Shown piece after piece: positions 1-64,000 of a stretch of 64,000 nucleotides of DNA. Source of the DNA: Patescibacteria group bacterium. GTDB taxonomy: Bacteria; Patescibacteriota; Patescibacteriia; Patescibacteriales; UBA12465. Both the position numbers and the translations under genes were made by a program. The notes under the pieces are model-generated. The model did not search any database and had not been told where the DNA came from. It saw only the letters and a program-made list of their open reading frames with translations. Numbering within the stretch: the stretch's first letter is position 1; each line of letters starts with the position of its first letter. The DNA lies in contig JBMOHE010000002.1 of the NCBI GenBank assembly GCA_049318005.1, positions 77,824 through 141,823 on the forward strand, read 5' to 3'.

Positions 1-236
1 CCAAGCTCCAAACGTTTTTCGTAAAGATGATACATATCGTCACGAACCGTTAGGCGAGATGATTTTATTCCATGACGACTTTTGTCTTTATATTTCTTAA
101 TAATGTTAAAAACAATTTCTCGATTATCACCCAGATTCTTAAAAGATGGATTCTTACGAAAGAATTCGTCTAGTTTTTGATCTAAGCGATAGTCAGTCAT
201 TTCCTTAGCGTTCTTAGCAATGTCGGCTAAACTCAT
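1..236 (-). CDS. hypothetical protein, N-terminal part (runs off window start)
   Basis: ATG at 236-234 opens a stop-free minus frame to position 1: MSLADIAKNAKEMTDYRLDQKLDEFFRKNPSFKNLGDNREIVFNIIKKYKDKSRHG... It is absent from the ORF track because it is truncated. No family recognised. Confidence 0.45.
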   Translation of the reverse strand, partial: MSLADIAKNAKEMTDYRLDQKLDEFFRKNPSFKNLGDNREIVFNIIKKYKDKSRHGIKSSRLTVRDDMYHLYEKRLEL

Positions 237-277
237 ATGATTATAATTTATTAATGTTATTATTGCTATTATAACAT

Positions 278-308
278 AAAAAAAGACGGCAATAAAGCCG
301 CTTTTTTA
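278..308 (-). terminator. weak rho-independent terminator after secY
   Basis: Minus-strand RNA GCGGC-uuuauu-GCCGU (4 G:C pairs plus a G.U), followed by a U-run. An A-run on the other side could allow bidirectional use. Confidence 0.4.
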
Positions 309-329
309 TATCTAAATTTTAAAAATTTT

Positions 330-1601
330 TTAGAGTCCGTCGTATTCACGCATTGTTAGCTGTGCTTCAATTTGTTTAACAGTTTCAATAACAACCGAAA
401 CTACGATTAATAAGCTTGTACCGCCGACTGCGAACGCTTGAACGCCGGTAAAATAGCCCATAATTAATGGTAGAACCGCAATAAGACCAAGAAATAGAGC
501 GCCAACTAAAATAATTTTATGGGTAGTTGAAGCTAGGTAGTCGCTAGTAGTTTTTCCTGGTCTAATTCCAGGAATAAAACCACCTTGTTTTTGAAGATTT
601 TCAGCAATTTGAGATGGGTGAAAAATAACTTCAGTATAAAAATAGGTAAACGCAAATACTAAAATAAAATAAGTAATTCCGTAAAATAACTGATTATTAA
701 ATAAAGTTATTGTGGCAGTTGCAGCGTTAGCTACCCAAGCAGTTTTTGCATGAATTAAAAACTGAGCAATCATCGAAGGAAATAAAACAACGGAAATAGC
801 AAATATAATAGGGATAACACCGGCCATATTTACTCTTAAAGGTAGATGAGTGCTGGTCCCGCCGAAGGTTCGATTACCTCTAATCTGACGAGCATATTGA
901 ACGGGAATATTTCTTTGGCCTTCGTTGATAATAACAACTCCAATAACTGTAATTATAGTTATTATAATGAAACCGATTAACATGAAAAGTTGAGTAGAAT
1001 CAAAGGTTATAAAAATCTGTTGCACCATTTTTGGTAAACCAGACACAATACCAGCAAAAATTAATAATGAGATTCCGTTACCAACTTTCTTTTCAGAAAT
1101 AAGTTCTCCTAACCACATTAAGAAAATAGTTCCAGCGCTGATAGTGATTATCATGACCGCAAAATCAAAAGTAGTAATTTGTCCTAAAATACCAGACGTA
1201 CCTCTATTAAGCAAAGTTATCATTCCATAAGCCTGCATGGCAGCCAAAGGAACTGTTAACCAACGGGTCCACATATTTATTTTTTGACGACCAGATTCTT
1301 CTTTTTGCATTTCTTCAACTGACGGAACAATCATTCCTAGTAATTGAAAAATAATTGAAGAGGTAATATATGGAGCGACGCCCATCATAACAATAGAGAA
1401 AGTTTCCATTCCTCCGCCGGAAAATAAATTCATCAAACCTAAAATTTGGTTAGAAGCAAATAGATTTTTCAAAGCAACTGCATTAACACCAGGAACGGGG
1501 ATATGGGCTGCAAAACGGAATATAACTAACATCCCCAAAACGAAGAGGATGTTATTTCTTAAATCTTTAGCCTTCCAAATTTGTTCTAATTTATCGAACA
1601 T
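330..1601 (-). CDS. secY: preprotein translocase subunit SecY
   Basis: 423-aa multi-TM ORF with a SecY-like N-terminus (MFDKLEQIWKAKDLRNNILFVLGMLVIFRFAAHIPVPG). Directly downstream of rplO, as in spc operons. Confidence 0.95.
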   Translation of the reverse strand: MFDKLEQIWKAKDLRNNILFVLGMLVIFRFAAHIPVPGVNAVALKNLFASNQILGLMNLFSGGGMETFSIVMMGVAPYITSSIIFQLLGMIVPSVEEMQKEESGRQKINMWTRWLTVPLAAMQAYGMITLLNRGTSGILGQITTFDFAVMIITISAGTIFLMWLGELISEKKVGNGISLLIFAGIVSGLPKMVQQIFITFDSTQLFMLIGFIIITIITVIGVVIINEGQRNIPVQYARQIRGNRTFGGTSTHLPLRVNMAGVIPIIFAISVVLFPSMIAQFLIHAKTAWVANAATATITLFNNQLFYGITYFILVFAFTYFYTEVIFHPSQIAENLQKQGGFIPGIRPGKTTSDYLASTTHKIILVGALFLGLIAVLPLIMGYFTGVQAFAVGGTSLLIVVSVVIETVKQIEAQLTMREYDGL

Positions 1602-1612
1602 ATAGTTCTAAC

Positions 1613-2026
1613 TTATTTAATTTGGTTTTTAACTGGTTCACTTAAAGAAATTTTTTCAAAAGTTACTTTAACGGTTAACTTTTCTTTGCCCAAGATTTTA
1701 ACCGGCAAATCAAGTGAGCCAATTAATTTCTTTTCGAACAAAGAGGCAGAATTAACAACTTCATTGTCTTTAAAATTATTGTTAATCGCCTTAACACTTA
1801 CAATCTGATTCTTTGGTTTATGGGATTTAAAACCACGAACTTTCGGAATTGATAATAACTGTTTGCGCATACCTAAGCGTTTCAAACCGCTAACGCCAGA
1901 ACGAGATTTCTGACCTTTTAAACCGCGGGTACTATAAGTACCATGTCCGGAAGAGTTACCGCGACCGACACGTTTTATGGCTTTAGATGAGCCTTTAGTT
2001 TTTTTAATAGTATTAAGTGATAACAT
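1613..2026 (-). CDS. rplO: 50S ribosomal protein L15
   Basis: 137 aa; KRVGRGNSSGHGTYSTRGLKGQKSR glycine-rich L15 motif; operon position. Confidence 0.93.
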   Translation of the reverse strand: MLSLNTIKKTKGSSKAIKRVGRGNSSGHGTYSTRGLKGQKSRSGVSGLKRLGMRKQLLSIPKVRGFKSHKPKNQIVSVKAINNNFKDNEVVNSASLFEKKLIGSLDLPVKILGKEKLTVKVTFEKISLSEPVKNQIK

Positions 2027-2047
2027 ATAGATTCAATTATTTGAAAA

Positions 2048-2704
2048 TTATTTTTTTTCTACCTTAACTTCTTCTTTTTTATTCTCATCCTTAACTTCAG
2101 TACGACGTAACTGACGAAGAGCCTCTATAGTACAACGAGCATTATTAACTTTGTTATTTGAACCAAGAGCCTTGCTAGTAACGTTCTTAACGCCAGCTAA
2201 TTCTAAAATAATACGAGTAACGCCACCAGCAATAACACCACGTCCTTTTTTAGCTGGTTTAAACAACTGTTTAGCAGCACCCATTTTTAGACGAACTTCA
2301 TGAGGAATAGTTTCATTAATCATCGGGACGTTAACCATAGTCTTCTTGGCACGATTTACAGCCTTATTAACTGCCATAGTAACATCAGCTCCTTTACCAA
2401 GCCCAACGCCAACATTTCCCTTTTTATCACCAATTGCAACGCAAGCTCTAAAATTCATTCTTTTACCACCAGCCATAACACGAGTTACGCGAGCTACCTC
2501 AAGAATACGTTGTTCCATGTCATCCTTTGGTCTATCATCACGTCCACCTCTTTTAGGGCCACGATAACCTCCGCCGCCATTACCGCCACCATTTCCTTGG
2601 TTGCGTTTTTGTCCGCCGTAGATATCAGAAGCGACAGTAGTTGCTGCTCCTTTAGCAACTTCCTTTGTCTTATCTTCGCTTGTAGTTTTTTTAATTTCAG
2701 ACAT
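2048..2704 (-). CDS. rpsE: 30S ribosomal protein S5 (with Gly/Arg-rich N-terminal extension)
   Basis: 218 aa; core RVTRVMAGGKRMNFRACVAIGDKKGNVGVGLGKG...GVIAGGVTRIILELAGVKNV. About 60 extra N-terminal aa, including GNGGGNGGGGYRGPKRGGRDDRPKD. Confidence 0.93.
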   Translation of the reverse strand: MSEIKKTTSEDKTKEVAKGAATTVASDIYGGQKRNQGNGGGNGGGGYRGPKRGGRDDRPKDDMEQRILEVARVTRVMAGGKRMNFRACVAIGDKKGNVGVGLGKGADVTMAVNKAVNRAKKTMVNVPMINETIPHEVRLKMGAAKQLFKPAKKGRGVIAGGVTRIILELAGVKNVTSKALGSNNKVNNARCTIEALRQLRRTEVKDENKKEEVKVEKK

Positions 2705-2751
2705 ATTTCAATGTTTAGTTTTTTCCGCTATGCGGAAATGACAATATAATA

Positions 2752-3105
2752 TTAAAATTCTAGACCACCTTCGCGAGCCCCTTCGGCAACCGCCTTAACG
2801 CGACCATGGTATTTATAAGAGCTGCGATCAAAAACAACCTTAGTGATTTTTAAATCCTTCGCTTTTTTAGCGATTAGCAATCCCAATTCTTTGCCTAAAT
2901 CAATTTTAGAAGCCTTAGTTTTAAGTTCTAAAGTTGAAGCACTAGCAAAAGTCTTACCATTTAAATCGTTGATAAGTTGCAAGAACATACCACGATTTGA
3001 ACGATAGACGCTTAAACGTGGACAAGCTTCAGTTCCTGAAATAGTAGAACGAACCTTAGCATGACGACGAATATTTTTTTGATTTTTAGCCTTATTTTTA
3101 TCCAT
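2752..3105 (-). CDS. rplR: 50S ribosomal protein L18
   Basis: 117 aa; RLSVYRSNRGMFLQLIND...GRVKAVAEGAREGGLEF; operon order. Confidence 0.93.
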   Translation of the reverse strand: MDKNKAKNQKNIRRHAKVRSTISGTEACPRLSVYRSNRGMFLQLINDLNGKTFASASTLELKTKASKIDLGKELGLLIAKKAKDLKITKVVFDRSSYKYHGRVKAVAEGAREGGLEF

Positions 3106-3129
3106 ATAATTAATTCTCTGTTAATCAAA

Positions 3130-3675
3130 TTATTTACCTTTTGAAGCTGATTTTCCAGCCTTACGTCTAATAACCTCATCAGAATATTTAACACCCTTAC
3201 CTTTATAAGGTTCTGGTTTACGTAATCTTCGAATTTGAGCGGCGGTTTCTCCAACTAATTGCTTATCAGATCCACTTAAAGTAATAGTATTACCTTCAAC
3301 GATAGCGGAAATTCCAACCGGTAATTTAAATTCAATCGGATGAGAAAATCCTAAAGCCATATTTATTTGACCAGGGACAACTGCAGCTCTATAACCAACA
3401 CCATTGATTTCCAATTTTTTTATAAATCCTTCGCTAACACCAATAACGCAGTTTCGAGATAAACTCCAAACTAAACCCCACATAGCGCTAGCATTTTTAG
3501 CCGCCTTATCATAAGGAGTAACAATAACTTCATTATTTTCAACCTTAACTTCAATTAAAGGGTTGGTCGCTATTTTTAATTCGCCTTTCGGACCTTTAAA
3601 AATAATTTCGCGTTCCTTAATAGTAACTTGAACTCCGGCTGGTAATTGAATTGGCAATTTTCCTAAACGTGACAT
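3130..3675 (-). CDS. rplF: 50S ribosomal protein L6
   Basis: 181 aa; MSRLGKLPIQLPAGVQV...; operon order. Confidence 0.93.
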   Translation of the reverse strand: MSRLGKLPIQLPAGVQVTIKEREIIFKGPKGELKIATNPLIEVKVENNEVIVTPYDKAAKNASAMWGLVWSLSRNCVIGVSEGFIKKLEINGVGYRAAVVPGQINMALGFSHPIEFKLPVGISAIVEGNTITLSGSDKQLVGETAAQIRRLRKPEPYKGKGVKYSDEVIRRKAGKSASKGK

Positions 3676-3695
3676 ATAAAATTATTTTTATTTAT

Positions 3696-4106
3696 TTAAA
3701 AAATTTCTCCTAACACTTCACCGCCGATTTTTTGCTTCTTAGCTTCTTTGTTGGTCATTAAACCTTTAGAAGTAGACAAAATAGCCATGCCGTAGTTATT
3801 TAAAACCGTAGGAATTTCATCCTTACCAACATAAATTCTTAAACCTGGGCGACTAATTCTTTTAATAGAACTAATCTGAGGTTTACCATTTTTGCGGTAT
3901 TTTAATTGAATTTGAAGTTCATCAAAAATAGTATGCTTACCGTCAAGACCGCCGGCAATAACTGCGGCTTTCTTAACCCAACCACCTTCTTCTAAGATTT
4001 TTGCCACTTCATACTTCAGTTTACTCATAGGCAAAACAATCTCCGATTTTTTAACGGCGGAAGCGTTTCTAATTCTTGTGAACATGTCTGCGATGGGATC
4101 CATCAT
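3696..4106 (-). CDS. rpsH: 30S ribosomal protein S8
   Basis: 136 aa; M(M)DPIADMFTRIRNA signature. The ATG at 4103 is an equally possible start. Confidence 0.93.
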   Translation of the reverse strand: MMDPIADMFTRIRNASAVKKSEIVLPMSKLKYEVAKILEEGGWVKKAAVIAGGLDGKHTIFDELQIQLKYRKNGKPQISSIKRISRPGLRIYVGKDEIPTVLNNYGMAILSTSKGLMTNKEAKKQKIGGEVLGEIF

Positions 4107-4132
4107 ATTTTTAGTAAATACTTAATAACTTA

Positions 4133-4318
4133 TTACCAGCTGGATTTTGTGATACCCGGTAAATCACCGTTATCAGCTAATTCCCGGAAACAAATACGGC
4201 ACAATTTGAAATCGCCGATAAAACCATGGTTACGGCCACAACGCCAGCAACGGTTTATTTTACGGGTAGAAAATTTTGGTTTTCTTTTTGCTTTAACAAT
4301 TAATGCAATTCTTGCCAT
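4133..4318 (-). CDS. rpsN: 30S ribosomal protein S14, short zinc-binding (type Z) form
   Basis: 61 aa; CxxC at aa 24-27 and 40-43; ends ...LPGITKSSW. Confidence 0.93.
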
Positions 4319-4329
4319 AGATATTTAAA

Positions 4330-4875
4330 TTATTTGCTGTCTTTTTTAAACGGAAAGCCAATAAGACGGAATAATTCCAAGCCTTCAGCTTTATTTTTAG
4401 CAGTAGTTGCTAAACAAATTTCTAAACCAAACACGTTATCGACTTCTTCAACGTGAATTTCTGGGAAAGAAACAAATTCTTTGAAACCAACTGTTAAATT
4501 ACCATTACGATCTACTGATTTATCAGTAATACCACGGAAATCTCGAACTCTAGGGAAAGTTATATTAACTAGTTTTTCAACAAAATCATACATACGATCG
4601 CCACGTAAAGTTACCTTTGCGCCAATAACTAATCCTTCTCTGATTTTAAATGCGGAAATTGATTTTTTAGCTTCAGTAAAGACAATTTTCTGACCACTGA
4701 TTTTAGTTAAACCTTTTTCTACACTGGCAATAAATTCTTTTTCCTTTACATGATGACCGAAACCAACATTAAGAACAACCTTCTGAAGACGAGGAATTAA
4801 AAATTCATTTTTATAAGCAAACTTCTCTGCTAATGCCTTGCTTATTTCTTTTTTATATTTTTCTTTTAATCTCAT
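4330..4875 (-). CDS. rplE: 50S ribosomal protein L5
   Basis: The ORF track extends to 4941, which would overlap rplX by 56 nt. Met23 (ATG at 4875) gives the canonical L5 N-terminus MRLKEKYKKEI and lies 10 nt after the rplX stop. Confidence 0.9.
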   Translation of the reverse strand: MRLKEKYKKEISKALAEKFAYKNEFLIPRLQKVVLNVGFGHHVKEKEFIASVEKGLTKISGQKIVFTEAKKSISAFKIREGLVIGAKVTLRGDRMYDFVEKLVNITFPRVRDFRGITDKSVDRNGNLTVGFKEFVSFPEIHVEEVDNVFGLEICLATTAKNKAEGLELFRLIGFPFKKDSK

Positions 4876-4885
4876 AGTTTTAAAA

Positions 4886-5209
4886 TTATTCAATGGTTTC
4901 GTGACATTTTTTACAAACTCTAAACTTCTTTCCTTTTCCATCTTCAGTTTTTATTGTTTTATAACCAATTTTAGTAGTTTTGCCACATTTTGGACAAATA
5001 ACAGCTACATTAGATACATTGATAAAAGCTGGGAATTCAATTCTTTGACCCTTTTCATTGCTACGATTAGGTCTTAAATGTTTAATCAATAAGTTTAAAC
5101 CTTCAATACTAACGCGTCCTTGAGCAGGTAGAACTTGCAAAACCTTTCCGGATTTACCCTTGTCTTTACCAGCTAATATTTGTACTTTGTCGTTCTTTTT
5201 GATATTCAT
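4886..5209 (-). CDS. rplX: 50S ribosomal protein L24 with C-terminal Cys4 zinc-ribbon
   Basis: 107 aa; KOW motif [23 protein letters not shown]. The C-terminus carries C72-x2-C75...C99-x2-C102. Confidence 0.92.
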
Positions 5210-5249
5210 ATTTTTTTACCCGCCGTAGGAGGGTTACTTACTTTTTTGA

Positions 5250-5624
5250 TTACAAAACCTCAGGAGCTAATGAAGCGATTTTAATAAAACCAGCTTTTCT
5301 TATTTCACGGGCAACTGGCCCAAAAATACGTGTTCCCTTCGGATCCTTCTTTTCAGCGTCATTAATAATTACAGCTGCATTATCACTAAATCTTAAATAA
5401 GAACCATCAACGCGACGAATTTCTTTTTTAGTTCTAACAATAACTGCTTTAACTACATCACCTTTTTTAATAGCTGCATGAGGAACTGCACTTTTAACAG
5501 CCGCTACAACAATATCACCAACGTGACCGTAACGTTTTTTATATCCACCAAGAACTCTGATGCACATAATTTCTTTGGCACCGGAATTATCAGCTACTTT
5601 TAAATAAGTTTGTACTTGAATCAT
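5250..5624 (-). CDS. rplN: 50S ribosomal protein L14
   Basis: 124 aa; [27 protein letters not shown]. Confidence 0.95.
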
Positions 5625-5647
5625 ATATTTATATCACTATCTTCCTA

Positions 5648-5935
5648 TTATTGCTTAAGTACACGCCAGCGTTTATCACGACTTAGCGGACGACATTCTA
5701 TAAAAACAACCTTATCGTTAACTTTATATTCATTTTTTTCATCATGAACTTTGTAACGACGGCTAACGGTATATCTCTTTTTATATTTAGGATGAACTTT
5801 AACAGATTCAACTTTCACAACAATAGTTTTATCGTTTTTATTGCTAACCACGACACCATTAAACTTTTTAGTGATGGTTGCCTTTTTTTCAATTTTTACT
5901 GCTTTAGCTGCAGTCTCTATTTTTTTAGCAGGCAT
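5648..5935 (-). CDS. rpsQ: 30S ribosomal protein S17
   Basis: 95 aa; GVVVSNKNDKTIVVKVE...HPKYKKRY...HDEKNEYKVNDKV. Confidence 0.92.
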   Translation of the reverse strand: MPAKKIETAAKAVKIEKKATITKKFNGVVVSNKNDKTIVVKVESVKVHPKYKKRYTVSRRYKVHDEKNEYKVNDKVVFIECRPLSRDKRWRVLKQ

Positions 5936-5936
5936 A

Positions 5937-6122
5937 TTAGTCTTGTTTATTTAATAACGTTAAAACTTGAGCAATGAGATTTCTCACGACACGAATTTCG
6001 CGAATATTTTTTAACTGCTTATTAGAATCCTTAAAACGTAATTCACGTAGTTTCTCACGATTTACTACTAATAATTCTTGCAGCTCTTTTTTATCCTTAT
6101 TTTTTAATTCTTTAAATTCCAT
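5937..6122 (-). CDS. rpmC: 50S ribosomal protein L29
   Basis: 61 aa helical protein; ELQELLVVNREKLRELRFK; lies between L16 and S17. Confidence 0.9.
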   Translation of the reverse strand: MEFKELKNKDKKELQELLVVNREKLRELRFKDSNKQLKNIREIRVVRNLIAQVLTLLNKQD

Positions 6123-6145
6123 ATTTTTATTATCGGTCTAATAAA

Positions 6146-6553
6146 TTACTCTTTGCTAATAAACTGACATTTAATAGGTAGTTTGTGTCCAGCTGATTCC
6201 ATCGCTTTTTTAGCAGTGGCCTTATCTAGTCCTTCCATTTCAAACATGATCATGCCAGGTTTTACAATCGCAACATAGTAATCAACCGCACCTTTACCTT
6301 TACCCATAGGAATTTCTCCACCATGAGCAGTAACTGGTTTATCAGGGAAAATTCTAATCCAAATTCTACCGCCTTTCTTGACGTATTTAGTCATAACGCG
6401 ACGAGCGGATTCAATTTGACGAGAGGAAACCCAGCAAGGAGTTAAGGCCTTTAAGCCGTAGCTACCGAAACTGATATTCAAATTACGACTGGCTTTACCG
6501 CCACGACGTCGTTTTTGATCCTTTCTCCATTTAGTTTTCTTTGGCATTAACAT
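6146..6553 (-). CDS. rplP: 50S ribosomal protein L16
   Basis: 135 aa; MLMPKKTKWRKDQKRRRGG. Confidence 0.95.
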   Translation of the reverse strand: MLMPKKTKWRKDQKRRRGGKASRNLNISFGSYGLKALTPCWVSSRQIESARRVMTKYVKKGGRIWIRIFPDKPVTAHGGEIPMGKGKGAVDYYVAIVKPGMIMFEMEGLDKATAKKAMESAGHKLPIKCQFISKE

Positions 6554-6577
6554 ATAACAAACTTTATTTTATATATT

Positions 6578-7255
6578 TTAGTTGGCAATCACTTCACCTT
6601 TTTGTGATTCTTTTTCAAATACTTCACCTTTATAAATCCAAACCTTAATTCCGATTGCTCCGTAAGTTGTGTGAGCAGCTCCGCGAGCATAATCTATATC
6701 GGCTCTTAATGTTTGAAGTGGAACTTTGCCCGATACTAATTTTTCTTGACGAGCAATTTCAGCTCCATTTAAACGACCAGAAACAACAACTTTAACTCCT
6801 AGCGCTCCAGCTCTTTCAACTTTTCCGATGGTTTGCTTCATTACTTTTCGGAAAGGCATACGTTTCTCAATATCCATGATCATTGACTGAACAACGATTT
6901 GAGAACTTAAACCTGGACGACTAGCTTCTTTGATATTCAAACTGATTTCACCCATACGGAAATTCTTTAAAAATTTTGTATGTAGTTTATTTTTCAATTC
7001 TTCAACTCCGTTACCACCACGGCCGATAATTAAACCTGGCTTAGCGGTTAAAACGGTGATTTCGATTTTATTTAAACTGCGAATAATTTCTACTTTATCA
7101 ACGCCAGCTTCTTTAAATTCGCGAATCATGTATTTGCGAACCAAAACATCCTGACGAACATTTTTGATATACTTCTCACCACTCTCAAACCAAACCGAGG
7201 CCCAAGTCTTGGTGATTCCCATGCGTAGAATTTTCGGATTTACTTTTTTACCCAT
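6578..7255 (-). CDS. rpsC: 30S ribosomal protein S3
   Basis: 225 aa; MGKKVNPKILRMGITKTWASVWF; KH domain. Confidence 0.95.
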   Translation of the reverse strand: MGKKVNPKILRMGITKTWASVWFESGEKYIKNVRQDVLVRKYMIREFKEAGVDKVEIIRSLNKIEITVLTAKPGLIIGRGGNGVEELKNKLHTKFLKNFRMGEISLNIKEASRPGLSSQIVVQSMIMDIEKRMPFRKVMKQTIGKVERAGALGVKVVVSGRLNGAEIARQEKLVSGKVPLQTLRADIDYARGAAHTTYGAIGIKVWIYKGEVFEKESQKGEVIAN

Positions 7256-7311
7256 ATGTATTTAAAATCAATTTAATTACCAAATATATTTACAAGTCCG
7301 TTTCGGACGAA

Positions 7312-7890
7312 TTATCCTGATTTACGTCTGAACATTTTTCCTGAGAAACCCTTGCCTTCAACTTTGGCATGAGCGTGGTGACCTTCCATTCTTGGGTCAA
7401 CAATCTCAGTTCCCTTTTCAGATGTTGCAGTATTTTTAACTTTAGATTCTTTCTTAGCTTTATTTACTTTACTTGTTTGAGCGCTATCTGCAACTAACTT
7501 TTCTAATTTAACTGGGTCAGCTGTTTTTAGAACTTTCTTTTCTTTTTTACCGCTTTCTTTAATTTCAGCTAGAATAACATTTAGATGACAACCACGTTTG
7601 CGAATTGAAGTTGCACGACCATGAGCTCTAGGCATCCAACGTTTTAACATTACGCCTTCGTCAGAACGGATTTCTTTAATATATAAATTGTCAGCTTCCA
7701 AACCGTAAGTATTAACTCCGTTAGCAACTGCTGAACGAACTAAACAAGCGATAGGGTCAGTTGCTTTTTTATTGATGAATTTTAATTGGTCCAAAGCGGC
7801 GTTAACCGGCATTTTTCGAACAACATCAATAACCAAGCGAGCTTTTCGCGGTGACATTCTCAAATGGTTTAAACTAGCTTTTACTTCCAT
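7312..7890 (-). CDS. rplV: 50S ribosomal protein L22 with about 80-aa Lys-rich C-terminal extension
   Basis: 192 aa; L22 core MEVKASLNHLRMSPRKARLVIDVVRKMPV...CHLNVILAE, then a tail (KESGKKEKKVLK...KMFRRKSG). Confidence 0.92.
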   Translation of the reverse strand: MEVKASLNHLRMSPRKARLVIDVVRKMPVNAALDQLKFINKKATDPIACLVRSAVANGVNTYGLEADNLYIKEIRSDEGVMLKRWMPRAHGRATSIRKRGCHLNVILAEIKESGKKEKKVLKTADPVKLEKLVADSAQTSKVNKAKKESKVKNTATSEKGTEIVDPRMEGHHAHAKVEGKGFSGKMFRRKSG

Positions 7891-7901
7891 ATGTATTTAA
7901 A

Positions 7902-8192
7902 TTATTTCTTTTTATCAGCAGCCTGAGTCTTGGCCATCTTACCGCCATGACTAACAAACTTACGTGTTTGGGAAAATTCACCCAAACGATGACCAACCAT
8001 ATTTTCTACAACGTAAACTGGAACGTGAGTCTTGCCATTATGAACACCCAAAGTGAAACCAACCATTTCAGGAGTAATAGTAGCGGCTCTATCCCAAACC
8101 TTGATAACAGTTTTATCACCTGGTTTAAGATTTTTAATCTTATTGATTAAACGTAGATTTATGTATGGTCCTTTTTTTGAACTTCTGGACAT
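7902..8192 (-). CDS. rpsS: 30S ribosomal protein S19
   Basis: 96 aa; [11 protein letters not shown]...[13 protein letters not shown]. Confidence 0.95.
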
Positions 8193-8215
8193 ATTTGTTT
8201 ATTACTAATTACAAA

Positions 8216-9052
8216 TTATTTTCTCTTCGCACGTCTTTTAATAATCAAACGATCTGAATGTCTCTTGCGTCTTGTCTTAACACCAAGAGCAGGTTTGCCC
8301 CATGGAGTTTTCGGATGACGTAAACCAATAGACTGTTTACCTTCACCACCACCGTGTGGATGATCAACCGGATTCATAGCAGTACCACGAACTGTTGGCC
8401 TAATACCAAGGTGACGAGTACGTCCAGCCTTACCAAGGGAAATATGACGTTTATCAGGATTACTAGCTTGGCCAACTGTACATAAACATTCTTTCTTAAC
8501 TTTTCTGATTTCGCCCGATGGCATTTTAATCTGAGCATACTTACCTTCAACGCCCATGACGTAAACTACGTTACCAGCTCCACGAGCAATTTTTGCTCCT
8601 TCGCCTGGTTCAAGTTCAACTGAGCTAACAGCCATACCAGCTGGAATAAATTGAAGTGCTAAAGCGTTACCAGTTTTTATTTCAATTAACTCTTTAGAAC
8701 TCATGATTTTATCACCAACTCCTAAATTAATTGGAGCAACGATATATCTCTTTTCACCATCAGCATAATTTAATAAAGCTAAACGTGCGCCACGGTTTGG
8801 ATCGTATTCAATTGCAGCAACAGTTGCAGGAACATTATATTTATCACGTTTAAAATCAACTAAACGAACAAAGCGCTTAGCTCCGCCGCCACGATGACGA
8901 ACAGTAATTTTACCCTGACTATTACGGCCACCTCTTTTTTTCTTTGGCACGATAAGTCTTTTTTCCGGAGTAAACTTTGTTAGATCTTTGAAATCATCAA
9001 AAGTCGCTTCACGTCGTCCCGGTGTATTTGCTTTTACTTTTTTAATACCCAT
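8216..9052 (-). CDS. rplB: 50S ribosomal protein L2
   Basis: 278 aa; ...GTAMNPVDHPHGGGEGK. Confidence 0.96.
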   Translation of the reverse strand: MGIKKVKANTPGRREATFDDFKDLTKFTPEKRLIVPKKKRGGRNSQGKITVRHRGGGAKRFVRLVDFKRDKYNVPATVAAIEYDPNRGARLALLNYADGEKRYIVAPINLGVGDKIMSSKELIEIKTGNALALQFIPAGMAVSSVELEPGEGAKIARGAGNVVYVMGVEGKYAQIKMPSGEIRKVKKECLCTVGQASNPDKRHISLGKAGRTRHLGIRPTVRGTAMNPVDHPHGGGEGKQSIGLRHPKTPWGKPALGVKTRRKRHSDRLIIKRRAKRK

Positions 9053-9077
9053 ATGTATTCAAATAAATGTGTTCAAA

Positions 9078-9533
9078 TTAAACTCCTTCGTAAATTTTAA
9101 TAGTTTGGCCTTTTTCTAAAGTTACAGTAGCCTTACGCCAATCTTTTCTCTGTCCACGAATTTTTCCACGTGATACTTTCTTTCCATCAACGTTAGCAAT
9201 ATTTACTTTTACAACCTTTACTCCATAGATAGCTTCAACCGCTTTAGCAACCTCAATTTTATTAGCCTTCAAGGAAACAACAAAAACATATTTACCGTGT
9301 TCGCTAGAAATAGCTGCTTTTTCAGTAACCAATGGTTTAACTAAAATTCTATAAGCGTCATTTTTTTTAACAACTTTTTTAGTTTTACCGTCAGAGGATT
9401 TAACAGTTTTAGTAGCAGTCTCTTTATATAATTCATTCATGCTAACTGCAGTCTCTTCCTTTTTAGGAGCTACTTTTTTAGAAGCCACCTTCTTGTCAGT
9501 TGCATCAGTTTTTTTATTTCCAAATAAAGCCAT
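9078..9533 (-). CDS. rplW: 50S ribosomal protein L23 with Lys-rich N-terminal extension
   Basis: The ORF-track start at 9542 is a TTG. The first ATG, at 9533, gives MALFGNKK... L23 core: ILVKPLVTEKA...VKVNIANV. About 55 extra N-terminal aa. Confidence 0.9.
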   Translation of the reverse strand: MALFGNKKTDATDKKVASKKVAPKKEETAVSMNELYKETATKTVKSSDGKTKKVVKKNDAYRILVKPLVTEKAAISSEHGKYVFVVSLKANKIEVAKAVEAIYGVKVVKVNIANVDGKKVSRGKIRGQRKDWRKATVTLEKGQTIKIYEGV

Positions 9534-9544
9534 ATTTTTCAAAA

Positions 9545-10195
9545 TTATTTATTATAACGATCAGTTAAAACTTTAACGCCGTTTTCTGTTAATAATAAAT
9601 TTTTATAATTCAATAAATCTACCAAATTAATATTTTCTAAGTTAATAACTTTAACACCCTTTAAGTTACGGCTAGAATATTTTGCTTTTTCTTCTTTAGC
9701 TTCATTAACAATCAAAATATCGCGACGTTCATTATTCAAAACTTTCTTTTCAAAAGTAGTTAACAAAGTATTAAATTGCTTTGTTTTATATTCTGCAAAT
9801 TCTAAATTATCAACAATAACTAAAGAGTTAGTAATAAATTTATCAGATAAAGCCATAAATAATGCTTTTTGTTTCATCTTCAAATTTATTTTCTTCTTGA
9901 AATTTCTATCTTTAGTCGGACCAAAAGTTACACCACCACCAATCCAAATTGGAGAACGGCTACTACCAGCACGAGCACGTCCAGTTCCCTTTTGTTTCCA
10001 AGGTTTTTTACCACCACCAGAAACTTCTGCTCTACCTTTAGTATGAGCTAAAACCTGACGAGCATTAGCCATTTGCGCAATTACCGCTTGATGCAATAAT
10101 TCGTTATTAGCCTTAACGCCAAAAATTTTATCAGTTAATTCTAAATCCTTAACTTCTTCAACTGATTGATTGTAAACTTTTATCTTTAATGACAT
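9545..10195 (-). CDS. rplD: 50S ribosomal protein L4
   Basis: 216 aa; ...SGGGKKPWKQKGTGRARAGSSRSPIWIGGGVTFGP. Confidence 0.95.
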   Translation of the reverse strand: MSLKIKVYNQSVEEVKDLELTDKIFGVKANNELLHQAVIAQMANARQVLAHTKGRAEVSGGGKKPWKQKGTGRARAGSSRSPIWIGGGVTFGPTKDRNFKKKINLKMKQKALFMALSDKFITNSLVIVDNLEFAEYKTKQFNTLLTTFEKKVLNNERRDILIVNEAKEEKAKYSSRNLKGVKVINLENINLVDLLNYKNLLLTENGVKVLTDRYNK

Positions 10196-10219
10196 ATAAT
10201 AATCAATTACTTAATACTT

Positions 10220-10975
10220 TTACGCTTTGATCTCTTCTACCTTTTCTTCTTCTTTTGCCTCAGTTACCTCAGGAGCAGCCTCAACAGCTTCTATTGGTTC
10301 AGTTACTTCAACAACTTCGGGAGTAACTTCCTTGGCTTCATTTTTTAAATTTAATTTAATATCACCACGACCAGCAATCATAACTAAGCCATTAATAGAT
10401 CCTGGAACAGAACCCTTAACGTAAATTATATTCTTTTCATTATCAACTGAAACAACTTCTAAGTTAGTAGTAGTAACTCTATCTCCACCCATACGACCGC
10501 CCATTCTTGTACCTTTAAAAACATGAGCTGGACCTTTTGGACCAATAGAACCACCCATTCTTTCTTGATCTTTATTACCATGAGTATGTTTATGACCAGA
10601 AAAATGATGACGTTTAACAACACCTTGAAAACCTTTTCCTTTTGAAGTTCCAGTTACGTTAATCGGATCGCCAGCTGCAAAAGTTTCAACGCTAACAACA
10701 TCTCCTACTTTAAAAGTATCAGGATTAGCAACTCTAAACTCTCTTAAGTGAGCAGGCTTAACATCTAAATTTTTAAGGTGACCAAGTTGAGGTTTTTTAA
10801 TATTTTTAGCTTTTCTATCGCCAAAGGCTAATTGAACAGCTTCGTAACCATCTTTAGTTTTAGTTTTGACCTGAGTTATAACACAAGGACCAGCTAAAAC
10901 CGCAGTTACAGCTACAACTTTATCATCACTCCAAACTTGGGTCATGCTTAATTTTTTTCCTAAAATAAATTTCAT
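10220..10975 (-). CDS. rplC: 50S ribosomal protein L3 with acidic C-terminal tail
   Basis: The track starts at 10987. The ATG at 10975 gives the canonical MKFILGKKLSMTQVW and has the local ATATG context. The C-terminal about 45 aa are E/V/A-rich (PEVVEVTEPIEAVEAAPEVTEAKEEEKVEEIKA). Confidence 0.92.
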   Translation of the reverse strand: MKFILGKKLSMTQVWSDDKVVAVTAVLAGPCVITQVKTKTKDGYEAVQLAFGDRKAKNIKKPQLGHLKNLDVKPAHLREFRVANPDTFKVGDVVSVETFAAGDPINVTGTSKGKGFQGVVKRHHFSGHKHTHGNKDQERMGGSIGPKGPAHVFKGTRMGGRMGGDRVTTTNLEVVSVDNEKNIIYVKGSVPGSINGLVMIAGRGDIKLNLKNEAKEVTPEVVEVTEPIEAVEAAPEVTEAKEEEKVEEIKA

Positions 10976-11182
10976 ATTTGTCTTCATTCTTAAACAAAAA
11001 ACTGGTCTAAAACCAGCCTTAAAACAAACTATAAAAATAACACGTTTTGTTATTGATTTTACTTATAGTTATTTCTCGCTGATTTACCTCCAAATTTTGA
11101 CTAACTTTCGCTTAAACACTTTCTTTTACTTAGAGTTATTTAACCAATTATTAGCAAACTAATATATTACTTTGTAATGATA

Positions 11183-11518
11183 CTACATTTTAATTTCAAC
11201 GTCAACCCCAGCCGGTAGATTTAAATTTGTTAAATCTTCGATGGTTTTGGCGGTCGGATCAATGATATCAATCATACGTTTATGGATACGCATTTCGTAT
11301 TGATCACGGGCATCTTTGTGCACAAAAGTAGAACGGTTTACCGTATATTTTCTAATCTCCGTAGGTAACGGGATAGGGCCAAAGAATTGAGCATCAGAAC
11401 GTTCAATCGTTTCGATAATAGTCTTAGTCGATTGATCAATAATTTTATGATCAAAAGCCTTGATCTTAATTCTGATACGTTGTTTAAATTCGTTAACTTC
11501 TTTTTTGTTTTCGGACAT
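11183..11518 (-). CDS. rpsJ: 30S ribosomal protein S10
   Basis: 111 aa; [17 protein letters not shown]...[20 protein letters not shown]. Confidence 0.95.
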
Positions 11519-11545
11519 AATTGAATTTTTAAATTAACACTACAA

Positions 11546-11572
11546 CCCCGTCCTTCTTAATAAAGAACGGGG
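11546..11572 (-). terminator. strong hairpin between tuf and rpsJ (tuf terminator or S10-operon leader element)
   Basis: Minus-strand RNA CCCCGUUCUU-uauuaag-AAGGACGGGG: 10 bp including one G.U. The downstream tract is U-poor (UUGUAGUGUU). Confidence 0.5.
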
Positions 11573-11584
11573 CAAAGTGTTTAC

Positions 11585-12775
11585 TTATTTTAAAATTGTA
11601 GTAACAACACCAGCACCAACTGTACGTCCGCCTTCACGGATAGTAAATCTCTGTTTATCTTCAAGAGCAATTGGAGCAATTAACTTAATAGTTAAGTTAA
11701 CTGTATCACCAGGCATAACCATCTCAGTACCAGCTGGTAAATTGATGTCGCCAGTAACGTCAGTTGTCTTAAAGTAAAATTGAGGTTTATAACCATTGAA
11801 GAATGGTTTGTGACGACCACCTTCTTCCTTGGATAATACATAAACTTCAGCAGTAAATTCAGTGTGAGGAGTAACTGTTCCAGCTTTACATAAAACTTGA
11901 CCACGTTCTACCTCAGTTTTCTTTGTACCACGAAGTAAGATACCGGCATTGTCCCCTGCCATACCAGATTCTAATTGTTTATTAAACATTTCGATTCCAG
12001 TAACAGTAGTTTTCTTTGTATCCATTAAACCAACGATTTCAACTTCATCGCCGATTTTAACCATACCTCTTTCAATACGACCAGTAACAACAGTACCACG
12101 ACCTTCAATTGAGAAGATATCTTCAATAGGCATTAAGAAAGGATGATCAACATCACGAGTTGGTTCTGGGATATAAGAGTCTAATGCTTCCATTAATTTC
12201 ATTAATGGTTCAGCATCAGGACCAGTTGGGTTCTCTAAAGCTTTCAAGGCAGAACCACGGATAATAGGAGTAGTGTCTCCTGGGAATTCATATTTCTTTA
12301 ATAAATCACGAATTTCTTCCTCAACAAGGTCAATTAATTCCTTGTCTTCAACCATATCGCATTTGTTTAAGAAAACAATGATATAAGGTACGCCAACCTG
12401 ACGAGCTAATAAGATGTGTTCTCTAGTTTGAGGCATAGGTCCATCAGTAGCGGCAACAACTAAAATAGCGCCATCCATTTGAGCAGCACCAGTGATCATG
12501 TTCTTAACATAATCAGCATGTCCTGGACAATCAACGTGAGCGTAGTGACGTTTTTCTGATTCGTATTCAACGTGAGCAGTTGCGATGGTAATACCACGAG
12601 CCTTTTCTTCAGGAGCAGCGTCAATTTCGCCAACACCTTTGTGAGACGCTTTCATGCCATTAGCAGCAAATACTGCTAACATCGCAGCAGTTAAAGTAGT
12701 TTTTCCATGATCAACGTGGCCAATAGTGCCGACGTTAACATGGGGTTTTGATCGTTCAAATTTTTCTACAGCCAT
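11585..12775 (-). CDS. tuf: elongation factor Tu
   Basis: 396 aa; [23 protein letters not shown]-motifs. Confidence 0.98.
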
Positions 12776-12873
12776 GATTTTGTTGTAAGGCCCCTGTTGC
12801 CAGGGTTTCTTTCCCTTAGGAAACCAGCCGAACTAAATTAATTATTTATTTTTATTAAAATTTTTCTCTAATA

Positions 12874-13254
12874 TTACTCAATTTCCTGTGCTTTATTCTT
12901 TACATTTGACGGAATTGACCAGGCCTTTTTAGGTCTATCTTCTTCCGCTAAAGATGGCGCAATATTGCCATTTTTCCACACAGATATTTCGCGATTTATT
13001 TTATCAGTTAAATCTTCTTCTGTCAAATTTTCAGTTTCATTGCTTAAATCTTTAATTACGGGACTTTTTTCCTTATTTACTGACAAATCTGCAACCTGGC
13101 TATTAATAGGGGCGTTATCACCAACCATATTCTCATAGCGATCAAAATCCATCACAACATAAGAGCTAGTCGGCTCATTAGAATCAAAAATAACAACTCT
13201 ATCGCCAGTTTTCTTTATTAAATTTAAAATCTTTTTTAATTGTTCTGGAAACAT
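12874..13254 (-). CDS. hypothetical protein inserted in str operon (N-terminal Phd/YefM-like pattern, acidic tail)
   Basis: 126-aa ORF starting 10 nt after the fusA stop. N-terminus: MFPEQLKKILNLIKKTGDRVVIFDSNEPTSSYVVMDFDRYENMV. The remainder is low-complexity and acidic. Confidence 0.6.
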   Translation of the reverse strand: MFPEQLKKILNLIKKTGDRVVIFDSNEPTSSYVVMDFDRYENMVGDNAPINSQVADLSVNKEKSPVIKDLSNETENLTEEDLTDKINREISVWKNGNIAPSLAEEDRPKKAWSIPSNVKNKAQEIE

Positions 13255-13264
13255 ACGCGTAAAC

Positions 13265-15343
13265 TTATTTACCCTGCTTTTCTCTGATTGCTTCTAAAAT
13301 ATTTTTTGGAACTTCAGAATAATGAGAGAATTCCATAACATAGTTAGCGCGACCCTGAGACATTGAGCGCAAGGAAGTTGAATAACCAAACATTTCCGCA
13401 AGTGGAACTTTAGCTTTAACAACTTTGATATTTGCACGATCAGACATTTCTTCGATTTGACCACGTTTAGAACTTAAGTCGCCAATGATATTACCCATGT
13501 ATTCTTCAGGAGTAGTAACCTCAACTTTCATGATAGGTTCAAGTAGAACTGGGCCAGCCTTTTGACAAGCATCTCTAAAAGCGTGGATAGCGGCTAATTT
13601 AAAGGCAATTTCAGAGGAGTCAACTTCATGATATGAACCGTAGAAAACAGCTGCTTTAACGTCAACCATGGGATAGCCAGCAACAGTACCACTAAGCACA
13701 GCTTCTTTGAAACCTTTTTCAATCGCAGGAATATATTCACGTGGAATAACACCACCTTTAACTTCATCAGCAAATTCAATTCCCTTACCTGATTCAAGCG
13801 GTTCAACACGAAGTGCGCAATGACCATACTGACCACGACCACCTGATTGCTTAACATATTTATGTTCAGCTTCAGCAGTTTTAGTAATAGTTTCACGATA
13901 TGATACTTGAGGATTACCAACGTTAGCTTCAACGCCGAATTCACGACGCATACGATCAACAATAATTTCTAAGTGAAGTTCTCCCATGCCAGAAATTAAA
14001 ACTTGATTTGTTTCCGCATCAGTCTCTACTCTAAAAGTAGGATCTTCTTCAGCTAAACGTTGTAAAGCAACGCCCATTTTTTCTTGATCAACTTTAGTCT
14101 TAGGTTCAACCGCAATCTTAATAACCGGTTCTGGAAAAGTAATAGACTCAAGTAAAACAGGAATATTTTCATCACATAAAGTATTACCAGTTGTAGTATT
14201 CTTTAAACCAATAACCGCGGCGATATCTCCAGCACAAATTTCTTTAATTTCTTCACGGTGATTAGCGTGCATACGAACTAAACGACCAACACGTTCTTTG
14301 GTATCTTTAGAAGAATTAACAATATAAGAACCAGCTGTTAAAACACCTTGATAAACACGAACGAAACAAAGTTTTCCAACAAAAGGATCGGTTGCAATTT
14401 TAAAAGCTAAACCAACGAAAGGTTTATCATCATTAGCTGATAGAGGATATTTCTTTTCAGGATCACGTGGATCAGTTGTTTCAATAGCTGGAACGTCTAA
14501 TGGGGATGGTAAGTAATCATTGACTGCATCAAGTACTAATTGAACACCAATATTTTGAAGAGCAGTACCACATAAAACAGGATAAATCATATTACCGATT
14601 ACTCCTTTTCTAATAGCGGCTTTTAATTCTTCAACACTTATTTCCTGACCACTTAAATATTTTTCCATAGTGACCTCGTCACATTCAACAGCTTTTTCAA
14701 CTAATTCATTATGATATTCATCAACCTTAGCTTTCATATCTTCAGGAATAGCAATTTCGTTAATATCAACGCCATTAAAACCAGAGAAGGTATAAGCCTT
14801 CTTTTCTAAAACATCAATAACTCCACTTAAATCATTTTCCGCGCCAATAGGAAGTTGAATAGCAACCGCTTTTTGGTTTAGACGATCACGAATAGATTTT
14901 AAACTCATGTAAAAATCAGCTCCCATCTTATCCATTTTATTTACAAAACAAAGACGTGGAACATGATATTTGTCAGCTTGACGCCAAACAGTTTCAGATT
15001 GTGGCTCAACGCCAGCCTGACCGTCAAAAACAGCGACTGCGCCGTCTAAAACACGCAAAGAACGTTCAACTTCAACTGTGAAGTCAACGTGCCCTGGAGT
15101 ATCGATAATATTGATTTTATTGTGTTTCCAAAAACAAGTCGTCGCGGCAGAAGTAATAGTAATACCTCTTTCTTTTTCCTGTTCCATCCAATCCATTTCC
15201 GCTGCTCCTTCATGAACTTCGCCGATTTTATGCTTTTTGCCAGTATAAAATAAAACACGTTCAGTAAAAGTAGTTTTACCGGCATCGATGTGAGCCATGA
15301 TTCCGATGTTTCGAATGTTCTCTAAAAGATAGTCACGGGACAT
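13265..15343 (-). CDS. fusA: elongation factor G
   Basis: 692 aa; [21 protein letters not shown] motifs; full five-domain length. Confidence 0.98.
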
Positions 15344-15390
15344 AAAGTATATATATCTCTACAAAGTAGAGATCGTAATTTAAATATTAA

Positions 15391-15864
15391 TTATTTTGCT
15401 CTTGAGAAATGAGCGAAAGCCTTATTAGACTCAGCCATTTTATGAACTGCTTCTCTCTTCTTAACTGATGGACCTTCACCGTTAGAAGCGTCTAAAATTT
15501 CAGTAGCTAATTTTTCAGCAGTTGAACGGCCTTTTCTATCATTAGCAGCACCGATAATCCAGTTACAGCCCAAGAAATAGCGTCTTTCACCACGAACCTG
15601 GAAAGGAACCTGATAGTTAGCGCCACCAACACGTTTACCACGAACTTCAACTAAAGGAGAAACTTTCTTAATCGCTTTGTTAAAGATATGTCTTGGGTCT
15701 TGTTTGGTTTTTTCTTTCAAGATTTCAAAAGCACCATAGACGATCTTCTCGGCTGCGGCCTTCTTTCCTCTTTCCATGACGTAGTTAATAAATTTAGCGA
15801 TATTCTTATCGTTATATTTAGAATCGCCTTCAATTGTTCTCTTAGGAGCTGGTTTACCTCTCAT
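15391..15864 (-). CDS. rpsG: 30S ribosomal protein S7
   Basis: 157 aa; ...PLVEVRGKRVGGANYQVP... Confidence 0.95.
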   Translation of the reverse strand: MRGKPAPKRTIEGDSKYNDKNIAKFINYVMERGKKAAAEKIVYGAFEILKEKTKQDPRHIFNKAIKKVSPLVEVRGKRVGGANYQVPFQVRGERRYFLGCNWIIGAANDRKGRSTAEKLATEILDASNGEGPSVKKREAVHKMAESNKAFAHFSRAK

Positions 15865-15877
15865 ATTATTTTATTAA

Positions 15878-16297
15878 TTATTTTTTTGGTTTTTTAGCGC
15901 CATAACAGCTTCGTCCTTGACGTCTTGCTTCAACACCAGAGGCATCAAATACACCACGAACAACTTTATAGCGAACACCTGGTAAATCTTTTGTTTTACC
16001 ACCTTTTACTAGAACGATACTGTGTTCTTGTAAGTTATGGCCCATTCCAGGAATATATGCAGTTACTTCCATGCCGTTTGATAAACGAACACGAGCAATT
16101 TTACGCAAAGCGGAGTTAGGCTTTTTAGGAGTAGTTGTAGTTACCTTTAAACAAACACCTTGTTTAAACGGAGCTCCTTTAGCTGTGTCCTTCTTTTTGC
16201 GATGCAAAGAGTCAAGGCTGGTATGAAGCGCAATAGCATTTTTTCTCTTCGCAATTGACTTACGACCATGGCGAACTAATTGGTTAATAGTTGGCAT
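15878..16297 (-). CDS. rpsL: 30S ribosomal protein S12
   Basis: 139 aa; [13 protein letters not shown]...[10 protein letters not shown]. Confidence 0.97.
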
Positions 16298-16370
16298 AAT
16301 TTCTTGTTGATATATTAAAAATAATCCTGATCTTTCAGGATGGGTTTTATATAATTTTTTATACTAATAT

Positions 16371-16399
16371 AATTTAACAAAATCTAATAAAGAAGTCAA
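16371..16399 (-). promoter_or_regulatory. putative sigma-70-type promoter of the str operon
   Basis: Minus strand: TTGACT (16399-16394), 17 nt, TAAATT (16376-16371), with TG at -15/-14. Confidence 0.55.
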
Positions 16400-16469
16400 G
16401 GATGAAAAATAACAAATCACCAGTTATTGTCTAGTTGATGTCGATTTCTTTAAACCTGCAAATTTTATA

Positions 16470-16498
16470 TTGACAAAGGTGTGCCAATATGTTACATT
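16470..16498 (+). promoter_or_regulatory. putative promoter of the 16559 gene
   Basis: TTGACA, 17 nt (..caaTATGt), TACATT; about 60-nt A-rich leader. Confidence 0.55.
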
Positions 16499-16558
16499 TT
16501 TTGATTATTTCGAACTTTAAAATATTAACAAAATACTAACCAAAAAAACAGATAAAAA

Positions 16559-17329
16559 ATGATCACCCTTAGAAAAACCGTTTCCCTATCATTGGACATT
16601 AACGATCTTAATGAAGCCGTGATTCTCTTTTTGAAAGACAAAGGTTTTGAACCTTTTGATAAAGTTACTATTGAAGATCTGCAAAAAATTATTGATGGTG
16701 GCCAACTTGTGTTAAACGCTCATGAAGTAAATGACCAGGCTGGTGAGAAACACTTTGAAGAATATGACCCAGAGAAAATCAATATTATTTTCCCGGATGA
16801 ATTTATTGCCAGGCTCGGCGGATACTCCCAAGGCTTAGAAATGTTTCTTTGTAATGTCTCCGACGAAGGAGTACAGAAGATGTTGAACAAAACCTACAGA
16901 CTGCAATCAACAATTGAGCGACGTGTTTTGGCTTTCTATCATAAATTATATGATGATACAAACAAAGAATTTATTAACGTTGCGTTTAATGAAAGTGATC
17001 CCGATCTTCGTTACAACTCTGCTATTCACATATTCACTGAAGAGCTGCACGCAAATTTCCGAGGTGTTTTATTTGAAAACAAATTAGAAGCCAAGCTTAG
17101 TCTTTCAAGGGCCGAACTTCTTGAGAAAAACATTATTGATTTATACATTTCTAATCGTTCGACTACATCTCTACTTCGTGTCGATATTACAAGCGTTGAA
17201 AAAATGTTAAATTGGTACGAAAACAAAGATCCAAAAAATATAAGAAATCTTGGACCTAAATCTTTCAAGGAAATTCAGGACTTTATAAAGTTATACAAAC
17301 TACATTCTGAGTTTTCGGTTATATCATAA
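16559..17329 (+). CDS. hypothetical protein with C-terminal RNA polymerase alpha-CTD-like helix-hairpin-helix module
   Basis: 256 aa. Residues 191-245, NIIDLYISNRSTTSLLRVDITSVEKMLNWYENKDPKNIRNLGPKSFKEIQDFIKL, parallel the alpha-CTD pattern DLxLSVRSxNCL...I..[IV]..L....L....NLGKKSL.EI. Confidence 0.7.
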   Translation: MITLRKTVSLSLDINDLNEAVILFLKDKGFEPFDKVTIEDLQKIIDGGQLVLNAHEVNDQAGEKHFEEYDPEKINIIFPDEFIARLGGYSQGLEMFLCNVSDEGVQKMLNKTYRLQSTIERRVLAFYHKLYDDTNKEFINVAFNESDPDLRYNSAIHIFTEELHANFRGVLFENKLEAKLSLSRAELLEKNIIDLYISNRSTTSLLRVDITSVEKMLNWYENKDPKNIRNLGPKSFKEIQDFIKLYKLHSEFSVIS

Positions 17330-17355
17330 CTCTTAAAGTTAAAATTTACTTTCTT

Positions 17356-17385
17356 AAGCGCATACTAACCATATGCGCTTTTTAA
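17356..17385 (+). terminator. rho-independent terminator
   Basis: AAGCGCATA-ctaacca-TATGCGCTT followed by a T-run. Confidence 0.8.
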
Positions 17386-17397
17386 TTTTATCTTTAC

Positions 17398-17426
17398 TTG
17401 ACTTATTTTGAACAATATCCTATAAA
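17398..17426 (+). promoter_or_regulatory. putative promoter
   Basis: TTGACT, 17 nt, TATAAA. Confidence 0.5.
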
Positions 17427-17479
17427 TTATTAGCAGTTATTTAAAAACGAAAATATAAACCCATTCAAATTAACCCATC

Positions 17480-18151
17480 ATGAACAGAAAAAGTTTTTTT
17501 TCAGCTTCGCTAATTTTATTAGCTCTATTTATTGCCCTTCCCTTTTCTGCTTTCAGTCAAAACATAAAAGAAGCAAAAGTTTCTGACGGGATCTATATGG
17601 GGAAATATTATAATACTCCCATGTTTTATGAAGTTACTAAAAATGAAATTAAACCACTTGGTCTTTGTTTTCCGTATTTCGGAATAAAAATTGAAGATGA
17701 GACTGCTTTCTATCTACTTCTTGATCAACGATATTTTAAAAAATTTCTTTATTGCGAAAAGCTGGCGATAGAAAAAAGTGATTACGGAAAAGGCGAGATT
17801 AATACCAACAAAGAATTCATTGGCTTTCACTCTGGGCCACTGCTTGGCGACCAGCAATATCAAGATGGTATATTATTTGCTATCAAAGATACTCTCGATG
17901 GAAAAATGTTAATTACAATTTTGGACTTAACAAATTATAATTTCTATCAAACCATCGGAGTCGTAACCCCGGATAAAAGTCAGGGACTACACAGGAAACT
18001 GAACTTTGTTGTTAATGGAGAAATTAATAATTTCAAAGATGAAAATTGGGAAATCACCCTTAATCCAATTACCAACTATGTTTGGCGAGGAATATTTAAT
18101 GTCTACATAAATGGCGGATTACGCTTTGAAATCGAAGTAATTGATAATTAA
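17480..18151 (+). CDS. secreted hypothetical protein
   Basis: 223 aa; signal peptide [28 protein letters not shown]; no family recognised. Confidence 0.7.
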   Translation: MNRKSFFSASLILLALFIALPFSAFSQNIKEAKVSDGIYMGKYYNTPMFYEVTKNEIKPLGLCFPYFGIKIEDETAFYLLLDQRYFKKFLYCEKLAIEKSDYGKGEINTNKEFIGFHSGPLLGDQQYQDGILFAIKDTLDGKMLITILDLTNYNFYQTIGVVTPDKSQGLHRKLNFVVNGEINNFKDENWEITLNPITNYVWRGIFNVYINGGLRFEIEVIDN

Positions 18152-18163
18152 TAAGAACAATTC

Positions 18164-18192
18164 GGCCCTAGTTTAAAACTAAGGCCTTTTTT
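18164..18192 (+). terminator. rho-independent terminator
   Basis: GGCCCTAGTT-ttaa-AACTAAGGCC (one mismatch) followed by a T-run. Confidence 0.75.
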
Positions 18193-18210
18193 ATTACTTT
18201 TTTATAAGTA

Positions 18211-18239
18211 TTGACATATTAAAATAAATATGTTATACT
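18211..18239 (+). promoter_or_regulatory. strong promoter with -16 TRTG motif
   Basis: TTGACA, tattaaaATAAATATGt (17 nt), TATACT. Confidence 0.65.
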
Positions 18240-18286
18240 TATCTTAATTATTTGCGAACATTAACAACCCAAAAACATATAAGATA

Positions 18287-18424
18287 ATGGCTAAGTTCAA
18301 TGAAATAGCACTCGATCTCGTTTATTTACCTTTCACCATTTTGACGAGCGTATTCTTTGGAGTTAGATATATAATTAAAGAAATTAAATATATCTATAAA
18401 CATAAAAAATTAATAACAAAATAA
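18287..18424 (+). CDS. unannotated 45-aa single-TM micro-protein
   Basis: ATG at 18287, TAA at 18422-18424: MAKFNEIALDLVYLPFTILTSVFFGVRYIIKEIKYIYKHKKLITK. Below the ORF-track cutoff. Lies between the promoter and the lipoprotein gene. Confidence 0.45.
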   Translation: MAKFNEIALDLVYLPFTILTSVFFGVRYIIKEIKYIYKHKKLITK

Positions 18425-18459
18425 ATTATTATCCACTCACCAAAAAAAACAAGTTCATC

Positions 18460-19362
18460 ATGAAAAAAGTATTTTATTTTTTTGCGTTGCTTATTATGGC
18501 AACTTTCCTTTCTTGCGAATCGGCTATAAATGAGCCAACAATAACAAAAGAAAACATTAAAATTTTTATGTCCTACGCAACGCCTCAACAAAACGGGAGA
18601 ATGAATGCTAAAGGATCAAACAGCGAAACAACAAGCCGGCCAATAACCCCGGGCGACACAGTTGATGTCAGTGATCTGAAAAAAGTAAACATTATCTTGT
18701 CATCTGAAAATGAACAAGGATTTGGGCAAGAAGGTTTTTGGTTAATTATACCAATGGACCTTGAAATAAAAGCAAAAGATGCTTATATAGCAAATCCTCC
18801 TGTTTATGCTAGCGAAGGAGAATTAATCGCCGTGAAATTATCAATGCTTGGTTTATACAAAGCCACGTTTAGACAAAAAAATGGATTAGCGGAAATTAGT
18901 TTTTATATCAGACATACTGGCTTGCCAGGGGATATTGGTGACGGATTTGATAATGACTACATTTTCCGATTAGAAAAGAATGTCTTTCAAACTGCCGAAA
19001 CTGTTGGCAACTATCTGAAAAAAGGTTATTCCCTGTATATAAAATCTCCCGAAGGAGAATTTGATTTTATAAATGACGGAAAAGGACCTGGCGATCTTCA
19101 TGCTTTAGTATTTGGAGAAAACCAAACCTTTGTTACATCGAATGGCTTCCACGTAAGCGCAGCAAACTTTAAACTGGAAAGATGTAAATATTCAAAAGAT
19201 TATTTAAAACTTACTTTCTTTTCGGAAGATATCAGGCCAACAAAAGGTATATATGAAATAGTTTATTATGCCGGTAATTACGGAGATAACTGGTTTTCAT
19301 TTGATTCAGTCAACAGATCAAATTGGAATGTTAGCTACACAATAGCATTCAAAACATTCTAA
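18460..19362 (+). CDS. putative lipoprotein, unknown function
   Basis: 300 aa; MKKVFYFFALLIMATFLSC with a lipobox-like FLSC. Confidence 0.7.
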   Translation: MKKVFYFFALLIMATFLSCESAINEPTITKENIKIFMSYATPQQNGRMNAKGSNSETTSRPITPGDTVDVSDLKKVNIILSSENEQGFGQEGFWLIIPMDLEIKAKDAYIANPPVYASEGELIAVKLSMLGLYKATFRQKNGLAEISFYIRHTGLPGDIGDGFDNDYIFRLEKNVFQTAETVGNYLKKGYSLYIKSPEGEFDFINDGKGPGDLHALVFGENQTFVTSNGFHVSAANFKLERCKYSKDYLKLTFFSEDIRPTKGIYEIVYYAGNYGDNWFSFDSVNRSNWNVSYTIAFKTF

Positions 19363-19381
19363 AAATCTAAATTCACAATTC

Positions 19382-19419
19382 AAAAAGCCCCTGCTTAAAA
19401 ACTGGGGCCTTTTTATTTT
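19382..19419. terminator. bidirectional terminator between convergent genes
   Basis: AAAAA-GCCCC-tgcttaaaaact-GGGGC-CTTTTTATTTT. Confidence 0.7.
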
Positions 19420-19423
19420 CTAA

Positions 19424-22411
19424 CTATTTACCTTCTTTAATTTTATTTAAATCTGCGGTAGTAATTCCAAGAGATAAATATTTCATTATTTTATAAGCCG
19501 CTTCTCCGTCAGCCAAATAATATCTCTTTCCGTTATAAACATACCAAGCCTCACCGTTTCCTTGAACTTGAATTAATATCTTTCCTTCTAAACCTTTAGA
19601 GTAGGCGCTGCTGGTATTAGTTTTTCCTGCCCCTCTTGGATTGTAGCCAGTTTTAACCTCTTGGCTATCATGATACCCATCACCGTCTGTATCAGCCTTA
19701 TTCTTGTCCGTACCTAGTGATATTTCAGTTTTATCATCAAGTCCGTCGTTATCACTATCTACTCCCAAAACTCTATCTTCAATTCCGACTGGAATTTTAT
19801 TCAAATTTTCGTTAGTGATACCAAGTCCAAACTTTTTTAAGGCTCCATAGGCCGCATTACCATCGGCTAAATAATATCTATTCAAACTCTTTGAATCAAC
19901 ATACCAAGCCTTTCCGCCATCTTCAACTTGAAGCAAGATTTTTCCACTAAGTTTTTTAGTTAATTTAAGATCTTCTTTTGCTCCGGCAGGAGAATTCTTG
20001 GCTGCAGCCGCGTTGACCGCAGGCGCATTAGTATCGTTCTTACTTGAGATAGTTTGAGCAAGAGATGGGTTTCCGACACCCCAATAGAAACCTTTTAGCA
20101 TATTATTAAATTCCCCGACAGCCGCTGCATAATCTTTGTCATTTAAACCCAGGGTGTTTAGGCTAAAAATATAAAGATTATCATTTTTTCTAATTGTGTA
20201 AGAAATTTCGCGAACCACCACTTCGCCTGTGCTAATTTTTTGGAAAGAAGATTCAACTAAAATAACTTTATCTAGCTGACTATTAATTTTATTGTTAATA
20301 CTAGATTTTACAACATTAATCTTCGTGTTAGCACTATCACTTAGTTTATTGAGGCTAGTAACGGCAGTTTTTAATTGACTAAGAATAAGCTCATCGCTTA
20401 AATTTTTTATATCTTCCGTTTCTTTATTTACCTTAACTGAAACTTTTGTATTATTGCTTTTATTGTAAACAGTTAGGGGTTCGTTGCCGATATACTTTGG
20501 CATAATTACCCAGTTGCCAGAAGTATTAAGTGAGAAGCCGTAAGTAGGATTTTTATAACTATATTGAGAGTTAGGGACTGCGATTGAATGACCAAGAGTA
20601 ATGGATTTTATAGCCGCATCAACCAAAGATTTATCTTGGCTATTTTCTCCATAATCATATCCAACACTAATTAAATATGGTCCGTTACTTAGAAAATAGA
20701 AATTAATACTTTTGCCCTGCAAAGATGCTTTAACATTCCTTACTGGCACACCATTAATAGTTTCGATGCTATTACTTATAATATCTACTCCGCTTACTAT
20801 ACCCAAATCATAAAGCTGGCTTAAGGCATAATATAAAGACGCCTGACCAACTGCATATGGATATTTTGTTAAACCAATAGAAATTGAACCGCCGGCATCA
20901 TTAGCTCTTTCAGTAATATATAAAGATTCTTCTGAATCATATATAAATTCCCATGAACTAGGCCTCGTAATTGAAAGATTAACTTTATCCATTTTAAAAA
21001 TATTACTGGTGTTCGCTTGTTTTTTCTTCAATATAAAATTATTCAACGAGGACAATAGAGGATCTTCAGCGGAAATACTTCTAGTCTTATTAAAATCAAT
21101 CCATGACTTTAATGAATCAATGTTTATAATATAGCCCATGTCACTAATCAAATCAGAATATGCTCCGCTAGTAATCCCCACGAGCTCGCCTTTCATATTT
21201 ATAGCCGCTCCTCCAGAGCTGCCAAATGAAATAACCGCGTCTGTCTTCATCCAATCATGAGAATATTTATTTAATTTGCCACTAATAATTCCCTTGGTAA
21301 CCGTAATTGTGTCACCGCCAATCGCAGGAAATCCTAGGGCAACCACCTCATCATTAGTATTTGAAGAAGTAGTTGAAAAATTAATATACGGGAAAACTGT
21401 CAGACTAGATAACCCTGGGATTGACTCTATCTTAAGCAAAGCAATGTCTAATTTTTCATCTTTTGCAATTAATTTTGCCTTATAATTACAATCAGGCTCT
21501 TTATCGATAGCTGAATTTAAACAAATATTATATCCCGCAACTTCGTCAGCGCCATCGTAATTATCATCAACTGTCACAACGTGTGAATTTGTTAAAAGTA
21601 AACCATCGGGACTAATAATTACGCCTGAACCATAAGAAGTTTCCATTAACCCCTGGTCTTGATTAACGCCAATAGTCATAACTTTAGCAATCGCCCTGTA
21701 AACATCAGCTTTAGGCAAACTACTAAGACTAGCCGCGCCACTATTAGAAGAACTAATTACAGAAATAGTTGAAGAGCTATTTGAAGAATTTTGGACACTA
21801 ACTCCTGAACTAATTTCTAAAATAGGAACTCCTTCTGAGCCGGACGTAGAGTAATTAGCACAAGCGAATAATCCCTTGTGACTTGCCAGGGATGTATTTT
21901 CAACCTCTTTTCTTATTACAAAACCGTAATTAGTTGATGGATTACTTAACCATTCTTTAACAATGCTTGTTACATCAAATTCGTATTTATAAACCCCTTG
22001 ACTTACTACCTGAGCTTTAATACCAGTTGAAGAATAAGTTGGTTGAGAATTCCAAGTTACAGAATTTTCATTCCAACTACTTGTAACCTTATATAAAACA
22101 TAATTATCATCGTCGTCCCAAGAATTACTAACGCGATCCATCTTGAAAACCGCTTTATCAAACTGGGAAGCAGAGCTTAGCCCTGTTAAATTAATTTTTG
22201 CTAAATAACGAAATGAGTGACCGCCATAAGAACTCCAAGAACCAATGTCTCCGTATGTGCTACATTTTTGATATTCGCTCGCCTTGCCACTATCTATAAT
22301 ATTATCGCTACTAACTAAATAAGTATTTGTACTCGCCGAAGCATTTGAAGCTAAAAGTATGCAAGCAACAAACAGAATTAATGAGATATTAATTCCAAAG
22401 ATTTTTTTCAT
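19424..22411 (-). CDS. large secreted multidomain protein: DNRLRE-like beta-sandwich, trypsin-like (HtrA/S1C-type) serine protease, TSP3-like Ca-binding Asp repeats, two copies of a 55-aa C-terminal module
   Basis: 995 aa; signal peptide. WNENSVTWNSQP motif (aa about 113-124). Protease triad context: TNSHVV (H277), LDIALLKI (D322), GSSGGA (S399). DSDNDGLDDKTE...DTDGDGYHD. Confidence 0.8.
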   Translation of the reverse strand: MKKIFGINISLILFVACILLASNASASTNTYLVSSDNIIDSGKASEYQKCSTYGDIGSWSSYGGHSFRYLAKINLTGLSSASQFDKAVFKMDRVSNSWDDDDNYVLYKVTSSWNENSVTWNSQPTYSSTGIKAQVVSQGVYKYEFDVTSIVKEWLSNPSTNYGFVIRKEVENTSLASHKGLFACANYSTSGSEGVPILEISSGVSVQNSSNSSSTISVISSSNSGAASLSSLPKADVYRAIAKVMTIGVNQDQGLMETSYGSGVIISPDGLLLTNSHVVTVDDNYDGADEVAGYNICLNSAIDKEPDCNYKAKLIAKDEKLDIALLKIESIPGLSSLTVFPYINFSTTSSNTNDEVVALGFPAIGGDTITVTKGIISGKLNKYSHDWMKTDAVISFGSSGGAAINMKGELVGITSGAYSDLISDMGYIINIDSLKSWIDFNKTRSISAEDPLLSSLNNFILKKKQANTSNIFKMDKVNLSITRPSSWEFIYDSEESLYITERANDAGGSISIGLTKYPYAVGQASLYYALSQLYDLGIVSGVDIISNSIETINGVPVRNVKASLQGKSINFYFLSNGPYLISVGYDYGENSQDKSLVDAAIKSITLGHSIAVPNSQYSYKNPTYGFSLNTSGNWVIMPKYIGNEPLTVYNKSNNTKVSVKVNKETEDIKNLSDELILSQLKTAVTSLNKLSDSANTKINVVKSSINNKINSQLDKVILVESSFQKISTGEVVVREISYTIRKNDNLYIFSLNTLGLNDKDYAAAVGEFNNMLKGFYWGVGNPSLAQTISSKNDTNAPAVNAAAAKNSPAGAKEDLKLTKKLSGKILLQVEDGGKAWYVDSKSLNRYYLADGNAAYGALKKFGLGITNENLNKIPVGIEDRVLGVDSDNDGLDDKTEISLGTDKNKADTDGDGYHDSQEVKTGYNPRGAGKTNTSSAYSKGLEGKILIQVQGNGEAWYVYNGKRYYLADGEAAYKIMKYLSLGITTADLNKIKEGK

Positions 22412-22449
22412 ATTTTTTTTAAGAAATTATTTATATTAAAATTCAAGTT

Positions 22450-23049
22450 TTAAGCGCCAACAATAATCTTAAACAAAGTATTAACAACCGGCATAATAAT
22501 ATCTCCGGCTAACATAACAAACAAAATTACTAAAATAAATCCGTATTTCTCTAGTGATAGAAATTTATACTTAATTTTCTCAGGTAAAAAAGCGGCCAAA
22601 ATTTTTGAACCATCAAGCGGCGGTAATGGGACTAGATTAAATATCATTAAAACCAAATTAATATAAACTATTAAACTCACTAAACCTGTAAAAGTCAGAT
22701 TTACAATCGGAAAAAATCTTAAAAATAATCCAAAAAATAAAGCAATAATAAAATTACCCAAAGGACCGGCTAGAGCTACTTTAGCGTCGCCATATTTATG
22801 ATCTCGTAAATTATAAGGGTTGTATGGGACTGGTTTAGCCCAACCAAAAACAAAAGGCATATTAGTTACGATCATAACTAGCGGCAGGAAGAAAGATCCA
22901 AAAAATTCAAGATGAGCCAGTGGATTGAAGGTCAAACGACCAGCATCTTTTGCGGTAGAGTCCCCTAATCTATAGGCCATCCAGCCATGCATATATTCAT
23001 GAATAATAGCCGAAGAAATCAAAACGATTATTTGAAAAACGTATATCAT
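22450..23049 (-). CDS. site-2 protease family (peptidase M50-like) membrane metalloprotease
   Basis: 199 aa, multi-TM; HEYMHG (HExxH) and NLVPLPPLDG motifs. Confidence 0.8.
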   Translation of the reverse strand: MIYVFQIIVLISSAIIHEYMHGWMAYRLGDSTAKDAGRLTFNPLAHLEFFGSFFLPLVMIVTNMPFVFGWAKPVPYNPYNLRDHKYGDAKVALAGPLGNFIIALFFGLFLRFFPIVNLTFTGLVSLIVYINLVLMIFNLVPLPPLDGSKILAAFLPEKIKYKFLSLEKYGFILVILFVMLAGDIIMPVVNTLFKIIVGA

Positions 23050-23093
23050 ATTTATATATTATTTTCTTAATTCTAGAGATAGTTTAGCATAAC

Positions 23094-23122
23094 TTGATTA
23101 ATTTTAGAAATGCTGGTAGAAT
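23094..23122 (+). promoter_or_regulatory. putative rpmB promoter
   Basis: TTGATT, 17 nt (..gcTGg), TAGAAT. Confidence 0.5.
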
Positions 23123-23161
23123 AAAACCATTATTTAAGATGAATTTAAGTGAAGAATCAAT

Positions 23162-23464
23162 ATGGCAAAAAAATGCGATTTATGCAGCCGTAGCGCAACT
23201 AAAGGCGCTTCCCGCTCCCATTCTAAAATCAAAACTCTAAAAAGACAGAATATCAATCTTCAAACCAAAATGATTGAAGGCTTAAAGGCTAGAATCTGTA
23301 CTTCTTGTATGAGAACCATGGTTAAGCCAAAACGTGTTAAAGCTAAAAGAAAGCCGGCTCTAAAAGAAGGCGAAGTTAAGGCTTTAAAGGTTAAGAAGGC
23401 TGGTGCTAAAAGTGCTGCTAAAAAAATTAAAAAAGCAGCTGTTAGAGCTCCAAAAAAGAAATAA
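23162..23464 (+). CDS. rpmB: 50S ribosomal protein L28 (Cys4 form) with Lys-rich C-terminal extension
   Basis: 100 aa; MAKKCDLCSRSATKGASRSHSKIKTLKRQNINLQ matches the L28 N-terminus. CxxC...CxxC. The tail is KAKRKPALKEGEVKALKVKKAGAKSAAKKIKK... Confidence 0.85.
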   Translation: MAKKCDLCSRSATKGASRSHSKIKTLKRQNINLQTKMIEGLKARICTSCMRTMVKPKRVKAKRKPALKEGEVKALKVKKAGAKSAAKKIKKAAVRAPKKK

Positions 23465-23485
23465 ATTTTAAAAATTTTGATAAAA

Positions 23486-23515
23486 AAACCGCTTTATACT
23501 AGGGCGGTTTTTTTG
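23486..23515 (+). terminator. rho-independent terminator
   Basis: AAACCGC-tttatactagg-GCGGTTT followed by a T-run. Confidence 0.8.
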
Positions 23516-23523
23516 TTTCTCCG

Positions 23524-23552
23524 TTTACTTTTTAGTAATTTTAAGCTATATT
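23524..23552 (+). promoter_or_regulatory. putative promoter
   Basis: TTTACT, 17 nt, TATATT. Confidence 0.45.
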
Positions 23553-23583
23553 TTAATTAACACTTATTATTTAATTTAATTTT

Positions 23584-24384
23584 ATGTCGTTTGAAAAAGA
23601 GTCCGACTTTAAAAAAATAAATACTAGAAAAGAAATAATTGAAACTGAACTAAAAAATTTCGAAGCTGAGGTATTTGCTAAATTTCCTGAAGAAGATGCT
23701 AAAAAAATTAAAACCGCCCTTGAGTTCATGCTTAAAATCCATCTTCCTCAAAATGACAGAGCTGATGGTAGGCCATTCGCTAGTCATCCGCTAGCTGTAG
23801 CTGAAAAAATCATGAAAATGAGCGATAATCCAGAACTAGTAATCTCTGCCCTCATCCATGATAGCGTTGAAGATCAGGCTGACCAAATATTTATTGAAAG
23901 AATTAATCGAAAAAATTTAGGTGGCGGTTTAAAAATTAATATTGATGAAACTTTAAAAGAAAAATATAAATCCATTTTCGCGTCCTGGAGTTTTAAAGAA
24001 ATTGAAGATAGATTTGGAAGTAAAGTAAAATACTATACCGAGAACATGACTAATCATGATTATAATTCCCTAGCGGAAAATTTAAACTTAGAGGACGAAG
24101 AAAAAGAAAAATTTATCAATAAACTTTACGCCGAGCACATTGATAGCATTATGAATGATCCAGATTTATTAACTCTAAAATTAGCCGACCTCTCAACTAA
24201 TATCGACCTGCATTCTCTAAGTCCTGATAGTGAAAAATACAGGAAGCTGAAAAGAAAATATAAATCAGTTATCGAGGCGGTTATAAATAAATTAAGTAAT
24301 ATTTCTAGTGGTCTACCTATACATACGCAGAAGGATGAAATCATCGAAGAATTAACTAAAGTTTACGAGGAACAATATAAATAA
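23584..24384 (+). CDS. HD-domain protein, RelA/SpoT-type (p)ppGpp hydrolase-like
   Basis: 266 aa; GRPFASHPLAVAEKI...ISALIHDSVED matches the H...HD...ED SpoT/Mesh1 hydrolase pattern. No synthetase domain. Confidence 0.7.
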   Translation: MSFEKESDFKKINTRKEIIETELKNFEAEVFAKFPEEDAKKIKTALEFMLKIHLPQNDRADGRPFASHPLAVAEKIMKMSDNPELVISALIHDSVEDQADQIFIERINRKNLGGGLKINIDETLKEKYKSIFASWSFKEIEDRFGSKVKYYTENMTNHDYNSLAENLNLEDEEKEKFINKLYAEHIDSIMNDPDLLTLKLADLSTNIDLHSLSPDSEKYRKLKRKYKSVIEAVINKLSNISSGLPIHTQKDEIIEELTKVYEEQYK

Positions 24385-24394
24385 ACAGTTTAAA

Positions 24395-24425
24395 GAGACC
24401 GTTTCCATCAATCGGTCTTTTTTTA
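24395..24425 (+). terminator. rho-independent terminator
   Basis: AGACCG-tttccatcaat-CGGTCT followed by T8. Confidence 0.8.
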
Positions 24426-24454
24426 TATAAAAATTAGTCAAATATAGAGTATAC

Positions 24455-24483
24455 TTGACAAAGATTAATATATATGATATATT
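24455..24483 (+). promoter_or_regulatory. promoter with -16 TRTG motif
   Basis: TTGACA, aagattaatatatATGa (17 nt), TATATT. Confidence 0.6.
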
Positions 24484-24550
24484 ACTAGCATCGATATTTA
24501 AGGCGAATTGTGGAGAACAAACTCTGCTCTCGACCGGAGAATCGTAATGT

Positions 24551-25024
24551 ATGTACATTTATTTAAATAATTCACAAGAAATGCGTGACAACATGGTTGT
24601 CAACAATGATCCCGAAGCAACGGTTGATGGTCTAGAGTACAACGACACAGCCGTACATGTGTACTTAGCAATAAAGTACCCTTACGTTAAAACTGCAGAC
24701 ACAGAAGTTGAGGCTCTCATGAAAAATGACTGTTTAAAACATTATTTTATGAAGGCAGTGGATATCACGTTTCCGACCCTATACAATCCTCGTGAGTACG
24801 GAATCTATTTTTATGGAAAAGCCAAGGCCGAATTAAAATCCCATAAAAAAGATGCCGTTCGATTGAAAATTGAAACCAGCGAATTTATTGGCTTACCGGA
24901 CATGGTTACGCTTGAAGAAATGATTTGTGCCGGGACAATATTGCCAACCATTTCTTACGAAAAAAGACAGGTTCGCCGATATAAAATATTTCTGGCGAAA
25001 CTATTGAAAAAAGTTACGAAATGA
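24551..25024 (+). CDS. hypothetical protein (orphan)
   Basis: 157-aa ORF; GGAGA 9 nt upstream of the ATG; TGA stop at 25022-25024. By eye it is richer in G+C than its neighbours. No family recognised. Confidence 0.6.
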   Translation: MYIYLNNSQEMRDNMVVNNDPEATVDGLEYNDTAVHVYLAIKYPYVKTADTEVEALMKNDCLKHYFMKAVDITFPTLYNPREYGIYFYGKAKAELKSHKKDAVRLKIETSEFIGLPDMVTLEEMICAGTILPTISYEKRQVRRYKIFLAKLLKKVTK

Positions 25025-25044
25025 CATCGATTTTTGTTTTCATA

Positions 25045-26460
25045 TTAGTTTAGTTCCTGGGGCCCGATTGTAGTGATACACTCGGGCCTTTTTCTTTTTA
25101 AAATACATATAGCGATAATTAATAACACATAATACCCTACTCCGAAATACCAATTAACGTTATCAAAGTTAATCGCCGCCCAAGATGGCGACGCGAGTAG
25201 ATTACTGATAAAAAATATATATTTTAAAATTATATACGGGATTAAGAAAAAAATTAATCCTAAAACAGGGATTAAGGCACTCAAAAATATTGCGATAATT
25301 AAACTAGCTAAGAGCGGCGCAAAAGTCCAAAGGACCAAAACATTCGCCAGCGGCGCGATAACAGATAGTTGCTTAAAGTTAATTAGGGCAATCGGCAAAA
25401 TCACAATCTGCGAGACAAGGGTTAAATTAATCGTATCAATAATATTTTTCAAGAAGTCGTGGGACTTCTTTTTTAAATTCAATTTTTCTAACTTCGCGCG
25501 GGTAATTTCTTCGCCGATTGGATAAATATATATAATTCCTAAGAGCGCTAAGAATGATAATTGAAAACCTATATCGCTCCTGAGTAATAACGGATTAAAG
25601 GCGAGCATTAAGGCGGCCGCAAAGACCAAGGCTTTAATTAGTGAACTATTGCGCTGATAATGAATCGCGACTAACGCTAGTCCACCCATAATTGCCGAAC
25701 GAACCGCTGAGGCTGACAAGCCTGTGATTAATGGGTATAAAATTAGAAAAGAAAAAACTAAATAAAAAGTACGACGACGACTAATTCCGAGATTTAATAA
25801 AAACCCAATAATCATCGCACTTAAAATCGTTATATGAGAACCAGAGATAGCAATCATATGACTTAAACCAACCCTAGAAAATATTGCCAAATCTTCTCTT
25901 AAAACTGTACGGCGATAACCAAAAAGAATTGCGTTCGCGAGACCTGCTTCCGGTTCCGGTAAATATGAATTAACAATTTCGACTAAACTTTGTTTAAACT
26001 TTATTAATTTTTTATAAATATTTTGTTTTAAACTTAAATTCCTTTCAGCTAAACTTATTTTCGGAAAATATATTACCGAATAGATATCATAACGAGCTAA
26101 ATAGTTTTCATAATCAAAACCGTCTATACTCGGTGGTGTTTTTAATTCCCCTTTTACGCTTAAATAATCTCCATAATCATATTCGGGATATAAATTAGTC
26201 GTTAATAATACCTTCCCTTTTGTCTCCCCATTTAGACACAGCGTTAAGCGCCGACTTTTATAGTCCACATCCGCTTCTTCACAAACAAAACCAGTAAAAC
26301 TTAAATTCTTATTATTATAATATGCGATGTCGTCTTTATTTATATCAAGAATAAAAGCATCGCGCTTAAAGCCGATAATAAGTATTAAAATAACAAAAAA
26401 TAAATTTAATATTAGAAATATTTTTGCTTTTGATAAACGGGGCGAAGTTATTTTAAACAT
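25045..26460 (-). CDS. comEC: ComEC/Rec2 family DNA-uptake channel (no metallo-beta-lactamase domain)
   Basis: 471 aa, polytopic; GLSHMIAISGSHITIL competence-domain motif. The N-terminal OB-like region sits before the TM bundle. Confidence 0.8.
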   Translation of the reverse strand: MFKITSPRLSKAKIFLILNLFFVILILIIGFKRDAFILDINKDDIAYYNNKNLSFTGFVCEEADVDYKSRRLTLCLNGETKGKVLLTTNLYPEYDYGDYLSVKGELKTPPSIDGFDYENYLARYDIYSVIYFPKISLAERNLSLKQNIYKKLIKFKQSLVEIVNSYLPEPEAGLANAILFGYRRTVLREDLAIFSRVGLSHMIAISGSHITILSAMIIGFLLNLGISRRRTFYLVFSFLILYPLITGLSASAVRSAIMGGLALVAIHYQRNSSLIKALVFAAALMLAFNPLLLRSDIGFQLSFLALLGIIYIYPIGEEITRAKLEKLNLKKKSHDFLKNIIDTINLTLVSQIVILPIALINFKQLSVIAPLANVLVLWTFAPLLASLIIAIFLSALIPVLGLIFFLIPYIILKYIFFISNLLASPSWAAINFDNVNWYFGVGYYVLLIIAICILKRKRPECITTIGPQELN

Positions 26461-26486
26461 AAAAAAACCGCTATGATTAATAACGG
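26461..26486 (-). terminator. prfB terminator abutting the comEC start codon
   Basis: Minus RNA CCGUUAU-uaauc-AUAGCGG (7 bp, one G.U) followed by U7. It ends at the nucleotide before the comEC ATG (26460). Confidence 0.55.
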
Positions 26487-26530
26487 AATTTTACAATATT
26501 TTGTTTAATGAAAATCTAAAATTATTAAAT

Positions 26531-27640
26531 TTATTTTTTAGAATTGCTCGTCTTTAACCAGCGTAAATATGCTTCCATGAATTTTTCTAAATCACCATCT
26601 AAAACCGCATCAACATTAGAAGTTTCGTAATCATTTCTATGATCTTTAACTAAACGATTGCCGTAAAGAAAATAAGAGCGAATCTGACGGCCCCATTCGG
26701 CCTTAGTTAACTCCCCTTTCAATTTCTTTTCCTCGGCTTCTTTTTCTTCAAGGGCTAACTGATACAATTTAGTTTTCAAAATTTTAAATGCATTTTCCTT
26801 GTTCTGATGCTGCGAACGTTCAGTCTGGCAAGAAATAGTTATGCCTGTCGGGATATGAACTAAGCGAACAGCCGAGTCGGTTGTATTAACGCTCTGTCCG
26901 CCCGGGCCCGAAGAACGAAAGACATCAATTCTAATATCCTCATCTCTGATTACAACCGCATTATCATCTTTTAATTCCGGAATTACTTCAGCGAGCGCAA
27001 AAGAAGTCTGACGTAAACCATCGGCGTTAAACGGAGAGTTTCGAAGTAGTCGATGGACGCCATTTTCACTCTTTAAATAACCATAAGCCCAAGGACCAAT
27101 TATTCGTAAAGTTGAGCTCTTGAGCCCAGCTTCATTACCATAATTTCGGTCTAAAATCTCTATTTTCCAGCCTTGACGCTCCGCAAAGCGTAAATACATT
27201 CGCTCCAGCATCTGAGTCCAATCCTGAGCGTCTACGCCGCCTGTACCGGAATGCAAAGAGATAAAGGCATTATTATTATCATGCTCGCCGGAAAACAAGG
27301 AAAAGAACTCTAAATGCGAAAATTTCTTCTCTAACTCTTCATATTTCGTTTCTAGTTCCTCGGTTAAATCTCCATGAGCCTCCCTTTGCGCTAAAGCCGC
27401 CATTTCTTCCGCGTCTCTAATTTCTGTTTCCATTTCTAACCATTCTTTAATTTCTGAATTTAATTCTTCAGCCTTCTGGCCAATTTTAACAGCCGATTCC
27501 CTGTCGTCCCAAAAATCCGGTTCTGACATCCTTAAGCGAAGTTCGTGCTCTCTAACAACTTTTCTTTCAATATCTAAAAGCGCTTTCGTTTTCAAAAAGC
27601 GTTCCCGCAGTTCTTCTAATTTTTTAATCAGATTTTCCAT
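26531..27640 (-). CDS. prfB: peptide chain release factor 2 (uninterrupted frame)
   Basis: 369 aa; SPF tripeptide (NSPFNADG) and GGQ (SGPGGQSVN). No internal stop or +1 shift site is needed. Confidence 0.93.
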   Translation of the reverse strand: MENLIKKLEELRERFLKTKALLDIERKVVREHELRLRMSEPDFWDDRESAVKIGQKAEELNSEIKEWLEMETEIRDAEEMAALAQREAHGDLTEELETKYEELEKKFSHLEFFSLFSGEHDNNNAFISLHSGTGGVDAQDWTQMLERMYLRFAERQGWKIEILDRNYGNEAGLKSSTLRIIGPWAYGYLKSENGVHRLLRNSPFNADGLRQTSFALAEVIPELKDDNAVVIRDEDIRIDVFRSSGPGGQSVNTTDSAVRLVHIPTGITISCQTERSQHQNKENAFKILKTKLYQLALEEKEAEEKKLKGELTKAEWGRQIRSYFLYGNRLVKDHRNDYETSNVDAVLDGDLEKFMEAYLRWLKTSNSKK

Positions 27641-27673
27641 ACAAGATAATTATATCATTGTTTATGGGATAAA

Positions 27674-27711
27674 TAAAAAGACCCCAAATTACTTTGTGTA
27701 ATAAGGGGCCT
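27674..27711 (-). terminator. rho-independent terminator of the 204-aa gene
   Basis: Minus RNA GGCCCCUUAUUAC-acaaa-GUAAUUUGGGGUC (imperfect) followed by U5. Confidence 0.6.
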
Positions 27712-27735
27712 GAAAAAAATTAGATTCGAATAGTC

Positions 27736-28350
27736 TTAAGTTAGTATAGCGGCGTAATCATTAGGACCAAAAAGCTGTTCTAAACAACGACAATCCCACG
27801 TCCACTTAGAACCATCCTCACAGAGACAGCGGACATAAAGATGTTCATTTGCAGAATAAATAGTTCCCCAAAAGAAAACACGTTTATTTCTCCAGTCTTT
27901 AGGAATGAGTTTTGGATTAGCCAATAAATAGTCAAGGACATTAGCGTTCAGTACGGCCTCAGAATTAATTTCATTACGTAAATCTATTCCCGAAGGAATT
28001 CCACTTTTTTGCACGCTGGACAGGTAAAGAGAAATATCCACTGAACAAAAGTCTATAACCCCATGCCATGAATGCGTTGCAAGTTTCAATATTTCTGGGA
28101 CATAAGGGGCTGCTCCACAATCGATAAAATACTTAAAATATTCTATTGAAGCAATACCCGAAACGACATCTAAATGACGAGCTGATTTACCTTCAATAAT
28201 AATACTCTGCATTACCTCAAGAGCATCTTCATAAGAAACATTTCCCTTTTCAATCCTTTTAACGATTTCATTCGTTTTTACTTGTAACTTTCCGATTTCG
28301 TCGGCGGTAAGTTTTCTTTTTTCGTCTTTAACAGAGTTTCCCGTTTTCAT
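27736..28350 (-). CDS. hypothetical protein (orphan, Cys-rich C-terminus)
   Basis: 204-aa ORF with its own promoter and terminator. C-terminus: VFFWGTIYSANEHLYVRCLCEDGSKWTWDCRCLEQLF. No family recognised. Confidence 0.65.
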   Translation of the reverse strand: MKTGNSVKDEKRKLTADEIGKLQVKTNEIVKRIEKGNVSYEDALEVMQSIIIEGKSARHLDVVSGIASIEYFKYFIDCGAAPYVPEILKLATHSWHGVIDFCSVDISLYLSSVQKSGIPSGIDLRNEINSEAVLNANVLDYLLANPKLIPKDWRNKRVFFWGTIYSANEHLYVRCLCEDGSKWTWDCRCLEQLFGPNDYAAILT

Positions 28351-28397
28351 GACAAATAAATTTTTGATTATACTGTTCTCAAATCTTAGTTGATTTT

Positions 28398-28444
28398 GCT
28401 ACAGCTAAAAATTATCTAATTTATAAATATCTTTTAGCTGTAGC
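28398..28444. promoter_or_regulatory. perfect 13-bp inverted repeat (operator or 5'-UTR hairpin)
   Basis: GCTACAGCTAAAA (28398-28410), 21 nt, TTTTAGCTGTAGC (28432-28444). Located 48-94 nt upstream of the 27736-28350 start. Confidence 0.55.
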
Positions 28445-28476
28445 GAATATTTTTTAAAGTTCAATGTTTTCAAATT

Positions 28477-28505
28477 AATTTATCATTTTTTATAAATTAC
28501 GTCAA
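28477..28505 (-). promoter_or_regulatory. putative promoter of the 204-aa gene
   Basis: Minus strand: TTGACG, taatttataaaaaATGa (17 nt), TAAATT. Confidence 0.5.
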
Positions 28506-28511
28506 TACTAA

Positions 28512-28546
28512 CAAAAAGAGCTCTGATAACAGAACTCTTTTTTTTT
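28512..28546. terminator. terminator of the alpha/rpsI operon (bidirectional shape)
   Basis: AGAGCTCTG-ataa-CAGAACTCT (9 bp, with a G.U on the minus RNA), flanked by A5 and T9. Confidence 0.75.
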
Positions 28547-28566
28547 GATATTTGAAATATTTGAGA

Positions 28567-29064
28567 TTAACGTTTTGACCATTGTGGAGCCTTTCTCGCT
28601 TTGCGTAAACCCGGTTTCTTTCTTTCAACTTGTCTTGGGTCACGAGTTAAATAGTTATTAACTTTTAAAGCTTCTTTAGTTTCCGGGAATAAGGCGAAAA
28701 TAGTACGAGCGATACCTAAACGAACGGCATCAATCTGACCCATTTTACCACCACCAGAAACGATGATTGAAAAATTATAATCACGTAAATGAGCAGTAAC
28801 TTTTAATGGTTGAACAATTAAGTTAAAACCATCGCCAGGAAAATATTCAGTCGCACGTTTACCATTAATCATGATAACACCTTTACCATTTTCATATAAA
28901 CGAACTTGAGCAACAGCTTGTTTACGGCGTCCAACTGCTTTTGTATAATTACCAATAAACTCAGCAGTTTCATTTTTTGCCCAATCCTTTTCTTCCTCTA
29001 AATTATCGAGTTCAGTAATCGCGATAATTTCATCTTGGGAATCTTGTATCTTTTTTTCTGCCAT
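28567..29064 (-). CDS. rpsI: 30S ribosomal protein S9 with acidic N-terminal extension
   Basis: 165 aa; core GRRKQAVAQVRL...ends RKAPQWSKR. About 35 extra N-terminal aa. Confidence 0.93.
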   Translation of the reverse strand: MAEKKIQDSQDEIIAITELDNLEEEKDWAKNETAEFIGNYTKAVGRRKQAVAQVRLYENGKGVIMINGKRATEYFPGDGFNLIVQPLKVTAHLRDYNFSIIVSGGGKMGQIDAVRLGIARTIFALFPETKEALKVNNYLTRDPRQVERKKPGLRKARKAPQWSKR

Positions 29065-29065
29065 A

Positions 29066-29425
29066 TTATTTAATAATAATTAATCTTTTTAACATCGCAT
29101 CGCGAAGTTTAGTAGGTGGTAACATGTCGCGTACAGCACGATATAAAACATCACCTGGATCTTTATCAAATACAACTGACATTTTTTTACTCTTTAAACC
29201 ACCTAAGTAGCCAGAATAATGATGATATTGTTTCTGATCTAATTTTTTACCAGTGAATCTCATTTTAGAAATATTTTTTACTTCAACAATATCACCCATA
29301 TCTAAATGAGCCTGATATTCTGGTTTATTTTTACCACGTAAAATTGTAGCAATTTTAGTAGCGAAACGACCAACAGTTAAGTCAGTAGCGTCTAGTTGAT
29401 GTAATTTTCTTACAATATTTGTCAT
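29066..29425 (-). CDS. rplM: 50S ribosomal protein L13 (short form)
   Basis: 119 aa; LDATDLTVGRFATKIATILRGKNKPEY... Confidence 0.9.
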   Translation of the reverse strand: MTNIVRKLHQLDATDLTVGRFATKIATILRGKNKPEYQAHLDMGDIVEVKNISKMRFTGKKLDQKQYHHYSGYLGGLKSKKMSVVFDKDPGDVLYRAVRDMLPPTKLRDAMLKRLIIIK

Positions 29426-29429
29426 ATAA

Positions 29430-29780
29430 TTATACTAATTCAATTTGCACCATTTCGGCACCATCGCCGGCGCGAACACCTAATTTAGTAGTACGAGTAT
29501 AGCCACCCGGACGAGTTTTATAGCGAACACCTAAAACTTCAATTGCTTTCTTTACAGCATTTTTCTGAAGTAGGACTTTGATCAAACCACGACGAGCAGC
29601 CAAATCACCAGCCTTAGAGGAAGTAATTAACTTCTCAACTAATGGTCTAACAGCCTGAGCTTTTGCTTTAGTAGTCTTAACTTTTTCGTATATTAAAATA
29701 CTTGAAGCTAAGTTACGTAACATTAACTCTCTTGGTCCTTTCTTTCTATCTAAAATTTTGTTTTTATTTCTGTGACGCAT
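29430..29780 (-). CDS. rplQ: 50S ribosomal protein L17
   Basis: 116 aa; MRHRNKNKILDRKKGPRELMLRNLASSL. Confidence 0.93.
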   Translation of the reverse strand: MRHRNKNKILDRKKGPRELMLRNLASSILIYEKVKTTKAKAQAVRPLVEKLITSSKAGDLAARRGLIKVLLQKNAVKKAIEVLGVRYKTRPGGYTRTTKLGVRAGDGAEMVQIELV

Positions 29781-29798
29781 ATCAACTAGGGTTACTAA

Positions 29799-30629
29799 TT
29801 ATTTTTTAGCTTTCTTTTTAGTTTCTTTTTTTTCTTTTTTTTCAACTACGACAGCTTCTTCCTCATCTTCAGTTTCATCGGCCACTTCAGGCATAGATAC
29901 TTCTTCAATATCAGCTTCAAGAATTTCTTCTTTTTTAGCCATTGCTCCTGGGATTAAAGCGCTATATTGATCAACCAAGATTTTTACAGCTTCATTAAAA
30001 GCATTTTCAGGAGTAATTGTGCCGTCAGTTTTTACATTTAAAATTAATTTGTCCCAATTAGTCATTTTACCAACACGAGTATTTTCAACACTGCTGGAAA
30101 CGATAACTACTGGAGAAAACATAGAATCGATTTCGATATATCCAATTTCACGATTTTCTTTTTTAGCTCCTTCTGGCATTTTATAACCACGACCTTCTTT
30201 TACAACAATTTCCATTTCTAAACTACCAGCCTCATCAGTGATGTTAGCAATAACTAACTCAGGATTTTTAATTTCAACTTGGCTGTTTTTAGCAATATCA
30301 CCCGCAGTTACAACTTTTTTACCCTTAACTTTTAACTCTAGACGAACTTCTTCGTCAGTATGTATTTTAAGACGTACTTGTTTCAAGTTTAAAATCATTT
30401 CTAAAACATCTTCTTTAACATGAGGTAAAGCCATAAATTCATGACTCGCACCTTTAATTTTAGCGCCGATAACGGCAGCTCCTGGTAAAGATGATAACAA
30501 GACTCGGCGTAAAGAGTTGCCTAAAGTCATGCCGTAACCTGGAAATAAAGGATCAACTGTAATGATTCCTTCGTTAAGGTTTTCACCTGTTTTAAAATCA
30601 ATTTTTTTAGGTAAAGCAATGTTTTGCAT
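29799..30629 (-). CDS. rpoA: DNA-directed RNA polymerase alpha subunit, N-terminal domain only
   Basis: 276 aa. The NTD (LGNSLRRVLLSSLPGAAV...VKILVDQYSALI) is followed by a 50-aa E/K low-complexity tail. No HhH CTD. Confidence 0.9.
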   Translation of the reverse strand: MQNIALPKKIDFKTGENLNEGIITVDPLFPGYGMTLGNSLRRVLLSSLPGAAVIGAKIKGASHEFMALPHVKEDVLEMILNLKQVRLKIHTDEEVRLELKVKGKKVVTAGDIAKNSQVEIKNPELVIANITDEAGSLEMEIVVKEGRGYKMPEGAKKENREIGYIEIDSMFSPVVIVSSSVENTRVGKMTNWDKLILNVKTDGTITPENAFNEAVKILVDQYSALIPGAMAKKEEILEADIEEVSMPEVADETEDEEEAVVVEKKEKKETKKKAKK

Positions 30630-30677
30630 AGATAATGCGGCCTAAAGTGAATAAAAATCCACTTCAAAGCAATTAGT

Positions 30678-31307
30678 TTATTTTGAGTAATACTCAATAA
30701 TCATTTGAACGTTAATGTTTTGTGGTAAATCAGTGTCTTTTGGTTCATGTAAAGCCTTAGCACTTAAATCCTTAACATCAAGATTCAACCAGCTTGGTCT
30801 TTCTGATTTCTTTAATTTTTCTCCAAGATTCTTAAAGAAACGATTTGATAGACTGCTCTTTCTAATTTTAATAACTTGACCTAATTTAACAGAAAAGGAA
30901 GGGATATCAGTTTTTCTATCGTTAACAGTAAAATGTCCATGAGCAACTAATTGACGAGCTTGAGCACGGGATGAAGCCCAGCCCAAACGATAAATAACAT
31001 TATCAAGACGCATTTCAAGTAATCTCAAGAAATTCTTACCAGCATCACCTTGTTTTGTAGAAGCCTTAGCATAAGTCAAACGGAATTGTTTTTCAAGCAA
31101 GCCGTAATATTTCTTAGCTTTTTGTTTTTCTTGTAATTGTAAACCGTAATCGCTCAAACGTTTATGACCTTTAGGGCCATGAAAACCAGGAGCGTAGTTA
31201 CGCTTAATCATCGCGCATTTAGGAGTAGTACATCTATCCCCCTTAAGGAATAACTTTTCTCCAATACGACGACATTGTTTACATTTATTATCAATATTTC
31301 TTCCCAT
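30678..31307 (-). CDS. rpsD: 30S ribosomal protein S4 (zinc-finger form)
   Basis: 209 aa; CKQCRRIGEKLFLKGDRCTTPKC; S4 domain. Confidence 0.95.
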   Translation of the reverse strand: MGRNIDNKCKQCRRIGEKLFLKGDRCTTPKCAMIKRNYAPGFHGPKGHKRLSDYGLQLQEKQKAKKYYGLLEKQFRLTYAKASTKQGDAGKNFLRLLEMRLDNVIYRLGWASSRAQARQLVAHGHFTVNDRKTDIPSFSVKLGQVIKIRKSSLSNRFFKNLGEKLKKSERPSWLNLDVKDLSAKALHEPKDTDLPQNINVQMIIEYYSK

Positions 31308-31318
31308 ATTATTTTATA

Positions 31319-31903
31319 TTAGACGCGACGTGGTTTTTTAGGACGACAGCCATTATGAGGAACCGGAGTTACATCTTTAATAGCGGACACGTCTAAACCG
31401 TTAGCATTTAAAGCGCGGATAGCCGCTTCACGGCCAGTACCTACACCAGAAACGAATACGCTAACTTCTTGCAAACCGTATTCTTCTTTGGCTTTTTGCG
31501 CAGCAATTTTTGTAATAATTTGAGCAGCGTAAGGAGTAGCTTTCTTAGCACCCTTAAAACCAGCTAAACCAGCACTTGCCCAAGAAATAACATCGCCATT
31601 AGTATCAGTTAAAGTAATCATGGTGTTGTTATATGTGGCTTGGATATAAGCGCGGCCAACCTTAACAACTCGAGCAGTTTTCTTCTTTTTCTTCTTGATT
31701 AATTTCTTTTTTGCTCTAGCCTGCTTATTTTTTTCTAATTTTTGTTTGATTTCTTCAGGCAATTCATCGTCACTAGAATCAAAAGAAAAACCTTCGCTCT
31801 CCTTTTCTTCTTTTTCTTCCTTGATTTCAGCCTTAAGCTCAGGAACTTTTTTTAATTCCTTAGTTTCTTCGCTTTTTGCCTCTTTTTTTACTTCTTCAGA
31901 CAT
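31319..31903 (-). CDS. rpsK: 30S ribosomal protein S11 with about 70-aa K/E-rich N-terminal extension
   Basis: 194 aa; core [18 protein letters not shown]...[13 protein letters not shown]. Confidence 0.93.
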
Positions 31904-31923
31904 ATTTTAATCTTTATAAATGA

Positions 31924-32319
31924 TTAGGTCTTTTGTAATCCAGCCTTAGATTTACCGCTACCCATAGTAACACGTTTATTGCCACGAACAGTTCGGCTAT
32001 TAGTCTTAGTTCTCTGACCTCTAACTGGCAAATGTTTAGCATGACGTAGGCCACGATAACAACCAATTTCTTTTAAGCGTTTAATGTTACTTGCAACTTC
32101 ACGTCTTAAGTCACCTTCAACTGTATATTTCTTTTCAACAATTTCTCTTAAACGATTAACTTCTTCTTCTTTAAGGTCTTTAACTCTTGTATCTTTATTA
32201 ACCTTGGCCTCAACTAAAACCTTATTGGATCTATTTTGACCAACGCCGTGGATATAAGTTAGAGCAATTTCTACTCTTTTGTCTAAGGGAATATTTACTC
32301 CCGCAATTCTTACTGCCAT
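31924..32319 (-). CDS. rpsM: 30S ribosomal protein S13
   Basis: 131 aa; [27 protein letters not shown]. Confidence 0.95.
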
Positions 32320-32331
32320 AAATATAATAAG

Positions 32332-32445
32332 TTACCCCTGTCTTTGTTTATGTTTAGGGTTTTTGCAAATTACGTGGACACGGCCTTTGCGGCGCACCAC
32401 TTTACAATCCTTGCAAATTTTTTTAGCACTGGCTCTTACCTTCAT
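32332..32445 (-). CDS. rpmJ: 50S ribosomal protein L36 (zinc form)
   Basis: Hand-translated 37 aa: [37 protein letters not shown]. Below the ORF-track cutoff. Confidence 0.93.
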
Positions 32446-32486
32446 ATTAAAAATCTTAATTTAATTAAGCTAGAAACGATTCATCA

Positions 32487-32744
32487 TTAGAGGCGGTAAA
32501 TAATACGGCCCTTAGTTAAATCGTAGGGACTAATCTGCAGTTTAACTTTATCACCTGGCAACAAGCGAATTTTGTTCATTCTCATTTTTCCTGATAAATG
32601 CGCGAGAATTTCATGGCCATTTTCTAGATTAACTCTAAAACTAGCAGCCGGCATTAACTCAAGGACTTCGCCCTGAATCTCAATAAAGTCCTTAGCATTA
32701 AGCGTTGATGAACTATCACTTGTCTTCTTATTGTCTTTTGACAT
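32487..32744 (-). CDS. infA: translation initiation factor IF-1
   Basis: The track start at 32750 is a GTG. The first ATG, at 32744, gives MSKDNKK... S1-like core: [35 protein letters not shown]. Confidence 0.9.
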
Positions 32745-32750
32745 TAACAC

Positions 32751-32788
32751 AAAAAAATTTGATAAAGAATTTTGTCAACTTTATCAAA
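32751..32788 (-). promoter_or_regulatory. terminator-like hairpin plus U7 in the infA leader
   Basis: Minus RNA UUUGAUAAAG-uugacaaaauu-CUUUAUCAAA (perfect 10 bp), then U7, then 6 nt, then the ATG. Confidence 0.5.
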
Positions 32789-32836
32789 ATCTATTATAAA
32801 AAATTAATTTTTTCTAATAATATTCTTAATAAAACT

Positions 32837-32865
32837 ATTATAGAGATAAGTATTCAAGTTGTCAA
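32837..32865 (-). promoter_or_regulatory. consensus sigma-70 promoter of the infA-alpha operon
   Basis: Minus strand: TTGACA, 17 nt, TATAAT (both hexamers perfect). Lies 12 nt after the alaS stop. Confidence 0.65.
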
Positions 32866-32876
32866 GGGAGGATAAG

Positions 32877-34751
32877 CTATTCAATAATTGCTTTAATTCT
32901 TCTAACTCCAGCGCTAGACGCCTCCTCTTTCTGGATTCTAAAATGACCCAAAACCCCAGTCATATCAACATGAGGCCCGCCACAAATCTCCTGAGAAAAG
33001 GCTTGGTCTATTATAGGTAGGCCATTTGAACCTAAATTTGAAACAGTATAGACCTTAACCTGCTCGCCATACTTAGAATCAAAGACTCCCATGGCACCCC
33101 TATTTTTTGCCTCTTCTAACGACAATTGCTCGCAAACAATAGGAAAATTGCTAATAATAGCCTCATTAACTAGGCTCTCGACCTTAGTTATTTGTTCAGG
33201 GGTCATCTTTTCGGAGTGAGAAAAATCTAGGCGTAGTCGCTCGGCGGTAATATTACTTCCCTTTTGAACAACATGATCACCTAAAACTTTTCTAAGGGCG
33301 GCAAGTAGAAGATGGGCGGCTGTATGAAGTTTAGTTGTTTCTTCGCCTGAATCAGCGAGCCCTCCTTTGAATTTTCCGGCCGAAGCGGTTCGAGAAAGTT
33401 CTTGATGTTTATTTAGTTCTTCATGAAAAGAATTCAAAAAATTATTTTCTATCTCCTTAGGCACAACAAGGCCACCGCTTTGAATTCTTTTATTGTTAAT
33501 TTCTTCAAAACTTAACTCAATTGGGAAACCACAGCTTTGATATAAATTAAAAAGGGTTTTCCCGTCTAAAGAGAATTCTTTAAGCGATTGTTTATAATTT
33601 TTAAACAGTTTGTTAATTTCCTCAACACCGTTCTCTAATGTTTTAGAAAATTTTTCTTCCTCTTTTTTAATGTTTTCAAGAATAAAGTTTTGATTCTCTT
33701 TTATTTCCGAATATATATTCTGATAATCATTAATTACTACTTGAGAAATTTCCGCCGTCCAAAGCTCTTTAGTTATACCAATTTGTTTTCCATATCTAAT
33801 CGCACGTCTAATTAAACGACGAACAACATAACCTTGATCCGTATTAGATGGAGTAATTCCGTGATTATCGCCAATAATAAACGTTGCAGCTTTCAAATGA
33901 TCAGAAATTATTCGCATTGCTTTTGTTATTTCTTGACTCTCTTTATATTTATGGCCACTTAATTCTTCAATTTTTAAAATTATATTGGCGAACAAATCCG
34001 TTTGATAATTATCATCAAGGCCATTTATAACGGCGCAAACTCTCTCTAGGCCCAACCCAGTATCAACATTTTGCTGTTTCAGAACTTCAAATTTCCCTTC
34101 CGCATTTTTATTATATTGCATGAAGACATTATTCCAAATTTCTACCCAAATATCATTATCATCATTAAAAAATCCTGGGACTTCTTTAGCGTCACCCGAC
34201 CAATAAAAAATTTCCGTATCTGGGCCGCATGGTCCGGTTACGCCCGCTGGGCCCCACCAATTATTTTTCTTAGGTAATTTTGCAATTCTTTCAATCGGTA
34301 GTCCATTAGCTTCAAAAATATTTTTCCAAAAATTATAGGCTTCGTTATCAAAAGGCGCGTCATCGTCGCCAATAAATACAGAAACCGCTAGACGATTTTT
34401 ATCCAAACCTAAATATTCAGCGCTAGTTAAAAACTCCCAACTGTAATTAATTGATTCTTCTTTAAAATAATCTCCTAAAGACCAATTTCCCATCATCTCA
34501 AAAAAAGTATGGTGGGTTCTGTCACCAACTTCTTCAATATCTCCAGTTCTAATGCATTTTTGGGCGCTAGTTAATCTACTACCAGCCGGATGATTTTCAC
34601 CTAATAAATACGGGACTAAAGGATGCATACCAGCGGTTGTAAATAAGACGGTCGGATCATTTTCTGGAATTAAAGAAGCACTAGAAATCACGGCGTGATT
34701 TTTAGTCTTAAAAAAATCTAAATATTTTTGGCGTAACTGAGAAGATGTCAT
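32877..34751 (-). CDS. alaS: alanine--tRNA ligase, short form lacking the C-terminal C-Ala/oligomerisation region
   Basis: 624 aa; class II core (FTTAGMHP...) and editing motifs (HTAAHLLLAAL, CGGPHV). Ends soon after the editing domain. Confidence 0.9.
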   Translation of the reverse strand: MTSSQLRQKYLDFFKTKNHAVISSASLIPENDPTVLFTTAGMHPLVPYLLGENHPAGSRLTSAQKCIRTGDIEEVGDRTHHTFFEMMGNWSLGDYFKEESINYSWEFLTSAEYLGLDKNRLAVSVFIGDDDAPFDNEAYNFWKNIFEANGLPIERIAKLPKKNNWWGPAGVTGPCGPDTEIFYWSGDAKEVPGFFNDDNDIWVEIWNNVFMQYNKNAEGKFEVLKQQNVDTGLGLERVCAVINGLDDNYQTDLFANIILKIEELSGHKYKESQEITKAMRIISDHLKAATFIIGDNHGITPSNTDQGYVVRRLIRRAIRYGKQIGITKELWTAEISQVVINDYQNIYSEIKENQNFILENIKKEEEKFSKTLENGVEEINKLFKNYKQSLKEFSLDGKTLFNLYQSCGFPIELSFEEINNKRIQSGGLVVPKEIENNFLNSFHEELNKHQELSRTASAGKFKGGLADSGEETTKLHTAAHLLLAALRKVLGDHVVQKGSNITAERLRLDFSHSEKMTPEQITKVESLVNEAIISNFPIVCEQLSLEEAKNRGAMGVFDSKYGEQVKVYTVSNLGSNGLPIIDQAFSQEICGGPHVDMTGVLGHFRIQKEEASSAGVRRIKAIIE

Positions 34752-34777
34752 ATTGATAATAAAATTTAATAACTATT

Positions 34778-35794
34778 CTATATTACATTAACTTCCTCCT
34801 GAATATCAAGTCCAAATTTCTTATTAACTGCCGCCTTAACTTTTTTAACTAAAGTTAAAACATGTTTAGCGTTTGCGCCGCCATGGTTAACTAAAACTAG
34901 GGCTTGTTTTTCATGCATACTAACTGGACCAATTTTCTTACCCTTAAAACCAGCCTGCTCTATTAACCAGGCCGTAGGAATCTTTACACTCTTATTATTA
35001 GGGAAATTCGGAATATTTGGATGTTTTTTTAAAAGTTCCTTGAACTTAGTTTTAGAAATTTCAATATTCTTAAAAAAAGAACCCGCGTTAGGCAAAATTC
35101 CCGGATTAGGCAATTTGGAATTACGAATTTCGGCGATTGCACTTATTACATCACGTAAAACTGGTTTTTTTATTCCTTGTTTTAATATTTCTTCACGAAT
35201 CGAACCATAATCTAATTTAAGTTTTCCCTTCTTCATCAGTTTCATCGTTACAGAATAAATGAAATATTTACCTTTCAATTTATTCTTAAAAATACTATCT
35301 CTATATCCGAATTTACAATCCTTTAAGTAAAAAGTTTTCTCTTTCCCTGTTTTTAAATCAATCGCCTTAAGACTAAAAAAGTTATCTTTTAATTCGACGC
35401 CATATGCACCGATATTTTGGATAGGTGCTGCGCCCAGAGTTCCGTAAATTAAAAATAAATTCTCTAAACCATATAAACTGTTCTCGATTGTAAAATTAAC
35501 AAACTTAGTCCATGATTCTCCAGATTTTCCTTCAATTAAGCAATAATCTTTTTTATTCTCTATTATTTTACTCCCTCGAATTTCATTTTTAATAACCAAG
35601 CCTTTAACTTTTTTAGAAATCAAAACATTAGAGCCACCGCCTAAAATAAATATCTCTCTTTTATTTTTTTTAGCCCAAGCTATTGCTTCACGAAGATCTT
35701 CTAGGCTTTTAATAACAACAAAAAACTCAGCGACAGAGCCGATTTTAAAACTTGTATACTGGGCTAAATTTATGTTTTTAGAAAAATTTAACAT
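34778..35794 (-). CDS. murB: UDP-N-acetylenolpyruvoylglucosamine reductase
   Basis: 338 aa; the FAD-binding N-terminus (YTSFKIGSVAEFF...ILGGGSNVL) and C-terminal domain pattern fit MurB; mur gene context. Confidence 0.85.
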   Translation of the reverse strand: MLNFSKNINLAQYTSFKIGSVAEFFVVIKSLEDLREAIAWAKKNKREIFILGGGSNVLISKKVKGLVIKNEIRGSKIIENKKDYCLIEGKSGESWTKFVNFTIENSLYGLENLFLIYGTLGAAPIQNIGAYGVELKDNFFSLKAIDLKTGKEKTFYLKDCKFGYRDSIFKNKLKGKYFIYSVTMKLMKKGKLKLDYGSIREEILKQGIKKPVLRDVISAIAEIRNSKLPNPGILPNAGSFFKNIEISKTKFKELLKKHPNIPNFPNNKSVKIPTAWLIEQAGFKGKKIGPVSMHEKQALVLVNHGGANAKHVLTLVKKVKAAVNKKFGLDIQEEVNVI

Positions 35795-35812
35795 ATTTGA
35801 ATTATAAATTAC

Positions 35813-37615
35813 TTATTTAACTTCACCTAATTCCTGCAATTTTAAAAGCTTAGCATATAAACCACCACTAACCTGAGCTAATTCTGTATGACTACCCTCT
35901 TCAGCAACTCTGCCATTTTCAAGAACGATAATTCTATCAGCTTTTTTAATAGTACTTAAACGATGAGCAATAATAATCATAGTTCTGTCGCGACTTATTT
36001 TTTCTATCGCATTCTGAATTAAAACCTCACTCTGACTATCAAGATTAGAAGTTGCTTCATCAAAAATTAAGACACTTGGATTAGCTAGAATAGCTCTAGC
36101 AATCCCAATCCTCTGTCTTTGGCCGCCAGACAGTTTTATTCCACGTTCGCCGACCATGGTTTCGTAACCTTTATCAAGCTTAATAATAAATTCTTCAGCA
36201 TTAGCCGTACATGCCGCCGCTTCAACATCTTCTTGGGTTGCGTCTGGTTTAGCATAAGCGATATTATCGCGAATACTTAGATCGAAAATTTCTACTTCCT
36301 GAGGAACAATAGCAAAAAACTTTCTGAAACCATGAATATCATAACTCTTTAAATCCTTATCATCTAACAAAACTTTTCCCTTCTGAGGATCATAATGCCG
36401 ATAAACTAAACGAGCAATAGTTGTTTTTCCGCCGCCAGATGGGCCAACTAATGCCGTAACGCACCCAGACTCTATCTTAAAATTAAGATTAGCTACAGCC
36501 GGACTAGAATTATCATTATAATAAAAAGAAACATCTTTAAATTTTATCTCACCAATAATCTTTTTTGGCTTTAAGCCATTCTTTTTATTAATAATAGAAC
36601 TTTTGCTATTAAATAACTTCAAAAGACGATTTACGCCTTCGCGACCTTCTTCTATCCTATCGTAAAAACGAGATAAGCGATAAAGAGAAGAATATGATTT
36701 TTCACTAAGAGTAAAAATAAAGATTAAAGAACCGACGCTCAAATTACCGATATAAACCAAATAAACGCCAAAAAATAAAACCGTCGCTCTTCCAAAATCA
36801 ACAATAATACTTTTTCCTAAACCAACCTTCATCATCCAGCCATACTGCTTATCTTCATTTTCGCGAACAGTAGTTTTAATTTTATCAAATTCTTCAAGCT
36901 CTCTTTCTTCTTGTACAAAGGATTGAACGGCATTGATATTAATAATCGCCTGCCCCATTTTTCCACTCGCAAGTTCGTAACTACGATAAATTTCTTTTCG
37001 AAGTGGATACATTTTTATATTAGCGAAGTAGGTTGTTATTAAGTATAGAGGCGCAAAAAATAAAAAAGACAAACCGATTCTCCAGTCTGAAAAAAATAGA
37101 GCAAATAAGGTGATAACTAATTGAAATAAGGTTGGCGAGACCTCCCAAAAAATATTATTAAGAAACTGAGAAATTTTATCTATTCCTCTTTCAATTTTTA
37201 CAATTTTAGCGCCAGTATTTTCTCTTTCGTGATAACTTAGATCAAGCTCTACTAATTTTTTTTGTGCCCTAACGCCTAAATCATATTCTAGTTCAACTAA
37301 TAAACATAAAATTAGTCTATCGGAATAGTATTTAAGTACGGAGTAAACCTGACCGGAGACAAGATACAAAATTATTAACTTAACCAGAAAAATTAAATTA
37401 TTTTTATCAAATCCATTCAAGCCATCAATTAATAATTTTAGGATATACGGAGATAACAAATCTAAAAACGCAACAGCTATTATCAGAAAGAATATTTTAA
37501 AGAAAAATCTTTTATAAATCTTTAGTAAATGCCAAAGCTCACGCAAAAAAACTCCCCAAGGTAGAGTTTCTTTAATTTTATCTTTTTCTTCAATTGTCTG
37601 CGGAGCTGAACTCAT
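35813..37615 (-). CDS. ABC transporter, fused permease/ATPase (MsbA-like exporter type)
   Basis: 600 aa; 6-TM N-terminal half; Walker A GPSGGGKTT, signature LSGGQRQR, Walker B LIFDEATS. Confidence 0.88.
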   Translation of the reverse strand: MSSAPQTIEEKDKIKETLPWGVFLRELWHLLKIYKRFFFKIFFLIIAVAFLDLLSPYILKLLIDGLNGFDKNNLIFLVKLIILYLVSGQVYSVLKYYSDRLILCLLVELEYDLGVRAQKKLVELDLSYHERENTGAKIVKIERGIDKISQFLNNIFWEVSPTLFQLVITLFALFFSDWRIGLSFLFFAPLYLITTYFANIKMYPLRKEIYRSYELASGKMGQAIININAVQSFVQEERELEEFDKIKTTVRENEDKQYGWMMKVGLGKSIIVDFGRATVLFFGVYLVYIGNLSVGSLIFIFTLSEKSYSSLYRLSRFYDRIEEGREGVNRLLKLFNSKSSIINKKNGLKPKKIIGEIKFKDVSFYYNDNSSPAVANLNFKIESGCVTALVGPSGGGKTTIARLVYRHYDPQKGKVLLDDKDLKSYDIHGFRKFFAIVPQEVEIFDLSIRDNIAYAKPDATQEDVEAAACTANAEEFIIKLDKGYETMVGERGIKLSGGQRQRIGIARAILANPSVLIFDEATSNLDSQSEVLIQNAIEKISRDRTMIIIAHRLSTIKKADRIIVLENGRVAEEGSHTELAQVSGGLYAKLLKLQELGEVK

Positions 37616-37627
37616 ATATAAATTTTA

Positions 37628-39037
37628 TTACTTCACAAGAAGTGATTCACCAACCCTGAAAACATCGCCGGCTCCCATGAGCAGTAGGACGTCCTTATTG
37701 CTTAAACGTGGCTTTAAGTACTTAATAGCCTTCTCTATGTTCGAGATATTAGAAACATTTTGAATTATATTGTTTTTCTTATTATATTTAATAATTTCGT
37801 TAACTAATTCAGCGCTCGATACTCCGCCCTGCTTCTCGCGGGCCGAACCGTAAATATCTAGAACAATCAGCTCATCAGTCGCGCCTAAGCTTTTAACAAA
37901 ATCTTTAAACAAAGCTTTAGTTCTTGTGTAAGTATGCGGATGAAAAACGGTTACCAGATTGTTTTTTGAATAATGTTTTCTTATCCCTTCTAAAGTAGTT
38001 TTGATTTCGGTTGGATGATGAGCGTAATCATCTATTATAGTTGCGCCTTTATATTTTCCTAAGATCTGAGCGCGGCGCTCAGTTCCCTTAAAAGAAGCCA
38101 AATGTTTTTTAATATCAGCAGTTGAAACTTTCAAAGCACGAGCTGAAGCAATTACAGCAAGGGCATTATAAATATTATGCTCACCCCAAAGACTAATTTT
38201 AAATTTTCCTAAATTATTAACGGAGAATGTTTGGTAAGTTTTTTCGATTTTTAAATCATGCGCTAAATAATTAACAGTTTCTGCGCTTTTATCGTTGCGC
38301 AAAATATCATAAGTTAAAATCTGACCGTGACAGTATTTCTTTATTTTTTTTGTTTCACTATCTCTATTATTTATAACTAAAAAACCATTTTCAGGAATTT
38401 TTTTAACAAAATCAGCAAAAACCTTAGTATAGGCGGCTAAATCTTTAAAGAAATCAGGATGATCAAACTCAATATTATTTAAAACCACACCTTGAGGTTT
38501 AAAATACTGAAGTTTATTTTGATATTCATCAACTTCGGCAACAAAATATTTTGATTTACCAAGTAGCGAGCTGCCATTAAACTGCGGAACACGAGAGCCT
38601 ACTAAAACACTTGGAGATTTACCCGCTTTTTCGAGCACATATCCCAACCATGCAGAGGTGGTTGTTTTCCCGTGGCTACCGCAAACTGCAATACCAGAAT
38701 ACTCATTGAATACTGCTCCTAGAGCCTCGGCATAAGATAATAGTGGTATATTTTTAAATTTATCAGGATTATTTTTTATATAAGCTAACTCCACATTATT
38801 ACTGACATTAAAAGCCGAAGAATGAACAATTAAATCGGCATGGGTGGGGATGTTTTTAATATCAAACGGCGAATAAACTTTTATTTTAGCTTTTTTTAAA
38901 ACTTTATCTGTCAAAAAAGTATCTTCAATATCTGAGCCAATAAGCTTATTTCCTTTTCGTGCTAAAAATTGGGCCAACATTGTCATGCCCACCCCCTTTA
39001 CGCCAATTAAATATATATTTTTAATTTTATTTTTCAT
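37628..39037 (-). CDS. murC: UDP-N-acetylmuramate--L-alanine ligase
   Basis: 469 aa; IGVKGVGMTMLAQFLARKG N-terminus; GSHGKTTT P-loop; Mur ligase architecture. Confidence 0.88.
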   Translation of the reverse strand: MKNKIKNIYLIGVKGVGMTMLAQFLARKGNKLIGSDIEDTFLTDKVLKKAKIKVYSPFDIKNIPTHADLIVHSSAFNVSNNVELAYIKNNPDKFKNIPLLSYAEALGAVFNEYSGIAVCGSHGKTTTSAWLGYVLEKAGKSPSVLVGSRVPQFNGSSLLGKSKYFVAEVDEYQNKLQYFKPQGVVLNNIEFDHPDFFKDLAAYTKVFADFVKKIPENGFLVINNRDSETKKIKKYCHGQILTYDILRNDKSAETVNYLAHDLKIEKTYQTFSVNNLGKFKISLWGEHNIYNALAVIASARALKVSTADIKKHLASFKGTERRAQILGKYKGATIIDDYAHHPTEIKTTLEGIRKHYSKNNLVTVFHPHTYTRTKALFKDFVKSLGATDELIVLDIYGSAREKQGGVSSAELVNEIIKYNKKNNIIQNVSNISNIEKAIKYLKPRLSNKDVLLLMGAGDVFRVGESLLVK

Positions 39038-39043
39038 TTTATC

Positions 39044-40147
39044 TTATTTTTTTATTATTTCCCAAATAAGCGCGGCCACATTTTGCGCCGCCTGTGGCTT
39101 CATTACTTTCGAAATATTATTCATAAGCTCGCCTCTAAACCTAGAATCTCCTAATAATTTATCAACTTCTAATTTTATCTTTTCTGAAGTGAGTTCTAGC
39201 TGATTTAAAACTATAGCCGCCTTCGCTTCACCAAATACAGCCGCATTTTCCTCTTGATGAGAATTAGGGATTGGAATTAAAATAGTTGCCTTAGTAAGCG
39301 CTGATAGCTCAGTTAAAACCCCCAGGCCACAGCGAGAAATTACTAAATCTGCCGCTGCCATTAAAGACAAAACCTCACTTTGATCCAAAAATTCAAAAGA
39401 ATGATAATTCTGATTGCTTGTGTTAATTCCGCTAGCTTTACCACGACCAGTTAGATGAACTAACTGACAAATATCTAATAAATTATTATTACTTACTGAA
39501 TCCTCAATCAGCTTATTAAGAGCAAGTGCTCCCGTTCCACCACCAATTACTAAGACCAGTGGCTTATCTAACTCTAAAGAATAATTTTTTCTCGTTTCAA
39601 TTCTTTTAGTTTCATGTAAGCTTATATCTTTTATAGGATTTCCTGTCAAAACCGCTCTTGGGCCGTAATCAATAAATGATTTTTCAAAACTAATAGTAAC
39701 TACGCGAGCAAAAGGGGCCATTAATTTATTGGCTAACCCTGGTCTTATGTCCTGTTGATGAATTAAAATTGGAATTTTATAAAAAGCCGCTGCCCAAACT
39801 AAAGGAACGCTCACAAAACTACCGGCACTAATAACTAAAGCAGGTTTTTCTTCTCCTAATATTTTTAAAGACGTAAAGAATGCAATAATAATCTTAAAAA
39901 TATCTAAAAAATTATAAATAGAAAAGTATCGTCGCCACTTTCCACTAATTAATTCTATAAACTTTATTTCTTTAGTCTTAAAATTTTTAACCAATTCTTT
40001 TTCGGGTCCAATCTTTGCACCCACAAAAACCAAATTCAAATCTCTATCATCTTTCAATAGTTCCTCGGCCACAGCCAATAAGGGCGTAACCGAGCCCCCG
40101 GTACCGCCACCTGAAAACATTATTTTCTTGGAATTAATAGTTTCCAT
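39044..40147 (-). CDS. murG: undecaprenyldiphospho-muramoylpentapeptide beta-N-acetylglucosaminyltransferase
   Basis: 367 aa; GGGTGGSVTPLLAVAEEL N-terminus; GT28 pattern; context. Confidence 0.88.
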   Translation of the reverse strand: METINSKKIMFSGGGTGGSVTPLLAVAEELLKDDRDLNLVFVGAKIGPEKELVKNFKTKEIKFIELISGKWRRYFSIYNFLDIFKIIIAFFTSLKILGEEKPALVISAGSFVSVPLVWAAAFYKIPILIHQQDIRPGLANKLMAPFARVVTISFEKSFIDYGPRAVLTGNPIKDISLHETKRIETRKNYSLELDKPLVLVIGGGTGALALNKLIEDSVSNNNLLDICQLVHLTGRGKASGINTSNQNYHSFEFLDQSEVLSLMAAADLVISRCGLGVLTELSALTKATILIPIPNSHQEENAAVFGEAKAAIVLNQLELTSEKIKLEVDKLLGDSRFRGELMNNISKVMKPQAAQNVAALIWEIIKK

Positions 40148-40150
40148 AAT

Positions 40151-41305
40151 TTAAGAATAATTTCTCGAAGTTTTTGTTTGCTTACTAATATTAACTAATA
40201 TCCCCATGGCAATTAAATTCGATAAGATAGCTGAACCACCGGCCGAAATAAATGGAAGAGGGACGCCGGTCATAGGAATTAAATTAATCATGCCACCGAT
40301 ATTTAAAAATGTTTGCACCGACAGCCACACAATAATACCTGTTGCCAAAGTACTACCATATATATCAGGAGCGGCTCTAGCGATTAATAAGCCTCGATAA
40401 AATAAAAATAAATATAACAAAATTAACAAAGCACTAAAAACAAAACCAACTTCTTCGGCAATAATAGGAAAAATAGAATCACCCCAAACTTCAGGTAAAT
40501 ACATAAATTTCTGACGACTCTGACCTATGCCGCGGCCAAACCAGCCTCCAGAGCCCACCGCTATTAATGATTGGTTAATTTGATAACATTTATCCTGAGC
40601 ACTATAACTAGGATCTTTTAAGCATTTAAAGCGATCGGACTGGTAGGATGTTTTCAAACTCAACATTAGAAATAAGGCAAAACCGGCCAGCAAGACGGCT
40701 AAAAAAATATGAGAAATCTTCCCGCCGCCTGCAAAAAAAACAACCATTGAAGTAAACGCAATAATAAACAAGGTTCCCAGATCTGGCTGAGCGATCATTA
40801 AAAGACTAATTACCGCTAAAATAGTTAAAAATGGAAAAATTCCACTAGAAAAATTACTCAATTCACCTTTTTTCGCCTCAAGCCAAGTCGCCAAATATAT
40901 TAGAAAGGCTAATTTAACCAACTCAGACGGCTGAAAAGAAAGACCAAATATATTTATCCAACTTCTAGCCGTACCATACTCAGATCTAAGCCCAGGGATA
41001 AAAACTAAAATAAGCAAAACTATTGAAGAAAACAAAAAGAAAACAGCAAACTTTTTTAAGACTCGATAATCGATTCTCGAAACAAACCAGAAAACACCAA
41101 GAGATAAAACAACCCAAATAAACTGACGAAAGAAGTAGTGGTAAGTATTACCGTATCTTGAGTATGACACAATCGACGAAGCACTAAAAAGCATTACTAA
41201 ACCAAAAATGATTAAAAAAAACATTGCACTGATTAAACTTTTATCAGGCTCGTGCTCACTTGAGCGAATATTTAATATTTTTTTAGCAAAGCGACCGAAA
41301 ACCAT
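40151..41305 (-). CDS. ftsW: SEDS family lipid II polymerase (FtsW/RodA)
   Basis: 384 aa, about 10 TM; QPSELVKL and GGSA motifs; lies between mraY and murG. Confidence 0.8.
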   Translation of the reverse strand: MVFGRFAKKILNIRSSEHEPDKSLISAMFFLIIFGLVMLFSASSIVSYSRYGNTYHYFFRQFIWVVLSLGVFWFVSRIDYRVLKKFAVFFLFSSIVLLILVFIPGLRSEYGTARSWINIFGLSFQPSELVKLAFLIYLATWLEAKKGELSNFSSGIFPFLTILAVISLLMIAQPDLGTLFIIAFTSMVVFFAGGGKISHIFLAVLLAGFALFLMLSLKTSYQSDRFKCLKDPSYSAQDKCYQINQSLIAVGSGGWFGRGIGQSRQKFMYLPEVWGDSIFPIIAEEVGFVFSALLILLYLFLFYRGLLIARAAPDIYGSTLATGIIVWLSVQTFLNIGGMINLIPMTGVPLPFISAGGSAILSNLIAMGILVNISKQTKTSRNYS

Positions 41306-41308
41306 ATA

Positions 41309-42358
41309 TTAAAATTTTTGATCCAGTAGAAAAATCATTAATCCAACTGCCGTACCGATTCCAGCTATAACCCAAAAACGCATAACTATTTTAGCTTCAG
41401 ACCAACCCAAGGCTTGAAAATGATGATGAATTGGAGACGATAAAAATACCTTTTTACCTCTAACCTTTTTTGAAATAACCTGAATAATAACTGAAGCTGA
41501 TTCAATAATAAAAATAATACCAATAAAAAGAAGCAGTAAAGCGCTATTGGTTAACATGGCAATTATACCAAGCGTTACGCCCAGACTCATCGCCCCGGTA
41601 TCTCCCATATAAAAACGAGCGGGCGGAATATTAAACCAGAGAAAAGCTAATAAAGCTCCGATAATCGCACCGCAAAATGTAGCTAAATCATAACGACCAA
41701 GAGAAAAAGCAATCACCCCATAGGCCATAAAAGATATTAAGAGCGTTCCGCCAGCTAAGCCATCTAATCCATCAGTTTCGTTAACAGAGAAAGAAGTGGC
41801 CACAATCACAAGAATAAATAAAGGAATATACCAGGCGCCAATTTCAAAATTACCAAAGAATGGAACATGAAACACGGTCCAATCGAGTTTAAAATAAAAC
41901 CACAATGCACCAGCAATGGCAATTAAGGTGTAAACCAATATACGATGACGTAATTTAAGTCCTCCGCCACCCAAAACGCCCTTACTACGCACATCCAACC
42001 AATCATCAAATAGCCCTATTAAAGCTGTAATAATTAAAGCGCCTAGGGGTAAAAGTGTTTCTGAACGTGATAAAAAATTCAAATGTTCAATTGATCCACC
42101 GCTAAAAAACTGGGCTAAGGCAGAAAATAAGAGAATTAAAACTAGCACAGTACCCCAGATTAGAACACCTCCCATAGTCGGAGTTCCCTCTTTATGAGCA
42201 TGGAGCTCACTAAACACAGGGGTTGCGCCACTATTTCTAATTTTCTTTCCTAATTTATATTTATATAAAAAATGAGTTAAAAGCGGAGTTAGACTAGCCG
42301 CTAGAACAAAAGAGGCGGTCGTGAAAAACAAAACTTTAATCAAATAGAACTCCAACAT
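41309..42358 (-). CDS. mraY: phospho-N-acetylmuramoyl-pentapeptide transferase
   Basis: 349 aa; NETDGLDGLAGG and MGDTGAMSLG motifs. Confidence 0.93.
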   Translation of the reverse strand: MLEFYLIKVLFFTTASFVLAASLTPLLTHFLYKYKLGKKIRNSGATPVFSELHAHKEGTPTMGGVLIWGTVLVLILLFSALAQFFSGGSIEHLNFLSRSETLLPLGALIITALIGLFDDWLDVRSKGVLGGGGLKLRHRILVYTLIAIAGALWFYFKLDWTVFHVPFFGNFEIGAWYIPLFILVIVATSFSVNETDGLDGLAGGTLLISFMAYGVIAFSLGRYDLATFCGAIIGALLAFLWFNIPPARFYMGDTGAMSLGVTLGIIAMLTNSALLLLFIGIIFIIESASVIIQVISKKVRGKKVFLSSPIHHHFQALGWSEAKIVMRFWVIAGIGTAVGLMIFLLDQKF

Positions 42359-42362
42359 AATA

Positions 42363-42776
42363 TTAACGAAAATTAATAAGGTAAATAGACAATAGGGCGA
42401 CGCTCAATACAGAGGCAAACACAGCCGCAGAGCCCATTAGATAATGAATGTAAATTTTAAAATTTTTACTTTCGTGAAAATAGGCTAATATACTTAAATT
42501 AAGCAAGAAGATGCCTAATCCAAGCAAGGGGTATGAATAGATACGATTTGGATCCCCAACAAGATCGATACCAAAGTCAACATTATAATGAAGAACTAAA
42601 ACATCGCCACTGAGACTTCTTTTAATAAACCAAGCCTGGAGCCAAGAAATTAATTGCCAAAAAATAATAATGGCTAAATATATAAAGCTAGACTTAAATT
42701 GAAAAACCGCGCTAAATGATCTTTTTATCTTATCAAAAAGGCTGTAAAAACGTGCATAAAAATTAGAATAAGCCAT
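42363..42776 (-). CDS. membrane protein, unknown function
   Basis: 137 aa with about 3-4 TM segments. Its stop lies 4 nt upstream of the mraY start. Confidence 0.6.
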   Translation of the reverse strand: MAYSNFYARFYSLFDKIKRSFSAVFQFKSSFIYLAIIIFWQLISWLQAWFIKRSLSGDVLVLHYNVDFGIDLVGDPNRIYSYPLLGLGIFLLNLSILAYFHESKNFKIYIHYLMGSAAVFASVLSVALLSIYLINFR

Positions 42777-42873
42777 AAAATCTTAATATAACAATAAATC
42801 CCAAAAATATGGGCTAACATAAGTATTTTAACATATTTTATAATAATATAAAATAAGCTATAATAATAGTATT

Positions 42874-43899
42874 ATGAGCAAAATAATTATCTCAAATTTA
42901 TTCAATTACGCGCATAGTGAAAATGCCAAGGGTTTTACGATTGAAAATACCCCTACCAACATTTCGCTTAATTATCACTTTCATGACGAAGAGGCGCGAT
43001 CTTTTAACTTGCCCAAAAAGCTCGAGAAAGACTTGAGTCTCGCCTTACGTCAAATTCTAAAACTAGCGCCTGACGAATTAACCAGTAAAAAATATTGTAA
43101 AATCGAGGATAAGAATTTTAAACTAAATTTTCACCTTACTATCGTTCCCTCCTCTCATGGCGAAAAAATTATTATTAGCATTATATCTAAAAATAATAAT
43201 CTTTTAAGCTTGAGACAACTCGGCATGCAAGCTAATAATCTAAAATTAACCCAGAAATTTTTAAAAAAATCATCTGGCCTAATCTTAATTAGCTCCCCCG
43301 ACAACAACGGCAAAAATACAAGCATGTTCGCCTGCCTCAAAGAACTAATAACTTTAAATCGCAGTAGCTACTTAATAAGTAATAAACCTAAATATAATCT
43401 TGATGGTTTAAATAACTTAGAAAAAAATAAGAATAATTGGGCAAAGGTTTTAACCATTGATTCCGAAATTATTGCAACTGAAATAAATGATACCGATGAT
43501 TTTAAAAATGTGATATTAGCCGCTAATAGCGGGCGTCTAGTTATAGCGACAATAAAAGCAAACTCAGTTTGGGAAGTCATGCTCAAATACTTAAAAGTAA
43601 AGACGCCTTTAAAATTAAAATTAGAAAACTTAAAACTAATTATCAACCAAAGGGTCACTCCTTTAAAACGACTAAAATCAAATAAAAGTAATGAAACTAA
43701 AAATGCACGAGGAGAGATTGGTTTATTTGAAGTATTAGAAATAAGTTCTAATTTAAAAAAATTTTTAATAGACACCGAGGAGGACAAAGTAAAAGAAAAT
43801 TTTTGGGATAAAATTGGAAAAATTGCGATTAAAGACGGCTACGAAGCAATGATTATCGATCATGGAAAGAAACTAAAAGACGGATTGATTGAAAAATAA
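42874..43899 (+). CDS. GspE/PilB-family ATPase homologue with degenerate nucleotide-binding motifs
   Basis: 341 aa. GLILISSPDNNGKNTS replaces G(L/V)ILVTGPTGSGKTTT. SGRLVIATIKAN replaces TGHLVLSTLHTN. GEIGLFEVLEIS parallels GRIGIFELL. Confidence 0.65.
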   Translation: MSKIIISNLFNYAHSENAKGFTIENTPTNISLNYHFHDEEARSFNLPKKLEKDLSLALRQILKLAPDELTSKKYCKIEDKNFKLNFHLTIVPSSHGEKIIISIISKNNNLLSLRQLGMQANNLKLTQKFLKKSSGLILISSPDNNGKNTSMFACLKELITLNRSSYLISNKPKYNLDGLNNLEKNKNNWAKVLTIDSEIIATEINDTDDFKNVILAANSGRLVIATIKANSVWEVMLKYLKVKTPLKLKLENLKLIINQRVTPLKRLKSNKSNETKNARGEIGLFEVLEISSNLKKFLIDTEEDKVKENFWDKIGKIAIKDGYEAMIIDHGKKLKDGLIEK

Positions 43900-43902
43900 A
43901 CT

Positions 43903-44568
43903 ATGAAAATAACTTGTGTCATCCCCGCCTATAATGAAGCCGAAAAAATAAACTTAGTGATAAATAATCTAAGACCTTTTGTAAATGAAATTATAGTTGT
44001 TGATGATGCCTCAAAAGATGAGACCCTAAAAGAAGCCCAAAAAAATACTGATGTTATTTCTGTACGCCATATAATTAATCGCGGTCAAGGTGCGGCTCTT
44101 AGAACCGGAACTAAATTAGCGCTCGATAGAGGCGCGGATATTATTATTCACTTCGATGCCGATGATCAATTTCAAGCTAGCGATATACCAGAACTAATAA
44201 AACCAATCTTAGAGAATTATGCTGACGCAGTTCTTGGATCAAGATTTTTAACAAAAAAATCAAATCTGCCGAAAATAAAAGAATATGTAATTATGCCATT
44301 AGCGCGGGTGATAAACCTTTTATTTTTTAATATAAAGCTAAGCGACCCTCAGAGCGGCTTTCGTGCTTTAAATAGAAAGAGCGCTTCAAATTTAAAAATA
44401 GAAAATGACGGCATGGCTCATTGTAGCGAAATTATTTACCGTCTATTTAAAAATAAAGAAAGAGTTGTCGAGGTTCCAATAACAGTTATTTACCACGAAT
44501 ATGGACAAAAACTCAGCGGTGGTTTTAAAATAATTAAGGACATCATAATTCAAGCCCTAATAAACTAA
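43903..44568 (+). CDS. glycosyltransferase family 2
   Basis: 221 aa; VIPAYNEAEKI...VVDDASKDET...FDADDQ (DxD). Confidence 0.88.
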   Translation: MKITCVIPAYNEAEKINLVINNLRPFVNEIIVVDDASKDETLKEAQKNTDVISVRHIINRGQGAALRTGTKLALDRGADIIIHFDADDQFQASDIPELIKPILENYADAVLGSRFLTKKSNLPKIKEYVIMPLARVINLLFFNIKLSDPQSGFRALNRKSASNLKIENDGMAHCSEIIYRLFKNKERVVEVPITVIYHEYGQKLSGGFKIIKDIIIQALIN

Positions 44569-44596
44569 ATTACCCGCTCGAAGCGGATTAAAAAAT

Positions 44597-44917
44597 ATGC
44601 TACAACAAATTCTCGCTTTAATCGTTATAATATTCTTTCTTCTTCGATTATTCAAGCAAAAAAAGAAAAAAGAAATTAATGGAAATGAATTTCTTTTGTG
44701 GTTAATCTTTTGGTTAATGGCGCTAGGAGCCATAATATTTATTAAACAAATTGATTCTTTAGTCGCCTGGCTTGGATTTTCTGGTGCAGCGATTAATTTT
44801 TTAGTTTACTTAGCTATTTTAGCTTTAATATATCAGGTGTTTAAAATGCGACTTAAAATAGCGAAAATGGATAAAAATATTAGTGAACTCAATCAAGCTC
44901 TAACTCTCAGAAAATAA
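44597..44917 (+). CDS. small membrane protein, DUF2304-like
   Basis: 106 aa, 3 TM plus a C-terminal helix. The pattern and the position next to a GT2 gene are typical of DUF2304 (from memory). Confidence 0.55.
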   Translation: MLQQILALIVIIFFLLRLFKQKKKKEINGNEFLLWLIFWLMALGAIIFIKQIDSLVAWLGFSGAAINFLVYLAILALIYQVFKMRLKIAKMDKNISELNQALTLRK

Positions 44918-44932
44918 GGAAGATTATAAGTT

Positions 44933-46060
44933 ATGAAAATTGCGTCAATTGTCTGCGCTTATCCGCCTTACTCGGGAGGAATAGGTAACAGCGCCCAACA
45001 AATAAATCAGCTCCTTGGAGAAAATAATGAAATAACAAACTTTACTCCATCAACTACTAAGCCCTGGCTACGTTACGGTCATGGCGCTTTTTTACCACAA
45101 ATATTTTTTAAGTTAAATAGCTTTGATTATATTTATCTCCACTACCCCTTCTTCGGAACAGCTGAAGTAGTTTGGTTTTTTAAACTTTTTTTTAAACGCC
45201 CAAAACTAATCATTCATTACCACATGGACGTAAAAGGTTTAAATTTATTCGCTAAAATTTTAAGTTTACCAAGCAGACTAATTCTTAATTCCCTTCTTAA
45301 ACAATCGAAAATAATTGTTAGTGCGAGTTTCGATTATATTAAATCAAGCGACATTAAAAATTATTATAAAAAACATCCAAATAAATTTAGGGAAATCCCT
45401 TTTGCCATCGATACTGATAAATTTCAAGTAAAACTTATAAACCGTAAACTTGAGAATAAATCTATTGCGCGTGCCCAAGAAATTATTCACTATATAAACG
45501 ATAAATTTATAAAGAGAGATAGAGTTAATTTACTATTTGTTGGCGGTCTTGATAAGGCGCATTATTTCAAAGGCATAGATATTCTTCTGAATTCTCTTTT
45601 TTTAACAACTCACGAAAATTGGCGCTTAAAAATTATTGGCGATGGCGATCTTCGTTTAGGCTATGAAGAATTAGCTCAAAATTTAAAACTTAATAATAAA
45701 ATTGAGTTCACTGGAAAATTAAGCGAAGCCGAATTAATAAGAGCCATGCAAAATGCCGATCTATTCATCCTTCCCTCTATAAACAGCAACGAGGCCTTTG
45801 GGATTGTTTTAATTGAAGCTCTCGCCTGCGGCGTTCCCGTAATTGCCTCAAATCTTCCCGGCGTTCGCTCCGTTTTCAGCGACCACGTTCAAGGCTTACT
45901 AGTCGAGCCCGGAAGTAGTGAAGACTTAAGAAAAAAATTAGAATTTATTTTTAATAATGAAAAAATACGTCGCGTTATGTCGCTGGCGGCGAGAAGGTTA
46001 GCCGAAGAAAAATACGATCTTAAAAAAATGAAGGCTAAGCTTGAATTACTCTTAAAATAA
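44933..46060 (+). CDS. glycosyltransferase family 4 (GT-B, Glycos_transf_1)
   Basis: 375 aa; ...PSINSNEAFGIVLIEALACGVPVIAS (EX7E region). Confidence 0.85.
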   Translation: MKIASIVCAYPPYSGGIGNSAQQINQLLGENNEITNFTPSTTKPWLRYGHGAFLPQIFFKLNSFDYIYLHYPFFGTAEVVWFFKLFFKRPKLIIHYHMDVKGLNLFAKILSLPSRLILNSLLKQSKIIVSASFDYIKSSDIKNYYKKHPNKFREIPFAIDTDKFQVKLINRKLENKSIARAQEIIHYINDKFIKRDRVNLLFVGGLDKAHYFKGIDILLNSLFLTTHENWRLKIIGDGDLRLGYEELAQNLKLNNKIEFTGKLSEAELIRAMQNADLFILPSINSNEAFGIVLIEALACGVPVIASNLPGVRSVFSDHVQGLLVEPGSSEDLRKKLEFIFNNEKIRRVMSLAARRLAEEKYDLKKMKAKLELLLK

Positions 46061-46061
46061 A

Positions 46062-47126
46062 ATGAAAATTGCAATAGCGAATAATTTATATTTCCCTTTT
46101 AACCGTGGTGGCGCGGAAACAGTGATAAAAAAAATGATTTCTGATTTTAAATCTCAAAATCATGAAGTTTTTTTAATTACCACTAAGCCTAAAAACGAAA
46201 AAGATCCAATTAATTTAGATTTAAAAATATATTATCTTCAATCTGATTATTCTCGCTTAGCAGAGTTTTCTCCGCTGAGAAAAATTCTCTGGCATTTTAC
46301 AAATATTTTTTCTTTTAGAAATACTGACTTGATAAAAAAAATCTTTGAAGAAGAAAAACCTGATTTAGTCCTAACTCATAATTTGATGGGTCTTGGTTTT
46401 ATGCTTCCGCTAGTGATTAAAGATTTAAAAATAAAACATCATCATTATCTTCACGACATTCAGCTACTCTATCCCTCGGGATTAATGATGTTCGGTGAAG
46501 AAAAAGTTATCGATGGCATAAGTTCAAAAATTTATCAATTATTTACTCGCCTATTGTTTTCTTCACCAAATAAAATAATTTCCCCATCTGCTTGGCTTTT
46601 GAAACAACATCTTAGTCGCGCTTATTTCAAAAAATCAGAAACTGAAATAAAGAATTTAGTGGAAATTAATAAAAATAATAATGAGATTTTAAAAAACAAC
46701 CGCGATAAATATAAATTTTTATTCGTTGGCCAAATAGAAAAACATAAAGGGATTATTCTTTTAATTGAATCTTTTAAGGAAGCATTGAAAATTAAGCCCG
46801 ATTTAAAGTTATCTGTCGTTGGCGATGGTAAAATTTTAAATGAAGTTAAAAAGTTAAGCGAAGGATATATTCAAATTGAATTTCTTGGTCGCCTCGATAG
46901 CCTTGAGGTAAAAAATACAATGACTGCTTGTGCTTGTTTAATAATACCTTCACTCTGTTATGAAAATGCGCCAACCACGATTTTTGAAGCCCATGATTGT
47001 GGTCTAAAAGTTCTTGCGGCTAATATTGGAGGTATTCCTGAAATAATAAACTCTAATGATCTCTTATTTAATCCTGGTGATATCGAGGATCTAAAAAATA
47101 AAATTTTAAGCATCAGTCAGATTTAG
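46062..47126 (+). CDS. glycosyltransferase family 4
   Basis: 354 aa; ...PSLCYENAPTTIFEAHDCGLKVLAANIGGIPE. Confidence 0.8.
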   Translation: MKIAIANNLYFPFNRGGAETVIKKMISDFKSQNHEVFLITTKPKNEKDPINLDLKIYYLQSDYSRLAEFSPLRKILWHFTNIFSFRNTDLIKKIFEEEKPDLVLTHNLMGLGFMLPLVIKDLKIKHHHYLHDIQLLYPSGLMMFGEEKVIDGISSKIYQLFTRLLFSSPNKIISPSAWLLKQHLSRAYFKKSETEIKNLVEINKNNNEILKNNRDKYKFLFVGQIEKHKGIILLIESFKEALKIKPDLKLSVVGDGKILNEVKKLSEGYIQIEFLGRLDSLEVKNTMTACACLIIPSLCYENAPTTIFEAHDCGLKVLAANIGGIPEIINSNDLLFNPGDIEDLKNKILSISQI

Positions 47127-47158
47127 TCCTAAATTGCTAAGTCAAAATATCTTTAAAC

Positions 47159-47189
47159 AAAAAAAATCGACTTTTGAGTCGATTTTTTT
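47159..47189. terminator. bidirectional terminator between convergent operons
   Basis: A8-ATCGACT-tttg-AGTCGAT-T7. Confidence 0.8.
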
Positions 47190-47208
47190 AATATAGTAAA
47201 ATTTATTT

Positions 47209-48234
47209 TTAAACTCCTCTGAAACCCTGTAATCTTTTATTAGCCTGGATGTCAAAAATTGTTTTTTTAAGGCCGTTCTCGAGGGTAACAACCGGCATCC
47301 AACCCAACTCCTCTTTGGCTCGACGAATATTTGGCAAAACTAATTCAGAAACAAATAACGGACTAGGAGTAAAAGTCACCTTAGATTCCGACCCAGTTTC
47401 AGAAATTATAAAATTAACTAAATCGGAAATTTTTAAATCAACGTCGGAACCGACATTAACCGGCCCAGAAATTTTAGTCGACATTAGCTTTGTGACCGCA
47501 TCTAGTAAATCCTCGATATAGCAAAAAGAGGAAGAAAAATTTTCATCTCCGGGAATAACTATCTCTTTATTTTCCAGTGCGTCATTTATAAAATCAGGTA
47601 TCATTTGGTCATCGTTCTGCTCCATGCGCGGACCATAAATTCTAAAAACGCGAATTATTTTAGCATCGATATTATAGATAGAGCGATAATTATTAGTCAT
47701 TGTCTCAGCAAAACGTTTTCCCTCGTCATATGAGCTCCTGTCTGATAAATTATCAACGGCACCAGCATCACTTTCAGAGAATTTTAATTCTGGGTTGTCT
47801 GTCCGACGTGGACCATAGACGACGGATGAAGAAAACTGTAGAAATTTTGAATCATATTTAACAGCTAAATCCAATAAATTTTTAACAACATAAGAATTAG
47901 AAATAAGCGTCGCCAAACGATTATTCAAAAATTTTCTCGGAGACATTGGGCAAGCTAAATTATAAATTTCTTGAAGCCCCTGAAATTCAATTTTAAATTT
48001 CTTTAAATCCTCATGACCCTCTAAATCTAGTGGCTTACTTAAATCATGATTAATAAAAACAAAATCAGAATTAGCTAAAAGATGATCAATATTCTTTTCG
48101 CTGCCAGTAATAAAGTTATCAACGCAAATAACCTTACAAGTTTTTATTAGCTCATCGCATAAATGAGAGCCAACAAACCCCGCTCCACCCGCAACTAAAA
48201 CATTTTTTTTGTCGAAAATTACATGGTTTGACAT
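47209..48234 (-). CDS. NAD-dependent epimerase/dehydratase, UDP-glucuronate decarboxylase-like
   Basis: 341 aa; GGAGFVGSHLCDEL Rossmann motif; SSSVVYG; YDEGKR (YxxxK); RIYGPRM. Confidence 0.8.
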   Translation of the reverse strand: MSNHVIFDKKNVLVAGGAGFVGSHLCDELIKTCKVICVDNFITGSEKNIDHLLANSDFVFINHDLSKPLDLEGHEDLKKFKIEFQGLQEIYNLACPMSPRKFLNNRLATLISNSYVVKNLLDLAVKYDSKFLQFSSSVVYGPRRTDNPELKFSESDAGAVDNLSDRSSYDEGKRFAETMTNNYRSIYNIDAKIIRVFRIYGPRMEQNDDQMIPDFINDALENKEIVIPGDENFSSSFCYIEDLLDAVTKLMSTKISGPVNVGSDVDLKISDLVNFIISETGSESKVTFTPSPLFVSELVLPNIRRAKEELGWMPVVTLENGLKKTIFDIQANKRLQGFRGV

Positions 48235-48258
48235 ATATATTTAATCCAATAAAGGATA

Positions 48259-50286
48259 TTAATTACCTATCTTTATTATAGCAAGATTAACGCCACCATT
48301 AAAGCTCGTCTCCCAAGCATAAAAAGATTCTAGAAGATTAGCCGAACTATCAAAAACACGGACATGCGGAGCGGCTCCTAAATTAGCGCCTAAGGCAATC
48401 TCACTTATACCATCATTATTCAAATCGCCGGCCGCTAAGTTAACGCCTCCCTGCCAGCTTTTATTATAAGCCAAGAACTGCTTCTGAAGCTTTCCGTAAT
48501 TATTAAATATTTTTACGCTTGGCTCCCTGCCTTTGCCAGGCGCAGTTATTATCTCTGCCTTATTATGATTTTTTCGGCCATCGACATTGGCAACGCTGAG
48601 CTTAACACCCCCTCGAAAATTTTTCTCATAAGCCAAGAATGATCCGATTAACTGGGCATCCTCATTAAATATTTTTACTTGCGGCTCTTGCCCGCTACCA
48701 TAAGAAACAACTATTTTATTTTTACCATTCCCTTCTAAATCACCAACGGCTATATTTAAACCGCCAATAAATTTTTTATCAGTTGCAAAAAATTGCTTTT
48801 GAAGTTTCCCAACTCCATCAAATATTTTTACCTGGCCGCTACCTAGCGAGGCCGGGACAACCATTATTTCAGCCTTATTATTATTGTCTAAATTTGCGAC
48901 TGCTAAATTAACACCTCCTTTAAAATTTTTAGGATAGGCTAAAAATTTATTTATCAATTTTCCATTTGAACTAAAAATCATAATGAGTGGTTCGCTCCCT
49001 GCTGGAGCGCCGACTATTATTTCATCAACGTTATCGCCGTTAACATCCCCAATTGCCAAACTAGAATTTGGAGCTACCTTTTGGCTGAAAGAAAACTTTT
49101 TAACAGTATCACCGTTAGCGGCACTTAGTTTTGTGTCTTTATTGCCTAAAACGGGAATCAAAATTAAACGACCAGAACGACTATATAATCTTTCCTTGGC
49201 CATTTCAACGGCCAAATTTAAATTTAAACGACCATTCCCTAACTGCCCTAAATAACCCGGATTTAATCGGCTAATATTATCAGTCGAAGCAAATAAAATA
49301 TTTACAATTTCACGACGACTTAACTCTGGGTTAGCTTGAGCAATTAATGCCAAAGAAGCTGAAACCAGAGGGGCCGCCATTGATGTTCCTGACCAAAAAC
49401 CATCATAATATTTATTGGTATCATTAATATCGCTACCTGGCGTAACTGTTCCAAAAAAACTTATTCCGGGAGCGGCAATATCAACGCAATGGAATCCATA
49501 ACTAGAAAATCGCGCCTTTTGATCAAGAGCGTCAGTTGCAACTACTCCGATAACCATATTCTCTCCTAATTCACCATCATAACAAGCGGGGTAAATAGGA
49601 GTTTTATCAATATTATAAGCCTCTCCTCCGGACTGTTCATTCCCGGCAGCAGCGACTATCATTACCCCGGCGCTATGAGCGCGAGCGATAGCGTCAGCCA
49701 AACCTTCACTATAATTAAAATTTACAAAACTTAAATTAATAATATCGGCTCCATTATTAGTTGCATAATCTATCGCACGAATTACATCTCCGACTCTTCC
49801 TTCGCCCTTATCATTAATAACTCGAAGTGGCATTATTTTTGTTTTCCATGATACGCCAGCGATACCTTGATTATTATTTCCACGTGCCGCAATTATTCCA
49901 GCAACCATCGTACCGTGAGAAACACCAGCCTCAGTCCAGCCACTAGAAAATTTTGGTGATGGATCGGATCTATTAGTTATAAAATCCCAACCGTTCGCAT
50001 CATCAGCAAAACCGTTTCTGTCATCGTCTTTATTGTTACCGGCTGTTTCTTTTTCATTGTGCCAAATATTGTCTTTTAAATCAGGGTGATTTATATCAAT
50101 TCCGGAATCGATAACGGCCACTACCATGTCAGGGCTTTCGGAAATTTTTTCCCAAGCACTATCAGCTTTAATTTTAGCTAAATACCATTGATTGCGATAA
50201 AAAGGATCGTTCGGCAAAACACTCGCCAAGACGGGGTCAGCGAGTACAAAAAATATTACAAAAAAAGAAGCTATTATTTTTTTCAT
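48259..50286 (-). CDS. secreted subtilisin-like (S8) serine protease with C-terminal FG-GAP/VCBS-type repeats
   Basis: 675 aa; signal peptide. Triad context: VAVIDSGID, HGTMVAGIIAA, GTSMAAPLVS. About 5 repeats such as IGDVNGDNVDEIIVGAP and AGDLNNDGISEIALGA. Confidence 0.88.
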   Translation of the reverse strand: MKKIIASFFVIFFVLADPVLASVLPNDPFYRNQWYLAKIKADSAWEKISESPDMVVAVIDSGIDINHPDLKDNIWHNEKETAGNNKDDDRNGFADDANGWDFITNRSDPSPKFSSGWTEAGVSHGTMVAGIIAARGNNNQGIAGVSWKTKIMPLRVINDKGEGRVGDVIRAIDYATNNGADIINLSFVNFNYSEGLADAIARAHSAGVMIVAAAGNEQSGGEAYNIDKTPIYPACYDGELGENMVIGVVATDALDQKARFSSYGFHCVDIAAPGISFFGTVTPGSDINDTNKYYDGFWSGTSMAAPLVSASLALIAQANPELSRREIVNILFASTDNISRLNPGYLGQLGNGRLNLNLAVEMAKERLYSRSGRLILIPVLGNKDTKLSAANGDTVKKFSFSQKVAPNSSLAIGDVNGDNVDEIIVGAPAGSEPLIMIFSSNGKLINKFLAYPKNFKGGVNLAVANLDNNNKAEIMVVPASLGSGQVKIFDGVGKLQKQFFATDKKFIGGLNIAVGDLEGNGKNKIVVSYGSGQEPQVKIFNEDAQLIGSFLAYEKNFRGGVKLSVANVDGRKNHNKAEIITAPGKGREPSVKIFNNYGKLQKQFLAYNKSWQGGVNLAAGDLNNDGISEIALGANLGAAPHVRVFDSSANLLESFYAWETSFNGGVNLAIIKIGN

Positions 50287-50337
50287 ATAATACCTTCATA
50301 ATATCATAAATATTCTTTTATTTATAGACGTATTTTC

Positions 50338-51549
50338 CTAGAGATTTTCTATCTCTTTTAGAGTTTCACTTGCACATTTAAGCCAAGAAAACTTCTTGCT
50401 TTGGGCTAGTCCCTTAATTTTTAACTCAGCTCGCAGCGCCTCATCTTTAACAATTCTCACCATCGCCTCACTAATGGCATATTTATCATTATGATTAAAA
50501 TATAATACAGCATCCTCGGCGATTTCTCTCAGTACTGGAATATCAGAAGCAATCGTTGGTAGGCCACAAGATAAAGACTCTAAAATTGGAATACCAAAAC
50601 CTTCATGTTTAGTTGGAAAAACAAATGCAGTCGCCGCATTATAAATATAAGCCAAATCAGCCTCATCAACCCAGCCAGGAATCAAAACATCGTTATTCAA
50701 ATCAAATTCCTCTATCACATATTTAACTTCATCAAAACCGAAGCTAGCATTACCAATTAAAACTAATTTTTCTTTTATTTCAGGGTGGTTTTCTCTGACT
50801 AGAGAAAGAGCCTCGATCAAGGTTGGCGTATTTTTCTTTTTTTCTAAACGACCAACATATAAAAAATAAGGCTGAGTAATATTATATTTTGCAAGTATAA
50901 ATTCAGTTTTTTTATTATCATCAAGCGGAATAAACAAATCATTACTATATCCATTGTGCACAACTGTAATTTTTTCTTTTTTGGTTTTAGGATATAAACT
51001 TAAAATTTCCTGTTTAGTAAAATCCGAAACGGTAATTATTTTTTTTGCGTGATTAAGCGCAAAAGCCGTTGACCAATATAAATAATCAACCGAATCGGCT
51101 CTATATTTTCCCAAAGTTACGACCCTAACCGCAAAATCAATAAAACGTCGCAACCCAACTTTATTTGTTTTTACTTTTTCTGAAAAATATAAATTTTTTT
51201 CTCTAACAAAAGCAATATCATGAATAGTATTAACAGTTTTTCTCGGGCTAAAAAGAGGTAATGTGTGGGCCGGAACAAATAGAACATCTGGACGGCACCA
51301 AAGCATTTCGAGTGACAAGCGACCAAGCGTCCAAAATGAATATAAGGGCCACTTTAAATACTTAAAAGAGAAATTTGGATTATCTTTAATCGCCTCACTT
51401 AATTCTTTGCTGGGTGGAGTATTTAAATATAGCCAATATTTATTTTTTTTATCAATAATAGCTAAATTTTTAATAAGATAAAACGAGTACCATTCAGTAC
51501 CTGTTTTTCTCTGTCTGTTTGCTCGTGAAGCATCGATACCAATTATCAT
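50338..51549 (-). CDS. glycosyltransferase family 4
   Basis: 403 aa; ...PTKHEGFGIPILESLSCGLPTIASDIPVLREI. Confidence 0.85.
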   Translation of the reverse strand: MIIGIDASRANRQRKTGTEWYSFYLIKNLAIIDKKNKYWLYLNTPPSKELSEAIKDNPNFSFKYLKWPLYSFWTLGRLSLEMLWCRPDVLFVPAHTLPLFSPRKTVNTIHDIAFVREKNLYFSEKVKTNKVGLRRFIDFAVRVVTLGKYRADSVDYLYWSTAFALNHAKKIITVSDFTKQEILSLYPKTKKEKITVVHNGYSNDLFIPLDDNKKTEFILAKYNITQPYFLYVGRLEKKKNTPTLIEALSLVRENHPEIKEKLVLIGNASFGFDEVKYVIEEFDLNNDVLIPGWVDEADLAYIYNAATAFVFPTKHEGFGIPILESLSCGLPTIASDIPVLREIAEDAVLYFNHNDKYAISEAMVRIVKDEALRAELKIKGLAQSKKFSWLKCASETLKEIENL

Positions 51550-51551
51550 AG

Positions 51552-51589
51552 ATAAAAAAAACTTCTCAAAAAATTTCTTGAGAAGTTTA
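51552..51589 (-). terminator. strong terminator after the mreB paralogue, abutting the next start codon
   Basis: Minus RNA AAACUUCUCAA-gaaauuuu-UUGAGAAGUUU (11 bp) followed by a U-run. It starts 1 nt after the stop and ends about 3 nt before the GT4 ATG (51549). Confidence 0.75.
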
Positions 51590-52597
51590 TTATTTTGTCG
51601 CTAAAATACTTCGTTTATATGAATCTAAATTATCTAGTGCAATTCCCGTCCCCTTAGCTACGCAAAGCATAGCGTCATCAGCAACATAGGCCGGAACTCC
51701 GGTTGTCCGAGAAATTAATTGATCAATATTTCTTAAAAGTGAACTCCCTCCGGTTAAAACTATTCCTTTATCCATAATATCAGCTGATAGTTCTGGTGGA
51801 GTTTTTTGTAAAACTTTCTTCGCGGCTGAAATAATTGCTTCAAGCTCATTTTGAATCGCTTCAGTTACATCATCACTAGAAACAGTAATGCTTCGAGGAA
51901 GACCAGTGACGATGTCACGTCCTCTGATTTCCATATGAAGCTTATCTTCCATATATAACGCGGATCCAATATTTATTTTAATCTCTTCGGCTGTTCTTTC
52001 GCCAATTGCTAAATTATATTTTTTACGAACATATTCTAAAATAGCCGCATCAAATTTATTTCCACCGACCCTAACTGAAGTTGAAGCCACAATACCACCC
52101 AAAGAAATAACCGCCATTTCGGCTGTTCCGCCACCAATATCAACAACCATATGTCCGGTCGCTGAGCCAATAGGAATATCGGCGCCAATCGCAGCCGCAA
52201 CCGGTTCTTTAATAATATAAGCCGCCTTAGCGCCAGCCGCAATCGTCGCCTCAATAACAGCGCGACGCTCAGTTGAAGAAATTCCCGCTGGAACCGCAAC
52301 CATTACTTCAGGTCTAAACAAACGAATTCCGCCTAAAGTTTTATTAATAAAATAACGAATCATGGCCTCAGTCGCTTTATAATCAGCAATAACTCCATCT
52401 TTCAATGGTCTAACCGCTAAAATAGTATCAGGAGTGCGCCCAATCATGTCTTTAGCCTCATTACCAACCGCCAAAATTTTCTTGTCCGCAATAGAGACAG
52501 CCACAACACTTGGCTCATTAATAACAATCCCGCGCTTTGGCAGGTGAACTAAAGTATAAGTTGTCCCGAGATCAATCCCGATTCTTTTAATAAACAT
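51590..52597 (-). CDS. mreB: MreB-like actin homologue (second copy)
   Basis: 335 aa; [40 protein letters not shown] motifs. Confidence 0.9.
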
Positions 52598-52617
52598 AAT
52601 GGAAATCTAACCTGTTT

Positions 52618-52646
52618 ATCTTAGTATTTTTCGATGTATTAGTCAA
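52618..52646 (-). promoter_or_regulatory. putative promoter of the mreB paralogue
   Basis: Minus strand: TTGACT, 17 nt, TAAGAT. Confidence 0.45.
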
Positions 52647-52684
52647 ATTACGAATTTAATAAAAATTTATAATTCTAATAGTTT

Positions 52685-53122
52685 TTATTCTTCATAATCT
52701 CTATCTTCGTCCTCATCTTCACTAGATCTCTTTTTTTCTTTATTGCCAATAATTTTTATTACCTTTTCTGCAAACTCAAAAGTATCAAACTCATCTTTAA
52801 AGAAAATATAATCAGCTCCAAGCTCAAGAGAGCGACTGCGCCCATCCTCATCACTTAAATCAGTAAAAATAAATATCTCTTTTTCGCTTAATTCATCGTC
52901 ACTCTTAATTCTTTTGATAACTTCAAAGCCGTCAATCTTAGGAAGAATTAAATCAAGAACAATATAATCAGGATCGAAGTCTTTAATCTCAGAAATTAAT
53001 TCATCAATCTCCTCGTCCGCCTCACTAAGCTCAACGTCTAAGTCAGCGGCTGTAAATTGAGACTCTAAGCCATATAAAATATTGGCATCGTCCTCAACAA
53101 TAAATAATTTTTTACTTTTCAT
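52685..53122 (-). CDS. stand-alone response-regulator receiver domain (CheY-like) with acidic tail
   Basis: 145 aa; KKLFIVEDDANIL...DYIVLDLILPKIDGFEVIKRIK...IFIFTDL...YIFFKDEF. No output domain. Confidence 0.85.
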   Translation of the reverse strand: MKSKKLFIVEDDANILYGLESQFTAADLDVELSEADEEIDELISEIKDFDPDYIVLDLILPKIDGFEVIKRIKSDDELSEKEIFIFTDLSDEDGRSRSLELGADYIFFKDEFDTFEFAEKVIKIIGNKEKKRSSEDEDEDRDYEE

Positions 53123-53131
53123 AAATTTATT

Positions 53132-53992
53132 CTATTTAGCTAATTCTAAACACTTTTTCTTTAATTCATTTAAATCTAAACCAGTGATACCTGAAAATAT
53201 ATCAGGAGTTATTTCAAGATTAGATAAAAATGCGGTTGGATTCTCTGTGGCTGCAGCCTCTACGCATCCTGCCAAGTCAATTTCATTAACGCTTGCCTCT
53301 TTAATAGTTTGAAGATTAATAAAAAAATCTATAGGGTATTGACTCGCACTTTTTTTAATATCTGCTGCTAATTTTGAACCTTCAAATTCTTTGTAATACT
53401 CCGGATAGGCAAGATATAGAACTGGTGCTTTTTCCGCTGCCTTAAATCTTAATGAATACTCGTCAATTCCGGCTATGTCCTCAAAATTTTGTGAGCAAAA
53501 AACAAAATGAATCGGCTCTTTCTCGGCTGCTTTTATTATTTCCTCAGCTAAGTTTAAACCGCTAATATCTTTTAGGTCCGTGGCGTGATCAAGAAAAAAT
53601 CCAGGATTTTTCTCTGCTGTTTTTACGATTTCTGCAGCTAAGTCCAAGCCTTCAATTTTTTTAAAATCATTTATATGTATAAAAAAAGTTTGCGCGTCAT
53701 GTTCGGCCAACCATTGCACTTCTGGTGCTGTATCAAAATCCTTTAACTTTTTCTGTTCGTTTTCTTTGTCTAACTGAACATCAGCATAGTTAATGGTTTT
53801 CGTCGCATTCTTATTATTTTCTAAAGTGGCTGTTTTTACTTCTGTTTTTGAGTTATTTTTATCTAAATCCCTACTTTGTTCGTTATTTTTCCCTTGCGCA
53901 GATGAGCCGACTGTAAGAATGGCTACTCCAAGCATGGCTTTTTTTGCAAGCTCTTTGGCATTACTTGATAAACTTTCAAGATTAAATTTCAT
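53132..53992 (-). CDS. exported or membrane-anchored protein with six about 30-aa tandem repeats, unknown family
   Basis: 286 aa; hydrophobic N-terminal segment AMLGVAILTVGSSAQG. Repeats cover aa 101-286 (nt 53135-53692), each ending in A-E-K-x-P-like motifs. Confidence 0.7.
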   Translation of the reverse strand: MKFNLESLSSNAKELAKKAMLGVAILTVGSSAQGKNNEQSRDLDKNNSKTEVKTATLENNKNATKTINYADVQLDKENEQKKLKDFDTAPEVQWLAEHDAQTFFIHINDFKKIEGLDLAAEIVKTAEKNPGFFLDHATDLKDISGLNLAEEIIKAAEKEPIHFVFCSQNFEDIAGIDEYSLRFKAAEKAPVLYLAYPEYYKEFEGSKLAADIKKSASQYPIDFFINLQTIKEASVNEIDLAGCVEAAATENPTAFLSNLEITPDIFSGITGLDLNELKKKCLELAK

Positions 53993-54019
53993 AAAATTGA
54001 TTTTAATTAAATATTTTAA

Positions 54020-54985
54020 TTATTTTTTTAATTTTTGCCACCAGGCAATATTATCTTTATACCATTTAATAGTCTCCTCTAAACCGGACTTAAAGTCAAT
54101 TAAAGGCTCCCAACCTAGCTCATCTTTTGCCTTAGAAAAATCAATCGCGTAACGTAAATCATGGCCGAGTCTATCTTTAACATACTCTATCATTTCTTTG
54201 GTTTCGCCCATAGCCTCAAGAATTAATTCAGTAATTTCTAAATTACTTTTTTCACTATCGCCACCAAGACAATATGTTTCACCAACTCTTCCTTTTTTAA
54301 TAATAAAATCAACTCCTCGATTATGGTCATCAACATGAATCCAATCACGAACATTGTTTCCAGATCCATAAACAGGAATCTTTTTCCCTTCAATTAAATT
54401 AGTCACAAATAATGGAATTAATTTTTCTGGATACTGATAAGGGCCGTAATTATTTGAACAATTTGAAATAGTGATAGGTAATTTATGAACATGATAATAA
54501 GCGCGCACTAAATGGTCAGAGGCGGCTTTAGAAGCGCTATATGGAGACCGTGGATCGTATGGAGTGCTCTCATTAAATTTAGAGTCTTTTAAATCTAAGG
54601 AGCCAAAAACTTCGTCGGTTGAGATATGGTGAAAGCGAATGTTTCCATTATTTTTCGCAGCTTCAAGTAAAACTCTAGTTCCTTCGACATTAGTTCTAAT
54701 AAAATCGGCACTATTTTTAATTGATCTATCAACATGACTTTCGGCAGCAAAATGAACAATCAAATCAATTCCCTTTACGGTTTCATTAACCAGAGTTTCA
54801 TCAGTAATATCACCCTTAACAAACTTGTAGTTAATATTTTCTTCTAAATCTTTAAGATTTTCCAAATTTCCAGCGTAGGTTAAAACATCAAAATTAATAA
54901 TTTGATCCTCGGGATAATTCTTTAACCAATAATGGATAAAGTTTGAGCCTATAAAACCAGCTCCACCTGTAACTAATATTTTCAT
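54020..54985 (-). CDS. rfbB: dTDP-glucose 4,6-dehydratase
   Basis: 321 aa; MKILVTGGAGFIGSNFIHYWL...YSASKAASDHLV (YxxxK). Confidence 0.9.
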   Translation of the reverse strand: MKILVTGGAGFIGSNFIHYWLKNYPEDQIINFDVLTYAGNLENLKDLEENINYKFVKGDITDETLVNETVKGIDLIVHFAAESHVDRSIKNSADFIRTNVEGTRVLLEAAKNNGNIRFHHISTDEVFGSLDLKDSKFNESTPYDPRSPYSASKAASDHLVRAYYHVHKLPITISNCSNNYGPYQYPEKLIPLFVTNLIEGKKIPVYGSGNNVRDWIHVDDHNRGVDFIIKKGRVGETYCLGGDSEKSNLEITELILEAMGETKEMIEYVKDRLGHDLRYAIDFSKAKDELGWEPLIDFKSGLEETIKWYKDNIAWWQKLKK

Positions 54986-54997
54986 AAATATATTGAA

Positions 54998-55393
54998 CTA
55001 ACTTTTTAACTTCTTTAAAACTTCCTCCGCCTCACCATCCTTATAAGCTCCACCTGGCCAATGCTCTAAGCCGTCGCCCTCAACTCTAGGGATAAGATGG
55101 AAATGAATATGAGGAACAGCTTGACCGGCCACTAAATCATTATTTTCATGAACATTATAACCGACCACGTTTAATTTATCTTTTAATAATTTTCCAACTT
55201 TTTTAACCGTAATCATTAAATAAGCTAAATCATCCTCGCTTATTTCTTCTAAGTTTTGATAATGTTTTTTTGGAATAACTAAGGTATGCCCAGGATTAAC
55301 TGGTTTAATATCAAGAAAAGCTAAAACCTTGTCGTCTTCATAAACTTTATAACAAGGGATTTCATGATTAATTATTTTACAAAATATACACAT
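54998..55393 (-). CDS. HIT family (histidine triad) protein
   Basis: 131 aa; CIFCKI...PHIHFHLIP. Confidence 0.9.
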   Translation of the reverse strand: MCIFCKIINHEIPCYKVYEDDKVLAFLDIKPVNPGHTLVIPKKHYQNLEEISEDDLAYLMITVKKVGKLLKDKLNVVGYNVHENNDLVAGQAVPHIHFHLIPRVEGDGLEHWPGGAYKDGEAEEVLKKLKS

Positions 55394-55520
55394 ATAATAT
55401 ATTTTGTGTCCCGCCTTATACCTTTTCGCTCATGATAATTTCTGTGGCAAAAACTCACTGACGTTCCTTTTTGCTTTACGAAATTATAAATCGCTCAAAA
55501 GTATAAGTCGACCCACAAAT

Positions 55521-55973
55521 TTAATCTATCTTATAAGGACTGTTCTCATCTTTTTCCCATCTAATCTCATCAATCTCGTCTTTTTTAGCAACTCCTTTAT
55601 ATAATTTGTCAGGAAAATTTATTGAAGTGGCCGGACCATTAGAAACACATTTATAACCATGAACAACGCCAGGCGGAACAACAACTGTACAAGGATAAGT
55701 TTCGCCAACTATCATTTCTATTTTTTCACCCTTAGTACTAGACCCTTCTCGTCTATCCCAAAGATAAAGTTTAAAATCTCCACTTCCTGGAAAAATAAAA
55801 TAATCAGTTTGATAAACATGCTCATGAGGACCACGCGCCACTCCAGGTAGAGTTACGCTTAAATAAGCCATAGCGACTCCAGAATCAACTTCATCGCGTC
55901 TATATACTTCCATTAAATAACCTCTATCATCTTCAAACTTTCCTAGTTCTTTTATTATTACACCACTGATCAT
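55521..55973 (-). CDS. cupin-fold sugar-nucleotide epimerase/isomerase (RmlC / WxcM-like)
   Basis: 150 aa; FEDDRGYLMEVYR...RGPHEH..Q.D. Confidence 0.65.
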   Translation of the reverse strand: MISGVIIKELGKFEDDRGYLMEVYRRDEVDSGVAMAYLSVTLPGVARGPHEHVYQTDYFIFPGSGDFKLYLWDRREGSSTKGEKIEMIVGETYPCTVVVPPGVVHGYKCVSNGPATSINFPDKLYKGVAKKDEIDEIRWEKDENSPYKID

Positions 55974-55979
55974 ATATTT

Positions 55980-56972
55980 TTATTTCTTAAACAAGTTTTT
56001 TTTAATTAATCCGTTCTGCGCTCCTAAATGAGAAATTTTTGAGGCCGTATTTTTTAAAGCTAAGTGAAGGGCCTTATCAATGTCATTATAATAGCTAAAG
56101 CCAGCCGCAAATGACGAATTAAAAGCATCGCCGATTCCAGTGGTATCAACTCGATTTTTTTCTTTAATTACTTGGTGACGATAAATTTTATTACCATCTG
56201 AAACAACTACGCCGTCTCCGCCCATAGTAATAACAACTATTTTAGGGCCAAAACTTTTTATTATTTCTAATAAATTTTCCGGCTTATTTAAATAAGCGGC
56301 TGATAATTTATTATGATTATTAGAGCTTAAAACAAGCTCGATCGCCTCATCTTTATTAAGTGCTAAAACGGTTGTATTTTTTAAAAATGGTAATAATTTT
56401 TTTAAACCAGCCAAAATTTGTTTACCGCCTGGGTTCCAGTAAATATTTATCTTATTTTTTTCAACCAGCGAAAAAATATCCTTTAAAACATTATTCCAGT
56501 CACCCGACAAAGAGGATAAATAAATATTACTGGTTTGAGCTAAGACTTTTAAATCATTACCCGTTAGTTTTAAATTAAAATTTGCTCCACGAGCACCAAA
56601 AATAATTCTTTCTCCATCTGGAGCCACTAAAATAAACGATGATCCACTATCTTCATTTTTTAATAACTTAACGCCCCTAGTTTCGACTCCATGATTCTTT
56701 AAATTTTTCAAAATATAGCGTCCATTTTCATCGTCTCCAAGACTTGCGATACAAGCAGTTTTAGAACCAAAATTCGCCAAACTAACGGCAGCATTTGCCG
56801 CCCCGCCACCATAAGAATAATAAAATTTATCAACTTTTATTTTAGCGCCATATTCAAACGCTAATAGTTTTTGGCGTAAAAGATCTTTTTTATTATTAAT
56901 AATTACTCCCTGATCAGTAAAGAAGGAAATATCTCGAGTAGCGCCGCCAATAGTTATAAAATTATATTTCAT
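55980..56972 (-). CDS. PfkB-family carbohydrate kinase
   Basis: 330 aa; GGGAANAAV and DTTGIGDAFNSSFAAG motifs. Confidence 0.85.
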   Translation of the reverse strand: MKYNFITIGGATRDISFFTDQGVIINNKKDLLRQKLLAFEYGAKIKVDKFYYSYGGGAANAAVSLANFGSKTACIASLGDDENGRYILKNLKNHGVETRGVKLLKNEDSGSSFILVAPDGERIIFGARGANFNLKLTGNDLKVLAQTSNIYLSSLSGDWNNVLKDIFSLVEKNKINIYWNPGGKQILAGLKKLLPFLKNTTVLALNKDEAIELVLSSNNHNKLSAAYLNKPENLLEIIKSFGPKIVVITMGGDGVVVSDGNKIYRHQVIKEKNRVDTTGIGDAFNSSFAAGFSYYNDIDKALHLALKNTASKISHLGAQNGLIKKNLFKK

Positions 56973-56994
56973 ATTTATATTAATTAATTATTTA

Positions 56995-57546
56995 TTAAAT
57001 ACTGTCGTATAAAGATTTCTTTTCTAAGAAAAATGGCTTAATTTTTTTTGAAAGAAAAGATAATAAATTAAACATGAGCAAGGAAACTAGAAACCCCCAA
57101 GCTATCTGATAAAAGACTATTAACCAAAAATGAGATTGCCAAAGAAAAAAAGCACTATAATCAGAACTTACTAAATATAAAATAAGTGCCGCTAGAATAT
57201 TATAAAAAAAGGTTAAACCAACCATCAAGGTAAGTAGAGTATAGAAAGAACGATTAGTTAGCCAATCTTTTAAAATAAACTGAGCGAGCAGTAAGGTGCA
57301 AAAGAAAATAAGCAAATAAAAACCAAAAAAATTAAAGGAAACTAAATCGAGACCAAAGCCAGCGATTAAAGCCGAAACTAATGACAAACGAAAATCTAGA
57401 AAAAAAAGAATAAATATTAAGGCGAATAAAACTAAATTAAATTGTCGAAAGGGATTTGGTAGGGCGCTAATAAATGAAAATTGTAATAAAACAAAAAAGG
57501 AAATAAATAATATTAGAATAATCATTTGCCAAATATTTTTTAACAT
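56995..57546 (-). CDS. mreD: probable rod shape-determining protein MreD
   Basis: 183 aa, about 5 TM; immediately downstream of mreC. The call rests on context and topology only. Confidence 0.5.
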   Translation of the reverse strand: MLKNIWQMIILILFISFFVLLQFSFISALPNPFRQFNLVLFALIFILFFLDFRLSLVSALIAGFGLDLVSFNFFGFYLLIFFCTLLLAQFILKDWLTNRSFYTLLTLMVGLTFFYNILAALILYLVSSDYSAFFLWQSHFWLIVFYQIAWGFLVSLLMFNLLSFLSKKIKPFFLEKKSLYDSI

Positions 57547-57550
57547 AAGG

Positions 57551-58363
57551 CTAAGGAATAATGACCGTCACAACGGTTAAATTATTTAAATTTACTAGCG
57601 GCTCAATAGTTGCATCCTGCCAAACCTCATTACTCTCATTTCGAACTTCAATTATTTTTCCAATGACCAAGCCACGAGGAATTTTTTCGCCCAAGCCAGA
57701 TGTAATTACCGTGTCGCCAAGCGAAATTTTTTCAAGTTGCGGAATAAAATTCATTTTAATAGTAAGTCCTAAGTCACCGTCTGTTATTCCCTGCGTTTTG
57801 GTTTGATTCTGAACGGCGGCCGCCAACTTACACTCAGGACTGGTTGTTAAACAAATTTTAGAAGTATTATTTCTAACTTCAATAATTTTCCCAATAATTA
57901 AACCCTCTTCACTCACGACTCCTTGCCCCAAGGAAAGCCCGTCGATAACTCCTTTATTAATTATAAGATCCTGTCCCTCTTCAGTCCCCTCAACGAGTGA
58001 CTCACGAGCAATGACAAGCGCGGCCACTGCCTTGAAATTATTGTCACTTAAGAATTTTAACTGGCTACGTAATTTTAAATTTTCTTCTATCGTTTCCTTA
58101 TTTTTTGAATTTGCAACTATTAAAATTGCATTTTCTTTTTTTAAAGACTCAACGGTTGATAAAAGCGAATCTTGAGTTTCTTTATTTTGATAGGTTTTAC
58201 TAAAATTATTTCCAATATTATAAAACTGACCGCCAACCGGCTTAAATATATTTAGAAAAAAATTTTCCACAGGTCTTAAAACTCCGAAACTATGCAAAAA
58301 AACTAGTATTCCAAAAACTACTAGAAAAATTAAAATAGGATTATTTTTTTTTAATCTCTTCAT
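57551..58363 (-). CDS. mreC: rod shape-determining protein MreC
   Basis: 270 aa; N-terminal TM, coiled coil (LKKENAIL...NLKLRSQLKFL), duplicated beta domains (GLIIGKIIEV / GLVIGKIIEV). Confidence 0.85.
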   Translation of the reverse strand: MKRLKKNNPILIFLVVFGILVFLHSFGVLRPVENFFLNIFKPVGGQFYNIGNNFSKTYQNKETQDSLLSTVESLKKENAILIVANSKNKETIEENLKLRSQLKFLSDNNFKAVAALVIARESLVEGTEEGQDLIINKGVIDGLSLGQGVVSEEGLIIGKIIEVRNNTSKICLTTSPECKLAAAVQNQTKTQGITDGDLGLTIKMNFIPQLEKISLGDTVITSGLGEKIPRGLVIGKIIEVRNESNEVWQDATIEPLVNLNNLTVVTVIIP

Positions 58364-58393
58364 TTCTTAAATAATTTATTTAAATTCAATTAT

Positions 58394-59434
58394 TTATTCA
58401 GCGTTATTGGCAAGCACAACTTTTTCCAATAATTCTTTATTACCAAGAAGTAATCCTGTTCCACGCGCGACACAAGTTAGTGGATCGTCAACAATCTTAA
58501 CTGGAATTTTCGCCGCGGCTGAAATTGCCTTATCAAGACCGCGAAGCAAAGCCCCGCCGCCCGATAGATAAAGGCCACGTTCATAAATATCTGAGACAAG
58601 TTCTGGCGGAGTTGTTTCAAGAATTGTTTTAATTGTTTCGATAATTTTAGAAACCGTTCGACTAATCGCCTCACGAACTTGCTTGTCACTAATCATAACT
58701 GCCTTTGGCAATCCAGTTAATAAATCACGACCACGAACTTCAATTTCTTTTGGTTCTTCAAGTGTAACGGCTGAGCCAATATTAATTTTAATACTTTCAG
58801 CTAACTGTTCGCCAATTAAAATATTAAACTCTTCACGAATATATTCGATAATATTATTATCAAATTCATTTCCAGCTGCTTTTAGAGAGCGCCAAGTAAC
58901 TACGCCACCTAACGAGATAACTGCAATTTCGCTAGTTCCTCCGCCAATATCAACGATCATAGTAGCAGTTGCTTCCGTAACCGGTAAACGAGCGCCAATA
59001 GCCGCAGCCATCGCCTCTTCAATTAAATATACTTTACGAGCTCCGGCACTTCGAGCCGCATCTTCAACCGCTTTCTTCTCAACTTCAGTTAAATCAAGCG
59101 GAATGCCAATAACAACTCGCGGACGAGAAATCAAAGTAAAATTTTCACTATGAACTTTATTAATAAAATATTTCAACATTTTTTCCGTGATTTCAAAATC
59201 AGAAATAACACCATCTACTAATGGCTTAATCGCTTCGATATGACCAGGAGTTTTACCAACCATTTTTTTAGCCGCTTCACCAACTTCTAAAATTTCATTA
59301 GTTCTTTTATTTATAGCCACGACGCTAGGCTCATTAACAACAATTCCCTTATCGGCAACATAAACCAGAGTATTTCTAGTTCCCAAATCAATTCCTAAAT
59401 CGTGGCTAAACCGACCGATAAGTTTATTAAACAT
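58394..59434 (-). CDS. mreB: rod shape-determining protein MreB
   Basis: 346 aa; DLGIDLGTRNTLV, DIGGGTSEIAVISLGG, LSGGGALLRGLD; heads mreBCD. Confidence 0.95.
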   Translation of the reverse strand: MFNKLIGRFSHDLGIDLGTRNTLVYVADKGIVVNEPSVVAINKRTNEILEVGEAAKKMVGKTPGHIEAIKPLVDGVISDFEITEKMLKYFINKVHSENFTLISRPRVVIGIPLDLTEVEKKAVEDAARSAGARKVYLIEEAMAAAIGARLPVTEATATMIVDIGGGTSEIAVISLGGVVTWRSLKAAGNEFDNNIIEYIREEFNILIGEQLAESIKINIGSAVTLEEPKEIEVRGRDLLTGLPKAVMISDKQVREAISRTVSKIIETIKTILETTPPELVSDIYERGLYLSGGGALLRGLDKAISAAAKIPVKIVDDPLTCVARGTGLLLGNKELLEKVVLANNAE

Positions 59435-59450
59435 ATATTCTTTATTTAAT

Positions 59451-60677
59451 CTATTTTAATTTTTCGCCTAACTCACTAATTTTTACAAGTTCACTATCAA
59501 GGTTGCTGCGAAGTTTTAATTCGATACTATCACTCGCTAAAGTTTTTTTACTAACAATAATTCTATAAGGACAGCCAATTAAATCGGCGTCAGCGAATTT
59601 TTCTCCGGCTTGAAGTTCTCTATCATCAAATAAAACCTCAATTCCTTTTTTAACCAAATCAGAATAAATTTTTTCAGCTGCTTCATTTTCATTTAATGAT
59701 AGTAAATGAAACTTAAAAGGAGCAACGTTTTCGGGCCAAATAATTCCTTTTTCATCATGGCAAACCTCAACGATAGTTCCCATTAAGCGACTCACGCCCA
59801 ATCCATAGCAACCCATGATAACCGTTTTCTTTTCACCATCTTTATCTTGATACTTTAAATCAAAAGGTTCAGAATATTTAGTTCCAAGTTTAAAAATATT
59901 TCCCGCTTCAACCGCCTTCTCTTCTCGCAAATCTTTCTTATTACATTTAGGACAGGTATTTTGGTCTTCAATTATTTCTTTATTAACAGCCATCTTACAA
60001 TCATCACAAACATAAATAATATCTTCACCGGCCTCAGTTAAAGTCTGAAACTCATGAGAATATTTAGAAAAACTTCCACCAGAGGCATAAGTTAAATAAG
60101 TTTTTTTCTCTAAACCAACACGACTAAAAATATTATTATAAGCGGTAATCGCCTTTTCATAATATTCATCCAAATCTTCTTGCGTCGCATGAAAAGAATA
60201 CAAATCTTTCATTAAAAACTCACGACCACGAAGTAGGCCCGACTTAGCTCGCTTCTCATTACGAAATTTATTTTGAATTTGGTAAACCGCCATCGGTAAT
60301 TCGCGATAAGAAGAAATAAATTTTTTAGCCAAAGGGGTAACAACCTCTTCGTGAGTTGGATTAAGAGCATATTCTTTTTCATCGCTTCCAGTAGTTTTAA
60401 ACAAAACATCAAGCGTATCCCAGCGACCAGTCGCTTGCCAATTTTCTTTTGGCGCGAGTGAAGGCATATTTATTTCCTGACCACCAATTGCGTCCATTTC
60501 TTCGCGAATAATGTTTTCAATTTTATTAATAACTTTCCAGCCAAAGGGTAAAAAAGAATAAACACCTGCCGCCGATTTATCAACAAAGCCAGCTCTAATT
60601 AGAGCCTGAGCATTAAAACTCGGTTCATCTTTTGGTAATTCTTTAACAGTTCTTGTAAAAAGTTGAGATTGTTTCAT
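59451..60677 (-). CDS. proS: proline--tRNA ligase, bacterial type lacking the INS editing domain
   Basis: 408 aa; motif 2 FRNEKRAKSGLLRGREFLMKD, motif 3 GCYGLGVSRL. Only about 130 aa lie between them, including C224xxC227...C242xxC245. Confidence 0.88.
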   Translation of the reverse strand: MKQSQLFTRTVKELPKDEPSFNAQALIRAGFVDKSAAGVYSFLPFGWKVINKIENIIREEMDAIGGQEINMPSLAPKENWQATGRWDTLDVLFKTTGSDEKEYALNPTHEEVVTPLAKKFISSYRELPMAVYQIQNKFRNEKRAKSGLLRGREFLMKDLYSFHATQEDLDEYYEKAITAYNNIFSRVGLEKKTYLTYASGGSFSKYSHEFQTLTEAGEDIIYVCDDCKMAVNKEIIEDQNTCPKCNKKDLREEKAVEAGNIFKLGTKYSEPFDLKYQDKDGEKKTVIMGCYGLGVSRLMGTIVEVCHDEKGIIWPENVAPFKFHLLSLNENEAAEKIYSDLVKKGIEVLFDDRELQAGEKFADADLIGCPYRIIVSKKTLASDSIELKLRSNLDSELVKISELGEKLK

Positions 60678-60748
60678 ATTCTTATAATTTACCTTTATAC
60701 TATCTAAAAAATACCCCTCTGTAAAGCTTGTCTTTTTGACAAAGCAAG

Positions 60749-61327
60749 CTACTTTTTAGCCATTTTTTTAAGGGCTGATTTAACTCTTTCACCACTATCT
60801 ATAATACTAGGGTCAACTAAATTAAAGGCGCTGCGAGCTTCGTTCAAGGAATATCCCAGAGACATCAAAGCATCTATTTCATCGCTACCAATTAGACTCG
60901 AAGATTCAAGCCCGGTCGAAGCTGAGCCACGTAAAATTTTAGTTTTAAGTTCAAGCACTAATCTTTCGGCCGTCTTCTTTCCAATACCAGACACTTTAGT
61001 TAATAAATTTGCGTCCCCTCTAATAATTGCTTCTTTAATATCGTTTGCGCTTGCCATGGAGATAACGCCCAGGGCTGATTTAGGGCCGACTCCTGATACA
61101 GTCAAAAGTAATTCAAATAATTCCAAATCTTCCATGTTCTTAAACCCATATAAATCACTGGCTTCTTCTCGAACTTGATGGTGAGTATAAACTTCAACTT
61201 CAGAATAAATTTTTAGTTCATTCAAAAAATTTTCACCTGCAAAAACCTGATAACCAATACCAGCGACTTCAATAATCGCATAGTTCAAGGATTTATTTAT
61301 AATTTTTCCACGCAAATAAGAAATCAT
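60749..61327 (-). CDS. ruvA: Holliday junction DNA helicase subunit RuvA
   Basis: 192 aa; MISYLRGKI...VAGIGYQVF...LLTVSGVGPKSAL...VSGIGKKTAERL (HhH pairs). Confidence 0.92.
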   Translation of the reverse strand: MISYLRGKIINKSLNYAIIEVAGIGYQVFAGENFLNELKIYSEVEVYTHHQVREEASDLYGFKNMEDLELFELLLTVSGVGPKSALGVISMASANDIKEAIIRGDANLLTKVSGIGKKTAERLVLELKTKILRGSASTGLESSSLIGSDEIDALMSLGYSLNEARSAFNLVDPSIIDSGERVKSALKKMAKK

Positions 61328-61331
61328 ACTT

Positions 61332-62591
61332 TTATTTTACTTTTCTTCTTATAACCATTAAAGCCGGCACTTCGCCAAGTTTTTTATCTAATTCTAGATA
61401 AGCAATTTGTCCTCCACCACCGCCATGAGCCTCTTCGAGCACGGCATCTTTTTTAATATCCCAAAGATTCAATAATTTCAAATTAATTATATCATAATTC
61501 GGCCGAATAATCTCGATTTCATCCCCAATTTTAATAGTATTATGAACCTGAAAATTAATTCGAGTTTTCCCGGCTTTAGTTACCTCACTGCTTATTACCT
61601 GACCACAAAACTCCCAATCACTTTTATTGTGTGCGTCGAGAGTGTTTTGATCGGCTTTTCCTCCCAAAAGAAAACCTTTGGTATAACCGCGATGAACCAA
61701 TTTTGTTTCGAGCTCTGAATATAAGTAATCTAATTCTTTTTTTAATTTTACGCTTGGAGTCTTTTTATTAATCAAATCAAGCGCTCGTCTATAGACACCA
61801 GAAACTACTGCCTGATAATAGACACTTTTGGCGCGCCCTTCAATCTTAAAACTAGTGATCCCCGCTTCAACTAAATCTTTAAGGTGATTTATCAAGCACA
61901 AATCTTTTGAGTTTAATAAATAAGTTCCATGTTTTTCCTCAACTAATTCAAGTTCTTCGGGATGATTGCCAGTTTTTAACGTTACGTCATATGCCCAACG
62001 ACAAGGCTGAGCACAGTCACCCAAATTTCCGCTTCTATCTAAAATTAATTTTGATAAAAAACAACGTCCTGAATATGCCATGCACATCGCACCATGGATA
62101 AAATACTCTAACTCAACTTTTGGCACTGCTTTATGGATCTCTTTTATTTCTTTTAAAGTAACCTCCCGACCTAAGATAATTCTTTTTAATCCCTGCTTGG
62201 ACCAGAACTTAACCGCCTCTAAATTAGTACAGTTCGCCTGGGTTGATAAATGTATTTCGGCAGTCTTCCAATTCTTTTTTACAAGCGCAATAATCCCGGG
62301 GTCAGAAATGATTAAAGCATCAACCCTCATCGCCCTAAGAGCCTTAATATAAGCGGGCAATTTTTTTAAATGCTCGTTATGAGCAAAGATATTCAAAGTA
62401 ACATAAACTTTCTTCTTTTTATCATGAGCATATTTAACCGCTTCTTTAATTCCCTTTAAATCAAAGTCGTTTATTCTGACTCTTAAGGAATAATCGGGTA
62501 TACCAAGATAAACTGCGTCAGCACCATAGCTAAAAGCCGTCTTCATTTTTAATATATTTCCAGCCGGAGCAAGCAATTCTAATTTTTTCAT
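61332..62591 (-). CDS. peptidase U32 family protein
   Basis: 419 aa; LELLAPAGN...GADAVYLG...; conserved Cys cluster region EYFIHGAMCMAYSGRCFLS. Confidence 0.85.
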   Translation of the reverse strand: MKKLELLAPAGNILKMKTAFSYGADAVYLGIPDYSLRVRINDFDLKGIKEAVKYAHDKKKKVYVTLNIFAHNEHLKKLPAYIKALRAMRVDALIISDPGIIALVKKNWKTAEIHLSTQANCTNLEAVKFWSKQGLKRIILGREVTLKEIKEIHKAVPKVELEYFIHGAMCMAYSGRCFLSKLILDRSGNLGDCAQPCRWAYDVTLKTGNHPEELELVEEKHGTYLLNSKDLCLINHLKDLVEAGITSFKIEGRAKSVYYQAVVSGVYRRALDLINKKTPSVKLKKELDYLYSELETKLVHRGYTKGFLLGGKADQNTLDAHNKSDWEFCGQVISSEVTKAGKTRINFQVHNTIKIGDEIEIIRPNYDIINLKLLNLWDIKKDAVLEEAHGGGGGQIAYLELDKKLGEVPALMVIRRKVK

Positions 62592-62650
62592 ATATATTAG
62601 CCAAATTTTTTATGTAATTATTATAGTATATTTCTAAGTTTAAATAAATA

Positions 62651-62679
62651 TTGACAAGATTAAATAAATATGGTATAAT
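62651..62679 (+). promoter_or_regulatory. consensus promoter with -16 TRTG motif
   Basis: TTGACA, agattaaATAAATATGg (17 nt), TATAAT. Confidence 0.7.
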
Positions 62680-62737
62680 TATATTACGATTAAGTTAGAA
62701 TCGTTCTTTCAAAACAAACACACAAAAAAATACAATC

Positions 62738-62959
62738 ATGAAGAAAAATGTAGACTTTCGTTTCGTAGCAATTATTGTAACCACCATCTTAATGGCCGCT
62801 ATCATGTTCTTATCTAGCACTTACCCTGAAGCAAGTGCCAAGGTGATGAACTCTGTAAGCACTGGTGCTCTGTACTTCGCATTAGCATGTGTTGCAATAT
62901 TCGTCTATTTCGTTGGGAAATTAATGTTTCACTTCTTTAAAGAAATGGTTATTAAATAA
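62738..62959 (+). CDS. small two-TM membrane protein
   Basis: 73 aa; two hydrophobic helices; has its own promoter and terminator. Confidence 0.6.
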   Translation: MKKNVDFRFVAIIVTTILMAAIMFLSSTYPEASAKVMNSVSTGALYFALACVAIFVYFVGKLMFHFFKEMVIK

Positions 62960-62979
62960 ACCCCGAAAAAACCACTAAA

Positions 62980-63012
62980 GCCTCTACCCTAAAAAAGTAG
63001 AGGCATTTTTTT
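62980..63012 (+). terminator. rho-independent terminator
   Basis: GCCTCTAC-cctaaaaaa-GTAGAGGC followed by ATTTTTTT. Confidence 0.85.
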
Positions 63013-63016
63013 ATTC

Positions 63017-63045
63017 TTGACAGTATTTAATAAATATGATACTAT
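63017..63045 (+). promoter_or_regulatory. promoter with -16 TRTG motif
   Basis: TTGACA, gtatttaATAAATATGa (17 nt), TACTAT. Confidence 0.6.
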
Positions 63046-63144
63046 TTCTAGACAAATAATGACCAAGTCGTACTATGCGACCAAATTCATTAAACGCTCT
63101 TTAAAAATATATCCCGAAAACTAACATATAAAAACTCCCACAAA

Positions 63145-63291
63145 ATGGAACTACTATTATTTTTTGAGGACCAAACTCCTTTAGAGATCGCACTAACTAT
63201 TGCGGTTGCGATCTTTCTTTTATGTATTATCACAATACTTATTGCATTCGCTGTAAAAAATCACCGAAATAAATCAAACCAAAAAAATTAA
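63145..63291 (+). CDS. unannotated 48-aa single-TM micro-protein
   Basis: ATG at 63145, TAA at 63289-63291: MELLLFFEDQTPLEIALTIAVAIFLLCIITILIAFAVKNHRNKSNQKN. It ends 7 nt before the next gene. Confidence 0.45.
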   Translation: MELLLFFEDQTPLEIALTIAVAIFLLCIITILIAFAVKNHRNKSNQKN

Positions 63292-63298
63292 TTAAGTC

Positions 63299-63787
63299 AT
63301 GAAAAATAAACTTTTTATAACCGCTATTTGCTGCATTGTGCTTATGCTAGCATCAACCGTTTCCGCAAAAGAAACTCTAATTGTAAAACAGAACAAAACT
63401 GTTTATTACTTTCAGCTCGAAAATTACCGCGATGTTAATATGTATGTCTTGGCCGATGTGCTTGTTAATCCAACAATCGCCGATTTAGTTATTCTTGAAG
63501 CTCCAAAATCTTCATGGGATATTATCAACCGGGTTGAAGATGGCGTCTATTTTTCTTATAAAGACAAGCAGGATGATCAGATTAAATCTTTGCGGGAAGA
63601 AAATACAGAGCTAAAAAAATACAAGGCGAAAATTGAACAAAGAAAACAGACAAATTCGCGTACAGCTATTTGGATTGGAGTTATAATATGTTTTATTGGA
63701 TCAATACTTATTCTTTTCCGGAATAAACTAGTTGAATACCCTAAGATTAAAAAACCGAGAAAAAAAATATTCAAAGCCGAAAATTAA
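63299..63787 (+). CDS. exported protein with C-terminal membrane anchor, unknown function
   Basis: 162 aa; signal peptide (LMLASTVSA/KE), coiled-coil segment (IKSLREENTELKKYKAKIEQRK), C-terminal TM (AIWIGVIICFIGSILILF). Confidence 0.7.
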   Translation: MKNKLFITAICCIVLMLASTVSAKETLIVKQNKTVYYFQLENYRDVNMYVLADVLVNPTIADLVILEAPKSSWDIINRVEDGVYFSYKDKQDDQIKSLREENTELKKYKAKIEQRKQTNSRTAIWIGVIICFIGSILILFRNKLVEYPKIKKPRKKIFKAEN

Positions 63788-63807
63788 TAAAAAATCACAA
63801 TCTCAAA

Positions 63808-63845
63808 AGCCCCAGTGCAATTTCGCACCGGGGCTCTTTTATTTT
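63808..63845. terminator. terminator between convergent genes
   Basis: AGCCCCAGTG-caatttcg-CACCGGGGCT (one mismatch) followed by CTTTTATTTT. Confidence 0.7.
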
Positions 63846-63882
63846 CAAAATATTTGTTTACTTCGCCTTGGACGGATATTTC

Positions 63883-64000
63883 CTACTTCTTCAAACCTAA
63901 ACTTAATTTTGCCTCATCAATTTTGATTTCCTTAGAAACTAAAACTTCCGGTAAGGCGTCAACAAAATTTAAAGCTGAGCTCAATGTATCTTTCATAATA
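63883..64000 (-). CDS. 3' end of a minus-strand CDS continuing beyond the window (or a 37-aa ORF starting at 63996)
   Basis: Open minus frame from the window edge to TAG (63885-63883): ...MKDTLSSALNFVDALPEVLVSKEIKIDEAKLSLGLKK. Confidence 0.3.
   Translation of the reverse strand, partial: IMKDTLSSALNFVDALPEVLVSKEIKIDEAKLSLGLKK

Follow-up and report, generated by a model that had tools for sequence, protein, structure and literature searches.

The analyzed window comprises 64,000 nucleotides of a contig from a Patescibacteria group bacterium and carries an α operon in the order rpsM–rpsK–rpsD–rpoA–rplQ; the same order of Pfam-labeled genes is found in the related loci L010 and L011. Herein, rpoA (29,799–30,629, minus strand; MFZ4631874.1) is an ORF of 276 aa that encodes an α subunit of RNA polymerase (RNAP) without the C-terminal domain (CTD). 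The ORF of rpsD (S4; 30,678–31,307, minus strand) lies immediately upstream, and that of rplQ (L17; 29,430–29,780, minus strand) follows, its start at 29,780 being only 18 nt past the rpoA stop codon at 29,799–29,801. The rpoA product matches PF01000, the RpoA insert domain (residues 57–172, E = 5.1e-30), and PF01193, the Rpb3/Rpb11-type dimerization domain (residues 27–221, E = 4.4e-22, interrupted by the PF01000 match), as its only Pfam domains. [quoted passage not shown] Residue 226 is the isoleucine of YSALI and is followed by a tail of 50 aa; the ORF length and the tail string given in that reading were both exact. The product scores 251.6 bits against the TIGR02027 equivalog (cutoff 227.8), with profile positions 2–223 of 298 aligned. 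All seven PRK05182 submodels score it under their cutoffs, and among the NCBIfam rpoA models, only the first ~220–250 of 298–344 positions align to it. The AlphaFold2 (AF2) model of the α-NTD shows a β-rich fold and two long helices, with pLDDT values mostly of 55–83. Database records of such CTD-less proteins call them simply "DNA-directed RNA polymerase subunit alpha." S11, encoded in the same operon, bears an N-terminal extension in which E, D, and K make up 70% over 30 residues, and charged extensions may be a habit of this lineage.

The CTD family PF03118 gives no match in the 276-aa product even at E ≤ 10, and neither does a custom α-CTD HMM. A six-frame scan of the whole window with this HMM returned a single CTD, in the ORF at 16,559–17,329 (E = 4e-9), and none in any frame near rpoA. 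Hence, the earlier claims that rpoA lacks the domain and that no separate CTD ORF hides before rplQ both hold, and the first is strengthened by conservation across the clade. One α-NTD, and hence no second rpoA, was found in the window. A second, full-length rpoA may exist outside the 64 kb, as may some other protein to which a CTD is fused.

The sequence-only reading had proposed a comparison of rpoA lengths. The best 120 homologues, each a cluster drawn from NCBI, JGI, ENA, and Logan assemblies, are 73–100% identical and 247–286 aa long; PF03118 occurs in none of them (0/120), and the custom CTD HMM likewise gives no match. More widely, CTD-less α subunits account for 47 of 136 usable 50%-identity representatives, those closest to the query being CTD-less, and for 15 of 80 GTDB species loci, including all ten closest. 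In each of these 15 loci, rplQ lies 2–75 nt after rpoA. The CTD-less records are named Falkowbacteria, Uhrbacteria, Magasanikbacteria, Kuenenbacteria, Veblenbacteria, and BM507, which we take to be the GTDB class ABY1. The CTD is kept in other Patescibacteria and in most loci titled Saccharibacteria. Since other Patescibacteria retain it, its absence is a secondary loss and not the ancestral state. A neighbor-joining tree of the NTDs, which is poorly resolved, interleaves CTD-less and CTD-bearing sequences and fits one loss or several.

In place of the CTD, the tail consists of two parts. An acidic linker (residues 227–263, PGAMAKKEEILEADIEEVSMPEVADETEDEEEAVVVE; 29,841–29,951, minus strand), delimited by charge and entropy over the homologues, is followed by a conserved Lys-rich C-terminal motif (residues 264–276, KKEKKETKKKAKK; 29,802–29,840, minus strand), defined by a C-terminally anchored profile. 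Over the 120 homologues, the tail carries a mean net charge of −11 up to its last 15 residues, which themselves average +6.4. The linker varies freely in sequence, with a mean column entropy of 2.85 bits. The anchored profile of 119 homologues reads KKEKKE[KT][KV]KK[TAP]KK, with Lys-column entropies of 0.1–1.2 bits and KK at the very end in 117 of 119. The codons AAA and AAG differ synonymously between relatives within the motif, so what is conserved is the protein sequence. The sequence-only reading had called the tail pure E/K low complexity. The E/K string is as described, but the tail is not featureless, as its two-part layout is conserved. In the AF2 model, residues 230–235 and 237–276 have pLDDT values below 50, with block means going from 47 down to 24–34, and the ~50-residue tail is thus predicted to be disordered. 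In sister lineages, the α subunit ends in the AT-hook–like KKRGRPKK (RGRP ends in P0143, P0152, P0155, P0167, P0269, L014, L021, and L026). The Pfam AT_hook model (PF02178) scores such relatives at 13.1, 12.5, and 8.5 bits, all under its cutoff of 17.4, and the tail in the window lacks the GRP core and hence does not qualify as an AT-hook. The Uhrbacteria-type loci L016, L017, and L020 have tails of only 11–22 aa without a basic end, and L024, P0168, and P0173 have purely acidic tails.

The one CTD in the window belongs to a stand-alone protein of 256 aa (16,559–17,329, plus strand; MFZ4631860.1) that is encoded divergently from rpsL. Its α-CTD helix-hairpin-helix domain (residues 185–242; 17,111–17,284, plus strand) matches PF03118 with E = 3.1e-8 and 33.7 bits, above the gathering threshold of 23.8, and a profile search of PDB sequences returned RNAP α CTDs only. 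The protein is identical in three independent read-set assemblies. AF2 models residues 200–240 with pLDDT 77–85, and Foldseek aligns α-CTD chains such as 1z3e_B (TMt 0.62, rmsd 2.5) and 9dvt_A (TMt 0.72) with rmsd 2.3–2.5, all at E >0.1. In Escherichia coli α, DNA is contacted by the "265 determinant" (R265, N268, G296, K298, and S299), and E261 contacts σ region 4. The equivalents of R265, G296, K298, S299, and E302 are kept in the 256-aa protein, those of E261 and N268 are not, and N268 is replaced by T. Family-wide, R265 is found in 5/6, G296 in 6/6, K298 in 6/6, and S or T at position 299 in 6/6.

The remainder of the 256-aa protein is unlike α. An N-terminal module (residues 1–52; 16,559–16,714, plus strand) is the best-conserved part in the family alignment, being 65–73% identical to distant family members versus ~35% in the middle of the protein. 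Pfam yields no family for the first 180 residues, which AF2 models poorly (pLDDT 31–75), with no credible fold match. The CTD is not tethered to an α-NTD. A profile comparison of the N-terminal part with the α-NTD revealed no relationship (hhalign probability 0.2), which rejects a duplicated, degenerate rpoA as the source of the protein. A phage or defense origin was rejected as well, as no PHROGs, PADLOC, or phage-record tblastn match and no IMG/VR relative was found. A promoter-like site (16,470–16,498, plus strand; TTGACA, 17 nt, TACATT, with an extended −10 TG), which scores 10/12 in a consensus scan and is a pattern match only, lies ahead of the gene. A terminator-like hairpin with a T-run (17,356–17,380, plus strand) lies just past the stop codon and suggests a monocistronic unit. 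Between this gene and an M50 peptidase gene extends a variable island (17,480–22,411), which is absent in L011. Its ORFs encode proteins of 223 aa and 300 aa with hydrophobic, signal-peptide–like N termini and a trypsin-like protease of 995 aa that carries a CBM96 module.

These observations are best explained jointly by a genuine, evolutionary loss of the α-CTD that is shared by the clade, with a tail that would act as a basic anchor and with the 256-aa protein as an accessory; we give this reading a probability of roughly 0.6. That a frameshift, a misassembly, or a truncated gene call masks a normal CTD is refuted in practice. No support for such an artifact was found, and the frameshift restoring a CTD, which the sequence-only reading had named as a possible refutation, did not turn up in the six-frame scan. 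Besides the short distance to rplQ and the lack of a CTD in any frame near rpoA, the identical rpoA protein is present on three contigs, the 120 homologous clusters from four sources show the same architecture, and the rpoA–rplQ junction recurs in the 15 GTDB species. A different matter is whether the domain was lost or merely relocated. The CTD could have moved to its own gene, with the conserved N-terminal module of the 256-aa protein docking on the polymerase and the UP-element and activator contacts being made in trans. The above-threshold PF03118 match, the retained R265, G296, K298, S299, and E302 equivalents, the module of 52 residues whose conservation would suit docking, the gene's own promoter-like and terminator-like signals beside the str ribosomal operon, and the presence of the protein alongside CTD-less rpoA genes, both in the window and in L006, all speak for such a split. 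Nevertheless, we regard it as quite unlikely. The stand-alone family comprises six 90%-identity clusters versus more than 120 for closely related CTD-less rpoA, and none of the other 15 CTD-less rpoA genes has a stand-alone CTD within 10 kb. L011 has a CTD-less rpoA, but its CTD-protein locus is empty, the M50 peptidase gene being followed by rpsL after 134 nt. Compared with its positional counterpart in a relative, the 256-aa protein shows 40% identity, less than any other protein of the syntenic block, where rpoA is 90%, S12 99%, and the neighboring genes 69–100% identical. In addition, the σ region 4 contact residue E261 is not kept, and the N-terminal part is unlike the α-NTD. Because of the six clusters, the 40% identity, and the absence in L011, the protein is best seen as an accessory factor and not a general replacement in trans; the earlier pointer to this ORF was right about the CTD, but replacement in trans finds no support as a general account. 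The protein is probably a separate, accessory DNA-binding factor of one sublineage and not the missing half of α. Among the matches listed, JGI metagenome contigs included no confirmed relative of it; L004 and L005 of P0124 were missed there too, and this is not evidence of absence.

For the tail, two further explanations compete with a basic anchor. The disordered acidic stretch could work as a nucleic acid mimic in the manner of the Firmicutes δ subunit, promoting the release or rejection of nonpromoter DNA and of RNA, with the Lys patch tuning it intramolecularly. The δ subunit carries a lysine tract. In Bacillus subtilis, δ pairs a folded NTD with an acidic C-terminal region that is disordered and has a net charge of −47 (PMC7749165), and, going by the title of a work cited therein, electrostatic interactions are functionally important in this disordered region. 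The charge of about −11 ahead of the Lys-rich end, the predicted disorder, and the purely acidic tails of some relatives fit this idea. However, conservation sits in the basic end and not in the acidic stretch, which falls well short of that of δ in length and charge; Uhrbacteria-type α subunits have almost no tail; and there is no sequence similarity to δ, nor does Pfam find anything in the tail. Hence, a δ-like tail is unlikely. Alternatively, the tail could be a functionless, degenerate remnant of the interdomain linker, its richness in E and K stemming from the A-rich codon bias of a genome with 34% GC. The GC content itself, the E/D/K-rich extension of S11, the freely varying linker, and the near absence of a tail in some relatives agree with this. 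Against it, the terminal motif is present in 117/119 homologues, including relatives at 40–41% GC, and persists through synonymous codon changes. Moreover, KKRGRPKK ends occur in independent 50%-identity clusters, and the chance expectation of RGRP, calculated for 50 tail residues with the measured composition, is ~1e-6. A functionless tail is therefore very unlikely.

In the preferred reading, that of a clade-wide loss with a basic anchor, α retains the N-terminal assembly platform only. The polymerase would have no sequence-reading contact to UP elements and would offer class I–type activators no α-CTD surface. On A/T-rich DNA upstream, the basic end could form a minimal anchor, either electrostatic or in the minor groove, and the acidic tether would hold it out and also limit nonspecific sticking. 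Judged from its charge pattern and conservation, the tail may thus combine an acidic tether with a minimal basic anchor for DNA. As the tail carries a conserved Lys-rich or AT-hook–like end, upstream-DNA contact may be reduced and not simply abolished. The anchor is not indispensable, since L016, L017, and L020 lack a basic end and L024 is purely acidic. A more far-reaching proposal is that, throughout an ABY1-type clade, α serves as an assembly platform whose UP-element reader was replaced by a convergent poly-Lys or AT-hook anchor on an acidic tether, and that one sublineage adds a detachable, fast-changing free CTD protein plugging into the polymerase or promoter DNA. This scheme is conceivable, but we consider it doubtful.

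The α-CTD reads UP elements, serves class I activators as their docking surface, and contacts σ region 4 and elongation factors. To our knowledge, it is regarded as present in all bacterial RNAPs. A clade that naturally lacks it implies that free-living cells, or at least episymbiotic ones, can do without the domain. Such a clade offers a natural test of which α-CTD functions are essential, bears on transcription control in ultrasmall bacteria with few regulators, and, with its basic or AT-hook tail, may show a minimal substitute for the domain. A full-text search of a paper library returned no paper that ties Patescibacteria or CPR to loss of the α-CTD; the only paper therein with both CPR and rpoA terms analyzes Nanosynbacter lyticus (PMC12641261).

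Compared with known systems, the α subunit of the window resembles several others in part. Archaeal Rpo3 (subunit D) and the eukaryotic Rpb3 and AC40 are homologues of the α-NTD that act as assembly platforms and likewise have no CTD-like appendage. The window sequence, however, is clearly bacterial, scoring 29.3 bits against the archaeal subunit D model NF001988 (cutoff 153). With the δ subunit (RpoE), it shares a disordered, strongly acidic C-terminal region attached to RNAP (PMC7749165), but δ forms a subunit of its own, with a folded NTD and a longer acidic region, whereas the α tail conserves a basic end instead. No folded δ N-terminal domain was found in rpoA by Pfam at E ≤ 10, and the likeness lies in the charge pattern only. 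Proteins of 438–470 aa that combine TPR repeats with an α-CTD (P0127–P0142) also show this fold outside rpoA. Their N-terminal TPR repeats are unrelated to the 256-aa protein, which they match within the CTD only. The AT-hook, like the α-CTD, binds the A/T-rich minor groove. The KKRGRPKK of the sister lineages combines the canonical HMGA-type RGRP core with basic flanks, although it scores under threshold, and the Lys-rich end in the window has the basic residues without that core. The canonical RpoA (TIGR02027; 329 aa in E. coli) has the same PF01193/PF01000 architecture and the same position between rpsD and rplQ. Its flexible linker and CTD of ~85 residues (PF03118), which in E. coli also contacts activators such as CAP, are missing here, and a disordered tail of 50 residues, acidic and then basic, takes their place. 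Further counterparts are engineered truncations of E. coli α (1–235 and 1–256), with which Igarashi and Ishihama, and Ross and Gourse, reportedly defined the roles of the CTD. They end at the same point, just past the last helix of the NTD, and by analogy the CTD-less enzyme should assemble and perform basal σ-directed transcription. In E. coli, such truncated constructs reportedly fail to substitute for the wild-type subunit in vivo. In contrast to these laboratory constructs, the truncated α described here is natural, is apparently the only α of a whole clade, and ends in a conserved basic terminus.

The rpoA gene (29799..30629, − strand) encodes a protein of 276 aa, whose tail agrees exactly with the string given in the sequence-only reading, and is flanked by rpsD (30678..31307) on one side and by rplQ (29430..29780) on the other. 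In the product, Pfam recognises two domains, the RpoA insert PF01000 (residues 57–172, E 5e-30) and, for dimerisation, PF01193 (residues 27–221, E 4e-22), and no PF03118, matches up to E<=10 included. The NCBIfam rpoA equivalog models match over only the first ~220–250 of their 298–344 positions, and TIGR02027 is passed with 251.6 bits (cutoff 227.8). An alpha-CTD HMM, seeded with an E. coli CTD and extended by CTD-bearing homologues, places the sole CTD of the 64-kb window, read in six frames, in the ORF 16559..17329; rpoA is the sole alpha-NTD in the six-frame scan. By its NTD, operon position and TIGR02027 score, the protein is a member of the RpoA family, and it is one that lacks the CTD. 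The sequence-only reading had held just this, and had added that rplQ begins 18 nt past the rpoA stop codon with no CTD ORF hidden nearby; these claims are borne out, and the window holds no second full-length rpoA.

The ribosomal operons in window positions 1–32750 are unusually arranged, in an order common to loci L006 and L011 of other genomes. The alpha operon (infA...rpsM-rpsK-rpsD-rpoA-rplQ, then rplM-rpsI), with alaS directly upstream of infA, stands apart from the spc operon; downstream of it come prfB, comEC, an HD-domain gene, rpmB and an M50 peptidase gene, and next, on the same strand, the operons str, S10 and spc. The putative prfB (26531–27640, − strand; RF1 or RF2) is named by position, its counterparts in L006, L010 and L011 containing PCRF and RF-1 domains. 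Many bacteria have a programmed +1 frameshift in prfB; none is seen here, the gene being a single uninterrupted 369-aa ORF. Between rpsI and prfB lies a 204-aa ORF (27736–28350, − strand) that matches nothing in Pfam, PHROGs or PADLOC and whose 248-aa L006 counterpart is 64% identical over 69 aligned residues only; it is a second fast-changing gene amid an otherwise conserved block. Within the str operon, a 126-aa ORF (12874–13254, − strand) separates fusA from tuf, its sole match being a weak, sub-threshold one to PhdYeFM antitoxin (E 0.0017); the ORF is conserved among relatives, with 125 aa (75% identical) in L006 and 131 aa in L004, and L011 has two ORFs in its place.

The CTD-less alpha is not an artefact and is common to a whole clade. 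The best 120 of 8000 homologues, drawn from NCBI, JGI, ENA and Logan assemblies, are 73–100% identical in the aligned part, 247–286 aa long and contain PF01000 and PF01193 only, with 0 matches to the alpha-CTD HMM. A scan of GTDB species genomes gave 80 loci, including 15 with a complete rpoA without CTD; the 10 loci nearest to the query are all among these, and rplQ starts 2–75 nt past the rpoA stop codon in 15/15. In contrast to the window rpoA, a Chloroflexia MAG (L029, 9962–10973) carries its rpoA CTD in a second, overlapping frame (10680–10973), which looks like a real assembly frameshift. By record name, the CTD-less loci belong to Candidatus Falkowbacteria, Uhrbacteria, Magasanikbacteria, Kuenenbacteria, Veblenbacteria and isolate BM507, which we take to be GTDB class ABY1. 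The CTD is kept in loci named Nomura-, Zambryski-, Kaiser- and Campbellbacteria and in most of those named Saccharibacteria or Paceibacteria/Paceibacterota. When 1.84 billion 50%-identity representatives were searched exhaustively with phmmer (best 150 matches taken, 136 usable), the CTD was present in 89 and absent in 47, the CTD-less sequences clustering closest to the query. Since CTD-bearing Patescibacteria exist, some 44–47% identical to the query (e.g. proteins P0149 and P0160), its absence is a secondary loss inside Patescibacteria and not ancestral; a rough neighbour-joining tree fits one loss or several alike.

In place of the folded domain, missing clade-wide, the alpha subunit carries an acidic-then-basic tail that is predicted to be disordered. 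Among the same 120 homologues, the tail past residue 226 is 50 aa long at the median; its last 15 residues bear a mean net charge of +6.4 and the remainder one of −11. A C-terminally anchored profile of 119 sequences reads KKEKKE[KT][KV]KK[TAP]KK, with KK as the final residues in 117, and the entropy of the Lys columns is 0.1–1.2 bits against a mean of 2.85 bits at linker positions. The sequence-only reading is right that the helix-hairpin-helix CTD is missing from the tail, but its description as pure E/K low complexity needs correction: the tail has an organised layout. Nearly every residue from 230 to 276 has an AlphaFold pLDDT under 50, with block means dropping from 47 to 24–34, consistent with disorder. 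More distant CTD-less alphas frequently end in KKRGRPKK, which contains the canonical AT-hook core, as in P0143, P0152, P0155, P0167 and P0269 and at loci L014 (BM507), L021 (Veblenbacteria) and L026 (Kuenenbacteria). Three such tails score 13.1, 12.5 and 8.5 bits with the Pfam AT_hook model, all below its threshold of 17.4; by our own arithmetic from the composition found for the tails (R 0.4%, G 2.7%, P 4.6%), RGRP is expected by chance in about one per million 50-residue tails. The basic end is not universal: three Uhrbacteria-type loci have tails of 11–22 aa only, and the tail of L024 is acidic throughout.

The ORF 16559..17329 (+ strand) encodes 256 aa with, to judge from its sequence, a genuine alpha-CTD: PF03118 matches residues 185–242 with 33.7 bits (cutoff 23.8, E 3.1e-8), and the family profile finds only RNAP alpha CTDs among PDB sequences (best E 3e-8). 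The part modelled by AF2 with pLDDT 77–85 superposes on alpha-CTD chains with TMt 0.62–0.72, at Foldseek E-values that are not significant. Residues R265, N268, G296, K298, S299 and E302 have known roles in E. coli alpha, and E261 contacts sigma region 4; herein R265, G296, K298, S299 and E302 are kept, and N268 and E261 are lost. The N-terminal part matches no Pfam family and is unrelated to the alpha-NTD, and the first ~50 residues are the most conserved part of the family. The gene is unchanged in three independent read-set assemblies, is preceded by a promoter-like pattern match (16470–16498; TTGACA, 17 nt, TACATT, with TG) and is followed by a terminator-like hairpin (17356–17380). A comparison with L006 (10001–10801) and L004 (5291–6097) reveals two types at one locus: type A (window, P0301) has a canonical CTD and type B (P0123–P0126) a ~7-residue insertion between CTD helices. 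They are 40% identical amid flanking genes at 70–100%, which suggests allelic replacement or diversifying selection. Proteins P0127–P0142 from other metagenomes (438–470 aa) combine TPR repeats with a strong alpha-CTD (CTD HMM E down to 1e-22), and some bear the JGI label 'DNA-directed RNA polymerase subunit alpha'; they represent another stand-alone alpha-CTD, unrelated to the 256-aa protein outside it.

Truncated E. coli alphas retain dimerisation, the assembly of beta and beta' and basal sigma-directed transcription, with no CTD-based UP-element reading or class I activation. By analogy, the CTD-less alpha should do the same, and neither the reading of UP elements nor class I activation via a CTD would be open to it. 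We tentatively read the tail, with a probability of roughly 0.35–0.45, as a DNA anchor on an acidic linker: the conserved basic terminus would bind upstream DNA through electrostatic or minor-groove contacts, in RGRP lineages as an AT-hook, and the linker would act as a spacer that curbs non-specific sticking. The acidic stretch might instead be a nucleic-acid mimic like that of delta, which combines a folded NTD with an acidic region that is disordered and has a net charge of −47 (PMC7749165). Alternatively, the tail could be a remnant without function that A-rich codon bias has shaped; in favor of this, the neighbouring S11 gene rpsK (31319–31903, − strand; 194 aa) likewise encodes an E-/D-/K-rich N-terminal extension of ~70 residues ([19 protein letters not shown]...[15 protein letters not shown]). 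The Lys motif is, though, kept in relatives at 40–41% GC with AAA/AAG differences, which implies that the protein sequence is what is retained. The S11 extension is the most E/D/K-rich stretch of the window; S11 has 194 aa also in L011 and 159 aa in L010, and core information-processing proteins of this lineage may habitually bear charged extensions.

A split alpha, with the 256-aa protein as its CTD half, is the remaining alternative to the basic-end anchor. The sequence-only reading had proposed a possible trans replacement; the PF03118 domain of this protein is genuine, but a general replacement is not supported. Sequence and profile searches of 5.8 billion proteins gave only six clusters of its family, compared with >120 closely related clusters of CTD-less rpoA. 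The position divergent from rpsL is kept in L004 and L006. In L011, whose CTD-less rpoA is 75% identical, the M50 peptidase gene is followed after 134 nt by rpsL and the CTD-protein gene is absent, as it is within 10 kb of rpoA in the complete Falkowbacteria genome CP066698. Between window and L006, S12 is 99%, S7 100%, EF-G 93% and rpoA 90% identical, a hypothetical 223-aa ORF beside the gene 73.5%, and the CTD protein 40%, the lowest value of the block. A variable island (17480–22411) separates the gene from that of the M50 peptidase. It contains two hypothetical ORFs of 223 and 300 aa, which have signal-peptide-like N-termini and match no Pfam family, and a trypsin-like protease (995 aa) made up of Trypsin_2, CBM96 and a bacterial TSP3 repeat; of the three, L006 carries the 223-aa ORF alone and L011 none. 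The few clusters, the absence in L011 and the 40% identity suggest that the CTD-protein gene, which borders this island, is an accessory one, fast-changing and specific to a sub-lineage, and point to neither a housekeeping half of alpha nor a general trans replacement. A phage or defence-system link was sought and none found; the protein is most likely an A/T-DNA-binding regulator or an RNAP-associated factor limited to the sub-lineage of the window.

A full-text literature search returned no paper linking Patescibacteria/CPR with alpha-CTD loss. Compared with known systems, the tail resembles AT-hooks and the acidic region of delta by analogy only. The window alpha falls far short of the cutoff of the archaeal subunit D model, and the likeness to archaeal Rpo3 and eukaryotic Rpb3 is one of architecture only. 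The window alpha resembles the laboratory alpha(1-235) truncations.
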